IMG/VR virus record: IMGVR_UViG_3300003691_000001
Coordinates: 64,001-118,515 of that record
Strand: one strand, 5' to 3'
DNA: 54,515 nucleotides
From: a virus
Lineage: Duplodnaviria > Heunggongvirae > Uroviricota > Caudoviricetes
Both the position numbers and the translations under genes were made by a program. Positions 1-54,515 of the stretch are shown here, piece by piece (the first letter of the stretch is position 1; every line of letters starts with the position of its first letter). A model generated the notes under the pieces. The model was not told where the DNA came from. It saw only the letters and a program-made list of their open reading frames with translations, and ran no database searches.

Positions 1-3000
1 TACGTGCTCTACCATACTGTCTCCCATTGCTGAGAACAGGTTTTCAAAGTCTTTTTGTATCTCCTCTGTACTTCTACCTTTTGTCTGTATTCTCTGGAAT
101 GGTATTAAGAAAGAATCTAATGAATCAGCTGTTGATACTCCTAAGATATCCACTGCAGTCATTACAGTACTTCCTATAGATCTTACAACATTGGTAAGGT
201 TGTTTCTTATATCTGAACTAAGTCCTGCCAGGTGAGTCTCTACCCATTCATCGTCTGAACCGAACCATCCTCCATCTTCTTCAAACTGAATAATCTGAAA
301 TGTGGCTGCATTGATTCCATCTCTTAACGATTCAAAAGATTGAGTTGCAATTTGTATACCTGCAGATATTACATCGGCATCTATACCTCCTCCAAATAAT
401 CCATCTATTAAGCCTCCTAGAAGATTATCTCCGAAGTCAATAAAAGCTCCTGATATATCATCAAAAATCCCCCCAAAAGTATCTCCGAATATAGACCCTA
501 CCGTATTAGATAAGAAGTCTCCAACGTCATTGGTAGCATCCGTGAGGAAGTCTTTAATCCCTTGTCCTGGGCCGTCACTACCTGTTATATCTAAATCTTC
601 AAAGCTCAGGTCACCTGTTGCAATAGATTTTACAATACCTACTACAAGTCCTGCTATATTATTATTAAGCTTTTGAAGCTCACGATGTATCAAGTGGAGC
701 TGTGCATTCTGTTCATGATCTGCTTCTTCTATAAGCTTAAAAGCTTTGTTTATGGAATCAGAAGCATCATCTGGTGATCCTAGTACACCACCTGTAATAG
801 GTTTTGTTGTATCTAATGCAGCCTGTGTCGCTGATCCTGAACTACTACCACCTCCACCTTTCACTGATATACCTAATGAAGCCATTGTTCCAATCATAGC
901 TGCAATACGTGCAAAGGCTGTATAGGGATCTCCTAGACCCTGGGTAGCTATAGCTGCTACAGCTTGGGCGGCTGCTGCTAGGTTAGATGCAATAGTGAAT
1001 GCTCTAGCTGCTTCACTGCCTTCTTCAAAACCTGAAGACATTGCAGAAGCTACTTGGCTTAATTGTCCAAGCCTGTTAACGGTATTAGCTGAATCTAATT
1101 CACCTTGTTCTATCTTCAAGAGACTTAATCTCTTTGTAGCCTCTTCATTACCTTCGTCTGATAGCTTTTGAGCTTTATTAATAAGGTCTTGATTATGTAT
1201 GGATTTCTCTGAGAATGTCTTCTGCTGAGAGGCAAGGGTTTGCAATTCTTTTATTGCTCCTCCGAACCCTCCTGCCATATTCTCACCTAACTTAGACCAT
1301 GAATCAGACAATGTATCAGTGGACTCTATCGCCTTATCCATCTGCGTTAGGAATTCTTCATCTTCTTTCCTAGCGTCCCTCTGAGCTTTTATCGCTATTG
1401 CCTGTTCATTTAACTTATCCGTAAGCTCTTGATGGAGTATAATCCTCTTACCATCTTCCTCTGATAGTAACTGAGTTATTATCAACCCCTCTGTCTGACC
1501 TTCAAGTAAAGCTTTTTGGGCTTTTATTCTAGCCTGCATTGCTTTTATCGTAGACTTATCTTTTTCTATATTAGCAGCCTTTGCATTAGCTACCTTTCGC
1601 GCATTTAAAGCGTCCACTTCCTTCTTGATAGCTTTTGTTTGAGCATCTGTAAGGGTTGTAGTCTCCTTCAGCTGTTTTACAGCTGCTGCAAACCTATCCT
1701 CAACAGGTGTTAGGGATTTAGTTAATGCTTTGTATTTAGCTATTAGAGAATTAACAGCTGCCTGTTGGTCGTCAAAGTACTTCTTAGCATCCGTTCCTGT
1801 AGTAAGAGTATTCACAGCGTCAGTGTATATGGTTACACGATCCTTAGCAATTTGTAACTGATTACTGAGATTTGTAAACTCGTCACTACCGGCTTCATTT
1901 ATATCACGAAGCCTTTTCATAGCTTCTGTTATAGATGTAACATCCTCTTCTGCACCTTCCAGATGCTTTGAAGCAGCTTGTAGACCTATAGAGAAATCTG
2001 TCATAGAGCTATCTTCAAACTCTGTCATTAACTTGAAAGCTGTATTGAAAATATTCGCTGCATCTGTGACATCTTCTACAGGAGCTTTAATCTTATTCAT
2101 AGCTTCTGCATAGATTTCAGCAGAGTTTGTTATAGTGGCATTAGTTCTGTCTGCACGATTAACAAGTTCATCCACCAAAGCCCATGCAGTCCCTACTGAG
2201 GCTATGAACCCTAAGACGGCAGGTGCAGATGTTCCTAGTATTGTTGCAGTAAATGCTAAAGCGCCTCCAAGCTCTACAAGTGAGCCTGCTAATCCGGTTA
2301 CAGATGGAGCTATTGCCTTTGCTACCATAAGGCTAACTATTACATCTAAGTTATCTGCAGCTAGTTGTAGCAGTGGGTGTAGAGGTTCTAAAGCATCTAC
2401 TAATGTATTGAAAGCTCCCACTATTGATGGCAGTGCTTTCAGTAAACTTATCAAACCATCCCCTATAAGTCTAAAGGCGGCTCCTATGTTACTAGCAAAT
2501 TCAAGAGCTTCTTCTGACCCTATGAACTCCCCAAATGCCTGAACCACATCTTTAAGTGCTTCACCGAATCCACCTTTAGTTATAGCATCTGCAAATTGTG
2601 TGACTCTAGTTTCAGCTCTTGCAAAATTAGCTGAAAGTGTATTAACTGACTTAGATGTGGCAGGAAGTTCGAATCTTAATTGCGCTATGAACTTAGGCAT
2701 GAAATCTTCAGATATCACTTGCCCCAGTTCAAGCATTTTACTTAATTCTGCAGTAGTGGTTCCTGTAGCTCTAGCAGCTATTTGGAACGCACCTGGTAAT
2801 ACCTCTCCTAACTGACCACGAAGTTCTTCTGCTGAAACTTTACCCTTACTAAGGATCTGGTTTACAGCTGTCATAGCTCTATTAACTTCCGAGGTGGTTA
2901 GGCTTAATGCCCTACCTGCTTCTGAAATCCCTATGAAAATATCTCTAGTCTGCTCACCCTCTAGGGATGTATTCTTTGTCGCTGCTGCTAAGCTGGTGTA

Positions 3001-3591
3001 ATCTTTCGCTGAACTTTTTAAGCTCAGACCTAATCTCAAGGACTCATCTGTTATGAACTTAAATTCTTCAGCTATGTTACTGTCTCCGAATACAACTCCC
3101 ATAGATGCTCTTATTGAATCAAGGGATGTAGCTATGTTTATTAGTCCTCTAGCGACAGCTGCTGCACCTATTGCGGCCATTGCTGTACGCATTAATTTCC
3201 AACCCTTAGAGGTTTCTTTAAGCTTCTTAGTCTGCTTCTCTAACCCTGTATTCGTCTTTTCTATAGTTCTTGTAACTTTACGATTAGATCCTGCTGCAGC
3301 ATCTAATGCTTTATCATAGAGTTCTGTTGCTTGTGTAGCCTTTGAAACTTTAGTATGTATACTCTCAAGGCTTACAGCAGTTCTGTCTACAGAACTTGCG
3401 AAGCCTCTTTGCTTCTTTACAGCATTTCCCATAGCCTTTGATGTAAGGCCTATAACTTTGTTTAATTTTCTATTTTGGGTTTCTAGTTTCTCGGCAGCTT
3501 TTACAATATCTTCAAGATTTTTAATATAATCAGCAGAGGCTTTTTTTGCGTCTTTGGTTTCTAATCCAACGCTAACCGATATATCGGACAT
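1..3591 (-). CDS. Tail tape measure protein (partial, runs off left edge, >=1197 aa)
   Basis: Missing from the ORF track because there is no stop in the window. ATG at 3591 (MSDISVSVGLETK) follows a GAGAAG RBS. Hand-translated segments are open, e.g. ...STADSLDSFLIPFQRIQTKGRSTEEIQKDFENLF at the left edge. Contains the tape-measure motif SKGKVSAEELRGQLGEVLPGAFQIAARA. Lies after the tail chaperones. Confidence 0.93.
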   Translation of the reverse strand, partial: MSDISVSVGLETKDAKKASADYIKNLEDIVKAAEKLETQNRKLNKVIGLTSKAMGNAVKKQRGFASSVDRTAVSLESIHTKVSKATQATELYDKALDAAAGSNRKVTRTIEKTNTGLEKQTKKLKETSKGWKLMRTAMAAIGAAAVARGLINIATSLDSIRASMGVVFGDSNIAEEFKFITDESLRLGLSLKSSAKDYTSLAAATKNTSLEGEQTRDIFIGISEAGRALSLTTSEVNRAMTAVNQILSKGKVSAEELRGQLGEVLPGAFQIAARATGTTTAELSKMLELGQVISEDFMPKFIAQLRFELPATSKSVNTLSANFARAETRVTQFADAITKGGFGEALKDVVQAFGEFIGSEEALEFASNIGAAFRLIGDGLISLLKALPSIVGAFNTLVDALEPLHPLLQLAADNLDVIVSLMVAKAIAPSVTGLAGSLVELGGALAFTATILGTSAPAVLGFIASVGTAWALVDELVNRADRTNATITNSAEIYAEAMNKIKAPVEDVTDAANIFNTAFKLMTEFEDSSMTDFSIGLQAASKHLEGAEEDVTSITEAMKRLRDINEAGSDEFTNLSNQLQIAKDRVTIYTDAVNTLTTGTDAKKYFDDQQAAVNSLIAKYKALTKSLTPVEDRFAAAVKQLKETTTLTDAQTKAIKKEVDALNARKVANAKAANIEKDKSTIKAMQARIKAQKALLEGQTEGLIITQLLSEEDGKRIILHQELTDKLNEQAIAIKAQRDARKEDEEFLTQMDKAIESTDTLSDSWSKLGENMAGGFGGAIKELQTLASQQKTFSEKSIHNQDLINKAQKLSDEGNEEATKRLSLLKIEQGELDSANTVNRLGQLSQVASAMSSGFEEGSEAARAFTIASNLAAAAQAVAAIATQGLGDPYTAFARIAAMIGTMASLGISVKGGGGSSSGSATQAALDTTKPITGGVLGSPDDASDSINKAFKLIEEADHEQNAQLHLIHRELQKLNNNIAGLVVGIVKSIATGDLSFEDLDITGSDGPGQGIKDFLTDATNDVGDFLSNTVGSIFGDTFGGIFDDISGAFIDFGDNLLGGLIDGLFGGGIDADVISAGIQIATQSFESLRDGINAATFQIIQFEEDGGWFGSDDEWVETHLAGLSSDIRNNLTNVVRSIGSTVMTAVDILGVSTADSLDSFLIPFQRIQTKGRSTEEIQKDFENLFSAMGDSMVEHV

Positions 3592-3613
3592 ATACTTCTC
3601 CATAGGAGTATAT

Positions 3614-3639
3614 AAAAAGAAAGCCAGCTGGTGGCTGGC
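3614..3639 (-). terminator. Rho-independent terminator between chaperone and tape measure genes
   Basis: Minus strand GCCAGC-CACCA-GCTGGC followed by TTTCTTTTT. Confidence 0.6.
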
Positions 3640-3671
3640 ATGTCACCTATATCATCTACTAGCTAAGTAGA

Positions 3672-4045
3672 TTACCCTGTAGGTGCTTGGGGAAAAACGC
3701 TCCCCGAAGGACTAGGGGTATTTTGTTGTCCGTTCTTTGCAGTCTTCTGCTGCATCTTTTCAGACTTTAATTTTAAGAACTCCATATCTGCAGCTCTAAC
3801 AACTCTTGTAAAATGCTTTATACCTGTCATAGGTTTAAACACTTCGTAGTAACTTACCATTTCTGTTATCGGTATGGGCTGTGGGAGTCCACCAGACATC
3901 CCTACAGCCACTTCTCTTTGATCTGAAAGCCAGTTGTAGCCTACTAATATATTTGCAACAGTTGCATCTATCTGTGGCCTATTCTCATCAGCTTTCTGTG
4001 TACCAATCATACCTGGTCGGCAGTAGAAATCCTGCCACTGTATTA
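3672..4045 (-). CDS. Tail assembly chaperone, frameshifted C-terminal extension (lambda gpT equivalent)
   Basis: The -1 frame after the slippery site reads VIQWQDFYCRPG-MIGTQKADENR..., continuous with ORF 3672..4010; PIPITEMVSY motif; lies between chaperone and tape measure genes. Confidence 0.8.
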
Positions 4046-4453
4046 CTTTTTTACAAGGTCTTCATCATCCTGCACTTGGTCTTCCATGAAGCGCTCTTGA
4101 TCTGTTGCAAATTCTAGAAGCATCTCTGCAAGCACTTGGAACCGCTTATCTGTAAAGATTTCAATTGATTTTGCTTTAGAGAAGATGAGTTCTTCATCAT
4201 CTAGTGCCACTCCTTCCCAATCCAATACACAGGTAGCAGCTAGGCATTCTAGCATGATCTTTACATCCTTTTCTGTGTTGCGCTTTTCTTTCTGTCGCTT
4301 GCTACTTCCGTAGGCCTGATTCTCAAGGCGCTTATAAGTGTCTTTCCAGGCACTATTATTAACGTGTGCAATAAGAAATCTCATATCTGAAACCTCTGTC
4401 CATACACCGTTCTCTTTAGCGTCTAAGTCTTGTGCGAATTCATTAAGTGACAT
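4043..4453 (-). CDS. Tail assembly chaperone (lambda gpG equivalent)
   Basis: 136-aa acidic protein directly after the major tail gene; ends on the slippery sequence. Confidence 0.85.
   Translation of the reverse strand: MSLNEFAQDLDAKENGVWTEVSDMRFLIAHVNNSAWKDTYKRLENQAYGSSKRQKEKRNTEKDVKIMLECLAATCVLDWEGVALDDEELIFSKAKSIEIFTDKRFQVLAEMLLEFATDQERFMEDQVQDDEDLVKK
4046..4052 (-). other. Programmed -1 ribosomal frameshift heptamer A-AAA-AAG
   Basis: GTA AAA AAG TAA at the end of the chaperone; the -1 frame is open into the next ORF. Confidence 0.85.
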
Positions 4454-4583
4454 TGTATATTCCCCTATACATTATTTGGCTATATGCCATTGTGCTACGT
4501 TGTGTAGCTATGAGTGTATCCCCTTATTCTACCTTTTCCCCTAAGGGAAGAGATACCTGTGAAGGGGAGGACACAAGTACCTC

Positions 4584-4686
4584 TGTAAGCCCCCTACAGT
4601 CATCTGTAAGGGCCTTTCTACCTATACCCCTACCTACCCTACTGGGTAAGTATTAAAGGGGCTTACACGGGCTTACAGGCCCTTGT
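4584..4686. repeat. Intergenic inverted-repeat element
   Basis: TGTAAGCCCC (4584-4593) pairs with GGGGCTTACA (4658-4667); extra CTGTAAG/CTTACAG copies. Confidence 0.6.
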
Positions 4687-4687
4687 A

Positions 4688-5872
4688 TTATACTGCTACG
4701 TCAGTTTCATCTAATGGTAGACGATCTATTTGGAACATAGAGTCTGTAGTTGCATCTCGCAATCCTCTCCAACTTCCGTCCAATACAACATCCGTATCAG
4801 AACCTGATACAGCTAATGTCATACTCTCGTACTTAACGTTAGGGAAGGTGAATACATACGCATTACCTGCAGCATCCTCTGCTCTCATTGATAACGAGAA
4901 GGCTGTACTGTTGATGAACTTGTTGTACTCTGTTAAATCCTCGAAGTATACAGAGATAGACCCTGATACTTCAAACCGACCTACACCAATACCTACAGCA
5001 GCTAGGCTACCGATAGCATTCTGTGCACGGAGGTTGTTGTTAACCTCTACAGACATTGAAAGGATTGAAGCTGTTGAAGCTGATCCATCAATTAATACAT
5101 TGTTCAAGTTAGTTACAGAGTTCAATACTGAACCTGTTGCAGCAGCCACATCTGTCTGCCCTGAAATTATTGAACCACTGATTTCTGCACTTAATCCCAT
5201 AAAGTCAAATGATCCTCCTAGGATAGATCCTACTTCAAAGTTCAAGTTCATACCATTAACATTCATACCTCGGAAGTTCTGGTAAGTAGGTGCTGTGGTA
5301 TCGTTGAATCTCTTCTGGACAGTGAATGACTTTTGGACGATATCATTACGTATCATTTGACCAGTGATTACAACAGATGCTGCATCTACTTCATCGGCAC
5401 CTGGAACAGGTAGTACTGTTACTGAACCTGCAGCTGCAACTGTGACTTTGTAAAATCCGTTATTGGATGCTGTTGTAGCATTTGTAACTTTAAGCCACTG
5501 ATCTACCACTACATTACTGAACCCGTTTCCTGAATCTACGATAGTTCCTGAAGCGTTACTGAATGTGATGGTTGCAGCGTTAATTGCTACTGCAGTACTA
5601 AAGTCTGAAAATAAAGCTGCTTCAATTAGGTCATCATATGCATCGAATGACAATTCAATGTCAACTCCACCTGATGATGTTTGACCTACGTTTACAAGGT
5701 CAGTTGTTTGACGATCATCACGGATCTCTTCAGATACGATGGTATCGATATTGAATCCAATACTCTCACCCGTGTACCGGATAGGAGTTAATGCTGGACT
5801 TGTAGGGGTAGTACCCTGTGTTACTTCTAAAATTCGGTATAGACCTGTTCGGTTAGCACCTGCGAAGCTCAT
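4688..5872 (-). CDS. Major tail (tube) protein
   Basis: 394 aa; SEEIRDDRQTTD...GGVDIELSF and KSFTVQKRFND motifs of tail tube proteins; position in tail operon. Confidence 0.88.
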   Translation of the reverse strand: MSFAGANRTGLYRILEVTQGTTPTSPALTPIRYTGESIGFNIDTIVSEEIRDDRQTTDLVNVGQTSSGGVDIELSFDAYDDLIEAALFSDFSTAVAINAATITFSNASGTIVDSGNGFSNVVVDQWLKVTNATTASNNGFYKVTVAAAGSVTVLPVPGADEVDAASVVITGQMIRNDIVQKSFTVQKRFNDTTAPTYQNFRGMNVNGMNLNFEVGSILGGSFDFMGLSAEISGSIISGQTDVAAATGSVLNSVTNLNNVLIDGSASTASILSMSVEVNNNLRAQNAIGSLAAVGIGVGRFEVSGSISVYFEDLTEYNKFINSTAFSLSMRAEDAAGNAYVFTFPNVKYESMTLAVSGSDTDVVLDGSWRGLRDATTDSMFQIDRLPLDETDVAV

Positions 5873-5939
5873 GGAAATTCCTCTTATATTTTAATGATTG
5901 ACATGCATGTGTCATTATTATCCCATTAAGGGAGTAATT

Positions 5940-6380
5940 CTATTCATCCCTGAAAAAAGGGATACGTACTGCGTATTGATACCACACAGGATCTGCGCCC
6001 TGTCTGTTTGCAACACCTATGTGTTTAACTGTAGCAGCATATAATGTTATTACACTCCCTGTATCTCCTGTAACCACTACTTGTTTATTCTCAAATATAT
6101 TTACTGCAGCTTCTGCCATATCCAGTAGATCACCTGTCCCTGAATCAAGTTTATCGTAAACATCTATTACTAGTATTCCATTCCTTCTTACAACCGCTCC
6201 AACCGCTATAGCTACATTCGTGTTTGGTAACCAATGCACATCTATTGATGACCATTTCTGGTCTATAGGTGGATCGAATACAGCGTTTGAATATCTAATG
6301 AAATCAGGTGTGGTGGAGGTATGTGTCCACTCTGCTCTGAATTTGGTTTCAAGAGCCTGCCGTACTGTGTTATAACTCAT
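5940..6380 (-). CDS. Tail terminator protein
   Basis: 146 aa; N-terminal VRQALETKF, C-terminal WYQYAVRIPF; precedes the major tail gene. Confidence 0.7.
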   Translation of the reverse strand: MSYNTVRQALETKFRAEWTHTSTTPDFIRYSNAVFDPPIDQKWSSIDVHWLPNTNVAIAVGAVVRRNGILVIDVYDKLDSGTGDLLDMAEAAVNIFENKQVVVTGDTGSVITLYAATVKHIGVANRQGADPVWYQYAVRIPFFRDE

Positions 6381-6787
6381 TACAGCTCCTTGTTAGCTCT
6401 TGCTATGCCAAGTAAAGCGCCTTCCAGTATAGTGGTTAAACCGTCAATGTCATTTACATAGGGGACACTATTGGACCATACAATTTCGTCACCCACCTTA
6501 AACTTTGGTATCTCCATTGCAATCTTCTTAGCTGCCTCTACTGATATCTGCCTGTCATTCGGGTAGTGTAATTTTGAAACCTCTATGTTGAAGTCTTCGA
6601 AGGTTAAATCATCCTTCCTAACACTATCTACAGCGGGTAAGAAGTTTGCAGCATGCAGTCCTGTATCTACCTTTGCTGAATCTACTAAAGCCTCTGCAAT
6701 GATAAAGGAAGCTTCCTCCATCTTATCCAGTACTTGACCTTTAACCTTCTTCTTAGCAGCTTTCAATTGTTGCCTTAACGTTGCCAT
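6380..6787 (-). CDS. Neck / tail completion protein (HK97 gp10-like)
   Basis: VDTG...ANF and IVWSNSVPYV motifs; position. Confidence 0.65.
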   Translation of the reverse strand: MATLRQQLKAAKKKVKGQVLDKMEEASFIIAEALVDSAKVDTGLHAANFLPAVDSVRKDDLTFEDFNIEVSKLHYPNDRQISVEAAKKIAMEIPKFKVGDEIVWSNSVPYVNDIDGLTTILEGALLGIARANKEL

Positions 6788-7167
6788 TAGGTACCTCTCA
6801 TTTCAATAGTCCAGATACTCCCACCTGGTGGTTGATATACATTTAAGATATGGAACTTCTCAGTTCCAATTTCAATCCTATCATCCTTAGTGGGGTTGAA
6901 ATCTATCCTAGTTGAAGGGAATACAAGCCTTGCTTCATTAACATCGATCTTATTCCCATCTAACTCACGATCTCTATTCTGATACCGTATAGCTTCAAAT
7001 GTGGATGTAACCTCTGTAGGTGTCGATTTACCAGTTGCAGGATCATACGTCCCTTTACTAGTTACTCTAATATATGTTACTAAGGTTTGTAATCCATCTT
7101 CTGTAGACTTACCTACTACATCAAATGCTACTTCCACTGCATTATTTATAATCGTATTTAATCCCAT
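6787..7167 (-). CDS. Head closure (stopper) protein
   Basis: GTYDPATG motif, PTKDDRIEIG, beta-rich; position after the adaptor. Confidence 0.7.
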   Translation of the reverse strand: MGLNTIINNAVEVAFDVVGKSTEDGLQTLVTYIRVTSKGTYDPATGKSTPTEVTSTFEAIRYQNRDRELDGNKIDVNEARLVFPSTRIDFNPTKDDRIEIGTEKFHILNVYQPPGGSIWTIEMRGT

Positions 7168-7174
7168 ACATCAC

Positions 7175-7966
7175 CTATGCTCTTGTCAGGGTTGTAAAGC
7201 TTCCTACCCCTGACCCTGTGACGTAAAAACCTATCATACGTATGACAGTGAAGTTGTTTCTAGTTAGAGCATCATGACGATCAAACTTAACCGTCACAGG
7301 ACCTGTCGTTACCTGTGAAACGCCTGTGTTATCTTTTTCAGCCCACCTATCTTCTTGTAATAAAGATAGAGCTAATTCTGCTGTAGCATGCTGTAGGAAT
7401 GCTGGTATAACTGTTGATCTAAGTTCTATTCCGTCAGGGTTGAAAACCCCTGTACGAGGCCAACTAAGCACCTGTGCACTACTGACCCTAGAACCTTTCC
7501 AAGCCATAGCATCAAGTTCTCGAGTTGCCATAACTAACGCACCACTTTTATCGTTATCACTGGCATCATCCCACTTAACCGAGTATAGCCTTGTAGTCAT
7601 GTACCTGTCGGCTTCTTGCAAGGTGATATAACTGCTGTAGAGATCTAGGGTTGTTATTACACCTATCTCTTCAATTATAGTCTCTGTGAGTCCAGTATCG
7701 ATAACAGCCAGATAAATATCATAAGTGGTTAAAGGTACTAAGAGTGGTACAACCTCTGAGTATATCCTTCCTGCAACACTCGCTGTTAAACTGGATGCAT
7801 GGATAGGTGTGCTTCCTGCAGCTCCTGTACCTGCTAAAACCTCTGTAGATGTAGGGGCTGTACTTCCACCCGCTAACACAACAAACCTATAGCTTCCTGT
7901 ATCCTGTATTGTAAAGGTAAGAGATATCGTATCTGAACCAGCCCTTACCATGTTAAATTTTGTCAT
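7175..7966 (-). CDS. Head-tail adaptor (DnaT-like family) with N-terminal beta-sandwich extension
   Basis: C-terminal SYITLQEADRY...ALVMATRELD...WKGSR...LSWPR...ATAELAL is typical of this adaptor family; extra ~105-aa N-terminal domain. Confidence 0.75.
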   Translation of the reverse strand: MTKFNMVRAGSDTISLTFTIQDTGSYRFVVLAGGSTAPTSTEVLAGTGAAGSTPIHASSLTASVAGRIYSEVVPLLVPLTTYDIYLAVIDTGLTETIIEEIGVITTLDLYSSYITLQEADRYMTTRLYSVKWDDASDNDKSGALVMATRELDAMAWKGSRVSSAQVLSWPRTGVFNPDGIELRSTVIPAFLQHATAELALSLLQEDRWAEKDNTGVSQVTTGPVTVKFDRHDALTRNNFTVIRMIGFYVTGSGVGSFTTLTRA

Positions 7967-8047
7967 TAAGTATATTCCCTCTGAAGATTATACAACACTG
8001 ATATTGTCATAGGTGGTTAGATATTTAAAATTAACAGACTGTTATGT

Positions 8048-8077
8048 AAAAAGAGGGGTACCATGGTACCCCTCTTT
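8048..8077 (-). terminator. Rho-independent terminator
   Basis: Near-perfect palindrome AAAGAGGGGTACCATGGTACCCCTCTTT with T-tract on minus strand. Confidence 0.7.
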
Positions 8078-8083
8078 ACATAC

Positions 8084-8398
8084 TTAACTGGATCTTACGT
8101 CTAAAAGATGCTCCAAGATCCTATCAAGCTTGTCTTCCATTTTACTAAGATTTGCAGCTACTGTACTTTCTAGCTTTTCAATAGCATTCTCTGTTGTATC
8201 AATCTTTTGAAGTACAAGATCAAACTTAGATTCATGCTCTATCGATTTAGTCTGAAGAGTATTCACTTTAACCTCTAATCGCTGTGTGATTGAAGCGTGT
8301 GACTTTTTCAGGTTCCAGTACTGCGTGGCTAAAAAACCTAGTGTTGCGACAAGCAAACTGCCCACGCCTATGATTAATGTTACTACTGCTGATTCCAT
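8084..8398 (-). CDS. Membrane-anchored coiled-coil protein (holin-like)
   Basis: One N-terminal hydrophobic helix, then heptad coiled coil ending KLDRILEHLL. Confidence 0.5.
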   Translation of the reverse strand: MESAVVTLIIGVGSLLVATLGFLATQYWNLKKSHASITQRLEVKVNTLQTKSIEHESKFDLVLQKIDTTENAIEKLESTVAANLSKMEDKLDRILEHLLDVRSS

Positions 8399-8509
8399 GT
8401 TGTTCCCGTTAGCTGCTGGGTTATATTACTATGCAGGCTATTAGCCTACTCTTTAGAGACTACCGTGCACATCCTGTAAGTAGCCCGTCCTACACTGATC
8501 AGATAGCTA

Positions 8510-10741
8510 TTAAGTCGTATTATCTGATCTAGATGTTTCTAGCCAAGATGTCCCGTTATATCTCAGGGAGAGCGTGTCATTCACTGACGTCAGAGAGAAG
8601 TCTCCTGCAAGAGCTAAATTCCCTGTACCGTCCTTAGCTACTATAGTCCTAGCCTCTGCAGCTGCTGTAAGTACCAATGCATCTCCTATAGACCCTCCAT
8701 TTATTGTATCCAAGTCATCTGTTGCAGCATCAGCTTCTGTATCAATTGTATGATATCCCTTTGTTGCTGTAACTACACCTGTTGCAATAGTAAGCTCCGT
8801 AGGAGTTCCCAATGAAAAACTTCCTGTCACTTGGAGTTGTGTAGCTGTTATGTCTTTATTAGTAAGAGTCTGCGTTGCATCTTCTAAAACCACAGTTCCA
8901 GAGGCATCTGGAACAGTTAGTACTACATCGGTTCCTGTTGTAATACCACTTAATTCAAACTGAGTTGTTTTAGTTTCATCGGTATTATCTATCAGCTTGA
9001 AGGCGGTATCTATAAAATCTGTACCTACGGCTGCGGTGCCGCCTGCAAATATAGAAGGGATGCTTCCCCTTAAATCTTCATTCTGCAGTAGTGTCCATGT
9101 GCCTGAGGCTTGAGTTTGATGCCTGTAAGTTAACCTTGCAATCAAAAACCCTGTTCCTCTGTACGCATCTGGTATATTGTAATTAGTGGTTTTATCATTA
9201 TCTGCTATAGCTGCATTATCACTATTATAACTACCGCTAGGTAAGTTGATGATCAACTTACAATCTGTAGCGTCTTCAGAAACAATACCCCAAAGGACAA
9301 GGTTGAATCTAGAGGATGCCATTGAGGACCCTGTACTATCTGTTAACAAGGTATTTAGATCTGTAGCCTTTATATAAGGGGTTGTATTATCATTTACCAC
9401 GTACACGCTATCTGAAACTGATGTATCAAAACTTGGGAATGTGTGAGCGTGTAATTGCAGTGCCGTTCCTGAAGAAGTTGCTATATTTACATTATCTGCT
9501 GATCCACCATTAGTGGTAATAGAGGGTGTGAGGACTATCCCTGTTTCCCATGTAGCATGTTGATTTCTTATCCAGGTATTAATGTGTGATACGTGACCCA
9601 TTGAGCCTGTGTCAGATAAATTGTCCGACCACTTATGGCATTTATAACAACCATCTGTTTGTAATGAAGCTGCACTCTGTACAACTATCGTTGCTACTGG
9701 TACTATTTGAACCCCTGTTGGAAAGCCAGATGTATTCGCTGTTAGTACTCCTGTTGATTTAGGAATAAAAACATAATTTAAAGTAGGAGCTGTATCAGTA
9801 CCTGCTGTAAGTGTTACAGTCGCTGCAGGAGTCGAATCAAAGGTTGTGAATAGTGCATCAAAGAATAAAGAAAGATCGCCACCCCCGTTTTTCTCTATAG
9901 ATAATGTGACTACAGTTCCGTTACTGGTAACTGTTACACTTGTATTTTCTAAAACTGCTCCGTTGAATATCTTTATTACATCTGCTGTATTACTGGACTT
10001 ATCTATATGTACTTCTATTATACCTGCTGTAGCATGGACAGTGCTTACTGTTCCTACGGAAATAATAAAGTTAGGGCTCGAGGGTGCAGTTGCTGTAATA
10101 GCTCCATCTGTGGTATCTAAATACAGAACCTGTCCTGCTGAGTAAGACGATGTATTAACATCTCTTACTGATCCAATTCGTGTTACTATTCCTACCGTAG
10201 TATCTTCAACGTCATGAGTGGCTATGCCTACAGTGGGTACAGATGTGGCTGCTGTATTTGAATTGGCCAGGGCTACCGTAGGTACTCCACCACTTTCCCC
10301 ATTTATGTAAACTACTGAACCGTTGGTTATTGTAGCCCCTGTGCTATTCAGAGCCCTGAACCAAACTTCTTGTCCAACTTGAAGAGTAACATCTGGTTCA
10401 TCATTGTAGACAGCTAAGCACTTGTTAATGTTATCATAGAACATTAACCCTTCAGAATGTGCAGGGGCTGCTGCCACTCCTAATTGGACGTCCCCATCCT
10501 TTAATGTAACTCCATCAATGGATATACCATTAGCAGGCGTATTCTCTGCAAGAGTATCTACTGTTGCAGTACCTGTTACCGTTAATCCCCCATTAACTTT
10601 TGCATCTGTTGTACTTACTTGGAGTGCTGTAGCATCCCCTGTACCATCCTCTACATTCTTTAATGATGCAGTTACACCACCTTCCACATGCAGGAGATTA
10701 CCATATGTAGCAGCAGGGGTGCGACTTGTTAAGTCTGTCAT
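8510..10741 (-). CDS. Virion fibre protein, probable head fibre (743 aa)
   Basis: Thr/Gly/Ser-rich beta-structured protein with a cement-like domain (NSTGATITNGSVVYI...GIATHD...GQVLYL); directly downstream of the spike base and anchor genes. Confidence 0.6.
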   Translation of the reverse strand: MTDLTSRTPAATYGNLLHVEGGVTASLKNVEDGTGDATALQVSTTDAKVNGGLTVTGTATVDTLAENTPANGISIDGVTLKDGDVQLGVAAAPAHSEGLMFYDNINKCLAVYNDEPDVTLQVGQEVWFRALNSTGATITNGSVVYINGESGGVPTVALANSNTAATSVPTVGIATHDVEDTTVGIVTRIGSVRDVNTSSYSAGQVLYLDTTDGAITATAPSSPNFIISVGTVSTVHATAGIIEVHIDKSSNTADVIKIFNGAVLENTSVTVTSNGTVVTLSIEKNGGGDLSLFFDALFTTFDSTPAATVTLTAGTDTAPTLNYVFIPKSTGVLTANTSGFPTGVQIVPVATIVVQSAASLQTDGCYKCHKWSDNLSDTGSMGHVSHINTWIRNQHATWETGIVLTPSITTNGGSADNVNIATSSGTALQLHAHTFPSFDTSVSDSVYVVNDNTTPYIKATDLNTLLTDSTGSSMASSRFNLVLWGIVSEDATDCKLIINLPSGSYNSDNAAIADNDKTTNYNIPDAYRGTGFLIARLTYRHQTQASGTWTLLQNEDLRGSIPSIFAGGTAAVGTDFIDTAFKLIDNTDETKTTQFELSGITTGTDVVLTVPDASGTVVLEDATQTLTNKDITATQLQVTGSFSLGTPTELTIATGVVTATKGYHTIDTEADAATDDLDTINGGSIGDALVLTAAAEARTIVAKDGTGNLALAGDFSLTSVNDTLSLRYNGTSWLETSRSDNTT

Positions 10742-10756
10742 TCTAAATCACCTTTA

Positions 10757-10879
10757 TTATTGAACATTTTCCCATGTACGGGTTTCTAGATCCCAACTAT
10801 TAATATTCGTATTTAACCAACTACGAAGTATTAACCCTCCTATAGCGATTTGTACTAGTCCCACTCCTAATCCTATCAT
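10757..10879 (-). CDS. 40-aa head-spike anchor peptide (not in ORF track)
   Basis: MIGLGVGLVQIAIGGLILRSWLNTNINSWDLETRTWENVQ; GGAGG RBS; N-terminus resembles the MIALGLGLGL peptide of the RcGTA head fibre. Confidence 0.7.
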   Translation of the reverse strand: MIGLGVGLVQIAIGGLILRSWLNTNINSWDLETRTWENVQ

Positions 10880-10888
10880 GGTACCTCC

Positions 10889-11161
10889 TTAGTATAAGGC
10901 CACTAGATTAGTAGCTGAAGTGTTTGTCGTATACACTCTACTCACCCTTAGAGGTAGTATAGTCCCTGCAACTGCGCCTGAAAAAGTTATATTGCTTCCA
11001 ACCCCTACCATATCTACTGTAATGGTTCCACTACCTCCTACATAGATTGCGCGTGTAGGGGTTGTAAGGTCTGTACCATCGCTGGTTGTAATTGCTTCGC
11101 TATTTAGTGCAGGAGCTTCAAGACTGTTAGATTCAAATTGGTAAGATGTTGGATTCGTCAT
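10889..11161 (-). CDS. Head spike base protein (RcGTA Rcc01079-like)
   Basis: 90 aa; AITTSDGTDL..PTRAIYVGGSG..V.M....TFSGAVAGTILPLRVSRVYTTNTSATNLVALY matches the family pattern. Confidence 0.8.
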   Translation of the reverse strand: MTNPTSYQFESNSLEAPALNSEAITTSDGTDLTTPTRAIYVGGSGTITVDMVGVGSNITFSGAVAGTILPLRVSRVYTTNTSATNLVALY

Positions 11162-11199
11162 GTACGCCTCTCTCGATGCCCAGTGATGGGCTTAAATTA

Positions 11200-11706
11200 T
11201 TACTTAGATCCTGTAGTTTTCTTAACTACAACTTTCTTATCTGTGGTAGTAGTTTTCTTTACAGCCTCTGCCTCTTTCTTAGCTGCTGCTGCTATTTTCT
11301 TTGCAGTCTCTGCTTTAGCTGCTTTACGTTCAGCCTCTTGAGCCTTGTCTTCTGCAATCTTTCTATCTGATAAGATTTTAGCTGCTTTCTGTGCATCAGT
11401 CTTCATCTTAGCTTCACGTTCTCTTCGAAGTTTGGCTTCGTCTTCAATTTCTGCATCTGTCTTCTGCTTTGGAATAGATAGTAATTTATCCCCAAACACT
11501 TCATTGACAATTGCAATGTCGCTAGGATTTGCAATAACATTACAAGATACTAATGAACTAGCAGACATTTCAGATTCTATAATACCGTTAGCATTAATGT
11601 ATTTAATTCTTCCAAGGTGTTCTATACTACCTACAATGCGTTTCTCATCTTTAGTAAGAACTGCACCAGATTGTACAAAACAGATACCATTTGGATATTT
11701 AAACAT
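11200..11706 (-). CDS. Hypothetical protein with Lys/Ala/Glu-rich coiled-coil C-terminus
   Basis: 168-aa ORF with GGTGA RBS, in operon order. Confidence 0.65.
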   Translation of the reverse strand: MFKYPNGICFVQSGAVLTKDEKRIVGSIEHLGRIKYINANGIIESEMSASSLVSCNVIANPSDIAIVNEVFGDKLLSIPKQKTDAEIEDEAKLRREREAKMKTDAQKAAKILSDRKIAEDKAQEAERKAAKAETAKKIAAAAKKEAEAVKKTTTTDKKVVVKKTTGSK

Positions 11707-11721
11707 GTATGTTCACCTTTT

Positions 11722-11749
11722 AAAATAAAGCCCCTAGTTAAAGGGGCTT
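11722..11749 (-). terminator. Rho-independent terminator
   Basis: AAGCCCCT-TTAACT-AGGGGCTT followed by TATTTT on minus strand. Confidence 0.65.
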
Positions 11750-11761
11750 AACATCTCAGAC

Positions 11762-12079
11762 TTAAGCAGAGATTTCGATAATTTCGATAGGGGTAGTTGC
11801 ACCACTTGCAATTGCGTATAACGCTGAAGTGGTCTCAAGTGTAATCAATTGTGCAGAGGCTGGTGCCAAAGCGAAGCCATTGGCTGACGTTGCTGGATTT
11901 GCGCCTGCTATGAAAATAGTTTGAGTTGCGTGAGTGTTCTTCAATGTTACAGAAGCACGAGTATCATTCGCAGCTAGTAGTAATGAAGATGTTGCACCAA
12001 TATCGACTGTAGAGCAAGACAGTGTACTTGCTCCTTGTAAGATATGGATGTCTGGGTATGCACTTACTGGATTAGCCAT
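11762..12079 (-). CDS. Probable capsid decoration / minor head protein
   Basis: 105-aa Ala/Thr/Ser-rich beta protein immediately after the capsid gene. Confidence 0.55.
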   Translation of the reverse strand: MANPVSAYPDIHILQGASTLSCSTVDIGATSSLLLAANDTRASVTLKNTHATQTIFIAGANPATSANGFALAPASAQLITLETTSALYAIASGATTPIEIIEISA

Positions 12080-12140
12080 AATTCTTTATTCTCCTGAATA
12101 TATAATCACAGGGGCGTTAGCCCCTATGTAGTTATTGATT

Positions 12141-13121
12141 TTATTGAGTCTTAATGACACAACCACCAATGTTCTTAGAATCCGAAGCAACTTGATCCCA
12201 GTTAGTACCGGTAATCAATGCAGCGTTATTCGGGTTAGCCAAACCGTTAGCAATATCCCAAGAGAATCCCTTAAGACCTAGGGTGTATGCGTACTCACCT
12301 TGGTAACGGATAGACAAGTTAGGTAAACCTGTTTGAAGTTGTGAAACGATGTTACGCTCTTCACTTTCTTCAACAGTAATTGCACCTGTCATTAGAGCTA
12401 AACAACTGTACTCGTCAGGAGTAGGGGTAGTGTTGATTAATCCGGCAACGTCAGAAACGATTACAGGACGACCCAAAGATGCAATAGTACCTTGGTGGAT
12501 AGTTACAGAGGCTACATCAACAATCTTGTCTGCAATAGACTGATTCATTAGATCGTAGTACTGCTTAGAGTGCATTACGAATGCTTTAACATTCTTACCT
12601 TGATCTCCAAACTTAGCCATACCTTGAACAAGGTTAGCATGGTTCAATGTACCGGCAGTACCGTCTACAAGGTGAACCTGTTGGAAGGCTGCATTGGCTG
12701 CAGGAAGTGCACTGTTCACGTAGTCACCTACGATTGCACGGCCCCACTGCTCACCCAAGATGAAAGACATCTCTTCAGGATCTCGTGAGATTTTCTTGAA
12801 TGAATCAAGAGTCTGTAGAACAGGCCCAATTCGTCTGTCAAGTTTCACTTTAATGTGGTCATCGTGACCCATGACTGCATCCGTAACAGGAGTCTGCTGT
12901 GCAGCACTGTTAGCTTGCGAATCACGGTGGTTAATCAAAGAAGAAATCTCAGTGAAGAAAGACTCCTGATCATAATTACCACGATGGTTTTTTGTGTTAA
13001 GGATGATGGTTCCACCAGACGCTGCATTAAAAACGTCAGTATCTTGCATCAATACTTCAGTTGCACCGGAGTGGAACTGCTCTTGGTAAATCTTAAAATC
13101 ACCTGCTACACCTGTAGGCAT
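12141..13121 (-). CDS. Major capsid protein
   Basis: 326 aa; follows scaffold; DFKIYQEQF...VFNAASGG and QGEYAYTLGLKGFSWD motifs; AAGGA RBS. Confidence 0.9.
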   Translation of the reverse strand: MPTGVAGDFKIYQEQFHSGATEVLMQDTDVFNAASGGTIILNTKNHRGNYDQESFFTEISSLINHRDSQANSAAQQTPVTDAVMGHDDHIKVKLDRRIGPVLQTLDSFKKISRDPEEMSFILGEQWGRAIVGDYVNSALPAANAAFQQVHLVDGTAGTLNHANLVQGMAKFGDQGKNVKAFVMHSKQYYDLMNQSIADKIVDVASVTIHQGTIASLGRPVIVSDVAGLINTTPTPDEYSCLALMTGAITVEESEERNIVSQLQTGLPNLSIRYQGEYAYTLGLKGFSWDIANGLANPNNAALITGTNWDQVASDSKNIGGCVIKTQ

Positions 13122-13241
13122 AATCTGTTTTCCTTTATTTTACTATAGTGTTGGGAGTATTCCCGTTAAGTTTAAGGGGCCTAAACCCCTTGGGTTGCTC
13201 TCCATCACACCTCAGGCAATCTGGAGTATAGCGTGTAGAGC

Positions 13242-13997
13242 TTAAGCCATGAGAGCGAAATACTTCTCTTGTCCATGCTCTTTTACATAGTCTGATTTCT
13301 GTTTGACAGTCATCTTTGATCGTTGAAGGTCTGCAGTTCCCTTAGGGAGTGCATCACCGATGTTACCCTTAGCACCTCCACCTCCTACACCTGAGGAGCC
13401 GAACCAAGTACCGTATCGTTCATCTTCTTTATATTCTTCAACTAGTTGTGGGATAGTCATGAATTCACCACTTGCACCATACATACGCGGGTTACCGTCT
13501 CGCATGATGCGCGCCTTGAAATCATCACCCTCTGGTACGACCTGGATATGCTTTGAAAGTACATCCTGTGCCAAATAAGGTTGAGCCCCTGCTTCTACTA
13601 ATGCAGAAGTAAGCTGTGCATCGATTAAGTTCTTCTTCAGTGCGTGATCCTTACGATCTAATAAGGCTTTCATATCCTTACGCTCTACTTCAAAACCCTG
13701 TAACATTTCATCTCGACGGTACTCCCATCGCTCTTCATGCGACATCTCTTGCTGACGAAGCTTTTCGGCTTCTGCCATCTGTGCATCAAACTTTTCAAAA
13801 TCGTACCGGTTATTAATATCATCTAGGGCTGTCTTAGCGGTACGCTTTTCTTCAATAAGCTCTTGATTTTTATTCAGCAACCCTTCAACACCTTTGTCGT
13901 AGTCAGCTTTGAATTGGTCTTTATATCGCAACTCTGCTGCAGCTTCAACGGCTTTCTGGAACTCTTCTGAATTCTTATCAATCTCTTTATCTGACAT
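13242..13997 (-). CDS. Capsid scaffolding protein
   Basis: Coiled-coil (GLLNKNQELIEEK), GGGAKG tail, C-terminal KSDYVKEHGQEKYFAL; between minor head and capsid genes. Confidence 0.85.
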   Translation of the reverse strand: MSDKEIDKNSEEFQKAVEAAAELRYKDQFKADYDKGVEGLLNKNQELIEEKRTAKTALDDINNRYDFEKFDAQMAEAEKLRQQEMSHEERWEYRRDEMLQGFEVERKDMKALLDRKDHALKKNLIDAQLTSALVEAGAQPYLAQDVLSKHIQVVPEGDDFKARIMRDGNPRMYGASGEFMTIPQLVEEYKEDERYGTWFGSSGVGGGGAKGNIGDALPKGTADLQRSKMTVKQKSDYVKEHGQEKYFALMA

Positions 13998-14064
13998 TTT
14001 TAATTCCTCTGGAATAGTGGTCGTCGGCTTCTGCCAACTAGTGTGTGGACTGGATGTCCTAATG

Positions 14065-15015
14065 TCACTTACGTGACTTTTCTCTTAGCTGTGGAAGAGT
14101 TAACTCCCTTCCTGCAACTGTTGTAAACTTATCAAGCTTAATCTTCCCTGAAAGGAAGAGCGCTGCTTTTCCCTTGCCAAGGATATCCTCAACCTGTTCT
14201 CTAGGTAAGCTCCTAAGGAACTCTGAGTAAGATTGTGGAACCTTTGCACCTTGTACGTAGGGTACAATGATTGATCTGCAATTATGATGGGCAGGAGGAG
14301 TTGGACCTTCTCCTACTCTATACACCTTATTACTCCTTCCCATACATACTGGGGTAGTGCGGTTATCTAATACACTAATCCATCTGTACTTATTAATGCC
14401 TCGCTGTTTCCAAGTCCACAATTTAGCTCTGCTAATGTAACCTTGTATTACAGTACGAGTAATGCTATCCACATGTCTAATGGTGGAAGCAAAGCTGCCG
14501 TCTGCAAAGCGTCTTGTACGTGTACCTCGTACTCGCCTTGCAATCGTTGTAATATTTTCATTATCTGCAACCCCTGTACGTATTTGAGAAGCTGTTTGAC
14601 TCTTAACAGAAGATCGTAGATCCATCATATGCCTTCTATAAGATTTACCTAATATTAAAGAAGCTAATATGACAGGCACAACCTTATCTATCTTCTCTCC
14701 TGCTATAGGTTCCTGAACCCCAGTTATAGGCACGAGGTTATTATCCTCTTTCTCTATAACAAGTTCAGATAAATCCTTGTACTCTCTGAGACTAAGGGTT
14801 TCAATCTTTTTGAAAGCGGCATCCACTAGGTTATTTATCCGCTTAATACGGTTACTAACATCTTTGTTAGAATTACTATCCATCCTCAGGATGACATCGT
14901 AAATATCTTCTCTAAGCTTATTCAATATAGGAAGGACACCTTTTATATGCCCCGCCTTCATGCGTTCATAACCTATTGCATCAAGTATCGCTTGGGGTAC
15001 CAGACTCTGTGGCAT
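14065..15015 (-). CDS. Minor head protein (SPP1 gp7 / Mu gpF family)
   Basis: YRWISVLDNRTTPVC and PPAHHNCRS motifs. Confidence 0.9.
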   Translation of the reverse strand: MPQSLVPQAILDAIGYERMKAGHIKGVLPILNKLREDIYDVILRMDSNSNKDVSNRIKRINNLVDAAFKKIETLSLREYKDLSELVIEKEDNNLVPITGVQEPIAGEKIDKVVPVILASLILGKSYRRHMMDLRSSVKSQTASQIRTGVADNENITTIARRVRGTRTRRFADGSFASTIRHVDSITRTVIQGYISRAKLWTWKQRGINKYRWISVLDNRTTPVCMGRSNKVYRVGEGPTPPAHHNCRSIIVPYVQGAKVPQSYSEFLRSLPREQVEDILGKGKAALFLSGKIKLDKFTTVAGRELTLPQLREKSRK

Positions 15016-16486
15016 CTTCTTCTCCTGGTACAGGAGTTATTGCTTCAGGTTCCATACCTGGTGCAGGTCCTTCCTCTTCAATCTCATCCATCACATCTTC
15101 ATTGGTTTTAAGCTCTGAGATGATTTCTCCACCACGTAAGTTGTTCAACAGAACACTATGGGAGATTGCACCTGATTGCCATGCTGTAATCAACGCAAGT
15201 ACATCTTGGTGAGATAAACGTGTTGCATAAAAGTCTTTGTTTAACCGGTACCGAATGTCTCCACTAGACCCTATCCAATCTGCTAACCATGTAAATAGTT
15301 TCTCGAATGCATCTGATATATTATCAGCAACACAGGCAAGCTGGGAGGCTTCTCCTGAGCGTCTTAGATGTACACTCTCTGCAGCTTCACTTCCTTTAGA
15401 AGTAGCATCTTGTATGATCCTAGCCCCTAGGCCTACCATCTCTTGCTCTTTCATGTCCATAGCTGTTTTAATTAATGGGCGATCTGCTTTAGACTCGAGT
15501 AAACCTACTGTGGCTTGGTCTGGAAGTAACCATGTGACACTACTACCTATTGTAAGGTTACCCTTATTCTCTTCTATGAAGTTCTTATCAAGGCCTGTGA
15601 TATATGATGTAGGTTGTCCAATCATAAACACAGATTGTTCAAAGTCTGCTGAGTTACGGTAATGGGCTAGATTAAGTTGCGCCAAGTCGTAAAAAGGGGG
15701 TGTGTTAGGCTTAGGGCTGAATGTCTCACTACCTATGAATATGAAAGGTATGTAATGAAGAGGCTTACCACCTATCTGTGTAGGTTTGTGCTTCTCGAAT
15801 GAGTTGTACACCCTATATTCTTCGCCTTTATCATCAAGCGCTGTACCGGCTTTATATCGCTCCTGTACATACTCTCCTGATTCATCAAGGTACATCTTTA
15901 GGTATACACGATCTTCATCACGTATATCGCCTTGCTGGATACCATCAATTATACCCTCTTCAACGATAACAAAGGATAGTACCGTTTTAGCACCTATACG
16001 AACTGTACCCCAGTTCAGTATGGTCTCTGGAGAAAATGCTGCAAAATGTCCCTGTATATTATTTTCGCGTTCATCTGCAAGGGTCACGATACCCTCGCTA
16101 CTTGGAAAATCTACCATTACTCCGCATCTGCCTTGTGGTATTACATCCCTTGCAACTTGCTTAGCAAACTGTGTTAATGTATTACCTTGACCATCTGCGT
16201 CTTCTCTTATATATTCAATACCACTTGGAACTGTTACCTCCGCTTCCTTTCTGAAAATGGCTCCCTGATATCCTTCAAGTGTCCTGGCAGTAGCGTTATA
16301 AAACACTGCCCTTGTCTGGTAAGCTTTATAACGATCATCTGTATAATCCGAAGGTTTCGGTAAGTACGTCTCACCTCTTAGATCGATGTCTCTCTTCCCT
16401 GCTAGGACATCTCTTATCATTAACCAGCGTGATTGGTACGTTGTGTAATATGGGTGTTCTAGCTCACCGCTTTGTAATGTTGCCAT
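14981..16486 (-). CDS. Portal protein (DUF4055-type)
   Basis: 501 aa after terL; HPYY...W..IRD, RAVFYNATART, NLAHYRNSAD motifs. Confidence 0.9.
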   Translation of the reverse strand: MATLQSGELEHPYYTTYQSRWLMIRDVLAGKRDIDLRGETYLPKPSDYTDDRYKAYQTRAVFYNATARTLEGYQGAIFRKEAEVTVPSGIEYIREDADGQGNTLTQFAKQVARDVIPQGRCGVMVDFPSSEGIVTLADERENNIQGHFAAFSPETILNWGTVRIGAKTVLSFVIVEEGIIDGIQQGDIRDEDRVYLKMYLDESGEYVQERYKAGTALDDKGEEYRVYNSFEKHKPTQIGGKPLHYIPFIFIGSETFSPKPNTPPFYDLAQLNLAHYRNSADFEQSVFMIGQPTSYITGLDKNFIEENKGNLTIGSSVTWLLPDQATVGLLESKADRPLIKTAMDMKEQEMVGLGARIIQDATSKGSEAAESVHLRRSGEASQLACVADNISDAFEKLFTWLADWIGSSGDIRYRLNKDFYATRLSHQDVLALITAWQSGAISHSVLLNNLRGGEIISELKTNEDVMDEIEEEGPAPGMEPEAITPVPGEEDATESGTPSDT

Positions 16487-16497
16487 GTGATGTCCTG

Positions 16498-18879
16498 TTA
16501 GTAACTATGATCCAGTGTAAGGACTGTTACCTCACGCTTAATTATTGAAAATTCTTGAGAAACGATGTAACGAATACTATCCACTTGATGGTCAAGTCCT
16601 GAAGTTTTATCAGGTTCACTTGTACCCTGTTTATAGAGGAGTCCATCCAAGCTCTTTATCACCTGTTTACATCTAGGGTGTATTAATAACCTCCTATCTC
16701 CATCTGCATTTAACAACAGAGCATTTACATCGTTTACACTATCTACAACTAACGGGGCTTTTCTAGGAGCTTCCAACCCGAACTTGAAACTCTTGATGAT
16801 AGTGAAATCTGTCTGTCCTACTTCAGCCTTAGTGGATCTGCTTTTACCACTAGGGTCTGGGTAGGTTGTAATACTTCTTCCAGGATACTTATCCTTTATA
16901 GATTGGCATAACAACCTAGTATTTGCATTTGGTATACTGAATTCATCAAATATGTGTAACGAGTCACCCTTCTTAACTGCAAGTGTTGCACTCATAGGGT
17001 TCACGTTGAAATCGATTCCGCAAAGTATTGTAGAACCATCATCAAAGACTTCATCAGTTACACTTTCTGTAGGACTGAAGTTATAAAAGACTCGCCCTTG
17101 GACGGCCTCGAAGCTTGCAAGGAATTCCTGCTTGAACTTAGTCTCAGTCATTACACGCTTTGCAGAGGCTATCTCTGCAAGAGGTACATTACCACCTTCT
17201 GCTGTTGTAAAGACCCAGCTTTTCCAATCTGGTTCTGACAAACCCCTTAGGTACAATTGGTATATAGTATTCTCACCCATACCCTTAGGTGTACCGATAT
17301 ACAGCCCTTCACCCATGGCATTACCAAGGGCAGGACGTATTACAACATCGATTACATCTATATCAATATCCTGTACTTCATCGAATACTGTGAAGTTAAG
17401 ATCATCTCCACGAAGGGAATCACCATCTTCACAACCTTTTAATGAAATGAGGCTTTCAAAATCTTTAATTAAGATGCTTAAATCTTGTTCATTCTTCTCT
17501 GCAATGGCCTCTCTAGGTATTGCATCCTTTAGCATCCTCCACATGATCCTCTTAGCCATTTTATATGTTGGAGCAAGGTACCACACTTCTTGTTTATCTT
17601 TAACCTGTGCAGCTCTTATAAGCTCATTCACAGCTAGTACAGTATTATGTGTTGTTACAAAAGACCTACCTGCTAGGTATAGGTGGGATTCACTATCCAC
17701 GGTTATACAACAGACCTCTTCAACATATGGCAGTAATTCACATCCTGTAATGAAACGTCTTAACGACTGCTTTCCGCGAGGTTTGAAACTTATATTGTAT
17801 CTTGAAGATTTGCGTTGCAACCTGAATACATTCATCGTCGTTGCAAAACTGATCCTGTAATATGTTACACCATTTATAACTTTCGGGTGTATAGGCGCTT
17901 TCATACCTAAGCTACATAGAAGACTAGCTACATCCTTTATCAGTATCTCACTTGCAAAAGTAATCTCACACTTGTTAGTGCCGTCCTTCACAATACTACC
18001 ATCAGTATCCATAATACCTTGCAGTAGCGCTATGCGTTGCTCTATGGTTGCAAAAAGATACTCTTCGGGTATGTACTTGGTAAACTTTCTTTTATCATTA
18101 CGTACAAAACCTGCATCGTATAGACAGTTAATGAAAACACCTTTCTCTGAGCCAACTATAGCGTAAGTGGTTGCCTTTCCTGCATTCTGATGGTTAACAG
18201 GTCTTAGTCTAAAACCTTGTGCCAAGAAACTACTCACAATCTCTGAATCCATCGTAGTTATCTGTGCACTGTAACTATGTCCATCTCCTAACCAACAACC
18301 TAATAAGTAAGGGTCTAGGGGTAAAATCCTTTCTTTGTTACTCACTGCACTTGAAAGGGATATGGAATGGTTGGTCTCGGGCTTTGTGTTACTAATCCCA
18401 CCATACACTAAACTGTCTGCTATTTCCCGCGTGGTCTTAGTGGAACCCTCTCTGTCACGTCTCCTATCTAATTTGGTCTGTGTGAACCACTGATGATCTC
18501 CGCAAGCTTTAAAAGTGACACCATCTGAGAATGTTACTAAATAATAATCATCTGGTATGAAACTGCCCGTGTGAGATGTAACAGTACACTCTTTACCTTT
18601 CTCATCGAACACCTTATCAAAAATGCGCAAGTCACCTATCGTGATAAAACCTTTCGGTGTTGGTATTGGGGTATCTATATGAAGGGCTTTTCCAAATCTT
18701 CTTGCGCATACAGCTGTTCTGAAACGAGAATCATCATAGTATACAGCCTCCTGTGCACGTGTTAATCCTGTTATACTATCCCACTGACCATTAGCCTTTA
18801 AGATATCATTAGGGGTCATGTGGGGATGAGTAATATCTGTAATGATCCGCTTCTTCTTTGGAAGCAATATTCTACTCAT
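16498..18879 (-). CDS. terL: Terminase large subunit, intein-containing
   Basis: Walker A (CARRFGK/T), Walker B (FTVFDEVQD), GTPKG, nuclease GIDFN and DHQVDSIRY motifs; ~445 aa after intein removal. Confidence 0.95.
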   Translation of the reverse strand: MSRILLPKKKRIITDITHPHMTPNDILKANGQWDSITGLTRAQEAVYYDDSRFRTAVCARRFGKALHIDTPIPTPKGFITIGDLRIFDKVFDEKGKECTVTSHTGSFIPDDYYLVTFSDGVTFKACGDHQWFTQTKLDRRRDREGSTKTTREIADSLVYGGISNTKPETNHSISLSSAVSNKERILPLDPYLLGCWLGDGHSYSAQITTMDSEIVSSFLAQGFRLRPVNHQNAGKATTYAIVGSEKGVFINCLYDAGFVRNDKRKFTKYIPEEYLFATIEQRIALLQGIMDTDGSIVKDGTNKCEITFASEILIKDVASLLCSLGMKAPIHPKVINGVTYYRISFATTMNVFRLQRKSSRYNISFKPRGKQSLRRFITGCELLPYVEEVCCITVDSESHLYLAGRSFVTTHNTVLAVNELIRAAQVKDKQEVWYLAPTYKMAKRIMWRMLKDAIPREAIAEKNEQDLSILIKDFESLISLKGCEDGDSLRGDDLNFTVFDEVQDIDIDVIDVVIRPALGNAMGEGLYIGTPKGMGENTIYQLYLRGLSEPDWKSWVFTTAEGGNVPLAEIASAKRVMTETKFKQEFLASFEAVQGRVFYNFSPTESVTDEVFDDGSTILCGIDFNVNPMSATLAVKKGDSLHIFDEFSIPNANTRLLCQSIKDKYPGRSITTYPDPSGKSRSTKAEVGQTDFTIIKSFKFGLEAPRKAPLVVDSVNDVNALLLNADGDRRLLIHPRCKQVIKSLDGLLYKQGTSEPDKTSGLDHQVDSIRYIVSQEFSIIKREVTVLTLDHSY
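17644..18687 (-). mobile_element. Class 3 intein (348 aa) with LAGLIDADG endonuclease, inside terL Walker A
   Basis: Starts with Ala (GK/ALHIDTPIPTP), ends THN/T; block B DHQW, block F VCCITV, block G THN; LLGCWLGDG and LLQGIMDTDG motifs. Confidence 0.9.
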
Positions 18880-19351
18880 CTTCTTCAGTCCATTCAGTGT
18901 CAGAATTATCTTCTAAGGCTGAAGGTTCCTCTTCAAAAGTACCCTTTTCTATATTAGCCTCTAAAGTGGCCTCTGCAGAACTTCTTCCTGGTATATAAGT
19001 TAATACTTTAGTAGCCTTCTCTTCAGTATCTATGAAGTCTACCGGCTTAAAGGATGGAGATGTTGCATGTAGAAGTGTTGTTGCTGCACTAGCCATTGTA
19101 TGGACAGCGATAGGCTGTGTATGGCCTAACTCTTGAAACCTATTCATGGCTATTAATGCAAGTGTCTTGGCGGGATCAAAACCTAATTCGTTACACGTCT
19201 TAGTCGCATTAACACGATTCTCTCGTTTACTCTTAGGTTTAGGTTTGGTTCTGTATGTACGCATTTGAGCCATCTTGTCACTTATAACTCTGGCTTCATC
19301 TTCCTCAACTTCTTCAATAGTTAAAGGCTCAGCCTCAAATTCATCGGTCAT
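18872..19351 (-). CDS. Terminase small subunit (putative)
   Basis: Overlaps the terL start; ELGFDPAKTLALIA...PSFKPVD pattern. Confidence 0.65.
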   Translation of the reverse strand: MTDEFEAEPLTIEEVEEDEARVISDKMAQMRTYRTKPKPKSKRENRVNATKTCNELGFDPAKTLALIAMNRFQELGHTQPIAVHTMASAATTLLHATSPSFKPVDFIDTEEKATKVLTYIPGRSSAEATLEANIEKGTFEEEPSALEDNSDTEWTEEDE

Positions 19352-19390
19352 AATATCCTCTAGATATCGAATGTTGTGGGAAGAGATTAT

Positions 19391-19720
19391 TTAAAGTTGC
19401 GTGACAAGTATGGACATGGATTTATCGTCACTGGGGGTCATGTTTGTAGAGATCCTGTTGGTAACCTTGTACCTATCCCCTATTACCCCGCCCTGTAGTT
19501 GCGCTTGAGTTTGAACACCTGTAAGATCCACATCAACGAGTGTTAGACCGTTAACTTCATCTCCGTTAACAACTAGAACTCCTTCTATTAGCCATACACT
19601 GGTTGATATTGTTTCCCCAGACTGAAGTGTGTAATTAAATCCATACCACACTGTTGAGTCTATATCTTTTGGGCTTACGGTAGGTATCGTCGTACCGTCA
19701 TGAACTACTGTTGTTGCCAT
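19391..19720 (-). CDS. Fibre adaptor protein (Ig-like)
   Basis: PKD.....YGFNY...ETISTSVW...GG..GDRYKVTNRIST..DDKSM pattern of phage fibre adaptor proteins; follows the repeat protein. Confidence 0.6.
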   Translation of the reverse strand: MATTVVHDGTTIPTVSPKDIDSTVWYGFNYTLQSGETISTSVWLIEGVLVVNGDEVNGLTLVDVDLTGVQTQAQLQGGVIGDRYKVTNRISTNMTPSDDKSMSILVTQL

Positions 19721-19732
19721 TAGTAATATTCC

Positions 19733-22138
19733 TTAATCTGGAATGACATTTACAATCCTGTTAGGAAGTAGAACGTCTATTATTCTATTCGGTAAAGACA
19801 CTTCAACCCTCCTACCATCTTGTAGTATAACTGCTATCCCATTTGAAACAGTTACATTAAGCTCTGTAAGAACAAGAGCATCAGTTGTTGCACTGATCGA
19901 CGTATTCGCCTGTACTACCGCTGCTAACTCTGTTAGAATCAACGCGTCTGTTGTGGCGTTAATAACAACACCAACAGTAACTGTTGCATTCAATTCAGTT
20001 ATAGTCAAAGCATGTGTAGTAGCTGCCAGACTGGTGTCGAAGCTAGTATTTGCATTTAACTCTGTAAGTACTAGTGCTTCAGTAGTGGCTTCTATACCTG
20101 TACTCGCATTAACAACAGCTGCTTGCTCTGTTAATGCTAATGCATCTACAGTAGATTCTAATATAACACTTGCATTGACTATTGCATTTTGTTCAGCTAA
20201 GATTAAAGAATCAGTAGTTGACTCTATAAACACACTAGCATTTACAGTTGCATTTTGTTCAGTTAAACTTAAAGAATCAGTTGTAGCTGCTATAGCAGTG
20301 TCTGCACCAGTGGTAATTGTTGCATTCTGCTCTGTTAGAACTAGACCGTCTACTGCAGCATCTATACTGATGCTTGCATTAACAACAGCATTTTGTTCTG
20401 TTAATACTAATGAATCCGTGGTTGCAGTAATTGCAGTAGTTGCATTAACAGTAGCTGCTTGCTCTGTTAATGCTAATGCATCTGTAGTTGCATCAATGCT
20501 AATGCTTGCATTAACATTAGCATTTTGCTCTGTAAGTGCCAATGCATCTGTAGTTGCATTTATTTGAACATCTTGACCGGTTATTACTGATGCATTCTGC
20601 TCCGTTAGGACAAGGGAATCAGTTGTAGCATCTATACTGATGCTTGCATTAACAACAGCATTGAACTCTGTTAATACTAATGAATCAGTAGTTGCATCTA
20701 TACCTGTACTCGCATTAACAGTAGCTGCTTGCTCTGTTAATGCCAATGCATCTGTCGTTGCAGTTACACTAGTATCTGTAATTACTGTAGCATTCTGCTC
20801 TGTTAGGACTAGAGCGGCCACAGAGGCTTGTATCTCTGTACCTATACCTATCGTAGCATTTTGCTCTGTAAGTGCTAGCGCATCTGTAGTGGAGGTTATT
20901 CCAGTACTTGCATTAACATTAGCATTCTGCTCTGTTAATGCTAATGCATCTGTAGTTGCATCTACATTGGTACTCGCATTAACAACAGCGGCTTGCTCTG
21001 TTAGTGTTAATGCATCTGTAGTTGCAGCTATTTCAATACTTGCATTAACAACTGCATTCTGTTCTGTTAATACTAATGCACCTGTCGTTGCATCAATGTT
21101 AATACTTGCATTGACCGTGGCATTTAACTCTGTCAGTATTAATGAATCGGTCGTTGAATCAATGTTAGTGCTTGCATTAACAACAGCATTCTGCTCTGTT
21201 AATGCTAATGCATCTGTAGTTGCGTCGATACCCAAATCTGCAATAACAGTAGCATTTAATTCAGTTATAATTAGTGAATCTGTTGTAGCTGGTACATTGA
21301 TATCTAATGTAATTATTGCATTCTGTTCTGTTAGTGCTAATGCATCTGTCGTTGCATCTATGCCTGTACTTGCATTAACAGTGGCATTCTGCTCTGTTAA
21401 TGCCAATGCATCGACTGAACTGGATATCGATATATCTGCAGAGACCGTTGCGTTTTGCTCTGTAAGAGTAAGGGCATCAGTCGATGCAGATATTGTAACT
21501 CCTGCAACTTCCTCTTTAACCTCTACTGCAAAGTTTCTACAGGTGTTGTTCTGAGAAAGGGTTGCTGTAGGTGTCTGGTCTCCTGCTATAAGATAATCTG
21601 CAGTTCCGTGATCACCACCATAGTTATGAGAAAATACATCTAACTGTGTATGGCCTGCCTCTGGTGTTATTGTAGCTCCCAGAGAAGTCCAGAAATGGAT
21701 AGTAGCACTTGTAGGCGCAGATGAAAAATTTAACGACAGGTTACCTGATGTAGTCGCATACTCAGATGCCTGTACTTGCTGTGTGAAGGTGTTTGCTATA
21801 GTACCTGAGGTGTCTACTCCAGTGACCTCTACGAAGAGGGCTCCCATTGCAACACCAGTTGCATGATCTACATCAATTGTACCTAGTGTAGGAGATGCTC
21901 CTGCGTGAGCAGCGTACAGGGAAGTAGCTCTACTAGATGATACAACTGTTGTACCTACCTGCGTCCAAGCAGTCCCTCCATCATGCCCCACAATAGTGTC
22001 TGGTGCTGAACTCGAAACAGTAATCTGTACAAGACACATTAAAAGAGAGTTAGCAGCAGGGATGAACGAGTTAGAGGATATGGTATTCGTGTTGGCGTTT
22101 CTTCCACCAGATCCCCTGGCATCTACTACTACAGCCAT
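19733..22138 (-). CDS. 801-aa virion fibre-like protein with ~25 tandem 22-aa repeats
   Basis: ~210-aa unique N-terminal domain, repeat consensus STGIDATTDALALTEQNATVNA, short unique C-terminus. Confidence 0.8.
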   Translation of the reverse strand: MAVVVDARGSGGRNANTNTISSNSFIPAANSLLMCLVQITVSSSAPDTIVGHDGGTAWTQVGTTVVSSSRATSLYAAHAGASPTLGTIDVDHATGVAMGALFVEVTGVDTSGTIANTFTQQVQASEYATTSGNLSLNFSSAPTSATIHFWTSLGATITPEAGHTQLDVFSHNYGGDHGTADYLIAGDQTPTATLSQNNTCRNFAVEVKEEVAGVTISASTDALTLTEQNATVSADISISSSVDALALTEQNATVNASTGIDATTDALALTEQNAIITLDINVPATTDSLIITELNATVIADLGIDATTDALALTEQNAVVNASTNIDSTTDSLILTELNATVNASINIDATTGALVLTEQNAVVNASIEIAATTDALTLTEQAAVVNASTNVDATTDALALTEQNANVNASTGITSTTDALALTEQNATIGIGTEIQASVAALVLTEQNATVITDTSVTATTDALALTEQAATVNASTGIDATTDSLVLTEFNAVVNASISIDATTDSLVLTEQNASVITGQDVQINATTDALALTEQNANVNASISIDATTDALALTEQAATVNATTAITATTDSLVLTEQNAVVNASISIDAAVDGLVLTEQNATITTGADTAIAATTDSLSLTEQNATVNASVFIESTTDSLILAEQNAIVNASVILESTVDALALTEQAAVVNASTGIEATTEALVLTELNANTSFDTSLAATTHALTITELNATVTVGVVINATTDALILTELAAVVQANTSISATTDALVLTELNVTVSNGIAVILQDGRRVEVSLPNRIIDVLLPNRIVNVIPD
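19845..21500 (-). repeat. Coding tandem repeat, ~66-nt unit x ~25
   Basis: Recurring gcattaac...ttgctctgttaatgctaatgcatctgtagttgca units. Confidence 0.9.
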
Positions 22139-22711
22139 TTAGAGCCTCCCGTATGCTTCTATATCATCTGCATAGTATATTAGTAGTTCAGACTTTCTAT
22201 AGTCAACTGGATAGAGTTTAGTTACTGCGTGCATGTGCTCCAAGGTACCTGGTAATCTACCTACACTGTGAGTACCCCACCTAGCATTTAACTCTTCAAA
22301 TTTGAACGCCCTGTTAGGTATAAGAACGTCATTATATGTAGCTTGCGTTATCTGGGGTTGCCAATGCTCATCTGAACTCATTACATCTACACTCAACACA
22401 TGGTCAATAAAAGCTTCCCATGCTTCTTGAAGCGGTTTCGTCTCATGCTTCGTGCCTGTGCCTAGTATGGTGGATGGCATTATGGTTTCGTACTTTGTAC
22501 CTTCCACTGTCAATTGCATGAACCATGAAAATGCTGACTGCAACCTTACTAAAGGTTGCCTTAAAAACATTACACGGTTTTCAATAACAGCCGCTTCAGA
22601 AGGAGTAATCTCTACTGCTCCATTTGCAAAGGCAGCGAATTGGATAGACTGGGATGCAACTTTAGGGAACACAGCTATGCATGTATCTTGTTTAAGTTGT
22701 AGGTATGACAC
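22139..22711 (-). CDS. Sulfotransferase (Sulfotransfer_2 / HNK-1ST-like)
   Basis: 5'-PSB motif FPKVASQSI, 3'-PB motif FLRQPLVRLQSAF, DEHWQPQ, FKFEEL. Confidence 0.85.
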   Translation of the reverse strand: MSYLQLKQDTCIAVFPKVASQSIQFAAFANGAVEITPSEAAVIENRVMFLRQPLVRLQSAFSWFMQLTVEGTKYETIMPSTILGTGTKHETKPLQEAWEAFIDHVLSVDVMSSDEHWQPQITQATYNDVLIPNRAFKFEELNARWGTHSVGRLPGTLEHMHAVTKLYPVDYRKSELLIYYADDIEAYGRL

Positions 22712-23216
22712 TGATCACCTCTAGGATTGTGTTTGTAATCTCTTCAAGATCTTGCAAATCTGTTCTGAAGTGTAAGTCAGCAGTCACAGGAATATCATAA
22801 GGGGAGTCTATACCTGTAAAATCAGGTATTAACCCTTGCCTAGCTTTCTTATAAAGTCCCTTAGGATCTCTAGCTTCTGCTTCTTTTAAAGGGCAATCTA
22901 CATAGACTTCAATATAGTTAAGACACGCCTGTTCATGTATCCTCCTAACCTGCTCCCTATCTTTAACAAGGGGACTGATGAAGGTGGCCAGTACAATGCA
23001 TCCACTGTCATTAAACAGCTTAGCTATCTCACCTGATCTTCTTATATTCTCTGTCCTATCTAACTCTGTGAACCCTAGGTCTGAATTTATCCCATCTCTA
23101 AGTATGTCACCATCTAAACAGTAATGCTTAATCCCTTTAAGTTCACGGGAGACTGCGTTTGCAATGGTACTTTTACCACTCCCAGATAAACCCGTGAACC
23201 AAAGAGTAATGCCCAT
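22692..23216 (-). CDS. cysC: Adenylyl-sulfate (APS) kinase
   Basis: WFTGLSGSGKST, LDGD, DLGF...DRTENIRR, FISP, RDPKGLYKKA, FTGIDSPY. Start set at MGITLW, which overlaps the upstream stop (TAATG). Confidence 0.97.
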   Translation of the reverse strand: MGITLWFTGLSGSGKSTIANAVSRELKGIKHYCLDGDILRDGINSDLGFTELDRTENIRRSGEIAKLFNDSGCIVLATFISPLVKDREQVRRIHEQACLNYIEVYVDCPLKEAEARDPKGLYKKARQGLIPDFTGIDSPYDIPVTADLHFRTDLQDLEEITNTILEVISVIPTT

Positions 23217-23644
23217 TACGCTAGTGTGAATACGCCTGATGCATTCCAAGAGATAGTTACATCGCCTGATACTAGTGATACCGGACCTGCCATGTCTATG
23301 AATGCTACTGCTTCATCAGTAGCAGAAGTATCGTTATAGATAATTGCCTGAAATGCATTCGTGAAACCTGCACCATTTTGTGTCCAAGCTGCATCTGATG
23401 TGAAGTCAAAGGTTACTGTTCCTGCTGCCTCTGTTAATGTTTTAGTCGGTGTCTCTCCACCTGCTGTGTAGCCTGTTCCAGTTACTTGTGTATAATCCGC
23501 AAGTATGGGTGTAAGATCCCCTGCTGCTGCGGTTACTGCGTTAGTGATAAGCGCTACCTTAAACACGTGTGTATCAAAATCGTGTGCACCGTTAAGCATT
23601 GCTAATTTTGCTTCATCGAATACTACTAAATCGCCTGCGGCCAT
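23216..23644 (-). CDS. Conserved phage structural protein of the fibre module
   Basis: 142 aa; HDFDTHVFKVALIT...GYTAGG...VTISWNASGVFTL pattern, widespread in phage virion modules. Confidence 0.7.
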   Translation of the reverse strand: MAAGDLVVFDEAKLAMLNGAHDFDTHVFKVALITNAVTAAAGDLTPILADYTQVTGTGYTAGGETPTKTLTEAAGTVTFDFTSDAAWTQNGAGFTNAFQAIIYNDTSATDEAVAFIDMAGPVSLVSGDVTISWNASGVFTLA

Positions 23645-23731
23645 GTTATATTACCTTTAATATTGAGTTGGTTCGTTACGAACCATGAGGGGGATGTGAT
23701 AGAGAGGGTTCTCCATCGGGAGTTTTAAACA

Positions 23732-23956
23732 TTAAAACGTTGTAGGTTGGGCTATAGCCCTTACAGCCTTCATAAAACCAACCTGTAAATCTGTTGTAGC
23801 TGTAGCTGCCCACCTTTGATCTAAGTCTTCATTGGATTGTAACCGTAACATGAGTTCACCTACTTCAGAGGCTTTAAGCTTAACCTCATTCATCAAGTCA
23901 ATCTCTTCTTGTGAAAGGTCTCTGTAGCCTGTTATCTTCTTATGCTGGTTATCCAT
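23732..23956 (-). CDS. acb2: Anti-CBASS Acb2-like cyclic-oligonucleotide sponge (74 aa)
   Basis: [23 protein letters not shown]...RW.A...TDLQ.G.M...RAIAQP.TF closely matches the Pseudomonas phage Acb2 sequence as recalled; start set at MDNQ. Confidence 0.85.
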
Positions 23957-23974
23957 GGATGTATCTCTTAGGTG

Positions 23975-24515
23975 GGGAGTAGATGCAGGAAAACCCACAC
24001 ATCGTGGGTATACTGCTTTGAATGGGTGGTAACCTCTTCAGGAGAGAGTTGAAGGGTTACCTGTGTAACTAGGTTACACGGTCTCTGAGGTAGCGAACTT
24101 CAGATTCGAGAGAGGGTTGACATAACATTTCCGCTCTAATTGCGTGGTGTAAGAGGTCAACCGCATATGAATAGCTCCCGACACTTGAGAATCGACCCGT
24201 AGGTCAAGATAGGTAGTGGGCAACCTCCTACGGATTTACAAGGCCTAGTAAGATATCCTTGGCGTGACATCATCACGTCTTACATCAACTGTGCCGCTAT
24301 AAAAGGCAGGGAGTTGGTGAACTATGACTGCAAGATTTTAGCTTCTTCGATAGGCTTATGCAGTACTCTTACTATCACATATTATGTACCGTGTGATGCG
24401 GTAACCTCTTCCTACCATTAGTAGGTGAGCGTACATTAAACGCCGTTTGTTAACAGGAACGTTTACATATCAGTGTGTCTTATCGTTTGCACGTGAAAGA
24501 CCTGAAACGTTTAAA
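23975..24515 (-). ncRNA. Candidate large structured ncRNA
   Basis: ~540 nt with no ORF in the track; dense hairpins; between tRNA-Phe and acb2. Confidence 0.5.
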
Positions 24516-24517
24516 TT

Positions 24518-24594
24518 TGGTGGGACCAGGAGGATTCGAACCACCGACCTGCTGATCTTCAATCAGCCACTCTAACCATCTGAGTTACAGTCCC
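24518..24594 (-). tRNA. tRNA-Phe(GAA)
   Basis: Cloverleaf; anticodon arm GCTGA-TTGAAGA-TCAGC; encoded CCA. Confidence 0.9.
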
Positions 24595-24600
24595 TTTGTA

Positions 24601-24677
24601 TGGAGCGGGTAAGGAGATTCGAACTCCTGCGAAGAGGGTGGAAGCCACTTACTCTGACCTGACTGAGCTATACCCGC
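24601..24677 (-). tRNA. tRNA-Gly(TCC)
   Basis: Cloverleaf; loop CTTCCAC; one T-T mismatch in anticodon stem; CCA. Confidence 0.85.
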
Positions 24678-24682
24678 ATAAT

Positions 24683-24751
24683 TGGTGGATGCAGTGAGGT
24701 GGAAGCCTCTGCTGATCAAGCATTCCAACCCTTATAGGGGTTGCTGCATCC
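24683..24751 (-). ncRNA. tRNA-like RNA with non-canonical arms
   Basis: GGATGCAG/CTGCATCC stem + ACCA, three internal hairpins, no TTCGA loop. Confidence 0.55.
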
Positions 24752-24757
24752 TTTGTA

Positions 24758-24832
24758 TGGTGCACCCACAGAGAATTGAACTCTGATTGTCGGCTTGAAA
24801 AGCCGATGTCCTGACCGTTAGACGATAGGTGC
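24758..24832 (-). tRNA. tRNA-Glu(TTC)
   Basis: TCGGC-TTTTCAA-GCCGA; CCA. Confidence 0.92.
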
Positions 24833-24833
24833 T

Positions 24834-24909
24834 TGGTAGTCCTAGGTTGATTCGAACAACCGACCTCACCTTTATCAGAGGTGGGCTCTACCAACTGAGC
24901 TACAGGACT
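24834..24909 (-). tRNA. tRNA-Ile(GAT)
   Basis: CACCT-CTGATAA-AGGTG; CCA. Confidence 0.92.
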
Positions 24910-24922
24910 TCAATATGACTTA

Positions 24923-24996
24923 TGGAGTACGTGAAGGGAATTGAACCCCCGTAAGAGGATTTGCAATCCCCCGCCTAGCCATTCGGCAACACGTAC
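24923..24996 (-). tRNA. tRNA-Cys(GCA)
   Basis: GGGGA-TTGCAAA-TCCTC; T73; CCA. Confidence 0.92.
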
Positions 24997-25005
24997 TTAA
25001 TATAA

Positions 25006-25101
25006 TGGAGATGGGTTAGGGATTCGAACCCTAGGAGCTATGTTGCCATAGCTCGACGGTTTTCAAAACCGCTGCAATAAACCAGACTCTGCCAACCCAC
25101 C
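25006..25101 (-). tRNA. tRNA-Ser(TGA)
   Basis: GCGGT-TTTGAAA-ACCGT; long variable arm; CCA. Confidence 0.9.
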
Positions 25102-25107
25102 ATTGTA

Positions 25108-25200
25108 TGGCGGAAGAGGAAGGATTTGAACCTTCGGGCCATCCTGTAGACGACCGGTACCTTAGCAGGGCACTGCATTAAACCACTCTGCCACTCTTCC
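25108..25200 (-). tRNA. tRNA-Ser(GCT)
   Basis: GTGCC-CTGCTAA-GGTAC; long variable arm; G73; CCA. Confidence 0.92.
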
Positions 25201-25224
25201 AAATACACTTCTTTAGTGTTTGTT

Positions 25225-25302
25225 TGGTAGGGGTGGCTGGATTCGAACCAAGCGACCAATCGGTTAAAAGCCGACTGCTCTAAACCGCTGAGCTACACCC
25301 CC
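25225..25302 (-). tRNA. tRNA-Lys(TTT)
   Basis: GTCGG-CTTTTAA-CCGAT; CCA. Confidence 0.92.
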
Positions 25303-25358
25303 GTTATACTGTTACTCCGTTTATCGGAGGATATCGAATCTTTCATTATCTTATTCCT

Positions 25359-25387
25359 ATTATGTACACCGTACAGCACGATGTCAA
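25359..25387 (-). promoter_or_regulatory. sigma70-type promoter
   Basis: TTGACA-17nt-CATAAT upstream of tRNA-Lys. Confidence 0.75.
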
Positions 25388-25390
25388 CTA

Positions 25391-25564
25391 TTAAATTGTG
25401 TATTGAAACTCTTCATTCACATACTGATGAATGGCCTGTTCCTTTGTAAGGTTGTACCTTTCTTTGCAGCGCTCTTTAAAATCTACAAGTCTTATCTGCT
25501 TCTCTTCTGGAGTTAAATCATCCCAGGCTTCATTAGCTGCTTTTAACAGTTCTGCCGTTGTCAT
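25391..25564 (-). CDS. 57-aa hypothetical protein within tRNA cluster
   Basis: MTTAELLKAANEAW...; GAGGAG RBS; the track's longer ORF overlaps tRNAs. Confidence 0.7.
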   Translation of the reverse strand: MTTAELLKAANEAWDDLTPEEKQIRLVDFKERCKERYNLTKEQAIHQYVNEEFQYTI

Positions 25565-25578
25565 TTTAACTCCTCTTA

Positions 25579-25653
25579 TGGTGGTCCAGGGTAGAGTTGA
25601 ACTACCGACCCTCCAATTATGAGTTGGGCGCTCTACCATTGAGCTACTGGACC
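25579..25653 (-). tRNA. tRNA-Met/Ile2(CAT)
   Basis: CCCAA-CTCATAA-TTGGA; CCA. Confidence 0.88.
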
Positions 25654-25659
25654 TTTGTA

Positions 25660-25735
25660 TGGTGTGACGACTTGGAGTCGAACCAAGGCAAGCCAGATTC
25701 ACAGTCTGGGTCTCTACCAACCGAGATCCCGCCAC
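25660..25735 (-). tRNA. tRNA-His(GTG), lacking G-1:C73
   Basis: CCAGA-CTGTGAA-TCTGG; 7-bp acceptor, A73, A at -1; CCA. Confidence 0.88.
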
Positions 25736-25742
25736 TTTATTA

Positions 25743-25819
25743 TGGAGCACCAGAAGGGATTTGAACCCCTGCTCTACAAATTATGAGCTTGCTGCATTAG
25801 ACCGCTATGCTACTCGTGC
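25743..25819 (-). tRNA. tRNA-Met/Ile2(CAT)
   Basis: GCAAG-CTCATAA-TTTGT; one G-G mismatch in acceptor stem; CCA. Confidence 0.8.
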
Positions 25820-25825
25820 TTTATC

Positions 25826-25901
25826 TGGAGCCTACGACAGGAATCGAACCCGTGGCATCTTCCTTACAAGGGAAGCGCTCTACCAGCTGAGCTACATAGG
25901 C
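25826..25901 (-). tRNA. tRNA-Thr(TGT)
   Basis: CTTCC-CTTGTAA-GGAAG; CCA. Confidence 0.92.
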
Positions 25902-26135
25902 TGAATCGTTGGTAGCTGCTACCTACCGTATACATACTCGCGCTTATTGCAGGCCTGTACAGGCGCTTCGTAGGTCCTATTACATGTTTAGAGACAGGCT
26001 GAACTCAGTACCGGTCTATTACATCGGAAGGACTGCTTGTCATCTAACTTATCGCTAGGACATTCCCTTCATCTCGCCTACACCTTTTGAGTGTTACGTA
26101 CGCAGCATCGCAGATTTTCTGCTGTCGATATAATT

Positions 26136-26211
26136 TGGCTAGGGAGGTACGACTTGAACGTACAATCGTCACAGTCAAAGTGTGATGCTTCACCAATTAA
26201 GCTACTCCCTA
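26136..26211 (-). tRNA. tRNA-Gln(TTG)
   Basis: TCACA-CTTTGAC-TGTGA; T1-A72; CCA. Confidence 0.9.
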
Positions 26212-26221
26212 TGAATTCTTT

Positions 26222-26311
26222 ACCTTGTACAGGACCCGAACCTACAGCACCCCTTCTTGCAAGTGGACCCTCATAGAGGGCTGTGTTTCCGAAATATTGC
26301 ACCAACAAGGT
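26222..26311 (-). pseudogene. Degenerate tRNA-like element
   Basis: ACCTTGT/ACAAGGT stem, GTAGG-TTCGGGT-CCTGT T-like arm, aberrant central arm, no CCA. Confidence 0.4.
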
Positions 26312-26315
26312 GATT

Positions 26316-26392
26316 TAGTAGCGGGTCCCAGACTCGAACTGGGGATCTCCGGCTTATGAGGCCGACGAGATGACCAACTTCTCCAACCCGCT
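26316..26392 (-). tRNA. tRNA-Met(CAT), initiator-like body
   Basis: AGCGGGTTGGAGAAGTTGGTCATCTCGTCGGCCTCATAAGCC resembles the tRNA-fMet scaffold; 3' end ACTA rather than ACCA. Confidence 0.85.
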
Positions 26393-26403
26393 ATTGTAGC
26401 TAT

Positions 26404-26431
26404 AGCATACGCCAATCTTTACGCATGTCAA
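26404..26431 (-). promoter_or_regulatory. sigma70-type promoter
   Basis: TTGACA-16nt-TATGCT upstream of tRNA-fMet. Confidence 0.6.
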
Positions 26432-26440
26432 TACTTAATA

Positions 26441-26514
26441 TGGACAACCTGGCAGGATTTGAACCTACGTCCAAGGGAAACCCCTATGATTAGCTTTCCA
26501 ACGCATCAGGTTGT
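26441..26514 (-). ncRNA. tRNA-like RNA: canonical T-arm, acceptor stem and CCA, aberrant D and anticodon arms
   Basis: ACAACCTG/CAGGTTGT-CCA; GTAGG-TTCAAAT-CCTGC; central AGGG-GTTT-CCCT hairpin instead of a 7-nt loop. Confidence 0.55.
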
Positions 26515-26519
26515 TTATA

Positions 26520-26598
26520 TGGTCTCCGTAGATGGACTCGAACCACCGACCCCTCCGTCCCAAGCGGAGTGCTCTAAACCAGACTGAGCTACACAGAG
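26520..26598 (-). tRNA. tRNA-Pro(TGG)
   Basis: CTCCG-CTTGGGA-CGGAG; C1-G72; CCA. Confidence 0.92.
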
Positions 26599-26613
26599 TT
26601 ATTACTAATAAAA

Positions 26614-26691
26614 TGGCTGGCAATTTAGGATTCGAACCTAACTCATTCTCGGTTAACAGCCGAGTGCATTCACCTAGAATGCTAATCGCCA
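26614..26691 (-). tRNA. tRNA-Asn(GTT)
   Basis: CTCGG-CTGTTAA-CCGAG; G73; CCA. Confidence 0.92.
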
Positions 26692-26871
26692 AACTGTACT
26701 CTTATGGAATCCCTAATGTAATGGTAAGGGGTGAGTGTAACCTTTTGCATACCAGGGTTGACTATTCCCTGTGGAGTTGTATCGCCGTGACAGTGGAGGT
26801 TTCGAACCACTTTTCTGCCTATAGCTTCGTGCCAGCTCTTACCTGGCCCCATGTAGTCGTATGCAAATTCT

Positions 26872-27048
26872 TTATCCATACCGTTTAATGGTATGTGGAC
26901 CTTCTGCAGCGTGCAACTGGTAATGCTTAGCCTTCAAGTCTTCAATAGCTTCATCTTCAGTCCTGCCAAGCCCTATCTCAGGTGTTCCTGTTAAGTCACA
27001 AAAGTCTGCACAATATATCTCCCCTCTTCGAGAGATAAAGATGTTCAT
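26872..27048 (-). CDS. 58-aa HicB-like protein (not in ORF track)
   Basis: MNIFISRRGEIYCADFCDLTGTPEIGLGRTEDEAIEDLKAKHY...; resembles the HicB N-terminal YxAxxPDLxG...GxTxxEA pattern; ATGA overlap with upstream micro-ORF. Confidence 0.55.
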   Translation of the reverse strand: MNIFISRRGEIYCADFCDLTGTPEIGLGRTEDEAIEDLKAKHYQLHAAEGPHTIKRYG

Positions 27049-27104
27049 TTTTTAACCTTTTTCTTCTTCTTTCGCTTCTTATCTGTAGAAGGGTATTGGG
27101 TCAT
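27045..27104 (-). CDS. 19-aa basic micropeptide MTQYPSTDKKRKKKKKVKK
   Basis: TGATG overlap upstream and ATGA overlap downstream. Confidence 0.45.
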   Translation of the reverse strand: MTQYPSTDKKRKKKKKVKK

Positions 27105-27718
27105 CAGTCTTCTCCTTCTGCGGCTTCAAAGATTATCTCTAAATCTTCTAAGGATATCATACCCTCTTCAGATCCTTTAGCAGCCTTTTTAGCCTTAGCT
27201 TCCGCCTTTTTAAGTTTGGCTTCGTATTTAAGACGATCAGTCTTAGCCTTCTTACGATCGACAGTGAAAGTCTTTATAGGCCCTCCACTGTATACATCTC
27301 CTGAAATGGCCATCTTCACGGCCAATCTTACATCTAGTGGTACTTTCAGTGCCTTCATGGTATTAAGCGAGGTTAGGGCTAAGTCACCTCCGGTACCTAT
27401 TGCATAAGGCTTAGGTAATGGCAGGTAGTGCACATCGGCACCGCTAAAGGCAAATGCTTCTCCAGACTCTTTATCTATACCTATAAGTTGATAGCACGAC
27501 TCTTCAGTGTAGTTTGCAAAGTTAGGCTTATCTTCAGGAACTCGTCCTCCTGTAAGCCAGCTTATCACAGCGTTAGCTTGTGATGCGCAACCTGCAATAC
27601 CTACAAAGCAGTCTCCTAAATCGTAAATCTTCTTCACACCGTAGTGAGGTGTACAACCACCTACCGTCATTTGTGAATCGGATGCAATAGTATCCCCAGC
27701 TATAACTATCGTAGTCAT
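27104..27718 (-). CDS. HslV / proteasome-beta-like Ntn hydrolase
   Basis: N-terminal (M)TTIV, ASDSQMT, KKI, GIAG, AIGTGG, DVYSGG motifs. Confidence 0.75.
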   Translation of the reverse strand: MTTIVIAGDTIASDSQMTVGGCTPHYGVKKIYDLGDCFVGIAGCASQANAVISWLTGGRVPEDKPNFANYTEESCYQLIGIDKESGEAFAFSGADVHYLPLPKPYAIGTGGDLALTSLNTMKALKVPLDVRLAVKMAISGDVYSGGPIKTFTVDRKKAKTDRLKYEAKLKKAEAKAKKAAKGSEEGMISLEDLEIIFEAAEGED

Positions 27719-28407
27719 ACGTCTTCCTCATAAGCTTTTATGATAGCTTTAACGATTCCGCTACGTACAACATCAGATGATGTGAACTCTATTAGTTCTA
27801 TTCCATCAATGTTCTTTAAGCGTTTAGAGGCATCTATGAGTCCAGAACTACCTCCTCCAAACCGTTGACGTGTGTCACCGTTTAGGATCATTTTACTATA
27901 CTTGCCGATACGTGTAAGTATAATGTAGAATTCCATAGGGCTCAGATGTTCAATCTCATCGGCTATGATGATTGAATTATCGTACGTTGAACCCTGTATC
28001 GTACTAATATCCACAAATTCAATGTTACCATTTCTCTCTTGAGATGCAAGCCACCCTTTAGTATAGTGACTTGATATCATCGACCTTATGTGTTTTACAT
28101 AAGGGCTTAATTTCTCTTCTTCAGTTCCTGGAAGAAATCCTAGTCCTTTACCAAGCTGGTTTGTAGGTATTGTTACAACAACCTTCCTGAAGTCCCCTCG
28201 CTGCATAAGCTCACAGGCCCTTAATGTGGCCATGTAGGACTTTCCTACTCCAGCGCATCCTTTAGCTATGATGACTGTACCGCTGTTTATAGCGTCTAAA
28301 TATTCAGCTCCTACTTGTGTAAGGGCTTGTACCGGTTCAGGTGTTTGACTCACAAACTTGTCCTTAACTACCTTGGCTAGTTTATCTTTCTTTTTCAGTT
28401 GAGACAT
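27715..28407 (-). CDS. phoH: PhoH-like ATPase
   Basis: GCAGVGKSY Walker A, LGFLPGT, IIIADE, LTRIG, LNGDTRQ, DVVRSG. Confidence 0.95.
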   Translation of the reverse strand: MSQLKKKDKLAKVVKDKFVSQTPEPVQALTQVGAEYLDAINSGTVIIAKGCAGVGKSYMATLRACELMQRGDFRKVVVTIPTNQLGKGLGFLPGTEEEKLSPYVKHIRSMISSHYTKGWLASQERNGNIEFVDISTIQGSTYDNSIIIADEIEHLSPMEFYIILTRIGKYSKMILNGDTRQRFGGGSSGLIDASKRLKNIDGIELIEFTSSDVVRSGIVKAIIKAYEEDV

Positions 28408-28467
28408 TGTTAGCTCCTAAAGGAGAGAATGCGGGGAATAAGATATTTACCCCCACTCCGTATATAT

Positions 28468-28496
28468 ATACTATAGTATGATCCGTGATCTGTCAA
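28468..28496 (-). promoter_or_regulatory. sigma70-type promoter
   Basis: TTGACA-17nt-TAGTAT upstream of phoH. Confidence 0.7.
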
Positions 28497-28525
28497 CACT
28501 TTATTTACTGACTCCTGTGTAGCCC

Positions 28526-28807
28526 TTACAGTGCGGGGTCTTGTGTAGATATTGAACCTTCTTGCACTATATGCTTAACAATCTCCTCTAATGATGTCAG
28601 CCCCCCTGGAGGCTCATCCATCACAACGTCTGATGCCTCGTTCCTATACCCAATAGGATTAGGGCTATTAAAAGCATACTGTATACCTGTATCCCAGTGC
28701 GGGTCCCTACAGTGCTTACAGAGTTCTTCAAAATCTTCTGTATGTTTGTTCTTAACAGTTAACTCCGTTGGTGTTAATACCTCATTACATCCCATACATC
28801 TGCTCAT
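28526..28807 (-). CDS. Hypothetical protein with Zn-finger (CxxC...CxxC)
   Basis: CMGC...CKHC; coupled to upstream ORF. Confidence 0.65.
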   Translation of the reverse strand: MSRCMGCNEVLTPTELTVKNKHTEDFEELCKHCRDPHWDTGIQYAFNSPNPIGYRNEASDVVMDEPPGGLTSLEEIVKHIVQEGSISTQDPAL

Positions 28808-29133
28808 TCAAAGGGGTCTCCAATATGTTTAAGTTTATAATTCTCTAACAGCACCATTATCTCTGTAGGTATACTATATCGGTCTACAATACTACACCGA
28901 TCTGTATACTTCAAGGTGTATTCAGATGTAAGCTTCATTTTAGGCCTAACAGGCCATTCACATGCTTGATATCCATCCTCCACAGTAGATATACACCGTA
29001 TAGACTTCTCGTTTAACTTCGTTACAAGAGCGTACTTAAGAGCTGCACACCTTCCAAGGTTATAGGCCTGTATTACAAGGTCCCCCACCTCTATCGCCAT
29101 ACCTCTAAGGTCTCTATGTATAACCTCTATCAT
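28804..29133 (-). CDS. Hypothetical protein
   Basis: 109-aa ORF in overlapping operon. Confidence 0.65.
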   Translation of the reverse strand: MIEVIHRDLRGMAIEVGDLVIQAYNLGRCAALKYALVTKLNEKSIRCISTVEDGYQACEWPVRPKMKLTSEYTLKYTDRCSIVDRYSIPTEIMVLLENYKLKHIGDPFE

Positions 29134-29326
29134 ATACCATATCTCTTAAGTATGTAAAATTATTCAACCCTATAAACTCCCACTCTTCAATCTCTGCAGG
29201 GCTCAAAGGTATGTGGGTTCCATTATCCATTATAATAATATCCTTAAGCTCCATTGAGTTTATCTGACTAAGCTCAGATACTACACTACTTATCCAACCC
29301 AAGTCAACAGTCTTTTTAGTAGTCAA
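29114..29326 (-). CDS. Hypothetical protein
   Basis: 70-aa ORF in overlapping operon. Confidence 0.6.
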   Translation of the reverse strand: MTTKKTVDLGWISSVVSELSQINSMELKDIIIMDNGTHIPLSPAEIEEWEFIGLNNFTYLRDMVYDRGYT

Positions 29327-29511
29327 TTCCTCTCCTCCCAGTAATCTTCAATTGAATCAGTATACACTACAGCTTCATTAATGACAAACGAGTTATCATG
29401 AATAGTTACCATCTCTCCATTACACACTGGACACTTAGGTCCAGGAAGTATCTGCTCTACTGAGAACTCCTCTTCACAAAGATCACACTTTGCCACTCTA
29501 TCATCTATCAT
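29323..29511 (-). CDS. Small Zn-ribbon protein
   Basis: CDLC...CPVC. Confidence 0.6.
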   Translation of the reverse strand: MIDDRVAKCDLCEEEFSVEQILPGPKCPVCNGEMVTIHDNSFVINEAVVYTDSIEDYWEERN

Positions 29512-29681
29512 TCCTTAATCCCCGCTCTGTCATAGTTCTTACCTATCTCACTAAGGTATTTCTCCTTCCAATAAGTTATTTCAAGATCCCTGTAATCCCA
29601 AGCTTCCTCTGCAGAAGACATAATACCTTCTGGACCAAATATCTCGGACTGGTTCCACCATGTCTTGAAATCACTGATCAT
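29508..29681 (-). CDS. 57-aa hypothetical protein (not in ORF track)
   Basis: MISDFKTWWNQSEIFG...; ATGA overlap with next gene; GGAGG RBS. Confidence 0.6.
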   Translation of the reverse strand: MISDFKTWWNQSEIFGPEGIMSSAEEAWDYRDLEITYWKEKYLSEIGKNYDRAGIKE

Positions 29682-29853
29682 CGGTACCTCCTCCTAGTTC
29701 CATAAGGATTGCACGTATCTCTGTGAATACCTCCTCAGGGAGACTTACCTCTTCCCCTCGGTAACCCATCACCTTTGAAAGAACATCCTTCAGGGTTTGA
29801 TTATCACCCTGTAGGGCCTTAATCTGTGCCAACTGTGCCATATGCTGTTTCAC
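29671..29853 (-). CDS. Hypothetical protein
   Basis: GTG start with AAGGAGG RBS; first gene after a strong promoter. Confidence 0.65.
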   Translation of the reverse strand: MKQHMAQLAQIKALQGDNQTLKDVLSKVMGYRGEEVSLPEEVFTEIRAILMELGGGTDDQ

Positions 29854-29900
29854 ATTACCTCCTTACCAAATTAATGGTGTATTTAATATAATAATAAGTG

Positions 29901-29929
29901 TTGACATTTTCCGATTACTATGTTACCCT
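29901..29929 (+). promoter_or_regulatory. Plus-strand sigma70-type promoter with no downstream plus-strand gene
   Basis: TTGACA-17nt-TACCCT with TGn extension. Confidence 0.45.
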
Positions 29930-29943
29930 CTACTAACTAATAG

Positions 29944-29972
29944 ATTATATAGTACTTTAACCTTAGTGTCAA
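29944..29972 (-). promoter_or_regulatory. Perfect consensus sigma70 promoter
   Basis: TTGACA-17nt-TATAAT. Confidence 0.85.
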
Positions 29973-30166
29973 TGATTTATTTAATCTTTCTTTTGTAATA
30001 TACATCGCTTCACTCTTACGAGCGAAGCGAGTAAGGGTGTAGGGATGTATATTATTTTCTTTGTCTTTTATGATGGGTATGCTACGTAGTAGGATACACA
30101 GAGTAAAAGATTGTATACTGTACTATGTAGTGCCGGAAGGCACTGTATATGTATACATGTAATCCT

Positions 30167-31633
30167 TTACAAGCAAAGACTCTCAGGTGTACATTTCCCA
30201 GCTACAGACTGTACCTCACTGAAGCTTAACAGCTTTTCACCATTCAAACCTTCATAGTACAAATCTACTAACATATTTATTCTTCCACCGAGATCTTCTT
30301 CGTTAACACACTCTAGCTGTCCATCCTTACCCTCTACAACAGCTAAACGACCTCTCTTCGATACCTTACCAGGGGTAAGCTTACCAACCCCCTCCCAGGC
30401 ATCTGAGCCCTTACGTTTCACAGCTGATAGCTTAAAAGCGAATCCGAGTGTATCTCGATTACATCCGTTCAACAGTGCACCTCCCGATCCAAAACATGTA
30501 TTGTCTAAAGCCCATCCACTTGCTACGACATTCTTGATTAGAATAGGCAATGTGCCTCCGTCTGTCAATATGGACATCCCATCACCTTGGATAGTGGTAA
30601 TGTGAGGAGGTAACTTCTTAAAACCTCGAGTGTTCACAGTGATCTCATTAGGAATGCACTCTTCAATCCAATTCATTACATCGATCACCTTAGAGGTGGC
30701 ATCACCGGAATCAGGTCGTAGTACAATAGTCTTACCTTGCTTCTTGATGATTTCAATCAAGTCTGCACACCCCTTGAAGAAGACTTCCTTTACAAAGTTC
30801 TCATCATCATAAGAGTCGATAACCATTGCCAATCCCCATCCAGGGATAGTACCTTCTGCAAGTGTACCATCAATGTTACCATTGATAAACTTTTCAAGTA
30901 AGCCTCGTACAAACGGTAACTCCTTATCAGCATCCACCAAGGTCATCACAGAGTGGGCAGTTGCACAGATTGTAGCCCCATACACCTTGGTCGTTTCATA
31001 GTCAATCTGTACCTGTCTAACAGCCTTTGTATTATCCGTACCCATGAAGTGTACAAGGTGTCCTTGACCGAGTATGCCAGCAACCTCAAGTGACTGACAA
31101 GCTCTCATTCCAAAATCATTCAGCATGAAGGGGAGCTTATCATCGTTATCGCACGAAGCCATCATCCCATACATGATAGCATGCTTAGCTGCCCAGCTTT
31201 GAGTTGATACAGAACATGGTGCCCATGCATTCAAGAAATAATCTTCAAAAAGACCAACTAACCATGAATACTTAGGGTCGGTGTTAGTGATTTGCAGCAT
31301 AGGAATCCCTGTACGCATCACTGTACCCTCTTCAATGACTTGGATATGCAATGGTAGGGTACCATCTGGATAGTCCACCAGCAGCTCCCTGAAGCCTTGT
31401 ACGTGTGCAGGCATTCCGTAGGACTTAAAGAAGGTTTCATCCTCTGGTGTCATTTCAAAGTCAACACTCCCCTCTAATTCCTGAATTAGCTTTTGGAATC
31501 CAAAGACTGCAGCTACTGCATCTTTTACTCGAGCTTCCATATAGCATGTTGCATATTCAATATCTTCATAGCCCATTAAATAGTGACTACCGATGTAACC
31601 ATCCCAACTGTATAAATTAATACCTTTACCCAT
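30167..31633 (-). CDS. nadV: Nicotinamide phosphoribosyltransferase (NAMPT)
   Basis: SH..Y, LNDFGMRA, HLVHFMGTD, ATAHSVMT, VIDSYD, VLRPDSGD, IQGDG, FGSGGALL, FAFKLS, KVSKRGRL motifs; start set at MGKGINL. Confidence 0.92.
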   Translation of the reverse strand: MGKGINLYSWDGYIGSHYLMGYEDIEYATCYMEARVKDAVAAVFGFQKLIQELEGSVDFEMTPEDETFFKSYGMPAHVQGFRELLVDYPDGTLPLHIQVIEEGTVMRTGIPMLQITNTDPKYSWLVGLFEDYFLNAWAPCSVSTQSWAAKHAIMYGMMASCDNDDKLPFMLNDFGMRACQSLEVAGILGQGHLVHFMGTDNTKAVRQVQIDYETTKVYGATICATAHSVMTLVDADKELPFVRGLLEKFINGNIDGTLAEGTIPGWGLAMVIDSYDDENFVKEVFFKGCADLIEIIKKQGKTIVLRPDSGDATSKVIDVMNWIEECIPNEITVNTRGFKKLPPHITTIQGDGMSILTDGGTLPILIKNVVASGWALDNTCFGSGGALLNGCNRDTLGFAFKLSAVKRKGSDAWEGVGKLTPGKVSKRGRLAVVEGKDGQLECVNEEDLGGRINMLVDLYYEGLNGEKLLSFSEVQSVAGKCTPESLCL

Positions 31634-31655
31634 CCCTATTCTCCTATTAAATAAT

Positions 31656-31964
31656 TTATTCTTTCTCCAACTCTGAAAGAGCCAGTTTTGTATTCTGCAC
31701 TTCTTTCTCCTGAGTTGCAAGCTTTTCCTTCATCTTTTTAACAATGCGTAAGTACTCTGCATGCTCTTCAGTAAACCTTTCTACAAAGTACTCTGGAAGA
31801 TTCTCTTCATACACCTCCCCTGTAACCCCAGGAATGGTGTATATAGGATCTTCACTCCTATAGTACACACTTACCTTATATCTGTCAAACAACTCTTGAG
31901 CAGCAGCTACATCCTTTCTCAGGGCATCCTTTGCAGCCCAGTACTCCCCATTGGTCATAATCAT
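31656..31964 (-). CDS. Hypothetical protein
   Basis: 102-aa ORF in operon. Confidence 0.6.
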   Translation of the reverse strand: MIMTNGEYWAAKDALRKDVAAAQELFDRYKVSVYYRSEDPIYTIPGVTGEVYEENLPEYFVERFTEEHAEYLRIVKKMKEKLATQEKEVQNTKLALSELEKE

Positions 31965-32272
31965 AGTTCCAGACCCATCTTACGCTTTTGTTCAAGGACT
32001 CCTTTCGCAGCTGCAGCTACACGGCTACCAGCCGCTGCTTGGTACTTAGTAGCCTTAGATAACTCCTCTTGTGCAACCCTCATAACCTCTTCTGCTGTTA
32101 GTAGGTTATCCCTTTCTTTCACATCCAATGCATTAAGTAATCCACTTATGTTAAAAGACCCGCTGTAACCTTTTATAGAATACCTGTATGCACTCATACC
32201 TGGATTATGTACGATAGACATCTCTATTCCGTAACTTGCAATAAGCTCCAGTGCCTTCTTTAATTCATCCAT
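31961..32272 (-). CDS. Hypothetical protein
   Basis: 103-aa ORF in operon. Confidence 0.6.
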   Translation of the reverse strand: MDELKKALELIASYGIEMSIVHNPGMSAYRYSIKGYSGSFNISGLLNALDVKERDNLLTAEEVMRVAQEELSKATKYQAAAGSRVAAAAKGVLEQKRKMGLEL

Positions 32273-33272
32273 AAAACCTCTCCGTCATATGTAGTATATC
32301 TCCATGATCTGCAAACCACCCCCGTGCACCTACTGTAGGAGGTTTCACCCATGCAATACTCTGCACTTCGCCTTTCTGAGCTTTCAGTTTACCACTACAT
32401 TTTTCAAAGTCAACACTGAATACGTGTGTAGACCTATTACCTCCACGCTGTGTACCGGTTAAATAAGCTTCTAGCTCTAGATCACCAGGGTCTACAATCA
32501 GTCCTGTTTCCTCTTCAAGCTCTCGAGCTGCACCGGATTCATATGATACATCTGTTACATCTAGGAATCCACCAGGTAAAGCTATCTTCCCGATACCAGG
32601 GGATTCTCCTCGAAGGATTGTAAGGATACGTCCACGCCTTCGTACAATCACATCTGTGCAGTCAAAATGTGGCAAAGGGAAGGGTGCAACTGCACGGGCT
32701 CTGTCCCATCGCTCTTCATACTCCTCTTCATCATCTACTTCAACCAGTACAGAGGATAGATCAAGTGTACTTATGTACACCCCTACATCCTTGGCAACCT
32801 TGCCTGTAGACCAATCTAAGCCCCTGTAGTACATGTTCCGTAGCTGTGTGGAAGATGTACTGTATGTTTCCTCTCCAAGACATTCAGTGCGGAAATACTC
32901 CTCCATGCATAGTCTTTCAGCCTGGTCATTACCACGGATGAAGCAATACAATGGGTATGTATATCCCATGAATTCTACACCCGATTTAATCTCTAAGTTC
33001 ATAATAAGAGCGTTAAGCCATAGATCATCGTCATACCGACTATCTCCTACAGGGTGTATCACGTACTCTGTATCCATAAAAGCATCCAGAGTAAGCTCTA
33101 AGCAGTGCTTACGCTCTTCAAAGCTTAGAGGGTTCTTAGGTGTACGCCCTTTATCTGCACTCCCTACAAGCACTATAAGCTTCTTACAACGTGATGCAGC
33201 CTCGTTCAGAAGGTGCTCATGACCTTCATGCAGGAATTGGAACCTACCTAATACAAAACCTACCTCATCCAT
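32265..33272 (-). CDS. Bifunctional NMN adenylyltransferase / Nudix hydrolase (NadM-Nudix)
   Basis: GRFQFLHEGH (HxGH), GS...RTPKNPL; Nudix box ALPGGFLD...AARELEEETGL. Confidence 0.92.
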   Translation of the reverse strand: MDEVGFVLGRFQFLHEGHEHLLNEAASRCKKLIVLVGSADKGRTPKNPLSFEERKHCLELTLDAFMDTEYVIHPVGDSRYDDDLWLNALIMNLEIKSGVEFMGYTYPLYCFIRGNDQAERLCMEEYFRTECLGEETYSTSSTQLRNMYYRGLDWSTGKVAKDVGVYISTLDLSSVLVEVDDEEEYEERWDRARAVAPFPLPHFDCTDVIVRRRGRILTILRGESPGIGKIALPGGFLDVTDVSYESGAARELEEETGLIVDPGDLELEAYLTGTQRGGNRSTHVFSVDFEKCSGKLKAQKGEVQSIAWVKPPTVGARGWFADHGDILHMTERFYG

Positions 33273-33558
33273 ATACAGGCCCTACAGGTTGGTTCATAGC
33301 ATTAATGAAGCTTTCCACCTTATGAAAGGCTAAGCTCCAGTCCACAGGTAACATAGGTTCATCTACACCTTCAGATATGGAGTGAAGAACATTCCTACGG
33401 ATACTTGCCACCTCCTCTGTCATCTTGCCACCTAAATCTTCATAGGCATTCAATAGAAGTAATGCAAATGCAGTCTTGATTGTAGCACGGTAAAGGTTGT
33501 GGACGTAAACGTACTCCGCCTCATCCAATGCTTGCATTGCTGCTAAAACATCAATCAT
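33265..33558 (-). CDS. Hypothetical protein
   Basis: 97-aa ORF with GGAG RBS. Confidence 0.6.
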   Translation of the reverse strand: MIDVLAAMQALDEAEYVYVHNLYRATIKTAFALLLLNAYEDLGGKMTEEVASIRRNVLHSISEGVDEPMLPVDWSLAFHKVESFINAMNQPVGPVYG

Positions 33559-33632
33559 CTTACTCTCCTTATACGCCTCTCATGGCGTGTTAGTATTGTT
33601 TAAGCGCTCTATGCGCCACTTAAGTCATGTTA

Positions 33633-34184
33633 TCAGTAAAGATTTCGGAGGCTATCCCGTACCTTCATTAACGCAAAACCCAATTTATTATCTCCCCTCC
33701 ACTTCTCAGGGTGGCAAACATCTTTATGATCTTTATCAAGCCCAACTCCCCATACTTTATCGTATGGTGCAGCCTCTGTCAAGACTTTATTACCGGTCCC
33801 TAGTAAGAATCTACGTATCCCTCCATTCTGCGTGAACTTTAGCATGTTACCGTAAATTACTATAGCCCTCGCATGCTTATCCCACACATCTTGCCTAAAC
33901 CCTTCTACACCTCTTCCAATCTTCTTAGCCTCTCCAGGGTGTGAAGAACGGAGGATTGCATTGTGCGAGTCGTTATCACAGAATAGAAGGGCCTTACGAG
34001 ACATCATCCAATGCTCAGCTGTGGAGTACGTATCTCCTTGGAAAGTAAACGGGGAATCCTGATACCATTGGCTTAAGCATTCCTGACCAATTAAAGCAGA
34101 TCTACCATTCTTACGGTGACCAAAGAACGGTAAATAGTCTAAATCACAATCTGCCTCTAGCAAGTCCTTAATTTCACTATACAT
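33633..34184 (-). CDS. NADAR family protein (YbiA-like)
   Basis: LSQWY.SPF...TAEHWMM..KA, KKIGR, KFTQN, LTEAAPYDKVWGVGL, GDNKLGFALMKVR; start set at the TAATG overlap. Confidence 0.92.
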   Translation of the reverse strand: MYSEIKDLLEADCDLDYLPFFGHRKNGRSALIGQECLSQWYQDSPFTFQGDTYSTAEHWMMSRKALLFCDNDSHNAILRSSHPGEAKKIGRGVEGFRQDVWDKHARAIVIYGNMLKFTQNGGIRRFLLGTGNKVLTEAAPYDKVWGVGLDKDHKDVCHPEKWRGDNKLGFALMKVRDSLRNLY

Positions 34185-34750
34185 TAACAATTCTCCCATG
34201 GAAAGGTTTTTATTATCTTTATGTAACATTCCTGTTGATACCCTCCACTACTCATAGTCTTGTGTACCACCCAATGCACCTGTTTATGCACACCAGGTGC
34301 AAGCCTTATAGGAGGTTCCTTTCCCCTGTGTAAGGAGCTATATGGAAGAGGGCATACTAACCTCTCTTCAGTTTTTGTGTACGTATTCCAAGCATACATT
34401 ACTCTGTGCACCTTCCCCTCGACAATCTCTGTTTCATGACCGAAGCGTTCGATGCTGTATTCAGCCCACTGCTCAGGAGTCCATTTAGAAATTTCATCAA
34501 GGGTTTCCTGAGAGTCACTAGACAGCACAGGTGTACCATTTACCATTGTACCACGTATTTCCTTAGAAGGGGGTTTATCAGAAAAATAACTTCCTCCTGC
34601 TGCCAGTGCAGTATAGAAAAGAAACCATTCTGCCCCAGAAGTATAACCGTAAAGGATAATGCTTCCAAGTGTACAACCTAATAGGAATATTGCGGCAATG
34701 AGTAAGGTAAAAGACATAAAGTAACTCCGTTTGTTAAAAGATGCAGCCAT
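34184..34750 (-). CDS. Membrane protein (two N-terminal hydrophobic helices)
   Basis: ORF track; hydrophobic N-terminal half. Confidence 0.6.
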   Translation of the reverse strand: MAASFNKRSYFMSFTLLIAAIFLLGCTLGSIILYGYTSGAEWFLFYTALAAGGSYFSDKPPSKEIRGTMVNGTPVLSSDSQETLDEISKWTPEQWAEYSIERFGHETEIVEGKVHRVMYAWNTYTKTEERLVCPLPYSSLHRGKEPPIRLAPGVHKQVHWVVHKTMSSGGYQQECYIKIIKTFPWENC

Positions 34751-34790
34751 ATTACATGGCCGCTAACAACAGGTCAACACTTAATTTGAA

Positions 34791-35177
34791 TTACTTAGGA
34801 GGGTAAATACGCCATGCAGCGCATACAAACTTCCTTGTAGATGTATTATCTGAAGGTACACCATCTAAAATGGCCAATGCATGACCTCTTACACAGACGT
34901 AAAACTTACCTTTAGGATGCTTCTTACAAAATCTGGAGATAGTTATCTTATTAGCTATGGTATAAGGCCCGAGGGTCACCCTATGATGAGACATAGCATT
35001 GAACATGGCACCCTGCATAGAACGCTTCATACCTCTCCTGAACCTCCTTCCATGCTTCTTGCAATAGCTGTGACAGGCTTCGTAAGAAGCTCCTGTCACA
35101 GCTACAAGAGCCCTTACAGTGCAATCCCTGTATTCCAAGGACTCTAGTCCGGTATCAGGCCGCATAGAACTTATCAA
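34791..35177 (-). CDS. Hypothetical protein (DCTVRAL...HA motif, papain-like fold possible)
   Basis: RDCTVRALVAVTG...GHALAILDG. Confidence 0.6.
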   Translation of the reverse strand: MISSMRPDTGLESLEYRDCTVRALVAVTGASYEACHSYCKKHGRRFRRGMKRSMQGAMFNAMSHHRVTLGPYTIANKITISRFCKKHPKGKFYVCVRGHALAILDGVPSDNTSTRKFVCAAWRIYPPK

Positions 35178-36117
35178 TGACCTCTACTATTTGTCTACTT
35201 GATAATGCTTCTTTACGATCTAGGAATTTAAGCATGCGCTGTCTAGCTATAAAAGCAGAGACCTCTGTTCTATAGTTACCTGAAATTCCCTTTTGATATC
35301 CTTCAAAGCACATTTTAAAGCTCCAAGTATCATTCTTACGCTTATAGAGATATTTAAACCCGCCAGTCTTGTTCAACGGGTTGTAAATACCGGTTGGAAA
35401 GTCGATGCCAGATTCTCCTGTAAACCCTTCTAGTTCAGGAGCAACATTCTTCTTTTGTAGTGCCTGGACAGGCTCTACACCTATCTTCTCTGAAAAGCTC
35501 TTAGTGTACCCTTCAATATCAGTCGGTTTAGGCAGTGTACCATCCTTTAATCCCTTTTCAAATTGAACCTGTGATCGTTGTGTCAATAAATGCCGAGGGC
35601 GGATGTCACCACTTTTCTCATAAATAGCCGCTATTACATCGGCTACAGCTTCTCCTCCCCGACAAGTAGCTAATATTTTCTGACCTACGAAAATAGTTGT
35701 ACCTTTATTATCTCCAGTACAGGGGACTGCTCTATACCACTTAACTTTACTAGGTGTAAGAATAAACTCCTTCTGGGTACCACTTGAATTCTTCTTAATG
35801 GTCAAAGATTTTAAAGGGTTAACAGGATTATCCCCAATAATAGAAGACCCTTCTAACAAGCCTTTAACAGTGGTGACTGGAGAATCAATCCACCCTTTAT
35901 CATCAGTCTTGTCTTTGAAGGCACCTTCCAGAGTGGATAGAATAGACTCTGCTCCGGTCTTGCCATTGCCAACCAAGTAACCATGAATAGTTGAATCTAC
36001 ATCTGTAAACTCTCCCACTCTGTTTTCATACCCATCAACGCCTTCATATGGACCAATTAAACAAGATCTCTTTTCACTCTCAAGGACTGCAATATAAACT
36101 TCTTTTTCACTACTCAT
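35155..36117 (-). CDS. Hypothetical protein (320 aa)
   Basis: Long ORF, GGAGA RBS. Confidence 0.7.
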   Translation of the reverse strand: MSSEKEVYIAVLESEKRSCLIGPYEGVDGYENRVGEFTDVDSTIHGYLVGNGKTGAESILSTLEGAFKDKTDDKGWIDSPVTTVKGLLEGSSIIGDNPVNPLKSLTIKKNSSGTQKEFILTPSKVKWYRAVPCTGDNKGTTIFVGQKILATCRGGEAVADVIAAIYEKSGDIRPRHLLTQRSQVQFEKGLKDGTLPKPTDIEGYTKSFSEKIGVEPVQALQKKNVAPELEGFTGESGIDFPTGIYNPLNKTGGFKYLYKRKNDTWSFKMCFEGYQKGISGNYRTEVSAFIARQRMLKFLDRKEALSSRQIVEVIDKFYAA

Positions 36118-36118
36118 T

Positions 36119-36355
36119 CTACTCTCCTATGGATCTTTTGATCCAATTATTGTATATCCCCTGACACCATGCATAGGTGTAGAAGGTTGTTAGGGCTAAT
36201 ATTCCCCATTGCTCAGCAGTATATGCTGAATAAAACCAAGCTGGTTGACCTGTAATCCCAAAAAGAGCTGCATACTTCTTCCAACTTTCGTTACTTTGCT
36301 GTGTAAGCCATATAGCCACACCACCTGTGACTAGTAAAAACGCCTGTACGAACAT
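36119..36355 (-). CDS. PnuC-like three-helix mini transporter
   Basis: 78 aa, three hydrophobic helices, FGITGQPAW...QWG...Y...GIYNNW pattern. Confidence 0.55.
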   Translation of the reverse strand: MFVQAFLLVTGGVAIWLTQQSNESWKKYAALFGITGQPAWFYSAYTAEQWGILALTTFYTYAWCQGIYNNWIKRSIGE

Positions 36356-36540
36356 TACTTAGCCACCTCTTCACAGATCTCTATACGACCTGAAGGAAAA
36401 GATTGAATAATACCAACCCATTTACTCGTACACCTCCATGCATAGGTTTCATCCTCTACCTGATATTCATATGTTTGCATCACCAGTAGAGAATTACACC
36501 CTGAAAGTAATAAAGCTATCCCCAGTACTATTCTTCTCAT
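36355..36540 (-). CDS. Small lipoprotein
   Basis: MRRIVLGIALLLSGC lipobox. Confidence 0.6.
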   Translation of the reverse strand: MRRIVLGIALLLSGCNSLLVMQTYEYQVEDETYAWRCTSKWVGIIQSFPSGRIEICEEVAK

Positions 36541-36548
36541 TCAACCTC

Positions 36549-36818
36549 CTATGGGTACTCATTCTGATAGCGTAATATCCATTCCTCTACATCCTGTAAC
36601 TGTCTCCTAGATTTATATCCAAGTTTTACAGTGTTTAAGTATGATTCCTTCAAGGATTCAGCGAATAACTGTTCAACCTTGGTAAGATCCCCTCCAACGA
36701 GTACATATACAGATAGTAGTTTGGTAAGATTTTCTTTACCAACCTTATGCTTGTATCGACCATTAATGGTGTAGGTTATTGTTTGTATCAACGACTTATG
36801 GCTCAGTTTATTCCCCAT
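36549..36818 (-). CDS. Hypothetical protein
   Basis: 89-aa ORF in operon. Confidence 0.55.
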   Translation of the reverse strand: MGNKLSHKSLIQTITYTINGRYKHKVGKENLTKLLSVYVLVGGDLTKVEQLFAESLKESYLNTVKLGYKSRRQLQDVEEWILRYQNEYP

Positions 36819-37086
36819 CTATCCACCTTGCTATTCTGAATGAAATTCTTGCATCTTTACCTGTTTCTTGGCACCACCCTTCACTGATTACTAAGATAGC
36901 TGGTACTAGTATTATAAACAGACATGAGATATACCACGGAGTCAGTGAAAGTATTAGTGTGGTACAGGTCGATGTCAGAAAGATAATTACTGTGACAATA
37001 GAAAGGAGCCTAATAACTGACCAGTCTATACAGTCCATCATACTCCTTATGCCAGATTTCCAGTATAGCTTTAATTTAACCATCAT
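36808..37086 (-). CDS. Small membrane protein
   Basis: Two hydrophobic helices. Confidence 0.5.
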   Translation of the reverse strand: MMVKLKLYWKSGIRSMMDCIDWSVIRLLSIVTVIIFLTSTCTTLILSLTPWYISCLFIILVPAILVISEGWCQETGKDARISFRIARWIDGE

Positions 37087-37355
37087 TAGAAATTGCTCCC
37101 AAAACCAGATGCATACGGAGATGATTCTACCTCTACACTTGAAGACTTACCTGTTGGATGGCACCTGTACCAAGCTCTTATACCCTTTGTACCATCCATG
37201 TAATCTGTCTTCAGCTCCTCCACCTCTTTATCCCCTGCACTCTTGCACGCCTCCATTGTTCCAAACTGTGCACTAACTCCATTTACACCCAGAAGGCCTC
37301 CATTAGCAGGGTACGATATAATCGTAATCATTAAAACAAATGCACTTAGTGTCAT
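37086..37355 (-). CDS. Hypothetical exported/membrane protein
   Basis: GAGGAG RBS; hydrophobic N-terminus; F.TMEAC..AG motif. Confidence 0.6.
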   Translation of the reverse strand: MTLSAFVLMITIISYPANGGLLGVNGVSAQFGTMEACKSAGDKEVEELKTDYMDGTKGIRAWYRCHPTGKSSSVEVESSPYASGFGSNF

Positions 37356-37444
37356 GTCTCCTCCTCATTCTTGTTACGTTCAGGGTTCTTTTTAGACTCT
37401 CTCTTCTTATCAGGGTGTGTAACAGGCTTGTGAGTCCTGTCCAT
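37352..37444 (-). CDS. 30-aa basic peptide MDRTHKPVTHPDKKRESKKNPERNKNEEET
   Basis: ATGA overlap with next gene; resembles small basic phage peptides with an HxDKK motif. Confidence 0.45.
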   Translation of the reverse strand: MDRTHKPVTHPDKKRESKKNPERNKNEEET

Positions 37445-37451
37445 ACCCTTC

Positions 37452-37874
37452 TTAACTGGATTCTTCATTACATAATACCTGTGAAAAGAAATCTTCAAGA
37501 TCCCAACGTATCTTATGTATCTTCTGCCCTTTCACCACTATGCTCGATATTTTATACAGGTCACATGTACTCAGTTCAACTGTTAGCTCACCCTTACACC
37601 TATCCGGTACAAAGTATATAATATCATTCCTTACGACACGTATGTGACAGGGATAATAGATTTCAGATGTAATGTCGAAATGAAGTTCAAGGTCCTTAAC
37701 ATCCTCTGCAACATCTATAGGAAAACCATGCGAGGTACCTTTATCATCAGTGATGCATATAGAATCCACAGTTTGCATTGTAACGGGATATATTTCACCA
37801 ACTGTAATATTAGCCTCTTCACCATCCTCCATGTAGTATGGCTCTTTAAGCTTTAAACTCTTATACGTAATCAT
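37452..37874 (-). CDS. Hypothetical protein
   Basis: 140-aa ORF, GAGG RBS. Confidence 0.6.
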   Translation of the reverse strand: MITYKSLKLKEPYYMEDGEEANITVGEIYPVTMQTVDSICITDDKGTSHGFPIDVAEDVKDLELHFDITSEIYYPCHIRVVRNDIIYFVPDRCKGELTVELSTCDLYKISSIVVKGQKIHKIRWDLEDFFSQVLCNEESS

Positions 37875-37883
37875 ATTTACCTC

Positions 37884-38162
37884 TTATCCCAGTCGAATCT
37901 GGCTATACAGCCAATCCACTTTAATATCGAGTGGACCGTAACCTATACATCTTCCACCACTACCCCACTTAAGGGGTTCTTTGGGATGTGAACTAAGCCA
38001 AGGATAGATGTGCCAATACCCATCTTCATCCATAGCGGCAACGCAGCCTCCCTCTCCCTCTTCTGCCTCGATCCTTACCCATTCTTCTAAGGTATATTTA
38101 CCATTTACAATATCGATATCCAAGGCTATATTAAGCCTTCTAATCTCTGCTTCAATTCCCAT
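37884..38162 (-). CDS. Hypothetical protein, paralog family B (AxDEDG.W)
   Basis: CVAAMDEDGYWHIY motif. Confidence 0.6.
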   Translation of the reverse strand: MGIEAEIRRLNIALDIDIVNGKYTLEEWVRIEAEEGEGGCVAAMDEDGYWHIYPWLSSHPKEPLKWGSGGRCIGYGPLDIKVDWLYSQIRLG

Positions 38163-38466
38163 TATAACTCCTTAACTTCTTGGACAAGTACTTTAAGTCT
38201 TCTTTACTGAAGGTCAGTTCAGTCACACCTTCACAAAATTTAACCACTATCGTATTATTAAGGCCTGCATAGTAACCCGCTATATCTTCATCCGTAAACT
38301 TATAAGGTGGCGGGGGAAGATACACACGGTATTCATGGGATTTAAAATCCCACTCATCTCCAATATGATTCACCCAGAACGAAGTTTGTATAGCACGTTT
38401 CTCAACCTGTGTACCATTGTTATGCGCTGTAAGAACTTCAAGCTGCTTATCCTTCGGTGTTAGCAT
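38152..38466 (-). CDS. Hypothetical protein, paralog family C
   Basis: KQLEVLTAH.NG...WDFKSHEYRV; similar to 43381..43707. Confidence 0.6.
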   Translation of the reverse strand: MLTPKDKQLEVLTAHNNGTQVEKRAIQTSFWVNHIGDEWDFKSHEYRVYLPPPPYKFTDEDIAGYYAGLNNTIVVKFCEGVTELTFSKEDLKYLSKKLRSYNGN

Positions 38467-38632
38467 TCTTCAACTCCTCTTTAAGTTTTAATACTTCCAG
38501 TGCAAGAAAGTACACCAGGTTATCACCTGTGCAATCTCTCCAAGGCTCTCGGTAACGATCAGCCTTTAATATACCATTGTCACCATCTACATACAAGATG
38601 TATTTACCATTATCAAGGTTGATTATATCCAT
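38447..38632 (-). CDS. Hypothetical protein
   Basis: 61-aa ORF in operon. Confidence 0.6.
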   Translation of the reverse strand: MDIINLDNGKYILYVDGDNGILKADRYREPWRDCTGDNLVYFLALEVLKLKEELKNANTEG

Positions 38633-39156
38633 GTTAACCTCTTCAATACACGGTCCTCAAGAACCAGTTCACCTTTTTGTATACTTAATGCAAGATACTT
38701 GCACAACTCTCTGCGAGAATCACCATACTCTCCTTCCCATAGGTCATACGAGTCATATGTATCTTCTGCAAGCCATCCATCTACACCTGGTACAGGGTAA
38801 TCACTCACACCTGAAAAGTGTTCCCAACCAAGAAAGCATGAAGACCGTATAGCTATGTAGTACTCCTCCTCCAAAATACTACAAATGCCTGCACCCTCGT
38901 AAGGTGCACCCTCTGCTAATCCTGTGAAGACTTTTGAAAGGATTTCTAATGAACAGTATGGGAGTGTAGCATTAAAAGATTGATGAGTAAACTCATCGGT
39001 ATGCTCAGAATCCTGTCGATACATCCTAGACTCCCCTGCATCATTGTAGTAAGAATCCACCCACCATTCTATTGTGTACCAGGTACAACCTATTCTACAT
39101 GAACTGTGTCCTCCCAGTCCATCTATACTGCTATATTGTATATTCTCAAACATCAT
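38623..39156 (-). CDS. Hypothetical protein, paralog family A
   Basis: GICS...SCFLGWEHFSG..YPVPG...LWEGEYGDSRRELC. Confidence 0.65.
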   Translation of the reverse strand: MMFENIQYSSIDGLGGHSSCRIGCTWYTIEWWVDSYYNDAGESRMYRQDSEHTDEFTHQSFNATLPYCSLEILSKVFTGLAEGAPYEGAGICSILEEEYYIAIRSSCFLGWEHFSGVSDYPVPGVDGWLAEDTYDSYDLWEGEYGDSRRELCKYLALSIQKGELVLEDRVLKRLTWI

Positions 39157-39425
39157 CCACCCCCGTATTGGTGCCAATTATCCAGCGCCTGTTGTAATTC
39201 TGTAATCTCTTGCAGCAGTTGTTCACGTGTATGAGATTTGTACCTTCCCGTAAGAGGGTGCATGATTCCATACTCTTCAGGAGTAAACCCCGCAGAACTC
39301 ACATAGTTGTAAAGATTATTAGGATCAGTGTGATGTAGTGAATCTCTACGTGTGGAGACCATACCACCGGAATTGTACCATGTGTCATACACAAGGTTAC
39401 CTTCGATATCTAAACTAACACTCAT
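39153..39425 (-). CDS. Hypothetical protein
   Basis: Start set at MSVSLD. Confidence 0.55.
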   Translation of the reverse strand: MSVSLDIEGNLVYDTWYNSGGMVSTRRDSLHHTDPNNLYNYVSSAGFTPEEYGIMHPLTGRYKSHTREQLLQEITELQQALDNWHQYGGG

Positions 39426-39426
39426 A

Positions 39427-40017
39427 TCACGTTCTCCTAGATCCTTCATAATCTTCTAACAACTTATCCATAATCTCTTCGAACTGTGTAGCTGACATAT
39501 CAGGCAGGTTACCTCCCTCATAAAGTTCCCTCACGTTCACCATAACCATCTTAAAAATATCCTTCCTTACATCTGAAACAGAGGACTCAGGTACAGGAGG
39601 AGTTATCTTAACATATGGAAGATCTTCATATACCTTGTGATAAGGATGTTCCACCTGAGGGTAACCTCCTGTGGAACAATCACCTATAAGTTGCCCTTCA
39701 CTACCCCAACCCTGGTTTGGATCACTATCGCTTTGCGTTGTAGGTGATAACCCCTTGTACTCGCTTGCAAGTATTGCAGCTATTCCATTACCATCACTAG
39801 TTGAGAACATCAACTCGCATACAATACCCCAATCTGTCTTCCATTCAAAGGAACCACCTTCCCCATCAAACACACGGCCATAGGAATCATAATTACCATG
39901 CATTTCTTCTATGACCTTACCGTCATGCAACAGGAACAGATAAACATCATCTCCATCAAAGGATGTAGACTCTACACCCCTGTTCGCCTCTTTACACATA
40001 AAACTTAAACAACCCAT
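39427..40017 (-). CDS. Hypothetical protein
   Basis: 196 aa; MGCLSFMC...YDSYGRVF...DPNQGWG; GGAG RBS. Confidence 0.7.
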   Translation of the reverse strand: MGCLSFMCKEANRGVESTSFDGDDVYLFLLHDGKVIEEMHGNYDSYGRVFDGEGGSFEWKTDWGIVCELMFSTSDGNGIAAILASEYKGLSPTTQSDSDPNQGWGSEGQLIGDCSTGGYPQVEHPYHKVYEDLPYVKITPPVPESSVSDVRKDIFKMVMVNVRELYEGGNLPDMSATQFEEIMDKLLEDYEGSRRT

Positions 40018-40026
40018 ATTAATCTC

Positions 40027-40287
40027 CTAGATTACTTTATTACCATCTTCACCGAAGTAATATTCACCATCTTGGAAGGAGTATGTCATAGCCTTGTCGT
40101 AGTAGCAAGGGTAAGGCTTAAATATCTTACGGTCTGAATACCTCACGGGCATGTCGTAGTACATAATGAATTTGTCACTACGAAACTTCACCGTGATATT
40201 ATTTACCCTATCATGCCACACTTCAAACCTTGCAGGACTGTCTGGCATTTGATCCCAGTTAAGTCGTATGTGCTCTACTATCGTCAT
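40027..40287 (-). CDS. Hypothetical protein
   Basis: Start set at MTIVEH. Confidence 0.55.
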   Translation of the reverse strand: MTIVEHIRLNWDQMPDSPARFEVWHDRVNNITVKFRSDKFIMYYDMPVRYSDRKIFKPYPCYYDKAMTYSFQDGEYYFGEDGNKVI

Positions 40288-40294
40288 AACTTCT

Positions 40295-41284
40295 TCACCC
40301 TGCACCCCTGCACTTGTCAGCCTTGTTGTTGTAGTCAATACACACATCAAGGCAGTTAGCCTTGCAGATAGGGTTTTCATGCGTATCAACGCTTTCCAAC
40401 CACTTCACCCTATCTTCTCGCATTGTATGACTCACAGGTCCAATGGGCTTCCCTTGCTCTCTGAAGAAGATTACACACGGGTAGTGGTTACGCCCTGCAA
40501 TGACTGAATCATCTAATACCAGTGGACACTTCTTTGTATCGGTGCCCTTCAGGCCTCGTACATGCTTCCCTGCAAGGAAGTTGTTCACACGGTACCGAAG
40601 TATAGGGTGCTTGTCTAAAACCTCCTCAGGGATGTTTTTAAGCTCCTCTAGGGAACCATTCCACTGAGCTGAAGGGATTACACGGATATCCGATACACCT
40701 AAACTACTTGCAAACTTTACAATCTCAATGAACCGGTTAACATTACCAGGCTCCAGTACCACACCTACTGTAACATAAGTCTCTTTCGAGATCCACCGGA
40801 TATTGTCTATAACCTTCTGCCATGCACCTTTAATATCTCCTGCCATCATATCACCTGTTTCAGCATCTGCTGCATCTAATGAGATGGAGAAGTCATTACA
40901 ACCCGCTTCAATCAATCTTTCGTACAGCTTGCGCTTCATGCTACCATTTGTAGAGATGGCTATACGCTTTATACCACTATCCTTTGCATATTGCACAGCT
41001 TCTACTATTCCAGGGTGGAATGTGGGCTCTCCACCAGAGAAGCGTATATTTTCTAAAGGACCCCATTGACACCATGCATCAATGTTCTTTTTAATATCTT
41101 CAATCGGCAACTCCTTCTTAATAGAGTTACCAAAGACATCCTCATGCAATCCCCTGCAATAAGGGCATTTAAAGTTACAGAATTCATTAATAATCATCTC
41201 ACAACGCTTCATCTGTGATGTAGGGGATGTATTATTTGCGCGTTTATCACTGAGGGTGTAGAACCCAATCTCTTCAAGTTTCAT
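40295..41284 (-). CDS. Radical SAM protein
   Basis: CNFKCPYC (CxxxCxxC), RFSGGEPT, ISTNGS, ISLD; Cys-rich C-terminal cluster. Confidence 0.92.
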   Translation of the reverse strand: MKLEEIGFYTLSDKRANNTSPTSQMKRCEMIINEFCNFKCPYCRGLHEDVFGNSIKKELPIEDIKKNIDAWCQWGPLENIRFSGGEPTFHPGIVEAVQYAKDSGIKRIAISTNGSMKRKLYERLIEAGCNDFSISLDAADAETGDMMAGDIKGAWQKVIDNIRWISKETYVTVGVVLEPGNVNRFIEIVKFASSLGVSDIRVIPSAQWNGSLEELKNIPEEVLDKHPILRYRVNNFLAGKHVRGLKGTDTKKCPLVLDDSVIAGRNHYPCVIFFREQGKPIGPVSHTMREDRVKWLESVDTHENPICKANCLDVCIDYNNKADKCRGAG

Positions 41285-41832
41285 ACTATTGTAGCTCCTG
41301 TTCTATAGTCACGAATTGTTTCAGTACGAGACATCTTACTCTTTGAAAGGGCTTCCTCCCAACCTGTTTTATCCAGCTCTACACCCTCTTTATGAGCTTC
41401 TTTATCCGTCAAGTGTGATGTCATAGCCTTTTTAAGGTTACGTACCCACCTTAGACACCAGAGTGTTACAAAAATCAACCCAGTTACTATGAAGAAGGTT
41501 AAATTCCCTATGAAAATGGAAAAGAGTATACCTAGTGTCCAAAGCATACCACCAATGAAAATACCTAATATACAACACGCAAAAGGGACCATAACACACG
41601 ATATGAAAAGGTAGAATGGTACATCAGAGAAGAACCAAGGTTCATTATCAATGTATAAGTATGCACTATGGCATAGTGTTAGGATTGAGGATAGTACAGA
41701 TAGGAACAATCCGATATATAGTCCAAAGAGACATCCTGCCACAATAACATACTTCCCACCCTTTGCAAGCTCTGCACAGGCGTTAACCCATAGTTCATTC
41801 TGTAAACCCATAAACATTTCAACGTATTCCAT
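41281..41832 (-). CDS. Multi-pass membrane protein
   Basis: Three to four hydrophobic helices; start set at MEYVEM. Confidence 0.65.
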   Translation of the reverse strand: MEYVEMFMGLQNELWVNACAELAKGGKYVIVAGCLFGLYIGLFLSVLSSILTLCHSAYLYIDNEPWFFSDVPFYLFISCVMVPFACCILGIFIGGMLWTLGILFSIFIGNLTFFIVTGLIFVTLWCLRWVRNLKKAMTSHLTDKEAHKEGVELDKTGWEEALSKSKMSRTETIRDYRTGATIV

Positions 41833-41878
41833 CTTTCTTCTCCTTCTCTGATTAAGTTGTACACATCTTACCAGGTCT

Positions 41879-42085
41879 TCACACTGTGTCAAGACCTAAT
41901 TCAGTCCAATTAAAGATTTTACCATCTTCATCATATTCAACTAAGAAGCCTAGCCCCACCTGTACAGACTCATTGAAGCTAGTTGGAACGTCATTCACAT
42001 CTTCACGCAATTCCACTATGAACTCCTTTACCAACCCTACACTAGCTTCAAGGGCTGAATGTATCGTGATCTTACGAATGTTCAT
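41879..42085 (-). CDS. Hypothetical protein
   Basis: 68-aa ORF in operon. Confidence 0.55.
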   Translation of the reverse strand: MNIRKITIHSALEASVGLVKEFIVELREDVNDVPTSFNESVQVGLGFLVEYDEDGKIFNWTELGLDTV

Positions 42086-42342
42086 CAGAACCCCTCCTCC
42101 AGGAATAACCTACCTTTAGGGGTTATCTCATAATCACCCCTACATCCACACGTACACCCTGTGATGTACCCATTCTTTATCAACTGCTTCATCTTAGCCC
42201 GTACAAGCCTCTCAGGTGTCTCAGGAGGCATACTACGCGTTACAGAACGTTTATATTCGTTACCGAATGCATTACACCCTACACCGCCATGTAGCTTTAC
42301 AAAGATTACAACACCTTCACTATCTATATCCTTACATTGCAT
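42085..42342 (-). CDS. Hypothetical protein (wHTH-like, GCTCGCRGDY)
   Basis: GGAGG RBS; LIKNGYITGCTCGCRGDYEITPKG. Confidence 0.6.
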   Translation of the reverse strand: MQCKDIDSEGVVIFVKLHGGVGCNAFGNEYKRSVTRSMPPETPERLVRAKMKQLIKNGYITGCTCGCRGDYEITPKGRLFLEEGF

Positions 42343-42386
42343 ACTCTTACCTCCAACCGTTAAGATGTGTACATGGTAATGGCTAC

Positions 42387-42788
42387 TTAATAGGGTGTCA
42401 AGGCTTTTTCAACCCGTCTTATATACATTCCTTTACCACCGTGACGCATCCTGAGTTCACCACGGTAAATACTCCCTATGACAAAGTGTGCAAGCCCTCT
42501 TCTTAGCTTCCCAGCTTCACCTTTCCACAGCCCCTGTCTACAGGAGTCCATGTTGAAAGTAGCCATTGGCTGGGAACAGTCATAGGTACGGTCGTTACCG
42601 TTAAGGACTACCCCAGGCACAGGGAACATCCTTTCTCCACTATGATAGAACCATCCAGTAAAGCAACTAGGGTGGACTTTTATCCCCGTGGCATTTTGAA
42701 CAAGGTCGCAGATCCCTAGATCTCCTCCTTGTTGGGAGTATACCTCTTGTTGTAGTATGCAACACACGCTTTCTAAGTCCCTATTCAT
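42387..42788 (-). CDS. Hypothetical protein, paralog family A
   Basis: GICD...SCFTGWFYHSG..FPVPG...LWKGEAGKLRRGL. Confidence 0.65.
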   Translation of the reverse strand: MNRDLESVCCILQQEVYSQQGGDLGICDLVQNATGIKVHPSCFTGWFYHSGERMFPVPGVVLNGNDRTYDCSQPMATFNMDSCRQGLWKGEAGKLRRGLAHFVIGSIYRGELRMRHGGKGMYIRRVEKALTPY

Positions 42789-43159
42789 AATCTCACCCTC
42801 TTATTACATATCCACTTACACGTACCAGGTCCCTGTGTGAGATGCATCCTACCGAATAATAGTCCTGCACTGAGGTACATACACAAATCTTTACGAAGTT
42901 CACCCTCTGCACCCTCCCAGGGCTCATAGTGCTCCCCTATACGCTCCACAGGGTTAAATGGGTCACCTGTGTAATGCTCCCAACCCCTTAAACAATCGGT
43001 TTTAATGGTTACACCCTCTCTATTGTATAAGTTAGCACATACACCATGATTCTCAGGCTCTATAGCTCCTGTCCCCCAGCCTTGTAGGTATGTTGCAACC
43101 CTCATCCCCTGATCATGCTCCTTCACCGGTGCAAGAATCTTCTCTGGTAATCTACTCAC
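42785..43159 (-). CDS. Hypothetical protein, paralog family A
   Basis: GVCA...DCLRGWEHYTG..FNPV...PWEGAEGELRKDLC. Confidence 0.65.
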   Translation of the reverse strand: MSRLPEKILAPVKEHDQGMRVATYLQGWGTGAIEPENHGVCANLYNREGVTIKTDCLRGWEHYTGDPFNPVERIGEHYEPWEGAEGELRKDLCMYLSAGLLFGRMHLTQGPGTCKWICNKRVRL

Positions 43160-43394
43160 TACTAGCCCCTATTCCCGTGTACTCCAAGCATCCGTTACAG
43201 GTTATACTTATACCTGCAAAGGTTATAGCCCCGCACGACCAACCGATAGCTGTCAGTAGTTTGATCTCTGGTATTAGGAACCCAAAGAACGCGAAGATAA
43301 GGCATAATAGTGCACATAATGTACAAGTAAGGCCACCAACTCGTAGGGTAGTACGGCTTTTTAACCCCTCCATAAAGTATTTAAACATCTTCAT
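43152..43394 (-). CDS. Small membrane protein
   Basis: Two hydrophobic helices. Confidence 0.55.
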   Translation of the reverse strand: MKMFKYFMEGLKSRTTLRVGGLTCTLCALLCLIFAFFGFLIPEIKLLTAIGWSCGAITFAGISITCNGCLEYTGIGASSE

Positions 43395-43707
43395 TCTCCC
43401 TTACCCACTCTACACCGGCTATAAAGGCATATTTAAGCGTTCTATGCATATACTCTGGCATAAGAACATACTGTGTATCTTCAGAGTGAATGTTTATCAC
43501 ACGAGCTGTACTCTTTAAACCCAACTCTGCATACTTCTCTGAAGCTGCATCCGCATCTTCCTTAACTATGTATGTGTAGTGGACCCAATCCCAGTCAGCA
43601 TCTTTACACACAATGCGATCCCCACTATCCTTAACCGACATAAGAACTGTCTTACCATCCTCGTATGCCTGCATAACTTTGATCTTATCTTTTGTAGTTA
43701 TATTCAT
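43381..43707 (-). CDS. Hypothetical protein, paralog family C
   Basis: KIKVMQAYEDG...WDWVHYTYIVK. Confidence 0.6.
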   Translation of the reverse strand: MNITTKDKIKVMQAYEDGKTVLMSVKDSGDRIVCKDADWDWVHYTYIVKEDADAASEKYAELGLKSTARVINIHSEDTQYVLMPEYMHRTLKYAFIAGVEWVRENEDV

Positions 43708-43913
43708 AATCTCACTCCCCTTACAAACATCCTATCTGTTCTATTATCTTCGTAGAATGAACAACTCACCCCAATGAATGAAAACACAAGTACACCTACA
43801 ACGGGCCATCTAGGTAGAGAGTCATCTACAAAGATGCACCACAGGATGGAACATAAACAAACTAAGGCACCAACTAATGACAATAGTACACTAACCCTCA
43901 TAAGACTATTCAT
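43704..43913 (-). CDS. Small membrane protein
   Basis: Start set at MNSLMR; two hydrophobic helices. Confidence 0.5.
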   Translation of the reverse strand: MNSLMRVSVLLSLVGALVCLCSILWCIFVDDSLPRWPVVGVLVFSFIGVSCSFYEDNRTDRMFVRGVRL

Positions 43914-44242
43914 CTCTTCACCCCCACCGTTACCGATGTAATACCCCATGGCGTAACTTGTATGTACGTATCCAGTTCATCCTGTAAGCCCTTTAACCTC
44001 TCCTCCAGCGCTGTGATCAACTTACCCTGCATCTCATGATAAACAGGCTCCAGTACCTCCTGTAAGAGTATAGTACTAATCTCTGTAGCACTCCGATCCG
44101 TACCTGTAGAGTTAGTACAGATGATACCCACCCTTGCCGAACCAAACTTAGTGGCACTCTTACACTGCTCCAGTAAGTCTGTAACCTGTGCAACCGCGAT
44201 ATCTAAAACCCCTACCTTCTTAAGATCTTCTCTTGTTAGCAT
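43910..44242 (-). CDS. Hypothetical protein
   Basis: 110-aa ORF in operon. Confidence 0.6.
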   Translation of the reverse strand: MLTREDLKKVGVLDIAVAQVTDLLEQCKSATKFGSARVGIICTNSTGTDRSATEISTILLQEVLEPVYHEMQGKLITALEERLKGLQDELDTYIQVTPWGITSVTVGVKR

Positions 44243-44511
44243 CCTACTCTCTCCTTTGTATCCTTAGCTTCTACACCATCTAAATCCACTACACCCAATT
44301 CAAGGTTATTACCGTAACAGTACCAATATCCTACATTACCGTTAGCAAGTCCACCAGGGTAATATGTAGGCTCATTCTCATACCAATATACATCGCCTTC
44401 CTTATCCACAGCAATGTAACCCGCTTCAGGGACTATGAACTCTATACCATTGTACTTTACTACAATCGATGCAACCTTATCCGACCTTGTTAATAACTTC
44501 ATATACTCCAT
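44236..44511 (-). CDS. Hypothetical protein, paralog family B
   Basis: GYIAVDKEGDVYWYENEPTY. Confidence 0.65.
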   Translation of the reverse strand: MEYMKLLTRSDKVASIVVKYNGIEFIVPEAGYIAVDKEGDVYWYENEPTYYPGGLANGNVGYWYCYGNNLELGVVDLDGVEAKDTKERVGC

Positions 44512-44586
44512 TCCCCTATGCTTACATGATCTTTAAATCCTTTCACTACATCAATACGGAGCTGAATCTCTTCACTCAGTTCGGGT

Positions 44587-44910
44587 TTATCCTCCAAAAG
44601 CTGATAAAGCTTCCTTAACATCTCTCCCTTTACCCCTGGAACTACATGAGGCTCCACTTAAAGTAAGAATGTCCTGTACAGGACGTAATGTATCTTTCCA
44701 ATCCACACCTTCCAAGTCTACGGTTAACAATTTATCAATATCGCAACTACAGTGCCACTCCCTAGAACTATAAGTAGGCTCCTCCTTGTACCACCATACA
44801 GTCCCGTCCTCATCCGTGGCAATATAACCATATCCATTCACCAATAGACGGATACCAAAGTAATCCACTGAAACCGGTGTGTCCGGTATGTTCATCTGTA
44901 TAATCTTCAC
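44587..44910 (-). CDS. Hypothetical protein, paralog family B
   Basis: GYIATDEDGTVWWYKEEPTY; GTG start. Confidence 0.65.
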   Translation of the reverse strand: MKIIQMNIPDTPVSVDYFGIRLLVNGYGYIATDEDGTVWWYKEEPTYSSREWHCSCDIDKLLTVDLEGVDWKDTLRPVQDILTLSGASCSSRGKGRDVKEALSAFGG

Positions 44911-44976
44911 TTCTCATCCCTCATTAATTCTATCATACCTTTCATACATTCTCTCCAATCCGTTTAATGTGTGCAT

Positions 44977-45004
44977 AGAATACACCCTCTAAATCCTATG
45001 TCAA
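44977..45004 (-). promoter_or_regulatory. sigma70-type promoter
   Basis: TTGACA-16nt-TATTCT. Confidence 0.65.
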
Positions 45005-45099
45005 GAACTATCCCCTCCAGTAGCAAAAATGGTCTATCCTATACAAACCCCTTACTCTGTGTATACATACTCATCTCATTTATTATTTGAAAAATTTTT

Positions 45100-45665
45100 A
45101 ACATGCACCTCTGAACCTTTCACAGATATGCACTGAAACACCCTATAAGCGCTCCACAACGTGCAATGTGTGCAATGTGTGAAGAACCCAAGGTAGCGCT
45201 TGCAATGTGTACAGGGCTCCTTTATGCAATGTGTGTAATGTGTGCAGAACAATACACCCTTAGTACAATGTGTGCAAGGGGCTTTAGTGTACCGGTGTGC
45301 AAAGGATGTAAATTGGGTTTTTATTTTGAAAATTTTCAAGGGGTGTAAATGGGATAGTTCTCAGAACTATACGAGGTGGGTGCACTGCCCTTATATACAG
45401 TGGCGGGGGGGGTCTAAAAACCCCGTGAAACATTCCGTGAAACATTATAGAACCATGTAGTCATAGTACACGTGTGCACTCTATTCAATGTGTGCATTCT
45501 AGTGCATGTGTGCAGATATGCATGTGTACAAGCGTGCACTGTGAAAGGTGTAGGTATACACGCGATATAGTTAGTAGGCGCTTACAGTGTAGAGGGATGT
45601 GCACAATAAACGTACAGTTTGAAGAGGTCTGAGATAGTGCAGGCGTGCATGGAATGTGTGTAACT
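45100..45665. repeat. Cluster of short direct repeats (C/A)ATGTGTGC-like
   Basis: About ten copies on the plus strand, e.g. caatgtgtgcaatgtgtg, caatgtgtgtaatgtgtgc. Confidence 0.7.
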
Positions 45666-46169
45666 ATTACTAATAATTAAGTGTTTATAGCGTTACAATG
45701 CAAGCTTATCGCTTATATTTTGCACATATGCAAAAATATGCATGTATACAACAATATAGGCATGCACATATAAAAGTGGTGATATACACCCCACCTCCAG
45801 CCATTTAAGCGTTTTTGCGTGTAGTCGCGTGTAGTATTTAGTGGGGGGTTTTTAGCCGTGCAACTCGGTAGAGTTTTACCCTCTGTAAGGGCGAAGAACA
45901 CCCTTTACGGCTGGATTTAGGATTTACCTATACTAAAGCATAGGTCATGGAGTAAGAGGGCTTAGAGGCTAATCTAGGGCCTCTGAGAGGTGTACATAAT
46001 ATAGTCGGTGTCTGTTGACATCGAATAGGATTTATGGGTGTTTATAGACTACATTGCTCCTATCTCAGAGCAAACAAATTACAGTGTATATATGTACAGT
46101 GCTTAACTGTTTGAGGTTGATCTATATATATAGACCATATAAGGCCGTTATGGTCTCCCTATAAACCAT

Positions 46170-46185
46170 TGTTTCACGTGGAACA
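46170..46185. promoter_or_regulatory. parS-type ParB binding site
   Basis: TGTTTCACGTGGAACA inside the longer palindrome CATTG...CAATG. Confidence 0.8.
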
Positions 46186-46205
46186 ATGCACAAATAGCAG
46201 GTATT

Positions 46206-46228
46206 AAAAAGCCCCAATTAAGGGGCTT
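46206..46228 (-). terminator. Rho-independent terminator
   Basis: AAGCCCC-TTAATT-GGGGCTTTTT. Confidence 0.75.
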
Positions 46229-46242
46229 GTGTGGGTAGTAGT

Positions 46243-46443
46243 TTATGTTTCATCGGTGAAAAAGTAATAATCGGCACCATAGTCATAATAAACACCTATA
46301 CCATTTATAGTGTCTATATGATCACAATATTTAATATCTTGATTAGATGTTTCAACTTCGCACCATACCAAACCTGATGCATAGTTTATAGCGTTCTCCT
46401 CTGTAGCATCGTCGCCTTGTAATATAGCATCGTATACCTTCAT
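46243..46443 (-). CDS. Early-type hypothetical protein
   Basis: 66 aa acidic; AGGGA RBS. Confidence 0.65.
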   Translation of the reverse strand: MKVYDAILQGDDATEENAINYASGLVWCEVETSNQDIKYCDHIDTINGIGVYYDYGADYYFFTDET

Positions 46444-46854
46444 AATGTAATCCCTAAATAGTTAAGTTTATACCCAATAGAAAGTAGAACATTTGTACCC
46501 ATTGTGTACTTCGACACGAATAGGCCATTCATCATAGCCATAAATAATTGTAGTGTGATCTGTTTCTTGATCGCAATGCGCTACAAAGCTTTGTTGATTA
46601 TGTCTAGTTGTGCATTCGACAATCACAGACTTCAACTGACAAGCTTCTTGTGCCTTTGCTGCCACTAATAAAACCGCTATTAATCTAGTATACACGATAT
46701 CACCTATCCTGATTAGCTGTTGAGTTCCCCTCAACCGGTAACCCATCTTAACAAATTGGGCGCATATAACAACCCCTAAATACAAATAGGTGTAAATAAA
46801 TCACTGTTCAATTATACAGTGTACTATTAAGCCTTGAAGTGTGGATAACTTTAG

Positions 46855-47157
46855 TTAATCGGTTACTAATGCGTCAACTGTTAAACTACTGAGATACTCT
46901 TCAAACCTATATACACTCATGCCTAAGTTGTATCCCCTTGCACCTCTTTTACTAACTGATCTAACATATTCACTAGGGTTGTTATGATTGTAATAGTTAT
47001 CTACAAAGGTTTTCCTCTTTTTAGCAGTTGAAAATATAGCCGTTATACCATAATAACTCATATGGCCCGTGTGTGGATTTGGTGCACCTGTTGTAACATC
47101 TTGGCCTATTTGTACGAAATAAAGTTTTTTCTTTTCAGTTGATTCTACTATATTCAT
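46855..47157 (-). CDS. Early-type hypothetical protein
   Basis: 100 aa; AAGG RBS. Confidence 0.65.
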   Translation of the reverse strand: MNIVESTEKKKLYFVQIGQDVTTGAPNPHTGHMSYYGITAIFSTAKKRKTFVDNYYNHNNPSEYVRSVSKRGARGYNLGMSVYRFEEYLSSLTVDALVTD

Positions 47158-47180
47158 GATTTTTACCTTTTTAAAAAACG

Positions 47181-47513
47181 TTATAGTGATTCTATAAAAT
47201 CCAATACGTCTAACGTATGTTCACAGTCTAGCGATTCACTAGCTAACTGTTCAGCGTAATAATTTAACGCTATAACCATTAGATTCAAATCTCCCCCGTT
47301 AAGATTGTATGCTCCGGCACCTTTCCAAAAGGACGTGTATAGGCTTCCACATTCTTGTATTTCTTCGACTTGCCATTGTGACATTTCATCATTAAAATCT
47401 AACAGGGAGTCACTATAACATTTTAAGGCGCGCCTTAACACCCTTCTGTGAACGTGTGGAAAAGTTAAAACGTGTTGCTTTTTAAGTCTATCCACGATAT
47501 CACAATAATTCAT
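47181..47513 (-). CDS. Early-type hypothetical protein
   Basis: 110-aa ORF. Confidence 0.6.
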   Translation of the reverse strand: MNYCDIVDRLKKQHVLTFPHVHRRVLRRALKCYSDSLLDFNDEMSQWQVEEIQECGSLYTSFWKGAGAYNLNGGDLNLMVIALNYYAEQLASESLDCEHTLDVLDFIESL

Positions 47514-47547
47514 ATTCTAACCCGTTTATTTTGAATAGTTACTACCC

Positions 47548-47570
47548 AAAAAGCCCTAATAAAAGGGCTT
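47548..47570 (-). terminator. Rho-independent terminator
   Basis: AAGCCCT-TTTATT-AGGGCTTTTT. Confidence 0.7.
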
Positions 47571-47573
47571 GTA

Positions 47574-47589
47574 TGTTCCACGTGAAACA
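47574..47589. promoter_or_regulatory. parS-type ParB binding site
   Basis: TGTTCCACGTGAAACA. Confidence 0.8.
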
Positions 47590-47614
47590 ATACATTCAAA
47601 AATCGGGTTAAATG

Positions 47615-47809
47615 CTATTTATAGTTGCAAACATGAATGGGATTCATTGCAGTCATTGCAGCCATTGCACCCAGTCGGAATTTGAAGCTTTTATCTAGCG
47701 ATTGAATTTTGTTCATTTTACTTGTAGCGCTCACACTGTTAGCTAATTGCATATTAGCTATATGCTCAGAGCGGATTTTATTGGATGATGCATTGCGTAT
47801 AGTGTTCAT
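47615..47809 (-). CDS. Early-type hypothetical protein
   Basis: Start set at MNTIRNA. Confidence 0.45.
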   Translation of the reverse strand: MNTIRNASSNKIRSEHIANMQLANSVSATSKMNKIQSLDKSFKFRLGAMAAMTAMNPIHVCNYK

Positions 47810-47820
47810 ATTGTAAGCCT

Positions 47821-48273
47821 TTAGTAGTCTGTTAACCAATCGTTTGGAATTCCGTAACACTCGAAACCCATATCTAAATCAATAGAATCTAGATTACCAC
47901 AGTTTGGTACGCAAGGGCTACACAAATTTACATAAGATTTAATAGGGCTTTCAAATATGAAGAAATTAAGCGCGCCTCCTAAATAACTGGTTTTATACCT
48001 CACCTCCTCATATTCGCCGGATACGCTAGGCTCTTCACAACTATAATGCTCTAATTGATCCAGCAAACTTGTACTATCACTAATATAATCGTATGCATCC
48101 CCTATACCATCCCAACCATTCATCATAGCAAGTTCCTTTGAAAATTCATCATGACTATGATCAAAACCGGATTCATATAATAAATGGTCTACTAACTCAC
48201 TGCGTAGAGAATTAGCGGATATATAGCCAAACCTAATCCCTGTTTTTTCGTTCACATTTGATAGTGTGTTCAT
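47821..48273 (-). CDS. Early-type hypothetical protein
   Basis: Start set at MNTLSN; GIRFGYIS...SYLGGA...CSPCVPNCGNLDS. Confidence 0.7.
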   Translation of the reverse strand: MNTLSNVNEKTGIRFGYISANSLRSELVDHLLYESGFDHSHDEFSKELAMMNGWDGIGDAYDYISDSTSLLDQLEHYSCEEPSVSGEYEEVRYKTSYLGGALNFFIFESPIKSYVNLCSPCVPNCGNLDSIDLDMGFECYGIPNDWLTDY

Positions 48274-48298
48274 ACAGTAATCCTGTTTAGTATTTGAT

Positions 48299-48314
48299 TG
48301 TTTCACGTGAAACA
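48299..48314. promoter_or_regulatory. parS-type ParB binding site (perfect palindrome)
   Basis: TGTTTCACGTGAAACA. Confidence 0.85.
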
Positions 48315-48322
48315 TTGGTTAA

Positions 48323-48634
48323 TTAGATATCGTTTAATGGTAATTGACTTTTATTAATATTTCCAGCTCTACAGGATTTAACTAGGTCGGTTAATGACCT
48401 AGGCATTGAATAAAACCGCCTTATTGCTGGGGTATTACGCTCTACAATAGCGGCCTTTTCCCATTTAGCAGCTAACACTAGATTTCTAGTGTATTTTGTG
48501 CCATATGGCCCCTTTACCGCTGTAAACCCTCGTTTGGTAGTGTATATGATGACCTTAGGTGGTTCTTTAAAAGCCCAAAATATAACGTCATGACGGTTTT
48601 TAACCTGCTTTAGACGTACAAGTAAAGTGTGCAT
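48323..48634 (-). CDS. Early-type basic hypothetical protein
   Basis: 103 aa; AAGG RBS. Confidence 0.55.
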   Translation of the reverse strand: MHTLLVRLKQVKNRHDVIFWAFKEPPKVIIYTTKRGFTAVKGPYGTKYTRNLVLAAKWEKAAIVERNTPAIRRFYSMPRSLTDLVKSCRAGNINKSQLPLNDI

Positions 48635-48803
48635 ATACTAACCTTTCATATTGTTAAATTTAATAAATCCAAACAAATAACCTGTTGAAGACAATAACAC
48701 GCCATTTACAGACACGTCAACCACCTTTAATAGTAAGTTATCTATTCGTGTAATTTGTTTAGACATACTATCTACTCGCATATGTTGCTATTTGATATCT
48801 TTA

Positions 48804-48831
48804 ACTATAGTTAACTATTCGCAGTGTGCAA
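48804..48831 (-). promoter_or_regulatory. sigma70-type promoter
   Basis: TTGCAC-16nt-TATAGT with AT-rich upstream element. Confidence 0.55.
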
Positions 48832-49060
48832 GAAAATAGTGTAAATAAATTTAATTAAATAAAGGGTATACAATTTAGCACATGTGTGGCAAGGTTTATG
48901 GGCTTGTGACTTGTTCACAATTCAACCAATTTATAGGGGTAACTATGCATAAAATTTAACCAATTAAAACAGTACACGTGTACCTATTTATTTCAACCTT
49001 TTCACGTTGGGACGATAGAGTATGCCTGGTTGATTTTCAACCAACTGGAATGGTCTTTTG

Positions 49061-49126
49061 TGACTTACTAGTCAGTACACACATGTACTTTTATGACTTG
49101 CTGGTCAGTGTACGCGTGTACTCTTA
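49061..49126. repeat. Two tandem 33-bp imperfect repeats, each with TGAC-N6-GTCA
   Basis: TGACTTACTAGTCAGTACACACATGTACTTTTA / TGACTTGCTGGTCAGTGTACGCGTGTACTCTTA. Confidence 0.7.
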
Positions 49127-49330
49127 TATTTTATGGCTAGAACTGGCTGGTCACCAATAAAAATCATTTTAGTACGATCGTTCCAGGCCTTATGTTAACG
49201 CGCCTTTTCCCAGTCTCCCTATATATACAAAATCTCGTTTTTGCTCTGAGTTCCAAAATTTGGCACAACTCTACTTTTTCAATTCTGAAAATACTCTATA
49301 GTGGTGCTCATGGATAGCCTACAAGGCATT

Positions 49331-49480
49331 AAGGCCGCTAGTGTATAGTATACTAGGCATTTAGTATTAATTAGTTCAATAAGTATAATATATTATGCAT
49401 GCTAAAGCTAGAAAGCCTACTCAATAGGGACGTTGTAAAACGTTTAAGGGTAGGCTCTAAAGGCTCGCACTAGCGGCCTT
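49331..49480. repeat. Long-range 13-bp inverted repeat
   Basis: AAGGCCGCTAGTG (49331-43) / CACTAGCGGCCTT (49468-80). Confidence 0.7.
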
Positions 49481-49636
49481 GTATCCCCTTCAAGGGGGTT
49501 TTGTGCCTATACCCTATAGTTGGTATAGGTCTTTATGTATGCCCCTTCATAGGGCTGTAATTAGTCCATGATATGCGCGCCCCCTTTGAGCGCTATGAGA
49601 ACACAAAACACGGGTACACTCCGAGCTTGTACCTAG

Positions 49637-49657
49637 AAAGCCCCAATTAAGGGGCTT
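49637..49657 (-). terminator. Rho-independent terminator
   Basis: AAGCCCC-TTAATT-GGGGCTTT, same hairpin as 46206. Confidence 0.7.
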
Positions 49658-49683
49658 ATGTAGATCAGTGGAGTTTGTTAGCT

Positions 49684-50253
49684 TTACATGTGTTTAGCTA
49701 GGAATTGTTCGTACTGGCTTTCTATCTGTAGGCCACCCTTCAGCTTATCTTGTTTAGATCTTAGTTCTTGGATAGTTGTTAAATGGGTGCTTATGGACTT
49801 TTCATTGGCTTCATATTGCTGTCTAATGCTTAACCGTGTAACACCTTGTTGTGGGTTGCTTTCAACCCCTTTACCTTTTAAGGGCTTAGATGCCTTTTGC
49901 TGCTTATCGGCTGTAGCCTTTTTCAGCCGTAATATATCGGCTTTAGTAGGTATAATCAGACCACTATGCGGCTTACTAAATCCCTGTAGGATGCTGATAA
50001 TATCAACTATAACATTTCTATGTAGCATGGCATGTGAGTGCAAAGAACCGCTAAGTTTAGAATGTGCATGAACAATCAATACTTCAGCCGCCAAATCCCT
50101 TGATACCTCATAATCTTTAGCTATTCTCTTTAGGCTACCATGTACACCTGCTCCAGGTAAAACGGTATTACTTAGGTAAGCTACTGAAGGAAAGTTACCA
50201 AAACGTGTTTGAAGAGAAACAGGTATAGAGCTGCTAGAAGTTGAATTGTTCAT
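49684..50253 (-). CDS. Early-type hypothetical protein with C-terminal coiled coil
   Basis: 189 aa; AAGG RBS. Confidence 0.65.
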   Translation of the reverse strand: MNNSTSSSSIPVSLQTRFGNFPSVAYLSNTVLPGAGVHGSLKRIAKDYEVSRDLAAEVLIVHAHSKLSGSLHSHAMLHRNVIVDIISILQGFSKPHSGLIIPTKADILRLKKATADKQQKASKPLKGKGVESNPQQGVTRLSIRQQYEANEKSISTHLTTIQELRSKQDKLKGGLQIESQYEQFLAKHM

Positions 50254-50275
50254 AAGTATTGCCTTTTTAAGTGGT

Positions 50276-50509
50276 TTAGTTAATCTTTTGAAGGATTCTT
50301 AATGTGGTATTCTTTTTAATGCTTACATTCTTCATTCTGTTGATGACTAATAATTCTTTCCAATTATCCGTTGGCCTGCTAGAAATATAGTGATTATCGA
50401 ATCCCTTGTCAAGCGCTTTCTTTTTCTTAAGCGCTGCAACGATACCAGTATGTCTAGCCAGTGTTATAGTTTTTCCGTTTTCTTTCTTGTTGATATAGAA
50501 CATGTGCAC
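50276..50509 (-). CDS. Early-type basic hypothetical protein
   Basis: 77 aa; GAGG RBS. Confidence 0.55.
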   Translation of the reverse strand: MHMFYINKKENGKTITLARHTGIVAALKKKKALDKGFDNHYISSRPTDNWKELLVINRMKNVSIKKNTTLRILQKIN

Positions 50510-50716
50510 CCTCGAAGGTATCAGAAGTGTAGGAGAATTTAAGATCGATCATTAGCTTTTTCATAGTTAGAACCTTTAAGTGATTTAGGCATAATTGCCT
50601 ACTAGCTTTCTTCATTTTAGAAGAGGCTTTTCGCCTCAACTTGGAACCCATTATAGAGATTTGATTAAGGTTGTAAAGGGTTAATTTCGTTTATTTACAC
50701 ATTCTTTTCAGGTAAT

Positions 50717-50738
50717 AAAAAGCCCCGGTTAAGGGGCT
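50717..50738 (-). terminator. Rho-independent terminator
   Basis: AGCCCC-TTAACC-GGGGCTTTTT. Confidence 0.7.
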
Positions 50739-50765
50739 AGTGTATACAGTCGGCACTGTACCAGG

Positions 50766-51008
50766 TTAATAGTATACGCCCTCTACAGTGATTACACGCC
50801 TTTCAAACCCATTACAGCTATCATCCCTTAACCACATTGTTACAACGGTTTGACGGTTTTGCATGACAGTATTAATGGTTTCCTCTTTAAACATTTGCTT
50901 AACAAACTTAGGTTTAGAGGTTAGTTCCCGAATAGGGACACCGTTTTGCACTTGATACCACTTAGTAATTTTATAAACCATGGTTTTACCCTTGTTTATG
51001 CTGTTCAA
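50766..51008 (-). CDS. Early-type hypothetical protein
   Basis: ORF track; true start may be MVYK. Confidence 0.55.
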   Translation of the reverse strand: MNSINKGKTMVYKITKWYQVQNGVPIRELTSKPKFVKQMFKEETINTVMQNRQTVVTMWLRDDSCNGFERRVITVEGVYY

Positions 51009-51309
51009 TATACTGCCTAGCAGCTTCCTTATGTATACAGTTTTTACCGGCTAAGGTTAAGTAATCACCTAAACTTTTCATCTTTTCACCTACACCGCCT
51101 ATATTCATGTTATCCCACGTTTCTAAAGGGATATCGTTTAGGTGTTCACACTTGCTGCTCAACAGCCTTTCAGCGCCTATAATACCGGCTACCCTTTCAG
51201 GCATACCCTTTAAAACGAATTGCGCATAGTAGGCTCTATGAGCTTCCTTGCCGTGTGTGTTAGATAATGCTATGTAGTCTGTATATGTCATAGGTAATTT
51301 AATTTTCAT
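50986..51309 (-). CDS. Early-type hypothetical protein
   Basis: HRAYYAQFV...LNDIPLETWD...C..KEAARQ. Confidence 0.65.
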   Translation of the reverse strand: MKIKLPMTYTDYIALSNTHGKEAHRAYYAQFVLKGMPERVAGIIGAERLLSSKCEHLNDIPLETWDNMNIGGVGEKMKSLGDYLTLAGKNCIHKEAARQYIEQHKQG

Positions 51310-51378
51310 GTTATATCATCTCTTATCTAAAGTAGTTAGCGCATAACGCGTTAACCCATAACTGACACTATACGCGAA

Positions 51379-51843
51379 TTAGATAGTATTGCAAGGGAAT
51401 AATTCAGAATAAGGCGTTAAGTCTAATCTAATAGGATTACCATTTAATGTTTGATTGCTAGCTATTTCAATGTAACCCTCTTCAAAATTAGCATTAGAAT
51501 TAAGCCAAGCTTCCATATTGGCCCATTTTTCAACATGATAAGCCGGTTGTACATATTCATTATGTGTGTCAATAAGCTGTTGCTTACTATTTTCTATAGT
51601 TTTTTGAGCCTTTAGGCTTTCAATATCATCTTGATAAGTGTGCATAGCTTCGGCTACCGCCTTGAACATTTTCTCCCTTACTGCTAAACGTTCCATATTG
51701 AACATATAATCAGGATCACCTTGCATCTCTGATACAAGCTCTCTGCGTTCCATTTGGTTTACACGAAAATCAGCCTTCATGCGTGAAAGGTTAAGCTTCG
51801 AGCTTGCAATAACTTCAATTGGTCTATGTGTATTCTGTGACAT
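51379..51843 (-). CDS. Early-type hypothetical protein
   Basis: 154 aa; AAGG RBS. Confidence 0.6.
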   Translation of the reverse strand: MSQNTHRPIEVIASSKLNLSRMKADFRVNQMERRELVSEMQGDPDYMFNMERLAVREKMFKAVAEAMHTYQDDIESLKAQKTIENSKQQLIDTHNEYVQPAYHVEKWANMEAWLNSNANFEEGYIEIASNQTLNGNPIRLDLTPYSELFPCNTI

Positions 51844-51912
51844 TGTGGCCGCCTTTGATGCGTTGCTTTACTGGAATAACGCTATACTACCACACAATAA
51901 CACCATTGCAAG

Positions 51913-52302
51913 CTAAATATTCACCTCTTCTGCTAATTCGTTTAATCTTATAAAACAATAATTTTCTTCGTCTTCACCTGACATATTAGGTTCCCACACT
52001 CTACCTAGTGAAGATTGTGCAGCATATGTGGGTGAGTCTTGCCCACCGTGCCAGTTCACATAGTGCCAATATGCACCTATTATAACATCATCTAGGGTAT
52101 ATTCACCAAACTCACCTATTGACCATAAATGTTCGGTATCTTCATGCTCTTTGCAATATTTATACACAACGTTTCCTAACAGGGTTAGTGCATCGGTTAT
52201 GCGGTTATAGTCCAACTCTCCGTCGATGCGAAATAAAGCCTTGTTTAAAACTTTAAATATTCGTTCAATATTGCGTGTACTCATTTTTATACCTATAGAC
52301 AA
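51913..52302 (-). CDS. Early-type hypothetical protein
   Basis: GAYWHYVNWHGGQDS.TY..QS.LG.VW.P motif. Confidence 0.65.
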   Translation of the reverse strand: MSIGIKMSTRNIERIFKVLNKALFRIDGELDYNRITDALTLLGNVVYKYCKEHEDTEHLWSIGEFGEYTLDDVIIGAYWHYVNWHGGQDSPTYAAQSSLGRVWEPNMSGEDEENYCFIRLNELAEEVNI

Positions 52303-52601
52303 TAATTTGTTTTTGAACCTGTTGATAAATTTCTTTCAAACCGCTCAAGGCTTGCCATATTTAACCTATTCATGTTAGATAGAACATTAAACTCAAATGA
52401 ATAAGAACCTGAATTTTGGTATACACTCCTTACAACATCCCTTTGTATAGCCAGTTGATTTTCTGTGAAAGGCTTCCCGTTTAATAATTGCGTTGTACGT
52501 TTAAGAGCTGCTAGCTCATTACTTAACCGCTCTACCTGGTCATTGTGTAATCGTGTAGTCTCTTTATTAAGCGCCTGTAATCGTTCAATTTCTTCTATCA
52601 T
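52293..52601 (-). CDS. Early-type hypothetical protein
   Basis: 102 aa; coiled-coil N-terminus. Confidence 0.6.
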   Translation of the reverse strand: MIEEIERLQALNKETTRLHNDQVERLSNELAALKRTTQLLNGKPFTENQLAIQRDVVRSVYQNSGSYSFEFNVLSNMNRLNMASLERFERNLSTGSKTNYCL

Positions 52602-52604
52602 GGT

Positions 52605-52898
52605 TTAACCCTTCTTAGCATTAGATTTGGCTATGGGTGTGTATAAAACCCCATCGTGTAAGATGGCCTTAGCCTTTCTGTATCTGTGAAACTGGTTTCT
52701 ATACACAGCCCCTCCTAATAGTCTAGAAAGTGTTTCTATGCTTTCTCCTATTTTCCCCTCATGCTTTTCTATGAATTCCCCCATAGTAACCACATTTGAT
52801 ACCTGTACAGGCTCGACGGGTGTAGGTGTGGCTACCTCTGTTGACATTGTTAGAAGCTGTTGTGCTATCTCTAAAAGCTTTGTTTGTTTATTGTTCAT
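52605..52898 (-). CDS. Early-type hypothetical protein
   Basis: 97 aa; AGGG RBS after promoter. Confidence 0.6.
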   Translation of the reverse strand: MNNKQTKLLEIAQQLLTMSTEVATPTPVEPVQVSNVVTMGEFIEKHEGKIGESIETLSRLLGGAVYRNQFHRYRKAKAILHDGVLYTPIAKSNAKKG

Positions 52899-52931
52899 AA
52901 CTTAACCCTGCTTATCTGTGAATGTGAGCAC

Positions 52932-52961
52932 ATTAGAGCATGTATCGGTTTAGTGTGTCAA
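52932..52961 (-). promoter_or_regulatory. sigma70-type promoter
   Basis: TTGACA-18nt-TCTAAT with TGn extension. Confidence 0.55.
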
Positions 52962-53084
52962 CACTTAGCTACATAAATAAAAACGCGTAAACGGTTTATC
53001 GTTCTTTAATATCCCTTGCACTAGGACAACGTTTTAATAAAATCTTGATATGAAATATTCTATGTCCCTATTCATTCTAAACCC

Positions 53085-53223
53085 CCTGTAAGCCCTTGTA
53101 AGAGGTTTTACCTCCTACACTGGCATTGGTATTGGTTGACCCTATAAAACCCTGTAAAGGGGATGTATAGCCTTGTAGACCTATATACAGCGCTATAGGA
53201 AGCGCTACAAGGTTTACAGGGTT
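53085..53223. repeat. Intergenic inverted-repeat element
   Basis: AACCCTGTAAA/TTTACAGGGTT and CCTTGTAG/CTACAAGG arms; CTGTAAGCCC shared with the 4.6-kb element. Confidence 0.6.
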
Positions 53224-53378
53224 GTTGAAAGCTCTCAACCCTATCAAAGGTTAGTAAGGTTTATAAACAACACCCTATATTCTTCTTTACTGTATACAAG
53301 CTTTACTCGTTACACTCGTAAACCTTATATACACTAAAGAAGAAAGACTACAATATAAAACCCTATATTAAAATCTTT

Positions 53379-53406
53379 AGGGTAACATAGAATTCAGTGT
53401 TGTCAA
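53379..53406 (-). promoter_or_regulatory. sigma70-type promoter
   Basis: TTGACA-16nt-TACCCT with TGn; same TATGTTACCCT as at 29919-29929. Confidence 0.45.
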
Positions 53407-53510
53407 GCACTAATTTCAAGGTTAATTAACCTTTCATTGATCTACATCATACAAACGGTTTAGGGATTAGGAACTCCCTTTTAAGGGTAGGTAGCGTTTA
53501 GCAACCCGAC

Positions 53511-53972
53511 TCATATGCGCCCCTGTATTGCCGTGTAAGAGGCGCTAGCCTTACCCCTAACCCTAGTATCAATCTGGGGTGAAACCGTCTCAGGCGTTAA
53601 TTGTGAGCCTCCTAAGGCCTCTAATCGATCGTTGACAGTATTTAGTTGATGTTGTGTAAACATTGTAAGGCTTTCAAGCTTTAATTCTAAGCGCTCTATG
53701 CTGTCAAGAGCTATACCGTGTAAATAGGTTCCCTCTTGCAAGTATCCAGCCTTTTCTTGTGCTTTTTCAATCATACTTGTATAGGTCTTTTCAGCATTGT
53801 CAAGTGTTATTTGCAATTGTTCAGCATTTTCCATAAGCTGTTGTTTTTCTTGAGAAACGTCTACAGCGCGAAGCTTAGCCCCACCTTGATCTTTTACAAT
53901 GTCAAGCGCTATTTGTTCAGCTCCACAACCCGACAAAATGGTTATAAGTAATACAAGTGTTAATAACTTCAT
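53511..53972 (-). CDS. Lipoprotein with coiled coil
   Basis: MKLLTLVLLITILSGC lipobox; GGAGG RBS. Confidence 0.7.
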   Translation of the reverse strand: MKLLTLVLLITILSGCGAEQIALDIVKDQGGAKLRAVDVSQEKQQLMENAEQLQITLDNAEKTYTSMIEKAQEKAGYLQEGTYLHGIALDSIERLELKLESLTMFTQHQLNTVNDRLEALGGSQLTPETVSPQIDTRVRGKASASYTAIQGRI

Positions 53973-54082
53973 GTTATAAGCCTCCACTGGCTAGTACTGA
54001 ATAACTACAGTAAAATGTAGCTGATATGATTATCATTGTAACAATAAGCTCTAAGGAGCTTTCCATAGTATCCATGATATCC

Positions 54083-54436
54083 TTAAAATTTGCAAACGAT
54101 TTTTTGAATTCCGGCCCAGTATCTATATTTATCAATATTTCCGGCTTGGTTCCAACTAGCCGTTACAATCTGGGCTTGTGCACAAACTTCATATTTAGTA
54201 CCATGAAGTCTAGCACGGTTGAACTGACTTTCGAAGTCTTTTGCGACTTTTATTTTAATGCTCTGTAGATTAATTTCGGTTTGCTTTTGTAAACTTTCTT
54301 GATAGTTACTAGTGTTAAAGGTTGGTAGTGTGAATCCAGGACGGGTGAAAGTTATAACACAATAGATTGTTAATGCAAAGACAATAAAGCCTAAGGCAGG
54401 TTTTAATAAGCTATCGTTATTTGTTGATATGGTCAT
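54083..54436 (-). CDS. Membrane-anchored protein
   Basis: One N-terminal TM helix; C-terminal EVCAQA...KYRYW...IVC; AAGGGA RBS. Confidence 0.65.
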   Translation of the reverse strand: MTISTNNDSLLKPALGFIVFALTIYCVITFTRPGFTLPTFNTSNYQESLQKQTEINLQSIKIKVAKDFESQFNRARLHGTKYEVCAQAQIVTASWNQAGNIDKYRYWAGIQKIVCKF

Positions 54437-54457
54437 GATAGTATCCCTTACTTATCT

Positions 54458-54515
54458 AGATCAGAAGAGCGTCGTGTAGGGAAAGAGTGTAGATCTCGGT
54501 GGTCGCCGTATCATT
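54458..54515 (+). other. Illumina TruSeq universal adapter read-through (artefact)
   Basis: AGATCaGAAGAGCGTCGTGTAGGGAAAGAGTGTAGATCTCGGTGGTCGCCGTATCATT, 57/58 identical to the adapter reverse complement. Confidence 0.98.

Follow-up and report, generated by a model that had tools for sequence, protein, structure and literature searches.

The gene-free stretch between tRNA-Phe and an Acb2/Tad1-type gene (acb2), with virion and packaging genes beyond, appears to be an array of separate small structured RNA modules (Table 1), since its pieces are reordered, or split by tRNAs or genes, in related phages. The array is real, modular and partly new. We lean towards reading it as the end portion of the phage's tRNA array, from which several independent small RNAs would arise out of the tRNA/late transcript, at least one of them a decoy directed at AbiF defence. 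The window, meaning the whole stretch of DNA analysed (54,515 nt), belongs to a phage record of 118.5 kb that is 82% complete. The phage is apparently lytic and has no close cultured relative, its best capsid match to cultured phages being 41%. Relatives were reached via the portal, small terminase and HslV-like proteins, and then their contigs, which are designated here by locus numbers. The closest homolog is L083, with a portal 63% identical.

Table 1. Positions in the window of the array modules and of the neighboring features, in 5' to 3' order on the minus strand.
Feature	Position	Strand	Description
16 tRNAs	24518-26691	minus	
Sigma-70-type promoter	25359-25387	minus	11/12 consensus positions, by consensus match alone; upstream of eight tRNAs and the array
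tRNA-Phe	24518-24594	minus	Last of the tRNAs
Module D	24458-24515	minus	Hairpin with A-rich loop; common to L087 and L149 (weak)
Module A	24372-24432	minus	Two hairpins with a purine linker between; 79% identical to L087 6698-6755
abiF-like hairpin	24327-24363	minus	Gapless 37/37 match to RF03085, 22.4 bits
Module B	24259-24326	minus	Long helix with an internal loop of invariant CCC, then a conserved unpaired linker and another hairpin
Module B tail	24227-24261	minus	Possible H-type pseudoknot; common to the window and L083
Hairpin E	24115-24162	minus	Equivalence with L083 judged by eye
Module C	24028-24106	minus	CUACCUNAG hairpin, extra hairpin, bulged hairpin with CU-rich loop
Hairpin F	23985-24016	minus	Just 5' of the acb2 ribosome-binding site; z about -3
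Acb2/Tad1-hairpin protein gene (acb2)	23732-23956	minus	74 aa; PF24729, 61 bits vs cut-off 27; first gene past the array

The first-pass annotation had described this stretch as free of ORFs and dense in hairpins. No ORF of at least 50 aa lies inside it (the longest is a 49-aa TTG-start frame), and all nine stems that had been named were located exactly where they had been placed. Two of these, the outer stem at 24248-24283 and the stem at 24197-24233, are nevertheless broken in L083 when the alignment is judged by eye, which suggests that they are probably not part of the conserved fold. Single-base indels are present in the alignment of the stretch with L083. Folding was better than in shuffled controls: the minus strand reached z = -3.27, with 0/100 dinucleotide shuffles as good, and the plus strand z = -2.31. 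Within 120-nt windows, z was -4.5 and -3.2 at 23960-24139 and about -0.1 to -1.8 elsewhere (coding controls, -0.5 ± 1.1), and the bulk of the folding signal comes from the 3' 180 nt of the stretch. The RNA strand is the minus one, the same as that of the tRNAs, judging by the strand of the tRNAs themselves, the promoter, and the pairs of module B, which on this strand include 10 G-U against one C-A mismatch.

Homology searches set the stretch apart from its surroundings. L083 matches window positions 24353-24148 at an E-value of 4e-11 and 24109-24012 at 9e-7, and the matching segment sits in the same slot, behind the last tRNA of L083. With tRNAs masked, the stretch was the sole non-coding part of window 23600-27100 to match relatives, and the other tRNA spacers of that region gave no match in them. 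Rfam at gathering threshold returned tRNAs alone and no family for the stretch; at E-values up to 10, it added the abiF match of 22.4 bits and one chance match. Blastn against cultured phages found no homolog of the stretch, and neither Rfam nor INPHARED gave a match to known small RNAs of phage tRNA clusters. In 80 acb2-anchored loci there were matches to tRNAs alone, and a viral pattern scan returned only chance matches in its loose form and none in its strict form. Exact-pattern scans, which miss diverged copies, gave 0 matches for module B in GTDB and 0 for module A in IMG/VR and GTDB. Likenesses to RNase P, tmRNA, c-di-GMP, preQ1, HDV-like and pistol ribozyme RNAs were dropped for want of Rfam support. 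A CRISPR-repeat mimic was also dropped because the stem sequence varies among relatives. For a bacterial Y RNA (YrlA) there was no Rfam match and no TROVE or RtcB gene in the phage's own genome, where a CsrA gene was likewise absent. A ToxI-type pseudoknot antitoxin had no Rfam match, and the ToxI-like second stem of L085 is broken in L144.

Module B is a new RNA family. Aligned over window 24259-24326 in six phages, it carries compensatory changes in 13 of 20 pairs with 93% of cells paired, against 6 ± 1.6 compensatory pairs and 74% paired in shuffles and at most 42% paired in slid controls; these figures come from 6-7 sequences, and the shuffle control ignores relatedness. The slid controls agree with the covariation, as does a held-out match, in which a model built without the window recovers the window copy at an E-value of 4e-7. 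RNAalifold yields the same fold. The structured RNA first proposed for this stretch is in this respect supported by conserved and covarying structure on the tRNA strand. Five relatives have, after module B, a further hairpin and then a second CCC-loop helix, while L085 and L144 carry a shortened B-like form that lacks the CCC loop and scores weakly. In five relatives module B lies directly behind an HslV-like homolog, and in two of these it overlaps the stop codon of that gene. The window has its own HslV-like peptidase gene at 27104-27718 (-). The putative pseudoknot in the tail of module B keeps 12/12 pairs in the window and L083, with one compensatory change, a covariation that in two sequences is not above shuffles.

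Neutral spacer DNA with chance hairpins is hardly credible as an account of the stretch. Several windows do fold no better than the coding controls, and the statistical evidence for homologs is weak or nil for D and F; the matches to L083 nevertheless stand out from tRNA spacers that match nothing in relatives, the compensatory pairs of module B exceed those of its shuffles, and for module B this account is already refuted.

The order of the modules bears on whether they form one molecule. It is D-A-abiF-B-E-C in the window, B-A-D in L087 and B-tRNA-D-C in L149. In L082, four ORFs and 2.3 kb separate B from C, and in L089 module B is directly followed by tRNA-Thr and then by terS, with no C. 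Shuffled in this way, the modules behave like genes of a tRNA array and not like domains of one RNA. The first-pass annotation had thought of a single large RNA comparable to GOLLD (RF02032) and ROOL (RF03087). This idea found no support, because neither family matched at E-values up to 10 in the window or in the L083 and L087 arrays, and because the pieces are reordered or split in relatives. The stretch is like GOLLD and ROOL in being non-coding, structured, placed beside phage tRNAs and of similar total length (PMC5737381; bioRxiv 10.1101/2024.12.08.627333), the mean length of ROOL being 581 nt (PMC5737381). Unlike them, it has no model match, its modules shuffle, and it is without a conserved whole-length multistem architecture. 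A place next to phage tRNAs is common to many unrelated RNAs, and one multi-junction fold of at least 500 nt is at odds with modules that are reordered or split in four relatives (L082, L087, L089, and L149). A large ornate RNA of 550-640 nt, forming a new GOLLD/ROOL-like class in the sub-lineage to which the window and L083 belong, is unlikely. It would accommodate the collinearity of B, pseudoknot, E and C in these two phages (collinearity over B-E-C is also expected from a single RNA and in that measure tells against separate modules), the position of the L083 promoter about 640 nt upstream of terS, and the whole-region z of -3.3. Besides the rearrangements and the Rfam result, however, it has to contend with two features of L083, namely an AU-rich insert of ~170 nt that separates E from C and, behind the B tail, a hairpin resembling a terminator, and no long-range helix was among those seen to covary.

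The other early suggestion, a regulatory leader for acb2, fared no better. A cis leader or riboswitch for this gene, for example a cyclic nucleotide sensor, would suit a stretch that lies directly upstream of acb2, whose last 50 nt together with acb2 align with L085 at 57%, and whose pseudoknot strand has in the window an alternative perfect 7-bp partner. That alternative stem is, however, lost in L083, and Rfam gave no riboswitch match. Moreover, acb2 adjoins neither B nor C in seven relatives (L081, L082, L083, L087, L089, L144, and L149) and in L085 it sits upstream of both the B-like module and module C. Because most relatives that have the modules are without an adjoining acb2, and because it precedes them in L085, an acb2-specific leader is unsupported and very unlikely. 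The varied module orders also uncouple the modules from acb2, which is not a fixed partner of the array. An inverted repeat around acb2 was dropped from consideration, as 1.2 kb of sequence should contain a perfect core of 9 bp like this one by chance.

The hairpin at 24327-24363 is probably a true abiF RNA. abiF RNA (RF03085; RCd22 in the Clostridioides difficile prophage phi027) is the RNA antitoxin with which bacteria restrain their anti-phage AbiF/Abi_2 HEPN nucleases. The window hairpin scores below the gathering threshold of the family (22.4 bits vs 37), with an E-value of 0.18 across all Rfam and of 0.008 for the abiF family alone in its own genome. The former value, taken alone, is compatible with chance, and the same core was therefore scanned in 1.38 Mb of other loci. 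The sole equal match was phage contig L109, in which an abiF RNA over threshold (37.5 bits) is located at 13415-13452 (+), behind a capsid-like gene. With L109 as query, Rhizobium phage RHEph21 and Brevundimonas phage Bajun were retrieved. RHEph21 (MW980070.1) has an unannotated abiF RNA of 38.0 bits beside tRNAs (L156 704-739) and, at L156 887-956, a tRNA-like gene that is likewise unannotated and whose anticodon loop is short; the two flank tRNA-Asn ahead of the capsid gene. Bajun (ON529858.1) has an unannotated abiF-like hairpin inside its tRNA array (L157 708-743), sub-threshold at 24.1 bits. Since the window sequence was not the query that led to RHEph21, that phage is separate support for the window hairpin, whose core equals that of RHEph21 at 14/15 bases, among them some at which the Rfam consensus differs. 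The closing inner pair is changed on both sides relative to L109, RHEph21, and Bajun. The match to abiF RNA, gapless over 37 nt, keeps the inner three-pair stem (3/3 pairs) and the 3' bulge, while the outer stem is rebuilt with other pairs (5/6 formed); in loop and bulge sequence, 19/24 core bases agree with the consensus. Unlike RCd22, which has two copies, the window hairpin is present in one copy, with no toxin gene found, inside a tRNA array of an apparently lytic phage.

No match to an Abi_2 (PF07751) toxin gene was found in the phage's own record, L109, RHEph21 or Bajun. With the own genome 82% complete and the L109 contig 46%, these two records could lack a toxin gene that the phages have. 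No abiF-like hairpin was detected among the relatives of the source phage. The element at 24327-24363 is a probable orphan antitoxin RNA. RCd22 neutralises AbiF in trans, its stem structure but not its stem sequence is needed for this, and AbiF proteins are present in Pseudomonadota (bioRxiv 10.1101/2025.04.15.648962). The window hairpin might act in trans in a similar manner, as a decoy antitoxin that would bind and silence a host AbiF (Abi_2 HEPN) nuclease, a role to which we give slightly less than even credence.

Module C precedes the late genes. Its motif is located at window 24085-24093, and the window copy is 90% identical to L083 over 42 nt (E-value 5e-7). In seven loci, a hairpin that carries a motif of this type, and behind it a long bulged hairpin, are found 72-148 nt before the first late gene. 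A model from five loci finds an eighth, L084, at an E-value of 0.004, where the module precedes a homolog of the gene next after acb2 in the window, and the inner helix covaries in those five loci. The copies of the window and L083 were missed by the model from the other relatives, and the window copy by the profiles of those relatives too; its tie to relatives beyond L083 is one of motif, position and architecture. L086, L087, and L089 have an altered module C or none. It is a candidate late-operon leader that would act in cis, whichever gene comes first. A repeated late-promoter motif was considered for it and dropped, as there are no copies before other late genes.

Such a position raises the alternative that, in place of decoys acting in trans, the modules serve the tRNA/late transcript as signals for its processing, stability or antitermination, or are DNA signals near the start of packaging. 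We regard this as improbable. The fixed place of C before the first late gene speaks for it, as does the tRNA or tRNA-like gene directly behind B in L081, L089, and L149. Yet the neighbors of B differ on both sides, the G-U asymmetry indicates RNA on one strand, the C motif does not recur ahead of the other late genes, and the abiF match would be left unexplained.

Concerning the remaining elements, module A is well supported, although from one distant phage: the comparison with L087, two sequences only, gave E-values of 4e-6 with blastn and 9e-5 with nhmmer from L087. For module D, held-out nhmmer gave an E-value of 0.82. At the position of hairpin E, L083 has a 7-bp stem of different sequence. 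A profile search of relatives with hairpin F found no match.

If the stretch is indeed the tail of the tRNA array, the promoter at 25387 would drive its modules together with the tRNAs, and 3' processing of tRNA-Phe would set the 5' end of the set. Release of the modules by tRNA processing is suggested by the three relatives with B directly before a tRNA or tRNA-like gene and by L083, which has its own promoter (11/12) ahead of module B. Module B may, more tentatively than the abiF-like hairpin, also serve as a protein-binding decoy, since its stems are free to vary whereas the CCC loop and the linkers stay constant. A whole decoy cassette, in which the abiF hairpin would disarm AbiF and B, A and D would be ligands of other RNA-controlled defence proteins, is a rather doubtful extension; if it were true, the partners of B, A and D would reveal new defence systems. 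The presence of Acb2 and NAD-salvage genes in the genome fits a counter-defence role and does not prove one. The NAD-salvage pair, a nicotinamide phosphoribosyltransferase and a cytidyltransferase/Nudix gene, lies at window 30167-33272 (-) and also occurs in L153.

The tRNA-array format with small RNAs is known from T4, whose RNA C and RNA D, like other non-tRNA RNAs of phage tRNA clusters, are small and of a stable type. The modules resemble RNA C and RNA D as small RNAs beside phage tRNAs, presumably processed together with them, but differ in being several exchangeable modules in a row, with no sequence relation in Rfam or INPHARED. Phage RNA decoys of defence are represented by the pseudo-ToxI of phage phiTE and the Racr anti-CRISPR RNAs. 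In its proposed action the stretch is like these, a phage copy of the RNA ligand of a defence system without the system, whereas the targets are other ones and the stretch has no ToxI or CRISPR-repeat match. By analogy, it would most plausibly work like the phage RNA decoys within the tRNA-array format. The small RNAs of phage tRNA clusters were long without assigned functions, and the locus offers a testable lead in an orphan abiF-type RNA that is also found in cultured RHEph21 and, more weakly, in Bajun, with a new, well-covarying family in the same slot, near an Acb2-type gene. A long structured gap beside tRNAs, moreover, need not equal a single GOLLD/ROOL-like RNA.

Additional small elements were recorded in the window and its relatives. 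A tRNA-shaped element at window 24681-24753 (-) ends in ACCA, has three arms and an acceptor-like stem of 8 bp, and reaches a folding energy of -29.5 kcal/mol; it was missed by ARAGORN and Rfam and has no homolog among relatives. A 12-nt direct repeat occurs at window 24028-24039 and 24400-24411, with a looser third copy at 24219-24234 and a spacing of 181-191 nt. L083 contains a tRNA-like gene with an enlarged D-arm region at 1222-1324 (+) (26 bits) and, just past its promoter at 1378-1500 (+), stable hairpins (-42.7 kcal/mol over 123 nt) that are absent from the window. Finally, upstream of acb2 in L085 (2736-2792) lies a small element of two arms, closed by a 7-bp stem and ending in ACCA, and L144 retains an element of this type without acb2.

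Follow-up and report, generated by a model that had tools for sequence, protein, structure and literature searches.

Clustered host-type parS sites in a large, apparently virulent siphovirus with no ParB gene of its own

Three exact copies of the bacterial chromosomal-type parS palindrome lie within 2.2 kb of one another in a phage genome in which no ParA or ParB gene was found. The window (the whole stretch of 54,515 nt that was analysed, positions 64,001 to 118,515 of IMG/VR record IMGVR_UViG_3300003691_000001) belongs to a large (~152-kb), tRNA-rich siphovirus, probably of a Gram-negative, non-sporulating host. The cluster is real and probably functional, and we put at roughly one in two (about 0.5) the probability that the three sites are functional orphan parS of host type, loaded by host ParB for positioning or inheritance of the phage genome. 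The sites, and a pair of half-sites near them, are as follows.

46170-46185, no strand: parS1, TGTTTCACGTGGAACA, an exact pattern match at one edge of non-coding block 44911-46242.
47574-47589, no strand: parS2, TGTTCCACGTGAAACA, an exact pattern match within a 307-nt gap (47514-47820) that holds no called gene.
48299-48314, no strand: parS3, TGTTTCACGTGAAACA, an exact match and perfect palindrome between the ORFan 48323-48634 and gene 47821-48273.
45423-45446, plus strand: tandem half-sites, CCGTGAAACATT twice, each with the parS right half CGTGAAACA; inside the non-coding block, 724 nt from parS1.

An earlier note on this DNA had claimed three canonical parS 16-mers that were very unlikely to be there by chance, and both claims stand. 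All three sites agree exactly with the chromosomal-type 16-mer TGTTNCACGTGNAACA, and the variable positions of the palindrome tGTTNCACGTGNAACa are filled exclusively by T or C and by A or G. When up to two mismatches were tolerated, the window yielded these sites and no further match, and they alone matched with at most one mismatch in the 118,515-bp record. In the same phage's 152,036-bp composite, a search at up to two mismatches returned the three sites plus two chance matches with two mismatches. Shuffled versions of the window contained a mean of 0.13 matches, with at least three in 0 of 100 shuffles, and the order-0 expectation for TGTTYCACGTGRAACA is 0.00016 per 152 kb, compared with three observed. 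Given the base composition, three sites would cluster like this with a probability of ~1e-15. The 16-bp core alone is common to the sites and their flanks differ, a pattern that fits a protein footprint and not a mobile repeat. The reading of parS1-3 as bona fide host-type parS is supported.

The sites are set among small genes, terminators and a long gene-free block.

44587-44910, minus strand: gene for a 107-aa protein of unassigned function (gene call and PHROG match, phrog_1972), the first gene past the non-coding block.
44911-46242, no strand: gene-free block of 1,332 nt, with no called gene and no Rfam family.
46204-46228, minus strand: intrinsic terminator AAGCCCCUUAAUUGGGGCUUUUU, hairpin and U-run in the fold; it follows gene 46243-46443 and ends the four-gene block.
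46243-47513, minus strand: four small genes (110, 100, 92 and 66 aa) of unassigned function between parS2 and parS1, without informative family matches.
47546-47570, minus strand: intrinsic terminator AAGCCCUUUUAUUAGGGCUUUUU, hairpin and U-run in the fold, directly after parS2.
47821-48273, minus strand: gene for a 150-aa protein whose family occurs in many unrelated phages (65 homologues).
48323-48634, minus strand: ORFan gene for a basic 103-aa protein, its stop codon 8 nt from parS3; no Pfam or PHROG match.

Gene calls made independently on the ENA contig agree with the earlier placement of all three sites between genes; parS3 falls 8 nt beyond where gene 48323-48634 stops and 25 nt before gene 47821-48273 starts. 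Two sites had also been placed beside terminators, and the hairpins at parS1 and parS2 do fold on the coding (minus) strand. On that strand, parS1 is ~20 nt downstream (3') of AAGCCCCUUAAUUGGGGCUUUUU, and parS2 is immediately 5' of the hairpin AAGCCCUUUUAUUAGGGCUUUUU. No sigma-70-like promoter overlaps any of the sites. At the RNA level, Rfam gave no family at the parS sites or in the non-coding block, and the palindromes fold weakly as RNA (-4.7 kcal/mol). The ORFan beside parS3 matched only itself among 1.84 billion representatives, and an Atlas fold search gave no clear relative and no match to a DNA-binding fold.

The gene-free block holds 10 of the 17 plus-strand copies of ATGTGT[GA][CT]A found genome-wide, all in a single orientation. 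We consider it a candidate iteron, origin or control region adjoining the parS cluster, with origin being a guess; DnaA boxes showed no clustering within it. The tandem half-sites, present where they had been claimed, are no more than suggestive. In the 118.5-kb record the 9-mer CGTGAAACA has only four copies, two within full sites and two in the tandem pair, which could also have arisen from a single chance half-site doubled by slippage. Half-parS binding by Pseudomonas aeruginosa ParB, as described in PMC10419367 and PMC5961200, involves heptamer and half-site motifs that resemble the tandem CGTGAAACA. In the same accounts (PMC10419367, PMC5961200) the P. aeruginosa half-sites are dispersed over the chromosome, whereas the phage has a single tandem pair, the significance of which is uncertain. 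Two other motifs were set aside: heptamer half-sites, which were ~2-fold above the base-composition expectation genome-wide with no specific clustering, and a split inverted repeat (TGTTCCAC-N16-GTGGAACA, 39647-39678), which lies inside a coding region and was taken as chance.

Domain searches of the 118.5-kb record found none of ParB_N (PF02195), HTH_ParB (PF17762), CbiA (PF01656) or AAA_31 (PF13614), and neither ParB_N nor HTH_ParB gave a signal even at E 0.1. ParA and ParB were likewise absent from precomputed Pfam gene tables for the remaining 33 kb of the 152-kb contig. The earlier observation that the window lacks parAB extends to the whole genome, and a phage parB or parA elsewhere in the genome, which the earlier note had named as counting against its reading, was looked for and not found. 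The phage also looks virulent, as had been proposed: the 118.5-kb record has no integrase or resolvase of the tyrosine or serine recombinase type, the gene tables for the remaining 33 kb contain no such gene, and the phage encodes 16 tRNAs and replication genes of its own. By portal, its closest cultured phages infect Proteobacteria. Because parS is present and a ParB gene is absent, host ParB is most likely borrowed, as in phi29.

phi29 is a virulent Bacillus phage whose parS sites are used by host Spo0J/ParB, as reported in PMC2731898 and PMC9437464. Through these sites Spo0J traps phage DNA within the spore (Meijer et al. 2005, cited in PMC2731898 and PMC9437464). Our control scan of phi29 returned four exact copies of TGTTTCACGTGGAACA, the same spelling as parS1, of which one abuts terminator TD1 and three lie inside genes. 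Like phi29, the phage described here appears virulent (no integrase), has no ParB of its own and carries several exact host-type parS. One site in each phage abuts an intrinsic terminator, the layout at TD1 being that of parS2. The binder, shown for phi29 to be the host segregation protein, is presumed to be so here.

The two phages differ in other respects. phi29, a protein-primed podovirus of a spore-forming host, has a genome of 19 kb, whereas this phage is a ~152-kb tRNA-rich siphovirus with a probably Gram-negative host. The phi29 sites are scattered across the genome's right half and mostly fall within genes, whereas those described here are all intergenic, within 2.2 kb, and adjoin a repeat-rich block. 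The phi29 sites act together with Spo0A boxes, which are not enriched in this phage (13 observed versus 20 expected, none at early intergenic regions), and strong Shine-Dalgarno sequences precede only 24% of phage ORFs. Coupling to sporulation would entail early promoters with Spo0A boxes and a host that forms spores, and we saw no sign of either. Because spore-linked logic is missing on both counts (Spo0A boxes, Shine-Dalgarno), any benefit to this phage must differ from that to phi29. The high novelty implied by the earlier note was too generous, since the principle is already published for phi29 (PMC2731898). What is new is the setting, a large tRNA-rich siphovirus of a probably non-sporulating Gram-negative host in which the cluster flanks a 1.3-kb block of oriented repeats.

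Other known systems share part of this arrangement. Chromosomal ParABS centromeres, where ParB/Spo0J with CTP binds parS and loads SMC, use the identical 16-bp palindrome, and their sites, like those of the phage, cluster within a few kb; the phage cluster adjoins a candidate origin-like region. In contrast to a chromosomal system, the phage replicon carries neither parA nor parB and so does not make up a complete partition system by itself. Phage genomes with centromere-like sites are also known from P1 (ParAB-parS), N15 (SopAB-sopC) and the parABS cassettes of mycobacteriophages, but these encode their own ParA and ParB with system-specific sites. Another parallel to what we propose is SGI1, which by the account in PMC10954446 hijacks the parABS of IncC plasmids through its own parS copies, so that it supplies the cis site only and relies on the ParAB of another replicon. 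SGI1, however, is an integrative island exploiting the system of a helper plasmid (PMC10954446), while the pairing here would be of a virulent phage with a chromosomal system.

The sequence shows the sites, how rare they are, that they are orphan and how they are laid out; from there we infer host ParB binding to parS1-3 and its effects. During infection, host ParB, a CTP-dependent clamp, would load at the three sites and spread over a few kb, covering the adjacent repeat-rich non-coding block. Host ParA and ParB, possibly with SMC, would treat the phage chromosome as an origin-proximal centromere, and the chromosome would be positioned and passed to daughter cells. This would matter most when lytic growth is delayed, as in a starved or slow-growing host or a carrier state. 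Such a strategy would be that of virulent phi29 with Spo0J, minus sporulation. Lin and Grossman reportedly found in 1998 that an unstable plasmid is maintained more stably when given a single chromosomal parS, an effect that depends on ParAB.

Host ParB could instead be drawn to the sites to the detriment of the host, which we regard as unlikely. Replicating phage DNA would then present hundreds of parS copies that soak up ParB and disrupt origin segregation, SMC loading or division control, the benefit being a disabled host. The sequence evidence for titration is identical to that for host ParB binding, the sites sit among early-type small genes, and in some bacteria multicopy plasmids that bring in additional parS disturb segregation and division. 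On the other side, one site would suffice on a high-copy genome, the phi29 precedent favours segregation of the phage genome, and nothing in the sequence tells titration from positioning.

It is quite unlikely that the binder is encoded by the phage, as an unrecognised ParB/KorB-like or other helix-turn-helix protein acting in an early-to-middle switch, with the identity to host parS reflecting descent or mimicry of ParB specificity. The position of the sites at gene boundaries and terminators, beside a repeat-rich, control-like block, would suit such a switch, and many neighbouring proteins are ORFans, including the basic one of 103 aa whose gene stops 8 nt short of parS3. That protein, however, has no DNA-binding fold match, the domain searches described above gave no ParB_N or HTH_ParB signal even at E 0.1, and no sigma-70-like promoter lies over any site. 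The three spellings are also exactly those of natural host variants.

We give little credence to a role as insulator or timer, in which loaded host ParB clamps, by spreading or as roadblocks beside the terminators, would lower read-through out of the early block towards the repeat block and the middle genes. Transcription is usually little affected by ParB spreading on chromosomes, three of the phi29 sites are inside genes, and no promoter overlaps parS1-3. In favour of such a role, an intrinsic terminator adjoins two of the three sites, as TD1 does one phi29 site, and the sites bracket the four-gene unit 46243-47513. P. aeruginosa ParB is also described in PMC5521831 as affecting promoters adjoining its parS3 and parS4. 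That the sites have no function, having arisen by chance or been left as neutral relics of DNA taken up from a host or plasmid, is very improbable: the cluster finds no counterpart in the 40.8 kb read of the nearest relative, but its probability under the base composition is ~1e-15, the sites occupy three separate intergenic spots with unrelated flanks, and the neighbouring genes are phage ORFans and not host genes.

The idea that related phages might conserve the cluster was not borne out. In the nearest long relative available, whose portal is 55% identical, no parS was found at up to three mismatches in the 40.8 kb read around the portal and early region, and that early region is unrelated to the one in this phage. 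Conservation within this lineage thus has no support. The earlier reading of host ParB recruitment keeps its footing in host-type, orphan sites and a phage that looks virulent, and is weakened by the absence of the motif from this relative. The sole other copy of the phage is 99.7% identical and hence uninformative on conservation. A 27-kb piece of the same phage is contained within NCBI assembly GCA_001757535.1 (JQIA01). Homologues of gene 47821-48273 occur in unrelated phages, T4-like and others; the loci read around three of them, eight in all when locus L130 is counted, contained no parS. A megablast of 44000-50000 against cultured phages gave no match, and neither IMG/VR single-protein scans with the portal and gene 47821-48273 nor a metagenome scan with gene 47181-47513 returned relatives. 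Host searches among genome contigs and a metagenome scan for the contig-end junction, where an rmlA-like fragment lies, likewise gave no match.

Across other viruses, orphan parS looks widespread. Among the 119 parS-bearing IMG/VR records listed, 112 (~94%) lack ParB_N, as do 26 of the 29 listed that are at least 90% complete. Variable positions were T or C and A or G in 145 of 151 parS sites in the 119 IMG/VR loci listed. An equally degenerate control, TGTTRCACGTGYAACA, gave only 65 sites in the whole IMG/VR collection, and we interpret parS as strongly enriched over control palindromes in viral contigs. As background we took IMG/VR phages with homologues (50-73% identical) of the radical-SAM gene 40295-41284, and found no parS in 1.39 Mb around 80 phage loci or in 50 whole phage records. 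Related phi29-like viruses of 11 kb in IMG/VR keep a tandem parS pair near one end, and an unrelated 77-kb phage has three parS in a non-coding stretch of 1.6 kb that separates divergent operons. A long non-coding block beside parS was seen in 2 of 19 multi-site IMG/VR loci and was rejected as a general layout.

We tentatively raise the possibility that orphan host-type parS represents a general, largely unrecognised phage strategy beyond phi29 and sporulation, in which many tailed phages of non-sporulating ParABS hosts, the present one included, would carry only the cis site and ride host ParB and ParA (plus SMC), giving virulent phages a concrete molecular basis for stable carrier states (pseudolysogeny) in aquatic bacteria. 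This small IMG/VR survey suggests that orphan parS is common enough for systematic study, and parS in a phage may serve as a cheap marker for a ParABS-bearing host. If host ParB does load at parS1-3, a virulent phage whose host is probably Gram-negative and non-sporulating would be using a bacterial centromere system while encoding none of it. A mechanism of one Bacillus phage family would then extend to very different phages and would offer a simple route by which, under poor growth, a "lytic" genome could be positioned within the cell or handed on as cells divide.

The window carries three exact chromosomal-type parS sites and a tandem pair of half-sites, as an earlier note had claimed. Searching it for TGTTNCACGTGNAACA with up to two mismatches, with 100 shuffles as control, returned exactly three matches, each with 0 mismatches, and the 16-bp core is the sole sequence common to them. 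Shuffled windows gave a mean of 0.13 pattern matches, and at least three in 0 of 100 cases. Base composition predicts 0.00016 sites per 152 kb, and the probability of three clustered in 2.2 kb is about 1e-15, which upholds the view that chance is a very poor explanation. The composite 152-kb genome (the IMG/VR record plus the remaining 33 kb from an ENA contig), searched with up to two mismatches, contained these three sites alone, besides two chance 2-mismatch matches. Gene order and terminators on the minus strand agreed with the description of the sites as intergenic, two of them beside terminators.

Features of the parS region (window positions, in minus-strand order)
48634-48323, minus strand: ORFan gene for a basic protein; parS3 follows 8 nt after it
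48299, parS3: TGTTTCACGTGAAACA, exact pattern match
48273-47821, minus strand: gene, 25 nt past parS3
Gap of 307 nt: contains parS2, with an intrinsic terminator directly after it in minus-strand sense
47574, parS2: TGTTCCACGTGAAACA, exact pattern match
47513-46243, minus strand: four small genes, then a terminator, with parS1 about 20 nt later
46170, parS1: TGTTTCACGTGGAACA, exact pattern match
46242-44911: gene-free block of 1,332 nt, containing the half-sites
45423-45446: tandem half-sites, CCGTGAAACATT twice
44910-44587, minus strand: gene after the gene-free block

The gene-free block may be an iteron, origin or control region. Of the 17 plus-strand copies of ATGTGT[GA][CT]A in the genome, 10 lie in it, all in a single orientation, along with several longer direct repeats. 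The parS region had no Rfam family match, and the proteins neighbouring parS had no informative family match. Genes 46855-47157 and 46468-46746 are separated by a gap with an exact DnaA box (TTATCCACA, 46840-46848, minus strand); the genome has ten such boxes, unclustered. The product of 47821-48273 belongs to a 150-aa family without a Pfam domain that occurs in early regions of many unrelated phages, T4-like ones included, where its homologues adjoin gp32, gp59 or UvrD genes. The radical-SAM protein at 40295-41284 showed 60-73% identity across the best 120 of 3,591 homologues (E<=1e-20), many on large phage contigs otherwise sharing few genes with this phage; for a phage enzyme, its conservation is unusual.

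The 118,515-bp IMG/VR record was judged 82% complete, and ENA contig ERZ27335247 k119_43701 (152,036 bp) represents this same phage (99.7% identity) and has all three parS intact. This is a siphovirus-type tailed phage with tape measure, portal and large terminase, 16 tRNA genes, and genes for NAMPT/NMNAT, DNA polymerase A, UvrD helicase, ThyA, DHFR, RNA ligases and Ocr. The plus strand is the coding strand across ENA 19-81 kb, the minus strand over the rest; the parS cluster is in the minus-strand arm, amid small genes of unknown function, 6-8 kb from the shared end point of both independent assemblies. The portal is below 40% identity to that of any cultured phage, with best matches to Proteobacteria phages, and the host is probably Gram-negative. 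Genes of the Ocr, Acb3 and Gad1 families, which are anti-defence genes, lie outside the IMG/VR record, on two pieces of the ENA contig (L131 11739-12353; L128 2248-2967 and 11013-12023; precomputed Pfam).

The two assemblies end within 73 nt of each other (window 54083-54515; ENA pieces L123 1-220 and L131 17290-17362). The first 72 nt of the 152-kb contig repeat (97%) the 5' part of gene 54083-54436; past that gene, a plus-strand ORF begins at the contig end (MKGIVLAGGLGTRLLPLTK...), and we take it to resemble glucose-1-phosphate thymidylyltransferase (RmlA). Possible readings are a circular junction that has a strain-variable branch, and att-like repeats beside a host gene; scanning for exact copies of the junction gave no match.

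Six-frame profile searches of the 118.5-kb record, in which control genomes gave matches, found no ParB_N or HTH_ParB, no ParA families (CbiA, AAA_31), and no tyrosine integrase or resolvase. The other 33 kb was assessed from precomputed Pfam gene tables, which list none of the ParB, ParA, integrase or resolvase families. The reported absence of parAB from the window thus extends to both parts of the genome, and ordinary plasmid-prophage partitioning does not apply.

Close relatives were absent from IMG/VR and JGI metagenomes, and members of the portal clade (48-63% identity) were found only among ENA and Logan contigs. The nearest long relative, the longest contig of this clade (89 kb, portal 55%), was read over 40.8 kb, reaching 11 kb downstream and 30 kb upstream from the portal. 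Its structural module is syntenic with this phage, and the early region within that stretch has no genes in common with it. Nor did the 40.8 kb contain any parS (up to three mismatches) or half-site 9-mer, so the sites are not conserved there and, on this evidence, the cluster appears lineage-specific.

Across IMG/VR phages, a pattern scan found at least 119 parS loci. The background was low: neither the 1.39 Mb read at 80 phage loci nor 50 whole IMG/VR records held a parS (up to one mismatch). Among the matches listed, 145 of 151 sites at 119 loci had T/C and A/G at two free positions, and an equally degenerate control, TGTTRCACGTGYAACA, had just 65 sites across the entire collection, with 8 on one contig. 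This base preference and control count indicate that the listed sites are true parS and not chance matches, provided that the listed sample is unbiased. Among the matches listed, 7 of the 119 parS-bearing records had a ParB_N match (E<=0.01); of the 29 records with completeness of 90% or more, 3 had one.

An unrelated 77-kb phage (3300028591_000176, 97% complete) has exact parS at 6637, 6863 and 6879, inside a 1.6-kb AT-rich, repeat-rich non-coding region (6490-8140) between divergent operons, and no ParB_N in its record. Three related phi29-like viruses (L036, L085 and L091; 10.6-11.1 kb), with Phi29_MCP, connector, gp16 ATPase and protein-primed PolB, each lack ParB_N and carry a tandem exact parS pair at a distance of 200-800 bp from one end of the genome; an orphan pair is therefore conserved within a family. 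Placement of parS beside a long non-coding block was rejected as a general layout (2 of 19 multi-site loci, among the matches listed). Eight copies of a variant palindrome, TGTTACACGTGTAACA, on a 23-kb record without a ParB_N match (3300037423_000235; L253/L278) may represent a specificity-shifted parS-like system.

The principle of host-type parS on a virulent phage is already known from phi29. Statements in PMC2731898 and PMC9437464, both citing Meijer et al. 2005, credit phi29 with five parS sites and describe Spo0J (ParB) of the host as taking part in the segregation of the phage genome into the prespore. Our positive control, phi29 NC_011048, had four exact TGTTTCACGTGGAACA at 10445, 15903, 17243 and 18760. 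Site 17243, between the gene 16 stop and terminator TD1, mirrors parS2 beside its terminator. In the literature searched, no virulent phage besides phi29 was described as carrying natural orphan chromosomal parS; ParB-parS is otherwise in use as an engineered tag for phage DNA. The earlier interpretation is upheld in part: the sites are of host type and orphan, but their principle was known before, and the nearest relative does not conserve them over the 40.8 kb read.

We consider it about an even bet (probability near 0.5), arguing from sequence, that host ParB-CTP would load at parS1, parS2 and parS3, and that host segregation machinery would then handle the phage chromosome. This would resemble phi29 but without sporulation; Spo0A boxes are not enriched, and Shine-Dalgarno usage is unlike that of Bacillus. 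Titration of ParB as a means of host takeover is unlikely, if the best of the alternatives. A phage-encoded binder with parS as its operator is slightly less probable still; no sigma-70-like promoter overlaps any of the three sites. We give a little less weight again to the reading that ParB insulates transcription at the terminator-linked parS, and find it highly improbable that the sites have no function.

Compared with phi29, host ParB loading would here involve a large siphovirus whose host is probably Gram-negative, and a parS cluster adjoining a repeat block. The IMG/VR survey hints at a phenomenon much wider than this phage.
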